A DNA stretch of 31,500 bases from a virus. Taxonomy: Duplodnaviria > Caudoviricetes. Shown in pieces: positions 1-31,500 of the stretch. The stretch covers positions 1-31,500 of the IMG/VR virus record IMGVR_UViG_3300032320_002325. One strand, written 5' to 3'. Numbering within the stretch: position 1 is the stretch's first letter; the number at the start of each line of letters is the position of its first letter. The notes beneath the pieces were generated by a model. The model was not told the origin of the DNA, searched no databases, and was given only the letters and a program-made list of their open reading frames with translations. Position numbers and translations under genes: made by a program.

Positions 1-84
1 AGACGAGTATTGGAATCAGCAGATTATTACAACGGCCATATACAAGTACGTGTACATGGTTCGCACATTAAAGATAAAATTTAA
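1..84 (+). CDS. 3' end of a probable GIY-YIG/SegE-like endonuclease-family phage protein (partial)
   Basis: Frame 1 reads RRVLESADYYNGHIQVRVHGSHIKDKI* (TAA at 82-84). The VLExxxYYN ending resembles the C-terminus of small GIY-YIG-like proteins of T4-like phages. The catalytic N-terminus lies outside the window. Confidence 0.55.
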   Translation, partial: RRVLESADYYNGHIQVRVHGSHIKDKI

Positions 85-89
85 TTACG

Positions 90-472
90 ACTCTGTGTTG
101 GATGCATGATCCAACCCCATTGAGCAACGGTGCAATACCCGGTGCAGACTTGGGTGTCAAAGGCAACTGTTAACTTAAGGCAGCAAATGGTTGGGGCAAT
201 GAGAAAAAGCAACCCCTGCTTATAGGACTTGGATCTATTTCGGGTTACTAGGGTTCCGTTGATATGTGAAGCTTGAGTAGGGGGTACCGGTCAACCGCCT
301 CCGTGTTGGAAACAACAATCTCATTAAAATAGATGACTGCGGTCACTCAGATGATGCATTCAATTCACCGTGCATACGGTGAATTATGACCACAGTATCT
401 AGATGATACTAATTCAAAGAAACAGTTAGTTGTTGAGCGATAGCGAAAACAACAGACTTGCGCAGCAAGTCT
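90..472 (+). ncRNA. Candidate large structured non-coding RNA (alternatively a structured origin)
   Basis: ORF-free gap in a gene-dense genome. Stems: 97-103/109-115; 304-308/313-317 with GAAA loop; 362-371/376-385 (10 bp); 336-345/387-396 (9 of 10); 454-461/465-472. Crossing long-range pairings: 198-204/319-325 and 233-240/327-334. Confidence 0.55.
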
Positions 473-817
473 TTAATCATCTAAGTTAGTATCTGGCCAA
501 TCTCTAAACAATGCATGTTGTATTGTACCTGAAACAAACTGATTGAATGACTTGTGTTTCTCTTCGAGTTCGCCTTTGAGTGGTGCTACTCGACGGAATG
601 CACTATCCATTTGTCCCATATCCTTGAACTCCATAAGGATCATCCATTCTGGCATGTCTGCAATTGAACGAAAGCCCATTTTGCAACGTGTGATTCTGTA
701 TGATTCCATCTTACCTTCTGAAATCAAATGATCAAAGAAACTTTTCATTCCGTTGACCCAGTCAAGGTCTGATATATCGCCTTCTTTGTCTGCCCAAATT
801 GTATATAAGTCTGCCAT
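473..817 (-). CDS. Hypothetical protein, dimeric alpha/beta-barrel (DUF6614-like)
   Basis: 114-aa ORF with GGAG SD. The pattern YRITRCKMGF...MEFKDMGQMDSAF...LFRDWPD resembles DUF6614/Dabb-type proteins from memory. Confidence 0.55.
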   Translation of the reverse strand: MADLYTIWADKEGDISDLDWVNGMKSFFDHLISEGKMESYRITRCKMGFRSIADMPEWMILMEFKDMGQMDSAFRRVAPLKGELEEKHKSFNQFVSGTIQHALFRDWPDTNLDD

Positions 818-819
818 GT

Positions 820-1254
820 TTACTCCAGTGGTCCTAGTATTTCAAATCCATCCATATCGGATTTGTATAAGTGTGCTTGCTCAAGATACAGGTATCGGAA
901 ACCGCGTTCCTTGTAGATAGCACACTCTGTTTTCATTGTTTCTATGCCCAAGCGTAGCTTTGGGTTGTTGTAGTTCCATGCAAATTGATCGCACAGTGCA
1001 TTGTGATCATCGTAGCGTTTGATTAAACTGAATGCAACCAGCCGATCTTGATCATAGTAACCAATAACATCGGTCATTGGATCTGTGTATCGACTGTCAA
1101 ATATAGGCATCACACTTGCAAAATGTTTGTATTTGCAGTAGTCTCTGTAGATTGTGTTTAGTTGTTTGATGTTGGGCTCAAACAAGTACTCCCACTTTAC
1201 CGTTGGTGCATAGTTGGTCTGACTGAGATCAATTCGTGCAAACTGATAGCTCAT
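820..1254 (-). CDS. Aminoacyl-tRNA--protein transferase-like GNAT protein (ATE1/Bpt C-terminal domain only)
   Basis: GYYDQDRLVAFS...FAWNYNNPKLRLG...KERGFRYLYL...YKS..GFEIL parallels the ATE_C pattern (Y..g.LvAv...Y.F.DP..sLG...G..YlYLG...YK..f.p.E.L). ATGA overlap with the upstream gene. Confidence 0.6.
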   Translation of the reverse strand: MSYQFARIDLSQTNYAPTVKWEYLFEPNIKQLNTIYRDYCKYKHFASVMPIFDSRYTDPMTDVIGYYDQDRLVAFSLIKRYDDHNALCDQFAWNYNNPKLRLGIETMKTECAIYKERGFRYLYLEQAHLYKSDMDGFEILGPLE

Positions 1255-1751
1255 CGTGGATCCTTGCGATGTTCAAACAGTCCCACAAGATATTCTTCTG
1301 GCCAATTGTGATAAAATCCCTTCTCAGCCATTGTTCTAGCTCGGGAATCAAGATCGCTTAGACTTTGAACAAGAGCCAGTGCGTATGTTCCTTGATTCAT
1401 GCACACGCCGTTGACCATTTCAACGTCTGTGGGGTGATCCTCTAGTGCAAGAAGATCCTTGCGCAGTAAAAATTCTTTGTTGGCAATTTTTAAACTGTCA
1501 CTGAACAACTCATACGGCCACTCCGCAGGATCATACGCATAGATTATCACTTCGCGGTCGCCCATGCCCCATCGAGCTTGATTTTTCAAATCAAAATAAG
1601 GATGCACACCCACTCGCACATCATATGTTTTTTTCATGCGTGCTGCTCGTGCGTATGGACAAGGCGCCCAGCCGCCTAGGGCTGGATGTGGAACTTCCAC
1701 AAAGTTCACAATCCAGTTTTCTATGTCTTGTTTGACTGTTTCCAATTCCAT
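1251..1751 (-). CDS. Hypothetical protein, DUF1415-like (CP[FY]A motif)
   Basis: 166 aa. N-terminal W...V......CPYA motif and later EDHP motif. TAATG overlap with the upstream ORF. Confidence 0.55.
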   Translation of the reverse strand: MELETVKQDIENWIVNFVEVPHPALGGWAPCPYARAARMKKTYDVRVGVHPYFDLKNQARWGMGDREVIIYAYDPAEWPYELFSDSLKIANKEFLLRKDLLALEDHPTDVEMVNGVCMNQGTYALALVQSLSDLDSRARTMAEKGFYHNWPEEYLVGLFEHRKDPR

Positions 1752-1939
1752 TAGAAGAAAGGCAAGTTGGTTTTTTTGGTAGTTTCGATATTTTCTTTAG
1801 CCAGCTCGGCAATCATTCGTCGTTCGTTGTTGCTGAGCTGTAACACTTGTTCGTAAGTTATACCGCCACGCATGTGCCAAGCCAATTTGAATCCTTCTTC
1901 TCGAATTGAATTGGCCTCCTTTTCCATGCTGTCAATCAT
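1751..1939 (-). CDS. Small baseplate hub / tail assembly chaperone (gp51-like); possibly made as a -1 frameshift extension of gp26
   Basis: First ATG is at 1939 (62 aa; LAWHMRGGITYEQVLQLSNNER) and has no SD. The frame stays open upstream through the end of gp26. Its position after gp26 matches T4-like gp51. Confidence 0.6.
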   Translation of the reverse strand: MIDSMEKEANSIREEGFKLAWHMRGGITYEQVLQLSNNERRMIAELAKENIETTKKTNLPFF

Positions 1940-1965
1940 GTCATTGATTTGTTCTGCGCTTGCGG

Positions 1966-2808
1966 TTAGGAGGCGGCGCCGAAAAAATTTGCTGTATCCA
2001 AAGTAAAGTTTTGTTCGTATTCGTGTTCGCAATTGGAACATTTCATTTTTATTGGTTTGAATTCGTCATAGGTACGAATTTTGATTGCATGATCTCTAAT
2101 CTCACCGTACAGTGTACGATCACAATTCATGAGAAAGTCTTCTATAAATTCTGGTTCAGACACCAGAGCTTGCGGTGTTTTGATTCCAACAATGCTACTT
2201 CTAATGGCTTTTACAGTGATCTTGGTAATGGCCTGAATGGCATCGTTTAACATTTTGGTTTTTTGTTCTTCAGTCAAATCCGAAGTTGGCAACTGTGCCA
2301 ACACACGTTGTTGTTCAAATTGCAATAGGTTAATTTCAGTTTGTGTTTCGTACCCAACAGACTGGAAATAAATTTCAAGATCACCATGCTTGATAGATTG
2401 TGAAAAGTCTGGTGTGTCTAAGGTATCCAAGAGATTTTTTAGATCCAGTTCAAAATTATTTTCTGTAGAACATTTTTCACAAGTTGTATCAACTTCCATC
2501 ATTGGACCATAGCTGGCAATACGGATAGCAGTGAGTATGGTGTTGAGGTCGCAGTTGGGCATGTGCCAGGCATTTTTAATGTTGGGTATGCAACTTTGCA
2601 CCACATTCACAATAGCTGCCCCGTTGAACAATGCATCAGGAGTTCGATAGGTGATTTCGTCCATGGAAGTCATGGGCAATATTGGCAGTTCTCGATTGAT
2701 TGGCATGTCCAGACTTCCAGGAGGCCAAAATTGTCCATCACTGGGCAAGCGAATGTAAATGGCAGGTTGACGAAAAAACGCTCTTAGCGGGTTCAAAGAT
2801 TGGGTCAT
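1966..2808 (-). CDS. gp26: Baseplate hub assembly protein, T4 gp26-like
   Basis: NPL..FFRQP.IYIRLPS.G start, PMT..DEI, AIRIASYG, two CxxC pairs (CEKC, CSNC) and an NFF end. ATG at 2808 preferred (AGGT SD, late promoter upstream). Confidence 0.75.
   Translation of the reverse strand: MTQSLNPLRAFFRQPAIYIRLPSDGQFWPPGSLDMPINRELPILPMTSMDEITYRTPDALFNGAAIVNVVQSCIPNIKNAWHMPNCDLNTILTAIRIASYGPMMEVDTTCEKCSTENNFELDLKNLLDTLDTPDFSQSIKHGDLEIYFQSVGYETQTEINLLQFEQQRVLAQLPTSDLTEEQKTKMLNDAIQAITKITVKAIRSSIVGIKTPQALVSEPEFIEDFLMNCDRTLYGEIRDHAIKIRTYDEFKPIKMKCSNCEHEYEQNFTLDTANFFGAAS
1981..1990 (-). other. Candidate -1 programmed frameshift slippery site (A AAT TTT TTC)
   Basis: Two overlapping, correctly phased X XXY YYZ heptamers just before the gp26 stop. 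The -1 frame is the open frame that runs to 1751. Confidence 0.6.
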
Positions 2809-2812
2809 TTTA

Positions 2813-2844
2813 TTACCTATAAATATACTTCTACTTATAGGTAA
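2813..2844. promoter_or_regulatory. Symmetric pair of T4-type late promoters serving divergent genes
   Basis: TATAAATA on + (2818-2825) and TATAAGTA on - (2832-2839), within the 10-bp inverted repeat TTACCTATAA/TTATAGGTAA. Confidence 0.7.
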
Positions 2845-2850
2845 CAAACC

Positions 2851-5800
2851 ATGACCGAAGAAGAATTAAGACGACTCACTGATGCCACTCGTGAACTAAC
2901 TGAATTCACAAGATTTCAATCTGAAGCTGCTGCTGCTGCGTCTGCCGAAACCAAAAGACTTGCACAAGAAGAAAAAGCGGCTAGCGAATCTGCCTCTCGG
3001 TTTAAAGCCAAAATGGACGCTGCATCTGGTGCGGCTGGATCTGTAGCCGATGCGTTTGTTACTTACAATAAAGAAGTTTATAAAGGAGCCAGTGCCAGTC
3101 AGGCCGCCGCTGCCAGTATAGAAAAAATGGGCGAAGCTGCCAAGTATGCAGGTGCGTTTCTAGCTATTCTAGTGCCTGGCGGCCCACTGGTTAAAGGACT
3201 GGTTGCTGGCCTAGGATTGCTAACTGCCAAACTGCTGGAAGCTGGCGCTGAAGTAGCAAGACATACCGATCAAGTTTACAAAGCCTACCAGGAAATGGCC
3301 CAAATTGGTGCCACGGGTGCAGGCGGCATGCAGGATGTGTTTGATGGCTTGCAAAAAGTTGGCTTAGGTACAGAAAAATTTGGTGAGTATCTCAAACTTG
3401 TAAATGCCAATTCAAAAGATCTAGCATTGTTTGGAGGCTCAGTTCTTAAAGGTCGCAAGGCCTTTGAGGACACCATGGGATCGTTGACCAGAGAACAGCG
3501 TGAGCAGATGGAACTGATGGGCCTGGATAGAACCGCTCAATCAGAAGCTGTAATGGGTTATATCAAGCAACAACGCTTGTTGACCATGGGTACCAAAACA
3601 CAGATGGATACCAGCAGTACTGCTGTGATGAAGTACATCAAAGAAACTGATGAACTCACACGCATAACTGGTCTCAACCGTCAAGAACAACAAAAAGCTC
3701 TAGACGAAGCTATGAGTCGCGAGCAGTTTGCAGCTTCTATTGCAAAGATACAGCGTGAACAAGGCAGTGAAGCAGCAGAAGCAGCCAAGAATACTCACGC
3801 TATGTTGTATGCAATTGATCCCAAAGCCGGCCGTCAATTTGCAGACAGTATATCAGGATTTATTGGCAGCAGTGAAGATGCCCAACAAGGCTTTATGGCC
3901 ACTGGTGGCAAAATCACAGAAATAGGCAACCGGTTCATGACCGGTCAAATTAAAAATCAACAGGCTGCTGTGGCTGCTGCTCAAGAATTGGCTGTGGCTT
4001 ATGGAGAAACAGCAGAACAGTTTGAAGGTCAGGCCTTGATGGGCAATTTAGGGTCCATGGTAGGCAGCGTTCAGATGCTTTACAAAATGCAACAAGCTGC
4101 CAGCAATGATCTCAATGCAAACTACGAGAAAGCAGTCAAGGATGCAGAAAAGCGTGCAAAAACAACTGAGGACATGGCCAAAGCTGAAAACTCTGCTAGA
4201 GAAACTCAGTTGTTTTTACAGCAACAGTTGAACAAAGGAATGGATGCATTTGTCACAGGTTTAGGCAAAGGTCAAACTGCCAATCAACAAATGATAGACT
4301 CCATCATGAATGATATTTTGCCAGTGTTTAAAGATCTATTTGATGCATTGAAACCATTGGGCATTGAGCTATTGAAGTTAGCAAAAGAACTTGCACCATT
4401 CTTAACAACTGCTATGAACGGATTGATCAAAGCTGTTCAACTTTTAACAAAACTAATAAATGTATTCAACAATGCAGAAGAAGAAACTAACTTACAATCA
4501 GGTGAACTAAAGGACGGAGCCATAGTAGGCGGAGCATCTGGCATAGGCGATGCCGCAGCCATAATGGAGGCTGCTGAATCTGGAGTAACTGCTCCTGAGT
4601 CTAACGTAGCAGAAACCACGTCAAAATTGTATGATTGGACCAAGTCCTCAATTTCAAAACTTATTGAATTTTCATTTACCCCAGGCGGTAGAAGAGAACA
4701 ATCTCAAGGACTACCAGCAACAGAAATACCAGCTAATCAACGACGTGCAGCAGGTGGTCCAGTTTCAGCCAAAACACCATACCTAGTGGGAGAAGAAGGT
4801 CCAGAATTGTTTGTGCCCAGCATTGCTGGTGATATTGTGCCCACTGGTCAACTGCAAGGTACCACCGGTGCTGCATTGAAACAAAGTGATGCAATTGAAA
4901 AAATTATTGATCAAATTGTTTTGGATATCAAGTCAAGACAAAAAATGTCAGACATTGATGCTGACCGCGCAAAAGATCACAGTGCTGAACTAAAAACTCA
5001 AACTGAAAAAATTAACAAGTCCATGAACGATATTGTTATTAGCAGTAGAGAATTAGACAACATTAGCAAAATAGATCTCAAACGTGCCCAAGACTACAGT
5101 ATTTTTTACAAAGGATTTGTTGAGACCAAAACCAAGTTTGAAAAAGATCAACTGGAAGCAATAAACTATCAACTTACCGAAGGATCCAGTGGTGGCCAAC
5201 AAAGTGGCGGCGGTGGAAGCGGGCTGAAATTGCCCAGCATGCCCGGCATTGCTGGCATGGGTGGTGGCCAAGGACTGCAAACCACCAAGCAAGATGACTT
5301 GTCTAAGATGGGATTGAATATCAAAACTGGCGATGTGCAAGCAGAAGGTGCAGGCATTAGTCCTAGATTGATTGAACTGGCTCGTCAGATACAAGGGGGT
5401 GTGCCGGGATTTGGTTATTTTAGCGCATTCAACGACAAGTTCCATCAAGAGAAAGCACCCGGTAGTCAGCATGCTAAAGGCCTAGCACTAGACTTTACTG
5501 TTGCACAACCACCTAGCATTGAAGAAGGCAAAGCTATCACTGATTGGCTCAAAGGCCTAGGTGCCAGTTTGGCCATTGACGAATACAACAACCCCAGTTC
5601 AAAATCCACAGCAGGGCATTTCCATGCACAAATTCCCGGCTTTGAAGAAGGCGGAATGTTGGGTGCAGGCAAAGTAGGCATTGCAGGCGAGGGCGGCAAA
5701 CCAGAATTGATATCTGGACCAGCTAGTATTACACCAATGAATGACTTGATGGGAGCGTTAAACAGTCTCAATGCTACTATGGAACGAAGCCATACCATAT

Positions 5801-5874
5801 TGTCTGAAATTGCCAGAGTTAGCAAGGCCACTAGTGACTCTAGTGCTAAGATGCTGTCGTATGCACAGAACTAA
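2851..5874 (+). CDS. Tape-measure-like / baseplate hub tail protein with C-terminal M15-type peptidase domain
   Basis: 1007 aa, Ala/Gln/Glu-rich and helical. RAAGGPV...VGEEGPELFVP tape-measure motif. SQHAKGLALD and HFH Zn-peptidase motifs. Confidence 0.75.
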   Translation: MTEEELRRLTDATRELTEFTRFQSEAAAAASAETKRLAQEEKAASESASRFKAKMDAASGAAGSVADAFVTYNKEVYKGASASQAAAASIEKMGEAAKYAGAFLAILVPGGPLVKGLVAGLGLLTAKLLEAGAEVARHTDQVYKAYQEMAQIGATGAGGMQDVFDGLQKVGLGTEKFGEYLKLVNANSKDLALFGGSVLKGRKAFEDTMGSLTREQREQMELMGLDRTAQSEAVMGYIKQQRLLTMGTKTQMDTSSTAVMKYIKETDELTRITGLNRQEQQKALDEAMSREQFAASIAKIQREQGSEAAEAAKNTHAMLYAIDPKAGRQFADSISGFIGSSEDAQQGFMATGGKITEIGNRFMTGQIKNQQAAVAAAQELAVAYGETAEQFEGQALMGNLGSMVGSVQMLYKMQQAASNDLNANYEKAVKDAEKRAKTTEDMAKAENSARETQLFLQQQLNKGMDAFVTGLGKGQTANQQMIDSIMNDILPVFKDLFDALKPLGIELLKLAKELAPFLTTAMNGLIKAVQLLTKLINVFNNAEEETNLQSGELKDGAIVGGASGIGDAAAIMEAAESGVTAPESNVAETTSKLYDWTKSSISKLIEFSFTPGGRREQSQGLPATEIPANQRRAAGGPVSAKTPYLVGEEGPELFVPSIAGDIVPTGQLQGTTGAALKQSDAIEKIIDQIVLDIKSRQKMSDIDADRAKDHSAELKTQTEKINKSMNDIVISSRELDNISKIDLKRAQDYSIFYKGFVETKTKFEKDQLEAINYQLTEGSSGGQQSGGGGSGLKLPSMPGIAGMGGGQGLQTTKQDDLSKMGLNIKTGDVQAEGAGISPRLIELARQIQGGVPGFGYFSAFNDKFHQEKAPGSQHAKGLALDFTVAQPPSIEEGKAITDWLKGLGASLAIDEYNNPSSKSTAGHFHAQIPGFEEGGMLGAGKVGIAGEGGKPELISGPASITPMNDLMGALNSLNATMERSHTILSEIARVSKATSDSSAKMLSYAQN

Positions 5875-5877
5875 CGG

Positions 5878-5883
5878 TAAATA
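5878..5883 (+). promoter_or_regulatory. Late promoter core TAAATA (portal gene, likely leaderless)
   Basis: Motif lies 7 nt before the ATG at 5891; no SD. Confidence 0.55.
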
Positions 5884-5890
5884 AACAACC

Positions 5891-7660
5891 ATGGCAGAAC
5901 AAAACAAACCCGGCTGGAAAAAATATTTCAAAGTAGCAGATACGTCTGGAGTGATGAGTCCAATTTCAGGTACCAACCAGTTTGGATTTCCTGGATATGG
6001 CAAGAACGACGGCGGAGTTGGTAACACTAACGAATTTGGATTTCGCAACTACGCCAGCAGATTGCCTGAAGTTTACTCTGGCCACCCCAACAGAATTGAG
6101 CGTTACAACCAATATGAGAACATGGACATGGACTCAGAAATCAATGCCTGTTTGGACATTATTGCAGAGTTCTCCACACAGCTAAACGAACAAAACGGCA
6201 CACCATTTGAAATTGACTATCAAGACAAGCCCACTGACCACGAAATTGAAATCATCCGCAAGCAGATGAAACAGTGGGTCAAGCTCAACAAGCTGGACCA
6301 GCGCATATTCAAACTGTTCCGTAACACCATCAAGTACGGCGATCAAATTTTTGTGCGTGATCCAGAAACATTTGAAATGATGTGGGTGGATATGAGCAAA
6401 TTAGCCCGTGTTATTGTGAACGAGTCAGAAGGCAAGCGTCCTGAACAATATGTGATTCGTGACATCAACCCCAACTTTCAAAACATGACTGTGGCAGCAA
6501 AAACCACCACAGACTACATGACCAATCCAGTTACAGGATCAATTTCTGGCAGCTCTAACTATACCATGCCCAACGGCGGCACAGGCGGCGGTGTAGGCAA
6601 CAGCCGTTTCATGACAGCCATGAATGAAGTTTGTCTAGACGCCAAGCACGTGGTGCATATGAGTCTAAACGAAGGTTTAGACACATTTTGGCCGTTTGGC
6701 AAAAGCATCTTGGAAAACATCTACATGGTGTTCAAACAAAAGCAATTGCTAGAAGACTCAATCTTAATCTATCGTGTGCAACGTGCTCCAGAGCGTAGAA
6801 TCTTCAAGATTGACGTGGGCAACATGCCATCACACCTGGCCATGCAGTTTGTGGAACGTGTGAAAAACGAAATGCATCAGCGTAGAATTCCCACTGTAAC
6901 TGGTGGTGGAAACAACATGATGGACAGCAGTTATAACCCGTTATCAATCAACGAAGACTACTTCTTTCCACAAGGGCAAGACGGTCGTGGCTCATCAGTT
7001 GAAGTGCTGCCTGGCGGTCAGAACCTGGGTGAAATTGACGACTTAAAGTACTTTAACAACAAAATGGCCCGTGGTTTGCGTGTACCATCTAGCTATTTGC
7101 CTACCGGACCGGACGATTCAGACCGTGTGACCAGTGACGGAAAAGTAGGCACAGCCCTTATCCAAGAGTACAGATTCAACCAGTATTGTGAACGTTTACA
7201 GGCACTAATTGTACAGAAGTTAGACGATGAATTCAAGATGTTTTTGAAGTGGCGCGGGTTTAATATTGACTCTAGCTTGTTCAATATCAAGTTTAATGCA
7301 CCACAAAACTTTGCAAGTTATCGACAATCAGAGCTTGATAACACCAGAATAACGTCATTTACTGCACTAGAGCAGTTGCCTTACATGAGCAAGCGTTTTA
7401 TGTTAGAACGTTTCTTGGGCTTGACTGAAGACGAAATTCAGCAAAACGAAGAAATGTGGCGTGAAGAGCATGATGACGTTGATGCGCCCCCTGTAGCCGG
7501 AAGTGACTTGCGAGCTGTGGGTGTGACACCTAGCGGTATGGAAACTGACATTGCTACTGGTGAAGAAATGGCTGCTATGAATCAGCCAGGTGCAGAAGGT
7601 ATGGCAGGACCTGGCGCTGCTCCTCCAGCTGCTGGTCCCGGAGCACCTGGAACGTTATAA
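5891..7660 (+). CDS. gp20: Portal protein, T4 gp20-like
   Basis: QLLEDSILIYRVQRAPERRIFKIDVGNMP, EDYFFP, LPGGQNLGEIDDLKYF and LRVPSS motifs. Confidence 0.96.
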   Translation: MAEQNKPGWKKYFKVADTSGVMSPISGTNQFGFPGYGKNDGGVGNTNEFGFRNYASRLPEVYSGHPNRIERYNQYENMDMDSEINACLDIIAEFSTQLNEQNGTPFEIDYQDKPTDHEIEIIRKQMKQWVKLNKLDQRIFKLFRNTIKYGDQIFVRDPETFEMMWVDMSKLARVIVNESEGKRPEQYVIRDINPNFQNMTVAAKTTTDYMTNPVTGSISGSSNYTMPNGGTGGGVGNSRFMTAMNEVCLDAKHVVHMSLNEGLDTFWPFGKSILENIYMVFKQKQLLEDSILIYRVQRAPERRIFKIDVGNMPSHLAMQFVERVKNEMHQRRIPTVTGGGNNMMDSSYNPLSINEDYFFPQGQDGRGSSVEVLPGGQNLGEIDDLKYFNNKMARGLRVPSSYLPTGPDDSDRVTSDGKVGTALIQEYRFNQYCERLQALIVQKLDDEFKMFLKWRGFNIDSSLFNIKFNAPQNFASYRQSELDNTRITSFTALEQLPYMSKRFMLERFLGLTEDEIQQNEEMWREEHDDVDAPPVAGSDLRAVGVTPSGMETDIATGEEMAAMNQPGAEGMAGPGAAPPAAGPGAPGTL

Positions 7661-7663
7661 ATA
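7656..7663 (+). promoter_or_regulatory. T4-type late promoter TATAAATA
   Basis: Exact T4 late consensus overlapping the portal stop codon, 5 nt before the ATG at 7669. Confidence 0.7.
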
Positions 7664-7668
7664 ACAAC

Positions 7669-7887
7669 ATGCTGCTGACAGAAATCTACAATCAACAACC
7701 TCAAGCCTATCAGGATCTGAGTCAAGACAACAGTCAACTGCAACTCAGCGACTTGCGGATAACTCGCTTGACTTTGCGTCAGCTAAACAAACTGCGCAAG
7801 ATGAACGACATTCGTTCTGTAGAATTCAAAGACAAACTCAAACTGATACGTCGACAGTATCAACCTCCCCCACAACCCTTAGCCTAA
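7669..7887 (+). CDS. Small hypothetical head-module protein
   Basis: 72 aa between portal and protease; RxTRLTLxQLNKLRKMND core; has its own late promoter. Confidence 0.7.
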   Translation: MLLTEIYNQQPQAYQDLSQDNSQLQLSDLRITRLTLRQLNKLRKMNDIRSVEFKDKLKLIRRQYQPPPQPLA

Positions 7888-7940
7888 TCAGTCGGCAAGA
7901 AAAAACAGCCGTTTTGAGGGTTAATCACTATAGTTTTTGA

Positions 7941-7959
7941 CTGTTATATTAAATAACAG
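7941..7959 (+). promoter_or_regulatory. Late promoter core TAAATA within a short inverted repeat
   Basis: TAAATA at 7950-7955; CTGTTAT/ATAACAG arms; AGGAG SD at 7974-7978. Confidence 0.55.
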
Positions 7960-7987
7960 CACACTTTACCTATAGGAGTTTCCCAAT

Positions 7988-8839
7988 ATGAACCGTTTTG
8001 AACAATTGATCGAATATGTGATCAACGACGAAGAGGCGAAAGCCCAAGAACTTTTCCATGACATCGTTGTGGAAAAAAGTCGCCAAATCTATGAAAACTT
8101 AATGGCTGAAGAAGCCGAAGAAGAATTAGATGAAGCTGCCGAAGAGGAGCTGGACGAAGCCGAAGAGGAAGAAGACCTTGACGAAGGCATGATGGGCGGT
8201 GACGCTGCTGATGACCTAATCGACAACGTTGAAACCGAAGAAGAAATGAGCATGGAAAGCGAAGATGATGCTGATGCTGAATTTGACGACGAAGCTGAAG
8301 AAGCTGGCGACGACTTAACACACGACATCGAAGGCATGCACGACGAAGGCGAAGCTGCTACCAAAGACGACATTATGAATTTAGAAGACAAACTGGACCA
8401 GTTGATGGCTGAGTTTGAAGCTGCTATGGGCGGCGATGATATGGGCATGGGAGACGGCGACGGATTTGGTCCTGAAGAAGGTGGCGATGCTATCGAAATG
8501 GACGACACCGGCGAAATGGAACCAGGCATGATGGAAGCCATCAGCTTGAAGGCAGCCCCAAAACCAGTTACCGCTGAACAAGGTAATGGCAAAGCAGGTC
8601 CTGTAGCATTTAACTCAGGTGCAACTGGCATGGCCAGCAAGCCTGTACACACTGGTACAGACGGTGGCGGTCATCATGACACCCCTGCTTATCGCAATTC
8701 AACCAAAGATTTGATTGGCAAAGTAGGTAATACACCTGCTCAATCAACACAAGATCTCAAGCCTGCTACCAAGCCACATTTGGGCCAAGCATCAGGTGTG
8801 AACAACAAGAGCCCACTGCCAAGCGGTCGTAAGGGTTAA
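7988..8839 (+). CDS. Highly acidic prohead core / internal scaffolding-type protein
   Basis: 283 aa, Glu/Asp-rich with repeated LDE and a Gly/Lys/Pro tail. Sits where T4 gp67/gp68 sit, between portal and protease. Confidence 0.65.
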   Translation: MNRFEQLIEYVINDEEAKAQELFHDIVVEKSRQIYENLMAEEAEEELDEAAEEELDEAEEEEDLDEGMMGGDAADDLIDNVETEEEMSMESEDDADAEFDDEAEEAGDDLTHDIEGMHDEGEAATKDDIMNLEDKLDQLMAEFEAAMGGDDMGMGDGDGFGPEEGGDAIEMDDTGEMEPGMMEAISLKAAPKPVTAEQGNGKAGPVAFNSGATGMASKPVHTGTDGGGHHDTPAYRNSTKDLIGKVGNTPAQSTQDLKPATKPHLGQASGVNNKSPLPSGRKG

Positions 8840-8843
8840 TTAG

Positions 8844-9482
8844 ATGTCATCTAGATACCTAAGGGAAGATCTTACTTTTAGCCAAGCCAACATCCAAGTT
8901 TTGGAAGAAGCTGATGTTGGCGGCAAGAAGCACCTCTATCTCAAAGGCATTTGCATTGAAGGCGACAAGAAGAATGCAAATGAGCGTATCTATCCTCGAC
9001 ACGAAATTATCAAGGCAGTTGAAACCATCAACGAGCAGATCCGTAACGGTAACTCCGTTTTAGGTGAAGTGGACCATCCAGACGATCTCAAGATTAACTT
9101 GGATCGTGTGTGCCACACAGTTGACGGCATGTGGATGGACGGACATGCTGGTTGCGGTAAGTTGAAAATTCTGCCAACCCCAATGGGTGAATTGATAAAG
9201 ACTCTGTTGACATCTGGCGTGAAGCTGGGTGTTAGCAGTCGTGGATCAGGTAATGTTGATGACAGAACCGGACATGTAAGTGACTTTGAAATCGTCACTA
9301 TAGATGTGGTTGCCCAACCCAGTGCTCCTAATGCATATCCTACAGCAATCTATGAAGGCCTCATGAACATGAAGCACGGTCATAGAATCTTAGAGATAGC
9401 TAGAGAGTCTGGTCAGGACGACAAAGTGAAGAAGTATCTCGCAGGTGAGGTTAAACGCCTTATCCGAGAACTTAAAATCTAA
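8844..9482 (+). CDS. gp21: Prohead protease, T4 gp21-like
   Basis: NANERIYP, LGEVDHP, GVSSRGSG and DVVAQPSAPNAY motifs. Confidence 0.95.
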   Translation: MSSRYLREDLTFSQANIQVLEEADVGGKKHLYLKGICIEGDKKNANERIYPRHEIIKAVETINEQIRNGNSVLGEVDHPDDLKINLDRVCHTVDGMWMDGHAGCGKLKILPTPMGELIKTLLTSGVKLGVSSRGSGNVDDRTGHVSDFEIVTIDVVAQPSAPNAYPTAIYEGLMNMKHGHRILEIARESGQDDKVKKYLAGEVKRLIRELKI

Positions 9483-9494
9483 GGAGAATGAGGC

Positions 9495-10589
9495 ATGTTT
9501 GATGCTATTAAACCATTGCTAGATAGCGGATTAATCAACGAAGATGTCAGTAAGGAACTCAACGAAGCTTGGGAATCTAAACTGACAGAAGCTCGTGAGA
9601 TGGTTCGTGCTGAACTTCGTGAGGAGTTTGCACAACGCTATGAGCACGACAAGTCAGTGATGGTAGAAGCCCTAGATAAGATGGTAACAGAAGGTCTCGC
9701 GGGAGAACTGGCTAACATTGCTGCCGAAAAGCGCAACTTGGCTGAAGACCGTGTGAAGTTTCAACACAAGATGAAAGAGTCAGCAACAAAGTTTAATAGC
9801 TTTTTGGTGACCAAACTGTCTGAAGAAATTTCTGAACTGCGCAAAGACCGTAAGATGCACGCCGAAGGTGTCAATAAACTTGAAAGCTTCGTAGTGCAGG
9901 CTCTAGCTAGAGAAATCACAGAATTCGCAAAAGACAAGCGTGATGTCGTAGAGACAAAAGTGCGTCTGGTGCGTGAGGCTCGTGAAAAGCTAGAAGGACT
10001 CAAATCACGATTCATCAAAGAATCTGCACAAAAAATGAGTTCTGCTGTTAGCCGTCACTTGAAGGCGGAACTGAACCAATTGCAAGAAGACATCAAAGTT
10101 GCTCGCGAGAACAATTTTGGTCGTCGTATCTTCGAAGCGTATGCTACCGAATTTGGTGCTACTCACTTAAATGAGAAAGCCGAAGTTCGTAAGTTGCATG
10201 ACAAAATTGCGCACAAGGATAAGAAATTGTCTGAGGCAATTCGTCTCACCGAGAAAGCCAAAGTCTTGGTTGAGAACAAAGAACGCGAACTGCGTATGAT
10301 CAAAGAATCCAATGAGCGTCAAAGCACAATGGATGAATTGCTGCGTCCCTTAAACAAGGAAAAGCAAGAAGTCATGCGTAATTTGCTCGAAAGCGTCCAA
10401 ACTACCCGTTTGAAAAACGCCTTTGAAAAGTATCTACCAGCAGTGTTGGAAGACCGATCAGTAAAAGCCCGCAAGGTGATCTCTGAGCAAGTATCCGCAG
10501 TTACCGGTGATAAGACAGCTCCACAAAAGTCAGAATCAGAAGAAGATCGCAGCAATGTGATTGATCTCAAGAGACTGGCTGGACTGTAA
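9495..10589 (+). CDS. gp22: Prohead core scaffold protein, T4 gp22-like
   Basis: 364-aa charged coiled-coil between protease and capsid genes; AAGGAG SD. Confidence 0.85.
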   Translation: MFDAIKPLLDSGLINEDVSKELNEAWESKLTEAREMVRAELREEFAQRYEHDKSVMVEALDKMVTEGLAGELANIAAEKRNLAEDRVKFQHKMKESATKFNSFLVTKLSEEISELRKDRKMHAEGVNKLESFVVQALAREITEFAKDKRDVVETKVRLVREAREKLEGLKSRFIKESAQKMSSAVSRHLKAELNQLQEDIKVARENNFGRRIFEAYATEFGATHLNEKAEVRKLHDKIAHKDKKLSEAIRLTEKAKVLVENKERELRMIKESNERQSTMDELLRPLNKEKQEVMRNLLESVQTTRLKNAFEKYLPAVLEDRSVKARKVISEQVSAVTGDKTAPQKSESEEDRSNVIDLKRLAGL

Positions 10590-10613
10590 TAAAAACAATT
10601 TTAGGAGACTTAA

Positions 10614-11810
10614 ATGTCAATGGAATTACTTGAAAGTCGCTGGGGCGAGACCAAAGAAGCACTGCTTGAAGGTCTAAACGGAACCAAGCGCAATTCGATG
10701 AGTGTTATCCTGGAAAACACCAAGCGTTACTTGAAAGAGAACGCAAGTGCTGGTAGCACCGCTTCTGGCAACATTGCCACACTTAACCGTGTGATTCTGC
10801 CAGTGATCCGTCGTGTGATGCCAACCGTTATCGCTAACGAGTTGGTTGGTGTTCAGCCAATGACCGGCCCTGTTGGTCAGATCCACACTCTGCGTGTTCG
10901 CTACGCACAAAGTTTGACTGATACTTCTGCTGCTGCAACTTCTGTTACAGCTGGCCAAGAAGCATTGTCACCCTTTACAATTGCTACTGCTTACTCTACT
11001 GTTCCTCAGAACACTACATCAACCAATGCTTACACTGGTGGCAACACAGCTACCATGGAAGGTACTGGCGGTAAGCAAATCAGCGTTCAAATCTTGAAAC
11101 AAGCTGTTGAAGCCAAGACCCGCAAGCTGCAAGCTCGCTGGACTTTTGAATCTGCACAAGACGCACAAGCCATGCATGGTATTGACGTTGAAGCAGAAAT
11201 CATGGCTGCTCTGGCACAAGAGATTACCGCTGAAATTGACCAAGAGATTCTTTTGAGCTTGCGCTCATTGGCTTCTACTGAGTTCACATACAACCAAGCT
11301 ACCGTTTCAGGTACAGCTACATTCGTTGGTGACGAACACGCCGCATTGGCAGTGTTGATCAACCGTGTTGCTAACTTGATCGCCCAACGTACTCGTCGTG
11401 GCGCTGGTAACTACGCTGTTGTTTCTTCAGCTGCTTTGACAGTGTTGCAATCTGCAACAACTTCAGCTTTTGCTCGTACCACAGAAGGTACCTTTGAAGC
11501 ACCTACAAACACTAAGTTTGTTGGTACATTGAACGGTTCTATGCGTGTGTTCGTTGACAGCTACGCTGCTGACACCACACCAGTTCTGGTTGGCTACAAA
11601 GGCTCTTCAGAAGCTGACGCACCAGCATTCTACTGCCCATACATTCCATTGATGAGCAGTGGTGTTGTTCTTGACCCAACAACATTCGAACCAGTCGTGA
11701 GCTTCATGACTCGTTACGGATACATCGAACTTACCAACACTGCAAGCAGCTTTGGTAACGCTGGTGACTATGTGGGCGAGATCGCTGTGTCTAACCTTTC
11801 ATTCTCCTAA
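10614..11810 (+). CDS. gp23: Major capsid protein, T4 gp23-like
   Basis: GVQPMTGPVGQI, EAKTRKLQARWT, EITAEID, FYCPYIPL and FMTRYG motifs; AGGAG SD. Confidence 0.97.
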   Translation: MSMELLESRWGETKEALLEGLNGTKRNSMSVILENTKRYLKENASAGSTASGNIATLNRVILPVIRRVMPTVIANELVGVQPMTGPVGQIHTLRVRYAQSLTDTSAAATSVTAGQEALSPFTIATAYSTVPQNTTSTNAYTGGNTATMEGTGGKQISVQILKQAVEAKTRKLQARWTFESAQDAQAMHGIDVEAEIMAALAQEITAEIDQEILLSLRSLASTEFTYNQATVSGTATFVGDEHAALAVLINRVANLIAQRTRRGAGNYAVVSSAALTVLQSATTSAFARTTEGTFEAPTNTKFVGTLNGSMRVFVDSYAADTTPVLVGYKGSSEADAPAFYCPYIPLMSSGVVLDPTTFEPVVSFMTRYGYIELTNTASSFGNAGDYVGEIAVSNLSFS

Positions 11811-11840
11811 TCAGAGAACCAACCCAGGGATGGGAAGGCA

Positions 11841-11865
11841 AAGAACCTGCTTCGGCAGGTTTTTT
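11841..11865 (+). terminator. Rho-independent terminator with cUUCGg tetraloop
   Basis: AACCTGC-TTCG-GCAGGTT followed by a T run, just after the capsid gene. Confidence 0.9.
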
Positions 11866-11871
11866 GTTGGC

Positions 11872-11877
11872 TAAGTA
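11872..11877 (+). promoter_or_regulatory. Late promoter core variant TAAGTA (desaturase, likely leaderless)
   Basis: Directly after the terminator, 5 nt before the ATG at 11883; no SD. Confidence 0.5.
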
Positions 11878-11882
11878 TTTGC

Positions 11883-12731
11883 ATGCAATTATTCAAACAC
11901 TCTGGTAGAGATGTATTTTTGTTAGTTCAAACTTTGGTAACTGTAACAGTACCATTGATATTTGCAATCTCTAATCCAGATGTTGTATGGTGGGTGTTGT
12001 TGTTACCACTACATGTTATGTTGATGTTGTGTTGTAACAATACATCGGTACACCATCATTCACATTGGGAAACGTTTAATAGTAAAATATTAAATCGTGT
12101 TTACGAGTGCGTGTTGTCAATCGCAGGTGCAACACCTGTACAAGTATATAGAAATTCACATTTGATTCACCACAAATTTGTAAACGATCCTCCAGAAAGC
12201 AAAGATATAATTAGTGTACTGGCCAATGGAACCAATGGGCATGCTGAAAACGTTTGGAAATTTTGCCTAGGCTGGACTGTGAAAACTAACTTTTTATATG
12301 GATGGGCAACTGGCAAAATAAAATCAATGCCACTGGTCAAACATGCACACTGGCAGAGAGAATCATACATGTTGGTAGTTTTTACAATGTTATTGTTATG
12401 GGTGAACTGGCAATATGCACTGTGGTGGTTTTTCGTAGTGTGCCCGGTCATGCAGTTTTTAAATGCCGCTTGGCATTACGGAGAACATTGGGGCGCACAT
12501 GATCGCAGAGGAGATACCACACAAGACTCTGTGGGTATCTACAATTGGTGGTACAATACTTTTTGTTTTAATTCTGGTTTACATCAAGAGCATCATCACA
12601 AGCCCGGCGTACATTGGGCCAAATTGCCATCTGTGACACCATTGTTGCACCCTGGCAGAGTCACAGCCAAGGGCATGCACATTTTTAATGTGCCCTGGCG
12701 TAAAGATTTTAAAAAGTTAGTTAAACTTTAA
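11883..12731 (+). CDS. Membrane fatty acid desaturase/hydroxylase superfamily protein
   Basis: Three His boxes (HHHSH, HLIHH, HQEHH) and hydrophobic transmembrane stretches. Confidence 0.88.
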   Translation: MQLFKHSGRDVFLLVQTLVTVTVPLIFAISNPDVVWWVLLLPLHVMLMLCCNNTSVHHHSHWETFNSKILNRVYECVLSIAGATPVQVYRNSHLIHHKFVNDPPESKDIISVLANGTNGHAENVWKFCLGWTVKTNFLYGWATGKIKSMPLVKHAHWQRESYMLVVFTMLLLWVNWQYALWWFFVVCPVMQFLNAAWHYGEHWGAHDRRGDTTQDSVGIYNWWYNTFCFNSGLHQEHHHKPGVHWAKLPSVTPLLHPGRVTAKGMHIFNVPWRKDFKKLVKL

Positions 12732-13869
12732 ACCAACTAAGATATTGTGCAATTTTCTTTGTGACACTGGACCAGTCATCTTGCACAGGTTGTCTAAACA
12801 GTCGCGCAGTTGAGTACCAAGGGCAGTCGTCGCGATTTAACAAATAACGCCAGTCTGTACCAAACCAGTTGAGCATGATCCAAGTGGGACGACCTAACGC
12901 ACCACTCAAGTGTGACACAGCGGTGTCTACCCCGATAACAACATCCATGGCCATGATCAGTGCCGCGGTGTCGGCAAAACTTTGTATTGTGCCTGGGAAT
13001 CTACTCACGCCGGCTGCGGCCAACTCAGATTCTTCTTCCTCGCTGGCATCAATTTGCAAGTTCACCCATTCATATTGTGGGTTGGCTTTGATCAAATCTA
13101 ACATCACTGGGAACGGCATGCCTTTGTGTTCGTTCAGCCAGTTGTCTTTCCTGCCACTCCAGCAAAATCCCACTCGCATGCGATTCTTTGGACCCAGGCG
13201 TTGCAACCACTCTTGTTGTTTGCCCATGTCTGCATTGAGATAGTTTACAGGTCTTGGCAAGTTTTCTAGTGTCACCCCAATGATACCAGGGATACTCATG
13301 ATAGGGGTCCAGTAATCAAAGTCGCCTACATCATCCACATATCTTCCAATGGTTTCAATCAATGGACTGCCCGCAAACAACGGAATAAGCGAGTCTGTGA
13401 CTTTGAGTTTGATCTTAGCACCCAGAACATGAAGATTGTAGATAAATCTTATGAACTGAATGTTGTCACCGTGACCTTGTTCGCCTTCCACAAGGATAGT
13501 TTTATCTTTGAGTTCTTGTCCAGTCCAACGAGGTTGTGCGTATTTAGGCAGTTGACCAGCTAGGTGTTCGTAGTTCCAGCGTGTTTCGTACTGTTGCCAA
13601 CCAGCTTGATAGTTGCCCAATTGCAACAATGCCACAGCAAGATTGAATTGTGCTGTGGCTGATGTGGGCTCTAGTATAATGGCGTGTTGTAAAAATGGTA
13701 TGGCTCTAGCAGGTTGCCCGCACTCTCTCATGACATTGCCATAGTTGTTCCAGGCTGCTGAAGATTCTGGATCTTCAACAAATGCTTGAGCGTAACATTT
13801 GAGAGCTTCTAGCGGGCGATGTTGTGCTCTAAGGTCGTTGCCTTGAGCGATAAGAGTGTTTGTGTCCAT
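12721..13869 (-). CDS. TPR-repeat glycosyltransferase (GT-B, GT9/FlmG-like)
   Basis: N-terminal TPRs (AWNNYGNVM, AQFNLAVALL), EQGHGDNIQF, and FADTAALI..DVVIGVDTAVSHLSGALGRPTW...DWRY...PWY..ARLFRQ. Confidence 0.85.
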   Translation of the reverse strand: MDTNTLIAQGNDLRAQHRPLEALKCYAQAFVEDPESSAAWNNYGNVMRECGQPARAIPFLQHAIILEPTSATAQFNLAVALLQLGNYQAGWQQYETRWNYEHLAGQLPKYAQPRWTGQELKDKTILVEGEQGHGDNIQFIRFIYNLHVLGAKIKLKVTDSLIPLFAGSPLIETIGRYVDDVGDFDYWTPIMSIPGIIGVTLENLPRPVNYLNADMGKQQEWLQRLGPKNRMRVGFCWSGRKDNWLNEHKGMPFPVMLDLIKANPQYEWVNLQIDASEEEESELAAAGVSRFPGTIQSFADTAALIMAMDVVIGVDTAVSHLSGALGRPTWIMLNWFGTDWRYLLNRDDCPWYSTARLFRQPVQDDWSSVTKKIAQYLSWFKV

Positions 13870-13874
13870 GGGTA

Positions 13875-13880
13875 TATTTA
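13875..13880 (-). promoter_or_regulatory. Late promoter core TAAATA (TPR glycosyltransferase, likely leaderless)
   Basis: Reads TATTTA on +; 5 nt before the minus-strand ATG at 13869. Confidence 0.55.
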
Positions 13881-13911
13881 ATGTGCAGTTTAGGCCATTT
13901 TACGTTTTTGC

Positions 13912-13995
13912 TAAATACTTGTCAACGCAATACGGCGTTTTATGCAGGTAGCCCCTGCGTAGCGGCTAGAACCCGCATTGGGCTTCTATAAGGAG
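13912..13995 (+). promoter_or_regulatory. Late promoter plus structured 5' leader (three hairpins, pseudoknot abutting the SD)
   Basis: TAAATA at 13912-13917. Stems 13924-28/35-39, 13941-48/54-61 and 13962-65/73-76. Loop TAGAA (13967-71) is complementary to TTCTA (13984-88), next to AAGGAG. Confidence 0.55.
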
Positions 13996-14002
13996 AAATC
14001 AA

Positions 14003-14824
14003 ATGGCAAGAGCTCTAAAAATTCAAAAGTATGGTACCGCACAAGGTATCACAATCAATTCTAACGGCACAGTAAATCAACCTGCTGCCGCCGTAGCAAT
14101 CGATCAAGGTTACCCAAACTTTGGATCATTGACTGATCCAGTATACAATGAACCAGTACAAACACTCAGTCCTGCTGACTTCTTGGGCGTGGTCGGTGGT
14201 TTGAGCACCGCAGCTACATCAGCAACTTATCCTATCATTCTTCCACAAGTTAATATCAGCCTGTCTGATGGCAGTTCAACTGGTGCAGGCAATGGTCGTT
14301 TGATTCGTCAAAAGGGCGCACACAAGTTTTTGGTAGCTTATGTTGCCAGCGCCACAGCTGATGAAAGTTTCATTGTGGGTCAAGCCTATAGTGTTGCTGT
14401 TGTGGGCACAACCGATTGGGCAGCAGTTGGCGCAGGAACAAATGTGGCAGTTGGTGATATTTTCACTGCTACTGCTGTTGGTTCTGGTTCTGGTACAGCA
14501 TATCCAGTTGGCATCTGCGTGTTGTCAAATACAGGCACTCCAACAGCTGGTAACATGAGTATTGAATACTCAGTAGGCGACAGTTCTGCTGTGTATGCCA
14601 GTTATATTACCAACAAGTGGGTTCGTGACTGGAATGGCATGACTTATCAGAACTACAGTAATAGTAACGCTGGTACTAACATTCAAAGTGGCGAAAACTT
14701 CTATCCTGTGAACTTCTTCACAGACGAAGGTACCGTTACATGGTCTGGTGCAGAAGTTATCAACGGCGCCAATGCTCAGAACGGCAGCCTACAGTTGGCA
14801 CAAGTGGTCAAAACTACAAGCTAA
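14003..14824 (+). CDS. Putative virion structural protein (unknown function)
   Basis: 273 aa, rich in Gly/Thr/Ser/Ala/Val; strong SD; late promoter; IRQKGAHKFLV motif. Confidence 0.65.
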   Translation: MARALKIQKYGTAQGITINSNGTVNQPAAAVAIDQGYPNFGSLTDPVYNEPVQTLSPADFLGVVGGLSTAATSATYPIILPQVNISLSDGSSTGAGNGRLIRQKGAHKFLVAYVASATADESFIVGQAYSVAVVGTTDWAAVGAGTNVAVGDIFTATAVGSGSGTAYPVGICVLSNTGTPTAGNMSIEYSVGDSSAVYASYITNKWVRDWNGMTYQNYSNSNAGTNIQSGENFYPVNFFTDEGTVTWSGAEVINGANAQNGSLQLAQVVKTTS

Positions 14825-14841
14825 TTAGATTTGATCCTACC

Positions 14842-14873
14842 ATCCTCCTTGCTAACTACAAGGAGGATTTTTT
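14842..14873 (+). terminator. Terminator-like hairpin that also sequesters the next gene's SD
   Basis: ATCCTCCTTG-CTAACTA-CAAGGAGGAT, 10-bp stem, then TTTTT and the ATG at 14874. Confidence 0.7.
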
Positions 14874-15446
14874 ATGAGCACAGCATTTGTATTAGGTAAT
14901 GGAGTCAGCAGACAAGGTGTCAATTTAGAACACTTGCGCACTCACGGCACAATCTATGGGTGTAATGCGTTGTATAGAGATTTTACGCCAGATGTACTGA
15001 TTGCCACAGACCGCCCAATTAGTGAGCAGATACAGCACAGCGGATACCCACTCAAACACAAATTCTACACTAGAAAACCACTTGATGGACTTGGCGCACA
15101 TCGTGTGCCTGAACAATACTGGGGATACAGTTCTGGACCACTGGCAGCTGCCATTGCAACCGGGGATAAACATCTAACTATCTATTTGCTGGGATTTGAT
15201 ATGGCTGGTGTCAACAACAGATTTAACAATGTGTATGCGGACTCAGAATTTTACAAAAAAAGTGCCTCAACCCCAACTTACACTGGCAACTGGGAACGTC
15301 AACTGCTCAAAGTCATGCAAGATTATCCACACACAAACTTCATCAGAGTACACGGGGCAGTCACAGCAGATGTGGAAGAGTTCCACAAACACCCCCGATA
15401 CTCACGCCTAAACATAGCAGAATTTCAAAAGTTATTTGGAGTTTGA
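14874..15446 (+). CDS. Maf/DUF115 (MptE-like, sialyltransferase-fold) putative transferase
   Basis: AFVLGNGVSR, YGCNALY, PDVLIATD, SSGPLAAAIA and IYLLGFDM motifs. Confidence 0.65.
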   Translation: MSTAFVLGNGVSRQGVNLEHLRTHGTIYGCNALYRDFTPDVLIATDRPISEQIQHSGYPLKHKFYTRKPLDGLGAHRVPEQYWGYSSGPLAAAIATGDKHLTIYLLGFDMAGVNNRFNNVYADSEFYKKSASTPTYTGNWERQLLKVMQDYPHTNFIRVHGAVTADVEEFHKHPRYSRLNIAEFQKLFGV

Positions 15447-15473
15447 CCCAACTCAGCAAGGCTCTGGTTCTGG

Positions 15474-15479
15474 TAAATA
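15474..15479 (+). promoter_or_regulatory. Late promoter core TAAATA (fibre operon)
   Basis: Intergenic motif upstream of the ATG at 15502. Confidence 0.5.
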
Positions 15480-15501
15480 TACCATAGGATCAAGATTCAG
15501 C

Positions 15502-16866
15502 ATGAGTGAACCACAACAAATAATCAATGTAGGCCAAGTCGCCAATGACGGTACCGGCGAATCCTTGCGCGATGCATTTAACGCTGTAAACAATAATTTT
15601 GCCAACGTTTGGGCAGCTGGACCTGTAGACTCACAAGTTGTAATCAGCAACAATCGGATCAGTACCAACGAAACCAATCTTGATCTTGTGCTAGCCGGCA
15701 ATGGTGTTGGTAATGTGGTTTTGAGCAGTACCACAGTGCCCAGTATCGATTCTGTGTACGACATTGGTAGCCCAGTTAGATACTTTGATACCACTTACAG
15801 CAGATACTATTATGGCAACGGTGCGTTTCTAACTGGCATCAGTGGCGGCGGGAATGCCAACTATTCAAATGCCAATGTAGCCGCATATCTTCCAACTTAT
15901 ACAGGTAACTTGGTCAGCTTGACTGGACCGGTAGTAACAACTGCTAATGTCACTGGTGGAAATATTAGAACTGCTGGCTCTGTATCAGCAACAGGCAATA
16001 TCACCGGTGCTAATGTTATTGCTGCTTTGTATGCAGGCAACACAGTTTCAGTATCAGGCAATATTACTGGTGCTAATTTAAATCTCTCAGGCAATCTCAG
16101 TATTGCTGGAAATGTAAATTCAGCATTAACTGTTCGTGCCAATATCACTGGCACCAACGTCATAACTGGCGGTAATGTATATGCAACTTATTTTATTGGC
16201 AATGGCAGTCAACTAACAGGCATTGTAGTGTCTGGCGGCAGTTCAATCAACAATGGCAATAGTAATGTAAGAATTGGTGGTGTCAATTCCAATGTTACTG
16301 TTGGGGTCAACAATGTTAGCAATGTAGCAGTCTTTACCACAACTGGAATGAGCGTTGCAGGCAATGTCACGGCTGCTAATTTCATTGGTAATATCACTGG
16401 AAATTTAACTGTCTCAGGTGCCAATACTGAAGTGTTGTTCAACAACAACGGAGTTGTTGGTACTGCCAATGCATTCACGTTCAATTCTGCCACAAGTGTA
16501 CTATCAGTTAATGGCAATGTGTTGGGCGGCAATTTTGTAGGCAATGGTCAAGCACTGACCAGTGTGATGGCCGATCGTGGTAACGACACAAACAATTGGA
16601 ACACGCTGACTCAAATGGGCGTGTATACGGTAAATAGAACAAGTTGGTCTGGAACTATTGGCACTCCGTTGGACAGTCAAGTTTTTGTAGGGTTATTGGA
16701 AGTGGTAAACAGCACTAATACTGCAATTGAGCAGGTGTTTTACCCAGGTACCGTGGATAGTACTAATGTAAAAATCCAGTGGAACCGTGCGTATTGGTCA
16801 GGAACTTGGACAGGTTGGGTGCGTATTGTGAACGATTTCCAGGTAGTAACTGGTGGTGAGTTTTGA
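15502..16866 (+). CDS. Baseplate-attached fibre: gp9/gp10-like N-terminus, GN repeats, pyocin-knob-like C-terminus
   Basis: QQIINVG..ANDGTGESLRDAF..VNNNF at the start; WNTLTQMGVY...GLLEV...QVFYP...WTGW at the end. ATG 15502 preferred over the ORF-track start at 15436. Confidence 0.75.
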   Translation: MSEPQQIINVGQVANDGTGESLRDAFNAVNNNFANVWAAGPVDSQVVISNNRISTNETNLDLVLAGNGVGNVVLSSTTVPSIDSVYDIGSPVRYFDTTYSRYYYGNGAFLTGISGGGNANYSNANVAAYLPTYTGNLVSLTGPVVTTANVTGGNIRTAGSVSATGNITGANVIAALYAGNTVSVSGNITGANLNLSGNLSIAGNVNSALTVRANITGTNVITGGNVYATYFIGNGSQLTGIVVSGGSSINNGNSNVRIGGVNSNVTVGVNNVSNVAVFTTTGMSVAGNVTAANFIGNITGNLTVSGANTEVLFNNNGVVGTANAFTFNSATSVLSVNGNVLGGNFVGNGQALTSVMADRGNDTNNWNTLTQMGVYTVNRTSWSGTIGTPLDSQVFVGLLEVVNSTNTAIEQVFYPGTVDSTNVKIQWNRAYWSGTWTGWVRIVNDFQVVTGGEF

Positions 16867-16884
16867 AAAATTTAGGAAAATAAA

Positions 16885-19800
16885 ATGTCGAATACAATTT
16901 TAATTAAACGCTCTGGTACAGCAAACGCCATACCATCCAGCGGCAATTTGGCCTTAGGTGAGTTGGCTATTAACTATACTGACGGTAATTTATTCTACAA
17001 AGACGGTGGCGGAACAGTTCAAACTATTGCCAGCAAACAGTTTGTTTCAGTAACAGGCAATATTACTGGTGGGAATGTTTTAACAAATGGTATTGTTAGT
17101 GCCACTGGTAACGTTACTGGCAATTATATTTTAGGAAATGGTTATTTCTTAACTGGTGTGATTACATCAGTTGCCAACATCAACAACGGAACATCAAATA
17201 TCACAGTGGTAAGCTCTGGCGGCAATATCACTGTGGGTGTAGGCGGCGTAGGTAATGTGGTTGTATTTGCTACAACCGGACAATATACAACCGGCGTTGT
17301 TAGTGCAAGTGGTAACGTTACAGGTGGCAATGTATTAACTGGTGGATTGATTTCTGCAACTGGCAACATCACAGGCGGCAACTTAAATGCCGCAGGATTG
17401 AGCTTGAGCTCAAATGTGGTATCAGCACTAAACTCAACCAGCAACATCACAACTACTGCTAATATTGCTGCCAATTATTTCATTGGTAATGGTAGTCAGT
17501 TAACAGGAGTTACAGCAAGTAGCGTAAACGCCGCTGCCCTAACTGGTAACACACTAAGTTCAAATGTTATTTTCTCAAGTCTAACAACAGTTGGAACATT
17601 GACCAGTTTGAGCGTGAGTGGTAATGTAACTGGTGGCAATTTATTAACTGGTGGATTGATCAGTTCAACTGGAACAATTACAAGTGCAGCCAACGTCGCC
17701 GGTGGCAATATCACTACAGGTGGTCAAGTCAGTGCTACAGGTAACATCACTGGTGGTAACATTAGCACATCAGGGTCAGGCGGCAACATTAGTGGTGCTA
17801 ACGTAATCAGTGGTACTACTCTTTCAGCTACAGCCAACGTAATTGGCGGCAATATCACAACTGCTGGATTAATATCAGCCACATCTACTATTACTTCGGC
17901 GGCTAACATTGCTGGTGGTAATATCACTACAGGTGGTCAAGTCAGTGCTACAGGTAACATCACTGGCGGTAACTTGATCACCACAGGCCAATTGAGCACT
18001 TCTGGCAACTTGGCTGCTAACAATATTAGCGTTACCAATTCACTCACTTCCAGTATAATAAGCGCCAGCGCCAACGTTACTGGTGGTAACTTGTTGACTG
18101 GTGGATTGATCAGCTCTGCTGGCACTATCACTGGCACCACAATCACTGGTTCAACACTGAGTTCAACCGGTAATGTAAACACAGTGGGCATTGTTGGTAC
18201 TGGAAACATATCAACTTCGGGCAATATTTCAGGTGGTAACTTGTTGGCTGCTGGACTGAGTTTAAGTGGTAATGTAATCAGTGCTCTCAATTCAACCAGC
18301 AATATCACAACAACTGCCAATATTACCAGCGGTAGCACATTGGCAACTTACGTGTCGGCCAGTGGCAACGTTGATGGTTCTAATGTCAATGCCGGCACAG
18401 CAGTTCATACTTCAAACATTGTTGCTAAAACCAATGCACTAACACTTGAATCACTCAGCAATGGTAATATCAACTTGTTTCCAAATGGCACTGGTAACAT
18501 TGTTCTTGCCAACACCATTATCAACAACTTGGCCGAACCTTTGCAAAATCAAGATGCAGCAACCAAATACTATGTTGACAATGCAGTAACAACTGGTTTT
18601 GCTTTCCACCAGCCGGTAAAAGCATCCACAAATACTGACCTGGCCACAGCCACAGGTGGTACAATCACCTATTCACAACCAAATGGTGTGGCAAACGGAG
18701 TTGGCGCAACACTCACAACCACTGGATCATTCAACTTAATTGACACGGCCAATATTCAAACAGTTGGTACTCGAGTGTTGGTTAAAGACCAAGCCAATGC
18801 GGTACAAAACGGTATCTATGTCTGGGCAAATGCCACAGCAATTGTTCGTTCGACTGACACAGATCAGTACGGTGCAGACAGTGCAGAATCGTTCAGTATC
18901 AATGACTACTTCTTCACACAAAGCGGTAACGTAAACGCAGGTGTAGCATTTATTGTTAATGCACCAACAGGCACTATTACATTTGGTACTTCAAATATTA
19001 CGTTTGCTGAATTTAGTAGTACACAAGTTTACTCGGCCAATACGTCAGCTGGTATTAGTCTTACTGGCACAGTATTCAGTACCAAAGTTGATAATGATAC
19101 CACAGCCTTCGATGGCGGAGGCAATATCATTGTCAAAGCCAGCGCCAACTTGGTCACACCAAATATTGGTAATGCAACTGGTCAAACTCTAAGTGTAACT
19201 GGCAACCTTTCAGCAGGTAATGTCAGTGCTGGTTCTGCTACTGCCACTGGCAACATAGTTGGTGGTAATATACTCACTGGTGGATTGATTAGTTCTACTG
19301 GCACAATCACTTCATCTGCTAATATAACTGGCGCCAACATATTAACTGGTGGCCTGATCAGTGCTGCTGCTACAGTAACCGCTGGCAATTTGGCCACAGG
19401 TGGTACAGCAAGTGCCGCAGGCAACATCACCGGCGGTAATGTATTAACTGGTGGATTGATCTCAGCAACTGCTACCATAACTGGTGGCAATTTAGCCACA
19501 GGTGGCACAGCAAGTGCCGGTGGCAACATAACTGGTGCAAATCTAATCACAGGTGGGTTGGTAACAGCCGTTGGCAATGTGATTGGCGGTAATTTAATTG
19601 CTGGTGCGTTGACAAAAACTGTTAATTTGAGTATCACCGGTAATGTGATTGGTAATCTGTTGCCCGGCGCCAACGCAACGCAAAGTTTGGGCGGCCCAGG
19701 ACAACTGTGGAAAGATTTGTACCTAGCCGGAACAACTATTTTTATTGGTGATCAAACATTTACATCCAATGCCTCTGGAATTGCCACAGCCAATGACTTT

Positions 19801-20223
19801 GCTGCTAACAATTTAAGTGCTGTTAGCAGTGTAAATGCTGGCACCACAGTGTCAGCGGTAGGCAATGTGATTGGTGGCAACATCAACACCGCAGGCCTGG
19901 CATCGGTTACAGGCAATGTGATTGCTGGTAACATTACCTCAGCAGGCTTGGCTTCTATTACTGGAAACATTACCGGTGGCAATCTACTAACAAGTGGTTT
20001 AATTAGTGCTACTGGTAACATCACTTCAGTGGCCAATATTGCTGGTGGAAATATTTTAGGTGGTTCTGGTATCATTACCACTTCGGGCAACATCACTGGT
20101 GGTAACATATTATTTGGTACTGGTAGAGTAAGTGGTACTGGAAATATATTTGGCGGCAATATTTTCCAAAGTTCAAATCAAGTGTTAGACACAGCGTCTA
20201 CTGTGGATGGCGGACTCTATTAA
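16885..20223 (+). CDS. Long tail-fibre-like protein with Mtd-N-like N-terminus and SATGNITGGN repeats
   Basis: 1112 aa. ILIKRS...P...L..GELAINYTDG.LFYKD N-terminus, DAATKYYVD motif, RVLVKDQ...QNGIY domain, DGGLY end. Confidence 0.8.
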   Translation: MSNTILIKRSGTANAIPSSGNLALGELAINYTDGNLFYKDGGGTVQTIASKQFVSVTGNITGGNVLTNGIVSATGNVTGNYILGNGYFLTGVITSVANINNGTSNITVVSSGGNITVGVGGVGNVVVFATTGQYTTGVVSASGNVTGGNVLTGGLISATGNITGGNLNAAGLSLSSNVVSALNSTSNITTTANIAANYFIGNGSQLTGVTASSVNAAALTGNTLSSNVIFSSLTTVGTLTSLSVSGNVTGGNLLTGGLISSTGTITSAANVAGGNITTGGQVSATGNITGGNISTSGSGGNISGANVISGTTLSATANVIGGNITTAGLISATSTITSAANIAGGNITTGGQVSATGNITGGNLITTGQLSTSGNLAANNISVTNSLTSSIISASANVTGGNLLTGGLISSAGTITGTTITGSTLSSTGNVNTVGIVGTGNISTSGNISGGNLLAAGLSLSGNVISALNSTSNITTTANITSGSTLATYVSASGNVDGSNVNAGTAVHTSNIVAKTNALTLESLSNGNINLFPNGTGNIVLANTIINNLAEPLQNQDAATKYYVDNAVTTGFAFHQPVKASTNTDLATATGGTITYSQPNGVANGVGATLTTTGSFNLIDTANIQTVGTRVLVKDQANAVQNGIYVWANATAIVRSTDTDQYGADSAESFSINDYFFTQSGNVNAGVAFIVNAPTGTITFGTSNITFAEFSSTQVYSANTSAGISLTGTVFSTKVDNDTTAFDGGGNIIVKASANLVTPNIGNATGQTLSVTGNLSAGNVSAGSATATGNIVGGNILTGGLISSTGTITSSANITGANILTGGLISAAATVTAGNLATGGTASAAGNITGGNVLTGGLISATATITGGNLATGGTASAGGNITGANLITGGLVTAVGNVIGGNLIAGALTKTVNLSITGNVIGNLLPGANATQSLGGPGQLWKDLYLAGTTIFIGDQTFTSNASGIATANDFAANNLSAVSSVNAGTTVSAVGNVIGGNINTAGLASVTGNVIAGNITSAGLASITGNITGGNLLTSGLISATGNITSVANIAGGNILGGSGIITTSGNITGGNILFGTGRVSGTGNIFGGNIFQSSNQVLDTASTVDGGLY
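17707..17966 (+). repeat. Exact 47-nt direct repeat within the fibre gene
   Basis: AATATCACTACAGGTGGTCAAGTCAGTGCTACAGGTAACATCACTGG at 17707-17753 and 17920-17966. Confidence 0.85.
18520..19200 (+). repeat. ~0.68-kb module duplicated between two fibre genes (copy 1)
   Basis: Near-identical protein sequence (ATGGTITY.QPNGVANGVGATLTTTGSFNLIDTANIQT.GTRVLVKDQ...) to ~23267-23945; differences are mostly at third codon positions. Confidence 0.85.
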
Positions 20224-20238
20224 TATAGAATATGATCA

Positions 20239-21192
20239 ATGACAAATACAGTACAGCTCAAACGCTCAAGTGTACCTAATTCGGTCCCCAGTGCTGGGAA
20301 TCTGGTTCCTGGCGAGCTGGCTATCAACTATGCTGATGGAAATTTATTTTATAAGAATTCCAGCAATGTAGTCACAGTTATTGCCAGCAATCAGTTTGTG
20401 TCAGTCTCTGGCAACATAACTGCCAATAATGTAAACATCACAGGCAACACATTAGCATTTGCCAATGCTAATATTATTCAAAGTAATCCGTTAGATTTGG
20501 CAATTACCGGCGCCTATCAGATCAGTATAAAACCAGCAGGCGGGTCATATCAATGGACATTTAACAATAATGGCAGTTTGTCTGGGCCAACAGGATTATC
20601 TACCACAGGATATGTCACAGCCACTGGCAATGTCACTGGCGGTAATATTTTTACTGGCGGCAATGCCAATATTGCTGGCAATATCAACATGCCCACAGCA
20701 GACGCCAATATTATATTTGCCAATACTGTTAGCATTAGAAACTACAATAATCGATTCTACGTAAACACTGACACAGACATAAATGGTCGTATAAGTGCTG
20801 TTGGCAACGTAATTGGTAGCAATTTAGTCACTGCTGGTTATGTCACAGCCACTGGCAACGTAACTGGCAATTATTTTATTGGTAATGGATCACAGTTAAC
20901 AGGCATCTCAGCAGGATCGGGCAATGCTATCAGTAATGGAACCAGCAACGTAGCAATTCCTTCATCTAACGGAAATGTGCAAGTTGCTGTGGCTGCTGTG
21001 GCAAATTCGGTTGTGATGGGCACAGGCAGTTTGTTTGTTCAGGGCCCAATTTCAACACCTAAAACTATAAACACTCTAGCCCTTGTGCCAAATGCAGTAA
21101 ATGCTGTGATGATTAGTCCGTTAACTATATCAGCTTCGGGCAACATCTTTGTGCCTGATGATTCTACACTCACAATCTTCACGCCAACATGA
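20239..21192 (+). CDS. Short fibre-like protein with Mtd-N-like N-terminus
   Basis: VQLKRS..P..VP...LVPGELAINYADGNLFYK, paralogous to the N-terminus of the 16885 gene; GN repeats. Confidence 0.75.
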   Translation: MTNTVQLKRSSVPNSVPSAGNLVPGELAINYADGNLFYKNSSNVVTVIASNQFVSVSGNITANNVNITGNTLAFANANIIQSNPLDLAITGAYQISIKPAGGSYQWTFNNNGSLSGPTGLSTTGYVTATGNVTGGNIFTGGNANIAGNINMPTADANIIFANTVSIRNYNNRFYVNTDTDINGRISAVGNVIGSNLVTAGYVTATGNVTGNYFIGNGSQLTGISAGSGNAISNGTSNVAIPSSNGNVQVAVAAVANSVVMGTGSLFVQGPISTPKTINTLALVPNAVNAVMISPLTISASGNIFVPDDSTLTIFTPT

Positions 21193-21195
21193 AGC

Positions 21196-21201
21196 TAAAT
21201 A
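21196..21201 (+). promoter_or_regulatory. Late promoter core TAAATA
   Basis: Intergenic, upstream of a GAGG SD and the ATG at 21221. Confidence 0.5.
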
Positions 21202-21220
21202 TCAAATACGAGGATAAATC

Positions 21221-24200
21221 ATGGCAATTCAACTAGACGGCACAACTGGAATTTCAACAAGTGGCAATATTACTGCTGCTGGTACTCTTACAGTTGGGAC
21301 TTTTGCGCCAAGTGTGTTGAGTACTTCTGGCAATGTAACAGGAGGTAACATCAACACTGCTGGTGCATTAAGTGTTGGCGGAAACTCTGTTATTACTGGT
21401 GATTTAACAGTTGTAGGCAATGCTTCTTTGAGCGGTAACATTATTGGTGACAAAATCACTAACGGAACCACTTCAGTTGAAATCCCAGTTGCAAACGGAA
21501 ACGTTAGTTTTACCATTGGAGGAAGCACAAACGTAGTTGTGGTAACCACAACAGGTGGGTTTGTTACAGGTGTTGTTAGCGCCACAGGAAATATCACAGG
21601 TAGCAATTTAAATGCAGCTGGCCTAAGCCTTAGCTCAAATGTCATAAGTGCTCTTAATTCAACGTCTGCAATTACCACTTCAGCTAACGTATCAGCCAAC
21701 AATTTTAGCGCAACCAATTTTATAAATTCATCAGGAAATATTTCTGGTGCTAATTTAACTGCAAGTGGCGTAATATCAGCCACTGGCAATGCCACTGTTG
21801 GTAACATTTTAACTCCAGGTGTTTTATCTGCATCAGGCAATGTTACTGGTGCTAATATAGCAACTGGTGGACTGATCAGTGCTTTGGCTAATATCACCGG
21901 TGGCAATATATTAACTGGCGGAACTGTAACATCTTCTGGAAACATTACTGCACCAGGAGTTTTAAATACAGCTGGAAATAGTCGAATTCAATTTATTAAT
22001 ACCGGCAACTTATCAGCGAACATTGTTCTTTATCAAGAAGGTGCAAATGGAAATGTAACTGTTAGAGTTGGCGAAAGTGCAACTGAAGGGTTTGGTTTAT
22101 ACTCAAGTGGTGTAATTGGTGCAATTGGTAACCTAACTACAATAGCCAATATTATTGGCAATAACATCAGTTCAACTAATATTATCAGCGCAGCTGGCAA
22201 TATCACTGGCAGTTATTTTCTTGGAAACGGCAGCCAACTGACAGGTATTGACGCCACTTCAATACAAAACGGCACAAGCAATGTACGAGTAGTAAGCTCT
22301 GGTGGCAATGTGGCTATTGGCGTGGGTGGCACATCAAATGTGGCGGTGTATGCTACCACAGGCGAGTATGTAACTGGATTAATCTCAGCAACAGGCAATA
22401 TTATTACAACTGCCAATATATCTGGTGGATATATCTTGGGCAATGGTAGTTTACTAACCGGTATTGATGCTACATCAATACAAAATGGAACATCAAATGT
22501 ACGTGTGGTCAGCTCTGGTGGCAATGTATCCATTGGTGTGGGTGGCACATCAAATGTAGCAGTGTATGCTACCACAGGTGAGTATGTGACTGGATTAATC
22601 TCAGCAACAGGCAATATCACTGGTGGTAATTTGACCACAGCAGGACAAGTTGTTGCTACAGCCAACGTGTCAGGCGGAAATATTCTAACAGGTGGATTGG
22701 TTAGTGCAACCGCTACAATCACAGGTGGCAATTTGGCCACAGGTGGCACAGCAAGTGCCGCAGGCAACATCACTGGCGGTAATGTCTTAACAGGTGGATT
22801 AATCAGTGCTACGAGTACAATAACATCGGCAGCCAATATTACTGGTGGTAATTTGCTAACAGGCGGATTGATATCTGCTACTGGTAACATCACAGGTGGC
22901 AATATATTAGGTGGTGGCCTTGTTAATGCTACATCACTTACAGGAACTACAGTATCAGCAAGTGGAAATGTAACCAGTGGTAATTTGTTAAACAACGGAT
23001 TAATTTCCAGTACTGGAAACAGCACCGCAGCCAACTATTTGACTGGTGGGTTGATATCTGCTACTGGCAATATCACAGGTGGCAACATATTAGGTGGTGG
23101 CCTTGTTAATGCTACATCACTTACAGGAACCACAGTATCAGCAAGTGGCAACATTACTGGCGGCAATGTTAACACTAACAATATAGTTGGCACTGGGTTG
23201 ACTTTGGTGTCAACTGGTAACCTAACACTCAGCACCACAGGCAATATCAATGCCAACAACGAATACATTAACAATGTGCCGCAGCCAGCACAAGATGGCG
23301 ATGCTGTTAACAAACTGTATGTTGACGGATTAGTAACAACTGGATTCTCTTTTCACGCTCCAGTATTTGCTGCCACTACAACTACCCTAGATACTGCCAC
23401 AGGTGGTACAATCACATACACACAACCTAACGGAGTGGCAAACGGAGTTGGTGCAACACTCACAACTACTGGATCGTTTAACTTAATTGACACAGCCAAC
23501 ATTCAGACTATTGGCACACGAGTATTGGTTAAAGATCAAGCCAATGCTGTACAAAATGGTATCTATACCTGGGCAAATGCCACAGCAATTGTTCGTGCAA
23601 CTGACGCAGATGAGTACGGAGCTGATAGCGTAAGTGCATTTGGTCTCAACGACTACTTCTTTGTGCAAAGTGGTAATGTCAATGCTGGCGCAGCGTATAT
23701 TGTTAATGCACCAACAGGCACTATCACATTTGGCACATCAAACATTACATTTGCTGAATTCAGCAAATCACAAGTTTACTCAGCGAACACATCTGCTGGT
23801 ATCAGCCTTAATGGTACTGTAATCAATGCATTGGTTGACAATGTTACCACAGCATTCAGTCTTGGCAATATTGTTGTTAAAACTGGTGCAGTGTTGACCA
23901 CACCAAATATTGGTGCTGCCACTGGTACAAGTCTAAGTGTAACTGGCAATATCAACGGCGGCAATCTTATTGTTACTGGTATTGTTGTTGATAACACAGG
24001 TAATTTGGATCTACAAACCACTGCCACAAATGGTAATATTAATCTTATTACCAATGGCACTGGTAATGTTTATACAGGTGCAAACTTACTGGTAACTGGA
24101 TTGATCAGTGCATCTGGTAACATCACAGGTGGCAACGTGTTAGGTGGCGCCAACGTTAATGCTACTACTCATACAGGAACAACAGTAAGTGTAACGGCCA

Positions 24201-25435
24201 ACATCACCGGCGGTAATATCTTAACCAGTGGATTGATTTCAGCAACTGGCAATATCACAGGTGGCAATGTAATTGTAGGCGGCGGTTCAGGTGGTAACTT
24301 GACAGGCGCCAACGTTATTTCTGCTACTACATTGAGTGCAAGTGCTAACGTAATTGGCGGCAATATCACAACTGCTGGATTAATAAGTGCTACTGGTAAC
24401 ATCACTGGCGGAAACGTATTAGGTGGCGCCAATGTAAACGCCACAACACATACAGGTACTACTGTTTCGGTAACTGCAAACGTCAACGGTGGCAACCTGA
24501 TATCAGCAGCACTGGTGCAAGGTGTCACAGTATCGGCAAGTGGTAACGTCAACACGGTTGGCATCGTTGGTACTGGTAATATTTCCACAACTGGCAATAT
24601 ATTTGGTGGCAACGTTCTTGGCGGTGCTAACGTTAATGCTACAACTCACACAGGTACAAGTGTTTCGATAACTGGCACAGTTACAGCGGCTACAGTCAAT
24701 GCTGCTGCAATTGGTAACACAGGGGCTACCCTAACAGGTACATTACAAACTGCTGCACAAACCAACATCACATCGGTTGGTACATTGACTGGTGGTACCT
24801 GGAATGCGACTAGCATCAGCACCACATATACTGATGCTAAGGTAACTTCAGTTGCCAGCCGCACTGGCGCAGTCACACTGGCACAAGCAGATATTTCGGG
24901 CCTAACAACTGGCAGCACTCCAACATTTGCTGGTTTAACAGTTGGCACAGGATCAATCACCGGCGGTAACATTGTTAACGGTAACGGTAACGGTATTGGT
25001 AACATTGGTAGCTCATCAGTTTACTTTAACACAGTGTTTGGTAAAGCAACTACTGCACAATACGCTGACTTGGCAGAAAACTACGCAGCCGATGCAGAAT
25101 ACACATCGGGTACTGTGCTGGAATTTGGTGGTGCAAATGAAGTTACATTGAGTGTGATTCCTGGTAGTGCAAGAGTTGCAGGGGTTGTGTCAACCAATCC
25201 TGCACATTTGATGAACAGCACTCTTGAATCAGAGTTCGTTGCTGCTGTTGCGTTGACGGGTCGTGTGCCAACATCAGTTGTGGGCACAGTGCGCAAAGGT
25301 GACATGATGGTATCAGCAGGTAACGGTGCTGCTCGTGCATGTGCTACTCCAGCCATTGGCTCTGTGATTGGTAAAGCCCTTGAAAACTTCAACGGCGAGT
25401 CCGGCGTGATTGAGATTGTTGTTGGTAGATTATAA
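21221..25435 (+). CDS. Long tail-fibre-like protein with GN repeats and C-terminal intramolecular chaperone (peptidase G2-like) domain
   Basis: 1404 aa. C-terminus AQYADLAENY...GVVSTNPAHLMN...ALTGRVP...KGDMMVS...IGKAL. Confidence 0.8.
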   Translation: MAIQLDGTTGISTSGNITAAGTLTVGTFAPSVLSTSGNVTGGNINTAGALSVGGNSVITGDLTVVGNASLSGNIIGDKITNGTTSVEIPVANGNVSFTIGGSTNVVVVTTTGGFVTGVVSATGNITGSNLNAAGLSLSSNVISALNSTSAITTSANVSANNFSATNFINSSGNISGANLTASGVISATGNATVGNILTPGVLSASGNVTGANIATGGLISALANITGGNILTGGTVTSSGNITAPGVLNTAGNSRIQFINTGNLSANIVLYQEGANGNVTVRVGESATEGFGLYSSGVIGAIGNLTTIANIIGNNISSTNIISAAGNITGSYFLGNGSQLTGIDATSIQNGTSNVRVVSSGGNVAIGVGGTSNVAVYATTGEYVTGLISATGNIITTANISGGYILGNGSLLTGIDATSIQNGTSNVRVVSSGGNVSIGVGGTSNVAVYATTGEYVTGLISATGNITGGNLTTAGQVVATANVSGGNILTGGLVSATATITGGNLATGGTASAAGNITGGNVLTGGLISATSTITSAANITGGNLLTGGLISATGNITGGNILGGGLVNATSLTGTTVSASGNVTSGNLLNNGLISSTGNSTAANYLTGGLISATGNITGGNILGGGLVNATSLTGTTVSASGNITGGNVNTNNIVGTGLTLVSTGNLTLSTTGNINANNEYINNVPQPAQDGDAVNKLYVDGLVTTGFSFHAPVFAATTTTLDTATGGTITYTQPNGVANGVGATLTTTGSFNLIDTANIQTIGTRVLVKDQANAVQNGIYTWANATAIVRATDADEYGADSVSAFGLNDYFFVQSGNVNAGAAYIVNAPTGTITFGTSNITFAEFSKSQVYSANTSAGISLNGTVINALVDNVTTAFSLGNIVVKTGAVLTTPNIGAATGTSLSVTGNINGGNLIVTGIVVDNTGNLDLQTTATNGNINLITNGTGNVYTGANLLVTGLISASGNITGGNVLGGANVNATTHTGTTVSVTANITGGNILTSGLISATGNITGGNVIVGGGSGGNLTGANVISATTLSASANVIGGNITTAGLISATGNITGGNVLGGANVNATTHTGTTVSVTANVNGGNLISAALVQGVTVSASGNVNTVGIVGTGNISTTGNIFGGNVLGGANVNATTHTGTSVSITGTVTAATVNAAAIGNTGATLTGTLQTAAQTNITSVGTLTGGTWNATSISTTYTDAKVTSVASRTGAVTLAQADISGLTTGSTPTFAGLTVGTGSITGGNIVNGNGNGIGNIGSSSVYFNTVFGKATTAQYADLAENYAADAEYTSGTVLEFGGANEVTLSVIPGSARVAGVVSTNPAHLMNSTLESEFVAAVALTGRVPTSVVGTVRKGDMMVSAGNGAARACATPAIGSVIGKALENFNGESGVIEIVVGRL
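22223..22620 (+). repeat. Tandem intragenic duplication, 216-nt (72-aa) period
   Basis: GNGS.LTGIDATSIQNGTSNVRVVSSGGNV.IGVGGTSNVAVYATTGEYVTGLISATGNI starts at 22223 and again at 22439. Confidence 0.85.
22868..23150 (+). repeat. Intragenic duplication, 183-nt (61-aa) period
   Basis: LISATGNITGGNILGGGLVNATSLTGTTVSASGN starts at 22868 and 23051 with near-identical DNA. Confidence 0.85.
23267..23945 (+). repeat. ~0.68-kb module duplicated between two fibre genes (copy 2)
   Basis: Matches ~18520-19200. Confidence 0.85.
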
Positions 25436-25909
25436 ACTGGCCAACTCTGTGTGTTCCACAGAAGCCAGTTTTTGTTGCACAGCATCAATGTTTACAGTGT
25501 TCCACAAACCAGGATGCATGGGTTTGGGCCATATGCCAGCTTGAATCCATGCATGTCCAATGTGCTCGTCATTCAGCACTGGCACGAATTCCATATCTAG
25601 CACACAAACCCAAGTGTGGTATTCAAACACACCATCTGCTGAAGTGAACTTTTCTAGCGGTACAAGTCTGTGGTATTCTGGAAAATGTCCCAGTTCCTCA
25701 ATGCATTCTCTTTCCATGCCACCTAGCAATGTTTCGCCAGATTCAACTTTGCCACCAGGCAGACCCCAAGTTTCTGGATGCTTGGCATCGTTGCGTAAGA
25801 GATACAGGTAACGGCCTGTACTCCGAGACAAAAACCAAACGCCCACAGCCTTTACAGTACCAAACTCCAGGCTCCGGGTGGGTAGACTCCTTGATAGCTT
25901 TTTATCCAT
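25430..25909 (-). CDS. Nudix hydrolase
   Basis: Nudix box GGKVESGETLLGGMERECIEELG, plus LNDEH..HAW. Start uncertain (ATG 25924, ATG 25909 or GTG 25846). Confidence 0.9.
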   Translation of the reverse strand: MDKKLSRSLPTRSLEFGTVKAVGVWFLSRSTGRYLYLLRNDAKHPETWGLPGGKVESGETLLGGMERECIEELGHFPEYHRLVPLEKFTSADGVFEYHTWVCVLDMEFVPVLNDEHIGHAWIQAGIWPKPMHPGLWNTVNIDAVQQKLASVEHTELASL

Positions 25910-27270
25910 TGTTCGCCAGTCCATTCATATTGTGTACCAGTAGTTATGTTTGTAACATACTGAGCAGCAGTTTCGTCGGCAGCCACAAACACCACACGCC
26001 AGCGTGTGCCATTCCATTCAATGATGTCGTTGGCGGAAGCAATCAATGGTTGACCTCCAGTGCCGTCCCAGGCAGTGGGATTATCTGAGTTGTCCCAATT
26101 GCCAGTGCTTTCTGTTAACAAATAACGCACACCAGTAACAGGTGTGGGCAATCCTGTGCCCGGACCGCTCACAAGTGGATTGATAATGGCATCAATTGGT
26201 GCCAGTGTGTTTTGTGGTGCTGTGTCTGGGTCAGGAGTAAAAATTACCAATCTATCATCGTCAGGATTGATAATGATAGTGCCAATGATTGGATTGGCAG
26301 TATCAGGTGCCGCAATAGGTGGGCGATTCAATCTAATCTGACTGATACCAGGTCGTAACACGCCATACGCCGAAATCACAGCAGGCCACAACAGCGGAGA
26401 GTCTGCCACAATAGCAGTGGGATCTAAATCTTCATAGCCACCATTGGGCACAATTGTGGGGTTGTATAACACTTGAATTTGATTGTCAATCACAACCAGT
26501 TTGTAGTTCCATGGTGTAAACATTTGTCGTGTGCCTAACAACAAATCATTGTTGGTAATAGCATCGGCAGCGTCACCTTGTGCGTCAAATATGCCTGCAA
26601 CAATGCGTTCTACCACACCCAGTTTTTTGATCTTGGCCGGAGATGAAATCCAGATGGGCATGGAGAATTTGATACTGGCAATGTCAATGGGATTTTCTGT
26701 ACCCATTGGGATGACCCTTGAGCTCCAGCTCAGCGATTCCAAATACATCACACTCAAACTTGACCAGTCAATGTAGTTGTCTGTGCTTTGCAGTTCTAGA
26801 GAAGGATTGAACAGTGTCAAAATTTGCTCAAGTAGCTGTAATTTCTGATTGGTGTTTGATGTCCAGATATCTAAGGTGACGCTTAGTTTATATGGCACAG
26901 GCATCAGTCGTTCAATAGTAAATGCATTGCCTTGTGTGGTTTCGTACGATTCTGTAGCTGAATCATATGTACGTTGGCGCACACTAAATCTATCCACAAA
27001 GGTAGGATCTTGTATGCGTGGACGATCGTATTCAAGATTGTTGATGTAAAAAGTCATCAGTGGTGTTGATGGCAATGAACTGGCTGAGTTTTCTTGAATG
27101 ATAGTCTGTGCATTGCGACTGGAATCGCCATACCGCACAGGCACCCGCAACAGAGTGGCCTTGTTTACACCGTCAGTTTCGTTGCCGTACTCAATTTGGA
27201 ATCCCGAAAAGATTCTGGTAAATTGCAGTAGGAACCTGCGTATTTGTGCGTCATAAAAAAATTGTTGCAT
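25852..27270 (-). CDS. gp15: Tail sheath stabilizer / tail terminator, T4 gp15-like, with C-terminal extension
   Basis: FFYDAQIRRFLLQF.RIFS, VPVRYG, PVPYKL...LDIWT..QKLQLLEQILTLFNP motifs; follows the gp14-like gene. Confidence 0.8.
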   Translation of the reverse strand: MQQFFYDAQIRRFLLQFTRIFSGFQIEYGNETDGVNKATLLRVPVRYGDSSRNAQTIIQENSASSLPSTPLMTFYINNLEYDRPRIQDPTFVDRFSVRQRTYDSATESYETTQGNAFTIERLMPVPYKLSVTLDIWTSNTNQKLQLLEQILTLFNPSLELQSTDNYIDWSSLSVMYLESLSWSSRVIPMGTENPIDIASIKFSMPIWISSPAKIKKLGVVERIVAGIFDAQGDAADAITNNDLLLGTRQMFTPWNYKLVVIDNQIQVLYNPTIVPNGGYEDLDPTAIVADSPLLWPAVISAYGVLRPGISQIRLNRPPIAAPDTANPIIGTIIINPDDDRLVIFTPDPDTAPQNTLAPIDAIINPLVSGPGTGLPTPVTGVRYLLTESTGNWDNSDNPTAWDGTGGQPLIASANDIIEWNGTRWRVVFVAADETAAQYVTNITTGTQYEWTGEQWIKSYQGVYPPGAWSLVL

Positions 27271-27272
27271 GT

Positions 27273-28631
27273 TTATCTTGAAAAAGGTGGTGGTGGGTTG
27301 GGTGGTAAGAAGCCGCCTTGGTCACCATTGTCTGCCTTGGGTTTGAGAGCTTGACTCAAACTCTGGCGCTGTGGTATAGCACCCAAGTCAGTGGTATTGG
27401 TAGTGTATGTATTGTTCACAAAGCCCGAGCGTTGAGTTTGGTTGGTTGATCCATTGTCCAAATTGGTGCGCACTTTTTCTTCGATCTTGATCCACATGCG
27501 ACCATTGTAGCGGAACAGTCTATTGGGTTTGTAATCCAATCGCAAGCAATAATCTCCGGCCACAGGGTTTGGAGGAAAGCTCACACCTGGAGTAACAGGC
27601 AAGCCGTTAGGAGCCTTACCGTCACCAGTGAGATATCCTGCTGTGTAGCCATCTGCTCGTGGTGTAACATTCATGCCACCTTGTGTGCCGTCTACAGTGG
27701 TGCCGCCCATGGTATACAAGCTGGTTGGGTTGGCAGGTTGTCCATCTTCTGTTGTGGCCACAACATAAAACTTTTCAACATCATATCCGCTGAGTGGAAC
27801 TTCCACATTGGCCTGAGCAAGAATGTCGTCGTTGATCTGTTGATCTTTGGGTCTGGTACTCTGCATGTCTGAGATTGTAGGCGGAGTATACGGAGCCCAA
27901 TATTCAGTGTTGGTAATGTCTGTGCCAGCAGGTGTATTTTTGATAGCACGATAATAAACATCACCATAGTTCACAATGCTGCCACCAGGATAGAAATCAC
28001 CCGGATCCCAAATGTATTCAGCCACAAACGGTTTGTCCAGTATGTTGTTGTATTCTTGTGCATTGGTCAGTGGTGTGGCCTTCACACGCCACAAGTGCGG
28101 CAACCAAGTTTGGCTGAAGCCTTCGGACGCAAAGTTGGCATCTTGGATAACATAGTATCTAGGCAAGGCCAATGGCAAGGCAGCATTTAGCGGATTGTAA
28201 TCTTTCAAATTAGGCACTTCAATCACGTCGCCGTTCATGAGTTTGCGACCAAATGTGTCAATCATGTCGTTGTAGTGGAATGTGATGAACAGGGTATCAG
28301 AGTTCAAAAACAATCCAAACTGAGTCAAGTCAAAGTCCACATCCTGCACACGATACACGCCGCGCATGACGTAGATATCTGGGTCATAGATTCTGTCGCG
28401 GTTTTCCAGCAACAGCAAGTCTTGGATGTTTAGCGGACTTTGAGTATCGTATGTGGGTTGAGTGATATCATAGTTGCCTGAAAGTGCAGAGTCGTCACCA
28501 CCAGTTTGAGGGCCCATGTATTTGTGAACATAGATATCCAATCCTCCCACAGTGTACATTTCACTGATGGTGCGGTCCAGAAATTGGTAATCTCTTGTGC
28601 GATTTGGGCGGTATAAACTTAGACGTGGCAT
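27273..28631 (-). CDS. gp14: Neck / head-closure protein, T4 gp14-like
   Basis: DLLLLENRDRIYD, LTQFGLFL..DTLFITFH and GDVIEVP motifs; adjacent to the gp15-like gene. Confidence 0.7.
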   Translation of the reverse strand: MPRLSLYRPNRTRDYQFLDRTISEMYTVGGLDIYVHKYMGPQTGGDDSALSGNYDITQPTYDTQSPLNIQDLLLLENRDRIYDPDIYVMRGVYRVQDVDFDLTQFGLFLNSDTLFITFHYNDMIDTFGRKLMNGDVIEVPNLKDYNPLNAALPLALPRYYVIQDANFASEGFSQTWLPHLWRVKATPLTNAQEYNNILDKPFVAEYIWDPGDFYPGGSIVNYGDVYYRAIKNTPAGTDITNTEYWAPYTPPTISDMQSTRPKDQQINDDILAQANVEVPLSGYDVEKFYVVATTEDGQPANPTSLYTMGGTTVDGTQGGMNVTPRADGYTAGYLTGDGKAPNGLPVTPGVSFPPNPVAGDYCLRLDYKPNRLFRYNGRMWIKIEEKVRTNLDNGSTNQTQRSGFVNNTYTTNTTDLGAIPQRQSLSQALKPKADNGDQGGFLPPNPPPPFSR

Positions 28632-28637
28632 AGCATA

Positions 28638-28643
28638 TATTTA
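28638..28643 (-). promoter_or_regulatory. Late promoter core (CA)TAAATA for the gp14-gp15-Nudix operon, likely leaderless
   Basis: 6 nt before the minus-strand ATG at 28631; no SD. Confidence 0.6.
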
Positions 28644-28651
28644 TGGGCAGG

Positions 28652-28680
28652 TTGACCAATAATTCCTAATCTGTTATACT
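28652..28680 (+). promoter_or_regulatory. Sigma70-type early promoter
   Basis: TTGACC-N17-TATACT with extended -10 TG; ATG 6 nt downstream. Confidence 0.8.
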
Positions 28681-28686
28681 TTGGGA

Positions 28687-28956
28687 ATGAAAGTAGTTCG
28701 ACTAGACAACAGATTCCGACAATTCAAACAGCATGGGCATGTGATTGCTGTGCGATGTGATTCATGGCTGGGGGAAGGCACATCTTTTGAACAAATATGC
28801 AAAGCCAAACTGGGAGGCCAAGGTTACATGCCTACTAACGACTGGCATGCTTACTTTGGCAAAAACAACGGCCGCGCCAATCGTCCATTCTGGATCTCCT
28901 TCCGTAGGGAATCAGATCTTACTTTAGTACTACTTTCTGCCAACTTGACCAAATAA
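28687..28956 (+). CDS. Hypothetical early protein
   Basis: 89 aa from ATG 28687 (MKVVRLDNRF...WISFRRESDLTLVLL), directly behind a sigma70 promoter. Confidence 0.65.
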   Translation: MKVVRLDNRFRQFKQHGHVIAVRCDSWLGEGTSFEQICKAKLGGQGYMPTNDWHAYFGKNNGRANRPFWISFRRESDLTLVLLSANLTK

Positions 28957-28973
28957 TCAAGATCTGCTATAAT
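28945..28973 (+). promoter_or_regulatory. Sigma70-type early promoter
   Basis: TTGACC-N17-TATAAT with extended -10 TG. Confidence 0.85.
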
Positions 28974-29000
28974 ACACACTTGTTCACTACAGGAGTCTGT

Positions 29001-29288
29001 ATGAAAAAGGCAGCAAATTTTGTTGCAAAGTACTCTACTGCAAACAAGTCCAAGGCTGTACTGCCCTATGACAAAATAAAAGCCACGGAAAAATGGCTGG
29101 AGTACAGTTTGGACATTGTTGACATGAATAAAATTTTAATGACGTCAGACTTTAACACCAAATGGCAGTTAATGGAGGCGCTGGACATTGCAGAGCGCAA
29201 ACGCAAATACATGTACAATCATAAAAACTTTAACCTCAAACGTGCCATGCAATTGTTTGAACTCTGTAAAGATTTAACTGCAAAATAA
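29001..29288 (+). CDS. Hypothetical basic early protein
   Basis: 95 aa from ATG 29001; AGGAG SD at 28991-28995. Confidence 0.7.
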   Translation: MKKAANFVAKYSTANKSKAVLPYDKIKATEKWLEYSLDIVDMNKILMTSDFNTKWQLMEALDIAERKRKYMYNHKNFNLKRAMQLFELCKDLTAK

Positions 29289-29300
29289 GTAAGGACACAC

Positions 29301-30434
29301 ATGAGTACCACATTCAAAATCAAACTGCTAAACCCCCGCAGTTCTGACACCAACATCCTGGGTATGGAGCCCACTTGGCAGATTCAGCCCACTGAGTATC
29401 GAGCCAGTAGACTGAGCAAAGCGTTCTCTTGGTACAACTATTTCTACGGCAAAAAAGATGCCCGGGACATGATTGTGAACTATTTGGAAGCACATGACCG
29501 ACGGGATGATGTGCGTTTGCTGAAAGGCATTCCGGACTCAGCAATTCGACTGACCACAGGTTGGCTGTGCCGCATGACCATGGTGGGCTTGGAACTGTCG
29601 GATGCAGAACAGCTCAAACTGGAAAATCAACTGAGAGAAATACTGGACAGCAAGCAGACTGAAGTGACAGAAGTCACAGAAGAGCCCACTGTGGCCAAAC
29701 CCAATATCCAGGACCGACTGCGCGAAAAAGCGTCAGAGTGCAATGGCGAACTGGACGGCATGTTTGACGAATTTATGTTGAGCGGTGCCAAAATGACCGC
29801 GGACTTCAAGCCTGTCACAATCATGCGTGGGTTAAATGTGGCACCGCAAATGATCAGCCAAATTGCTGATAACTGGAAACGCAAACTCACAGAGTTTGAA
29901 GCAGTGGCGGAGGGCAAAGATGCACAATTGGTGGAAGCATACAGTTATCTCAGCAAAATACAACTTCGCAATGTCATAAAGTTTTGCGAAGCTGTGGTCA
30001 ATGACTGCGGTGCGTATGTGCAGATCAAAAAAGTGGAACGCAAGCCACGTAAAGTCAAGGCAGTGCCACCTGAGAAGCGAGCAGCCAAGTTCAAGATTCT
30101 CACAGAGTTTGCAGAACTCAAACTCAAGGGCCAACCGGCCGCAAGCCTTGTGGACAAAACAGAAGCCTGGTTGTATGACAGCAAAAAGCGCAAGCTCATT
30201 CACCTTGTGGCAGACAGCCACACACAATCATTTACAGTTAAGAACAACTCCGTCATTGGGTTCTCAACTGTGGAAACCATGCAAAAGACTCTGCGCAAGC
30301 CAGCAGAACAGCTCAAAGGCATTATAGGTGCAGGCAAACCGGCTGCCCGCAAAGCGTTCAAGGATATTAAAGCCACGGAAACTGCATGGAATGCCCGTGG
30401 CACAGAGAACTTGATCATACTCAAGAGTTGGTAA
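29301..30434 (+). CDS. Hypothetical phage protein (basic C-terminal domain)
   Basis: 377-aa ORF with AAGGA SD; WYNYFY, PNIQDRLRE and QKTLRKP motifs; function not recognised. Confidence 0.8.
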   Translation: MSTTFKIKLLNPRSSDTNILGMEPTWQIQPTEYRASRLSKAFSWYNYFYGKKDARDMIVNYLEAHDRRDDVRLLKGIPDSAIRLTTGWLCRMTMVGLELSDAEQLKLENQLREILDSKQTEVTEVTEEPTVAKPNIQDRLREKASECNGELDGMFDEFMLSGAKMTADFKPVTIMRGLNVAPQMISQIADNWKRKLTEFEAVAEGKDAQLVEAYSYLSKIQLRNVIKFCEAVVNDCGAYVQIKKVERKPRKVKAVPPEKRAAKFKILTEFAELKLKGQPAASLVDKTEAWLYDSKKRKLIHLVADSHTQSFTVKNNSVIGFSTVETMQKTLRKPAEQLKGIIGAGKPAARKAFKDIKATETAWNARGTENLIILKSW

Positions 30435-30458
30435 ATATAGGGACACGGAGTCCCTATG
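30432..30458 (+). promoter_or_regulatory. Late promoter overlapping a hairpin that sequesters the start region
   Basis: TAAATA at 30432-30437. Stem ATAGGGAC (30437-44)/GTCCCTAT (30450-57) encloses GGAG and pairs the ATG at 30456. Confidence 0.75.
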
Positions 30459-31223
30459 GCAGAACAGCAAGACACACTTTCTCAGCTCAAGCAAAATCTC
30501 ATTGAGTATGTACAGCTTCAGCTGGGCAGTCAAATCATTGATTTGGAACTAGACCCAGCACACTACGAAGCCGCGTATGCCAAAACAATTGGCACTTATC
30601 GACAGCGAGCACAAAACGCCTACGAGGAAAGCTACAGTTTTTTTACCTTGGTCAAGGACGAAAACATCTACACACTGCCGCAAGAAGTTGTGAGTGTGCG
30701 TCAATGCTTCCGCAGAACTTTTGGTGATTCCACTGGACCGTTTGCATCAAACTTTGATCCGTTTGCACAGGCATCAATAAATGTTTATTTGATGAACTTC
30801 AACGTAGCCGGCGGTCTTGCCACGTACGACTTCTACAGCCAGTACGTTGAGTTGGCAGGCCGAATGTTTGGAGCCTATTTCAATTACACATTCAATCCTG
30901 TTACCAAGAAGCTACAGTTGATCCGTGATCCAAAGAACACCGGCGAAGCTGTGCTGATTTGGACTTATAACTTGAAGCCTGAAATCAATCTTCTTAGCGA
31001 CTTCCAAATCCAACAATGGATCAAAGACTACATGGTTGCCAACTGCAAAATGATCATTGGTGAAGCCCGTGAAAAGTTTGGCACCATTGCTGGACCACAG
31101 GGTGGCGGCACCCTAAATGGCACTGCCATGAAAGCCGAAGCCAAAACAGCCATGGACGAGCTGCTTGGCCAACTGGTTAATTATGTGGATGCTTCGCAGC
31201 CGTTGACTTGGGTAATTGGTTAA
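30456..31223 (+). CDS. gp13: Neck / head-tail adaptor protein, T4 gp13-like
   Basis: L.LG..IIDLEL N-terminus, WIKDY..A..K..IGEAREKF and GPQGGGTLNG motifs. Confidence 0.8.
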   Translation: MAEQQDTLSQLKQNLIEYVQLQLGSQIIDLELDPAHYEAAYAKTIGTYRQRAQNAYEESYSFFTLVKDENIYTLPQEVVSVRQCFRRTFGDSTGPFASNFDPFAQASINVYLMNFNVAGGLATYDFYSQYVELAGRMFGAYFNYTFNPVTKKLQLIRDPKNTGEAVLIWTYNLKPEINLLSDFQIQQWIKDYMVANCKMIIGEAREKFGTIAGPQGGGTLNGTAMKAEAKTAMDELLGQLVNYVDASQPLTWVIG

Positions 31224-31230
31224 CACTCAG

Positions 31231-31259
31231 TAGACAACCAGTCATAAATCTGTTATAAT
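31231..31259 (+). promoter_or_regulatory. Sigma70-type early promoter
   Basis: TAGACA-N17-TATAAT with extended -10 TG; ATG 6 nt downstream. Confidence 0.75.
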
Positions 31260-31265
31260 CATCAA

Positions 31266-31500
31266 ATGGACGTGATGATTGACATTGAGGGCTTGGGAAC
31301 AGGCCCTGACACTACTATTCTTACCATTGCCGCACAGGCATTTGATCCGTTTGGCTCTGGCTATTACGAGCAATCATACTATGCCAGGATCACCCTGGAA
31401 AGCCAAGAAACTCGTAGCATACAGCAAGGCACAATAGAGTGGTTGGCCACGCAACCTGCTGTGGTGCGAGACGAAGCCTTTGCCGAAGAAGACCGTATAC
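31266..31500 (+). CDS. DEDD 3'-5' exonuclease (Rv2179c/DexA-like), partial
   Basis: MDVMIDIEGLGTGPDTTILTIAAQAFDP...TIEWLATQP; Exo I DxE motif; runs off the window end and is absent from the ORF track. Confidence 0.8.
   Translation, partial: MDVMIDIEGLGTGPDTTILTIAAQAFDPFGSGYYEQSYYARITLESQETRSIQQGTIEWLATQPAVVRDEAFAEEDRI

Follow-up and report, generated by a model that had tools for sequence, protein, structure and literature searches.

Several large, multi-stem and pseudoknotted RNAs are associated with phages or mobile elements, among them GOLLD, ROOL and HEARO/omega RNA. In the plasmid ColE1, a G-run of RNA II pairs with the template near the origin. PMC5043065 describes for ColE1 a long non-coding RNA, a persistent hybrid, trimming by RNase H and a non-template strand that serves for helicase loading. 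Phage T4 primes at several R-loop origins (PMC3016281); all that these require is a promoter plus an AT-rich unwinding element, without any particular sequence. The Polynucleobacter-1 RNA motif was reported by Weinberg et al. 2010 (PMC2864571), where the accessible text lists it without a function. In the jumbo phage PA5oct, ncRNA004 was annotated by RNA-seq and accounts for 0.08, 0.03 and 0.02% of the phage reads in the early, middle and late phase, respectively; the portion of the article at hand (PMC7318152) gives neither a structure nor a function for it. The literature searched gave no account of how T4-like jumbo phages start DNA replication.

The window, i.e. the whole stretch of 31,500 nucleotides that was analysed, comes from a T4-like jumbo phage of a lake. 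Pfam recognises a portal, a prohead protease, a gp23 capsid and a baseplate hub, complete relatives of the phage measure 337-347 kb, and the nearest cultured portals (44-54% identity) are those of Atu_ph07, PA5oct/Paride, Phosso and the GAP32/121Q group. The original prediction, made from the letters of the window, had placed a pseudoknotted RNA candidate in what it called the only large non-coding gap, and 85-472, which is bounded by the 3' end of a GIY-YIG gene and by a DUF6614 gene in convergent orientation, is indeed the only gap of more than 150 bp between the main ORFs. A second gap (13870-14002, 133 bp) contains the Rfam freshwater-2 RNA (RF02980, 73 bits; 13923-14005, plus strand), in the leader of a 273-aa gene. 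On the minus strand, 473-1751 holds three coupled small genes, for DUF6614, a weak ATE_C-like transferase and a DUF6875-like protein, and a fatty acid desaturase gene and a TPR-glycosyltransferase gene (11883-13869) are situated directly 3' of the major capsid gene. The complete relative G001 has further gene-free gaps of 0.4-1.2 kb at 84412-85050, 105318-106508, 115859-116364 and 188117-188562.

A 22-nt pattern from the element, together with the downstream protein, yielded 199 loci (some contigs twice), 178 of which contain the element. The comparative set consisted of 58 non-redundant homologues; nine loci with long insertions or strong divergence, loci that failed the length or repeat filter, and four of the 61 listed were excluded from it. 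Folding energy alone was only modestly better than that of shuffled sequences (z -2.16; other strand -2.30) and 11 perfect 7-mer pairings were seen in 331 nt, where ~4.7 are expected by chance, so that single pairings required comparative tests. In the 58 homologues, a model of 69 pairs was paired in 95.7% of the cells and none of 500 shuffles was as good; columns 281-302 are uninformative, because they were set by the search pattern. It had been proposed that compensatory changes among homologues should decide on the candidate: 34 of the 69 pairs change on both sides. Conserved among T4-like jumbo phages, the stretch 89-409 forms a structured element (Table 1). Covariation, RNA-type loops and the RNA-seq-annotated relative in PA5oct support a functional structured RNA of ~320 nt on the plus strand (~330 nt in the original prediction). 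Metatranscriptome contigs with relatives of 70-410 were found in 4/4 RNA runs (4 studies), with the neighbouring genes covered too; such contigs carry no strand, end or level information, and the pieces ending near 410 continue in unlike letters and are therefore no evidence of a 3' end.

Table 1. Coordinates of the structured element in the window, its repeat, its hairpin tail and the flanking genes.
Feature	Position	Strand	Basis or occurrence
SegE-type GIY-YIG gene, last 27 codons of ~142 aa	1..84	+	PF19835, phrog_447
5' domain, three-way junction (89-91/156-158, 97-103/109-115, 116-119/151-154)	89..158	+	covariation model
Hairpin with conserved 9-nt loop	167..183	+	4/4 pairs with double changes
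Hairpin with conserved GAAAAAG loop	193..216	+	122/135 class A regions; matching motif in PA5oct/Paride elements (L538, L597, L598)
Stem; loop 233-240 in pseudoknot with 327-334	223..250	+	covariation model
Core common to class B and the 121Q group	256..323	+	comparative
Repeat copy 1, unpaired stretch: ATGAC box 333-337, invariant CTC, then 349-357	333..357	+	covariation
Hairpin separating the two repeat copies	362..385	+	covariation model
Repeat copy 2: ATGAC box 386-390, invariant TCT, then 401-409	386..409	+	covariation
Hairpin with tandem G.A mismatches under a 2-bp stem	429..453	+	235/244 loci
Abutting hairpin, C(GCA)G triloop	454..472	+	C(GNA)G in 127/226 loci
DUF6614 gene, convergent	473..817	-	outside the element; other genes in its place in many relatives

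All complementarities of the original prediction exist where it had put them, including a GAAA hairpin (304-317) and a 10-bp hairpin (362-385), and two of its three pseudoknots hold. The pseudoknot 233-240/327-334 is kept over 233-237/330-334 in 92.6% of the cells, with double changes in 3/5 pairs. Within class A, the class of the window, the pairing 258-262/291-295 does not vary (its right side is fixed by the search pattern), and it shows compensatory changes in other classes, namely in class B, the 121Q group and metagenome loci. The third pseudoknot, 198-204/319-325, was paired in 59% of the cells, while 320-323 truly pairs with 274-277, and the 9/10-bp outer stem (336-345/387-396) was paired in 51%. 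Jointly, these two were no better than shuffles (147/500); they are chance pairings. In the fold that remains, the hairpin of the 5' domain is capped by a T-loop-like 7-mer (131-137). Within the core, 291-295 lies in the loop of hairpin 280-302, a GAAA hairpin occupies 305-316, and the closing stem 274-277/320-323 is 100% paired with 17 double changes. An internal hairpin of class B has a GNRA loop in 52/62. Long AT-rich insertions are tolerated by the GAAA hairpin at 305-316 (L028, L181, L022, L067 and L107).

The last hairpin of the element is flanked by a direct repeat that was absent from the earlier account. The repeat is bipartite and measures ~25 bp overall. In class A, two of the five strongest covariation signals are identities and not complements (349/401 and 353/405). 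Positions 1, 2 and 5 were identical between the copies in all 268 loci that could be parsed (expected fractions 0.51, 0.64 and 0.59), out of 285 distinct loci; the 17 unparsed loci were left uncounted and by eye most have the repeat in other letters. With a looser parse, positions 1-6 were identical in 243/244 distinct loci from four classes, though positions 1, 2 and 5 vary, and an independent metagenome scan, with a pattern permitting differences between the copies, gave 116/120 identical matches. At positions 8-9, the differences allow a wobble in 186 cells if copy 1 is placed on the minus strand of copy 2 and in 6 cells if the roles are exchanged, a count that is suggestive and not a probability, because one nearly fixed column dominates and the loci are related. 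The wobble of class A shifts from position 8 to position 9 via two joint changes (55 vs 19 loci). A complement of the repeat on the same strand was present nearby in 2/225, vs 9.5 expected by chance, so the partner should be the other strand. Copy 1 (349-357) is the predicted reader of the template strand and the minus strand of copy 2 its predicted target. Two other readings of the repeat were rejected: a pairing of copy 1, within the RNA, with the ATCT ahead of copy 2 does not hold in class C, and the G that a kink-turn or a box C/D would require varies.

A hairpin with tandem G.A mismatches stands at a median of 34 nt past copy 2, and its loops vary over GNNA (including GNYA) and GNA triloops. 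DNA hairpins gain stability from GNA triloops and tandem G.A pairs, and the variation in the tail loops would be as expected for single-stranded DNA rather than RNA; the folding energies of the tail hardly distinguish the strands. In a strict scan the tandem-GA motif occurs once in the window, is one of two in each of the complete genomes G001 and G002 and is the sole one in 121Q, with none in Paride or ColE1. A looser scan located the motif in ColE1 at 1332, on the strand of the primer RNA. In many class B and C loci (L136, L138, L199, L237 and others) the reverse complement of the motif precedes the one on the top strand; located just past copy 2, it would put a signal on each strand. It is absent in the window.

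Two further RNAs, classes B and C, occupy the same slot in relatives found via the downstream gene, and in the loci read the slot holds another class rather than standing empty. Class B begins with Polynucleobacter-1 (RF01718; 5' ~140 nt, loci scoring 69-120 bits). The class A model matches 7/7 class B loci over the 3' part (E 4e-10 to 6e-18), class C has only the 3' module in common with the window, and metagenome loci include chimeras of an A-like 5' end and a C-like core. Full-length class B RNAs are thus homologous to the core and the 3' module of the window and are situated in the same slot, but the 5' domain of the window is another one and the Rfam model ends too early to include the core, the repeat or the hairpin tail. 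By covariance model the window is not Polynucleobacter-1 (no RF01718 match at E<=10 in 60-500). Judged by these model matches, the element is kin to RNAs carrying Polynucleobacter-1, yet with a different 5' domain. The earlier view that no family could be assigned was correct for Rfam, since the check it had proposed gave no match for 60-500 at E<=10, including GOLLD, ROOL, group I/II intron and RNase P, but the 3' two-thirds do have homologues in the Polynucleobacter-1-bearing RNAs. The element also differs from GOLLD, ROOL and HEARO/omega RNA in matching none of their Rfam families. By blastn, classes A and B matched no record of GenBank phages and class C gave only a 28-nt chance match; classes A and D had only chance matches in PLSDB. 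The literature searched holds no description of the element; fragments may be catalogued in three supplementary files of PMC10690425 that this search did not cover.

Among cultured phages, the matching slot is gene-free over 0.8-1.0 kb in 121Q and Phosso and contains only tiny ORFs in Paride, and a large slot gap is absent in Atu_ph07 and Vibrio phage 2.275.O (2/5 cultured relatives). An annotated RNase HI lies directly 3' of the slot gap of Phosso. The 121Q element is present in four copies spread over the genome, and 72 GenBank records contain matches to it, at 293 places in all. A 100%-identical copy is found in phage Sharanji, whose record names E. coli K-12. Each of the four 121Q copies has a 6-7-nt repeat pair around the last hairpin, and the compensating core pseudoknot was found in 3/4 by script and in the fourth by eye. 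Per genome, jumbo phages of enterobacteria and Pseudomonas have copies at 3-5 places. PA5oct has three, and its ncRNA004 (MK797984.1 246116-246734) is a paralogue of its slot element. The annotation of ncRNA004 lies on the predicted strand, with a TTGACA promoter ahead, and ends 13 nt after a 5-nt repeat and before the hairpin tail (tail seen by eye). Sigma-70-like promoters precede the 121Q and the PA5oct copies. As a paralogue of the element in the matching slot, ncRNA004 shares one hairpin motif with class A and likewise ends before the tail, but it is ~620 nt long, its repeat is only 5 nt, and the class A model does not match (tested on the paralogue L538). Since the class A and 3'-domain models gave no match in cultured phages, these elements are look-alikes sharing motifs.

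The fold contains a stretch identical to the DNA that follows immediately past the end of the fold, which makes it likely that this is a template-gripping RNA that starts the copying of phage DNA. On balance, we consider it probable, though far from assured, that the structured RNA gene and the DNA-type hairpins together form a replication origin primed by its own transcript through an R-loop like that of ColE1 RNA II. The transcript of the plus strand would be made and would then fold. With the aid of the ATGAC box, unpaired copy 1 (349-357) would base-pair to copy 2 (401-409) on the template strand, so that the duplex would stay open once RNA polymerase has passed and a persistent R-loop would result. 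An RNase H activity, either the T4-RNase-H-like 5'-3' exonuclease of the phage or that of the host, would leave a 3'-OH primer for rightward leading-strand synthesis, and the displaced top strand would fold into the hairpins 429-472 and load a helicase or primase for the lagging strand. One copy of the element is present in a fixed slot in each of 5/5 near-complete freshwater genomes. A PF02739 exonuclease, which we take to be of the family of T4 RNase H, was found in 5/5 genomes searched (three freshwater, two cultured phages), and a PF00075 RNase H in none of 5/5 freshwater genomes. No strand-skew switch was found at the element in four genomes (four-fold sites, gene orientation removed) and raw GC and AT skew gave no origin signal; the skew test has little power, since no GC switch above the null was seen anywhere in any genome. 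A late-promoter-like octamer, found ahead of the GIY-YIG gene in 64/80 class A loci, counts against an origin, because most T4 origins fire early or middle, and a sigma-70 scan in L002 was at chance level (3 vs 2.1 expected). Antitermination was rejected as a function, as no co-oriented gene follows in the window.

Compared with ColE1 (NC_001371.1), the locus has a similar long structured non-coding transcript and direct repeats around the last hairpin, and ColE1 has the same tandem-GA hairpin downstream at 1332 on the same strand and the same T-loop-like 9-mer at 978. As expected of a ColE1-type replicon, the window has, on a comparative basis, an RNA segment identical to downstream DNA, for which pairing with the template strand would be possible, and a hairpin signal on the displaced single strand, with the same motif as in ColE1 and a function that is putative here. 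The element differs from ColE1 in belonging to a phage or island instead of a plasmid, in having an AU-rich variable 9-nt repeat instead of the G-run, and in being shorter; six nucleotide profiles gave no match to ColE1 at E<=10. By analogy, we find it somewhat probable that the element works like ColE1 RNA II without being a member. The resemblance to T4 oriF/oriG (PMC3016281) is in the T4-like phage, the R-loop that a transcript would make, its predicted processing by RNase H, the several origins and a position near a transcription strand switch (7-10 kb in G001 and G002). The window differs from these T4 origins in its large conserved fold and sequence-matched repeat. The co-varying repeat links the start of jumbo-phage replication and the function of Polynucleobacter-1 into one question. 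If the origin reading is true, RNA-primed origins with elaborate folds occur in giant phages and integrative islands as well as in ColE1 plasmids.

The gene upstream had been called GIY-YIG-like and was suggested as a partner of the RNA. Its homologue in L002 bears out the first point (SegE-type, PF19835, E 2e-32), and in two complete relatives it ends the operon gp55-gp47-gp46, as read from translations. Each of 495 GenBank phage records has one copy of it. A PDB sequence search with the protein gave no significant match. The family (L002:1872-2297) also has an invariant Asp68, presumably at the position of the catalytic Arg by I-TevI numbering, and a basic insertion; many records are labelled 'NAD synthetase'. 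In class C loci (L123, L151, L177 and others) a spacer of ~250 nt, apparently a short gene, is often located between the GIY-YIG gene and the RNA.

In the suggested partnership, RNA and GIY-YIG protein would be joined in one ribonucleoprotein, which might for instance be a nickase that the RNA guides to copy 2. The gene does adjoin the RNA in 65/88 class A loci and in 55/69 class B loci, its residues Y22, Y33, G35, E109 and N126 are nearly invariant, and some room for a partnership is left because all classes have the 3' module in common. However, it is separated from the RNA by other genes in 17 and not found in 6 of the class A loci (23/88 together), and it does not track the RNA class, as different classes lie next to proteins that share 98.6-100% identity. 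By blastn, the phage records that contain the protein have no match to class A or class B, PF19835 was not found over its cut-off in the five cultured jumbo relatives searched, and the gene is missing from the neighbourhoods of the class D islands. An obligate, co-varying RNA-nuclease pair of the HEARO/OMEGA kind was therefore not observed; the partnership is unsupported, we regard the ribonucleoprotein as quite improbable, and the gene is probably a neighbour. Still more remote would be an explanation in which a protein binds the repeats as tandem DNA sites (iterons or operators), conversion keeps the copies alike and the RNA has an unrelated trans function. The bipartite build of ~25 bp would suit protein sites, and T4 oriE has iterons (PMC3016281), but a protein that tolerates variants would not make the copies switch together in 243/244 loci, the differences are biased to wobble-compatible pairs, and the flanks CTC and TCT stay different.

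The promoter and skew data bear on a further alternative, a late R-loop clamp that opens the DNA for recombination-dependent replication or the initiation of packaging instead of priming an origin. It agrees with the late-promoter-like octamer upstream, with the absence of a skew signal and with a slot that follows gp55-gp47-gp46 and in cultured relatives a Holliday-junction resolvase. We nevertheless think it unlikely, as the 121Q and PA5oct copies have sigma-70-like promoters, ncRNA004 is highest early, and islands carry the module without gp46/47. The exchange of classes could also point to a selfish mobile RNA module, with the repeat as its recognition or insertion signal and classes swapping by homing or self-insertion. 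This would account for near-identical GIY-YIG genes preceding different classes, for the chimeras of 5' and 3' halves and for the multiple places within a genome (3-5 in jumbo phages of enterobacteria and Pseudomonas, up to 3 in one Rhodobacteraceae genome). It is hard to reconcile with exactly one copy in a fixed slot in 5/5 freshwater genomes and with a slot that, in the loci read, is refilled by another class and not empty, and neither a reverse transcriptase nor a transposase is a constant neighbour, so that we hold a selfish module to be improbable.

The module is also present outside phage genomes. When bacterial genomes were scanned with a pattern, 50 matches were obtained, of which roughly half are chance, and class D emerged in Rhodobacteraceae (loci L477-L484, L493 and L577-L590); in a class D search of 301 genomes of one family, 3 had a match. 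Class D is located in low-GC islands, two of them at tRNA-Cys, with genes for an integrase, a 188-aa tyrosine recombinase, ParB/RepB proteins and toxin-antitoxin systems, and no Rep, relaxase or primase family was found among the 34 island ORFs scanned. The islands could be satellites of T4-like jumbo phages. A more speculative extension of the origin reading, which we put forward with considerable doubt, is a widespread, initiator-free replicon family of T4-like jumbo phages and satellite islands, in which a self-targeting origin ribozyme with interchangeable 5' domains would by itself find its template via the 9-nt repeat and cut RNA or DNA at the invariant bulged C to make the primer end. 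Five aligned class D loci with an intact 5' end have GATAAATA, which resembles the late-promoter octamer of the phages, shortly upstream of the RNA. One genome has two tandem copies of the class D island module.
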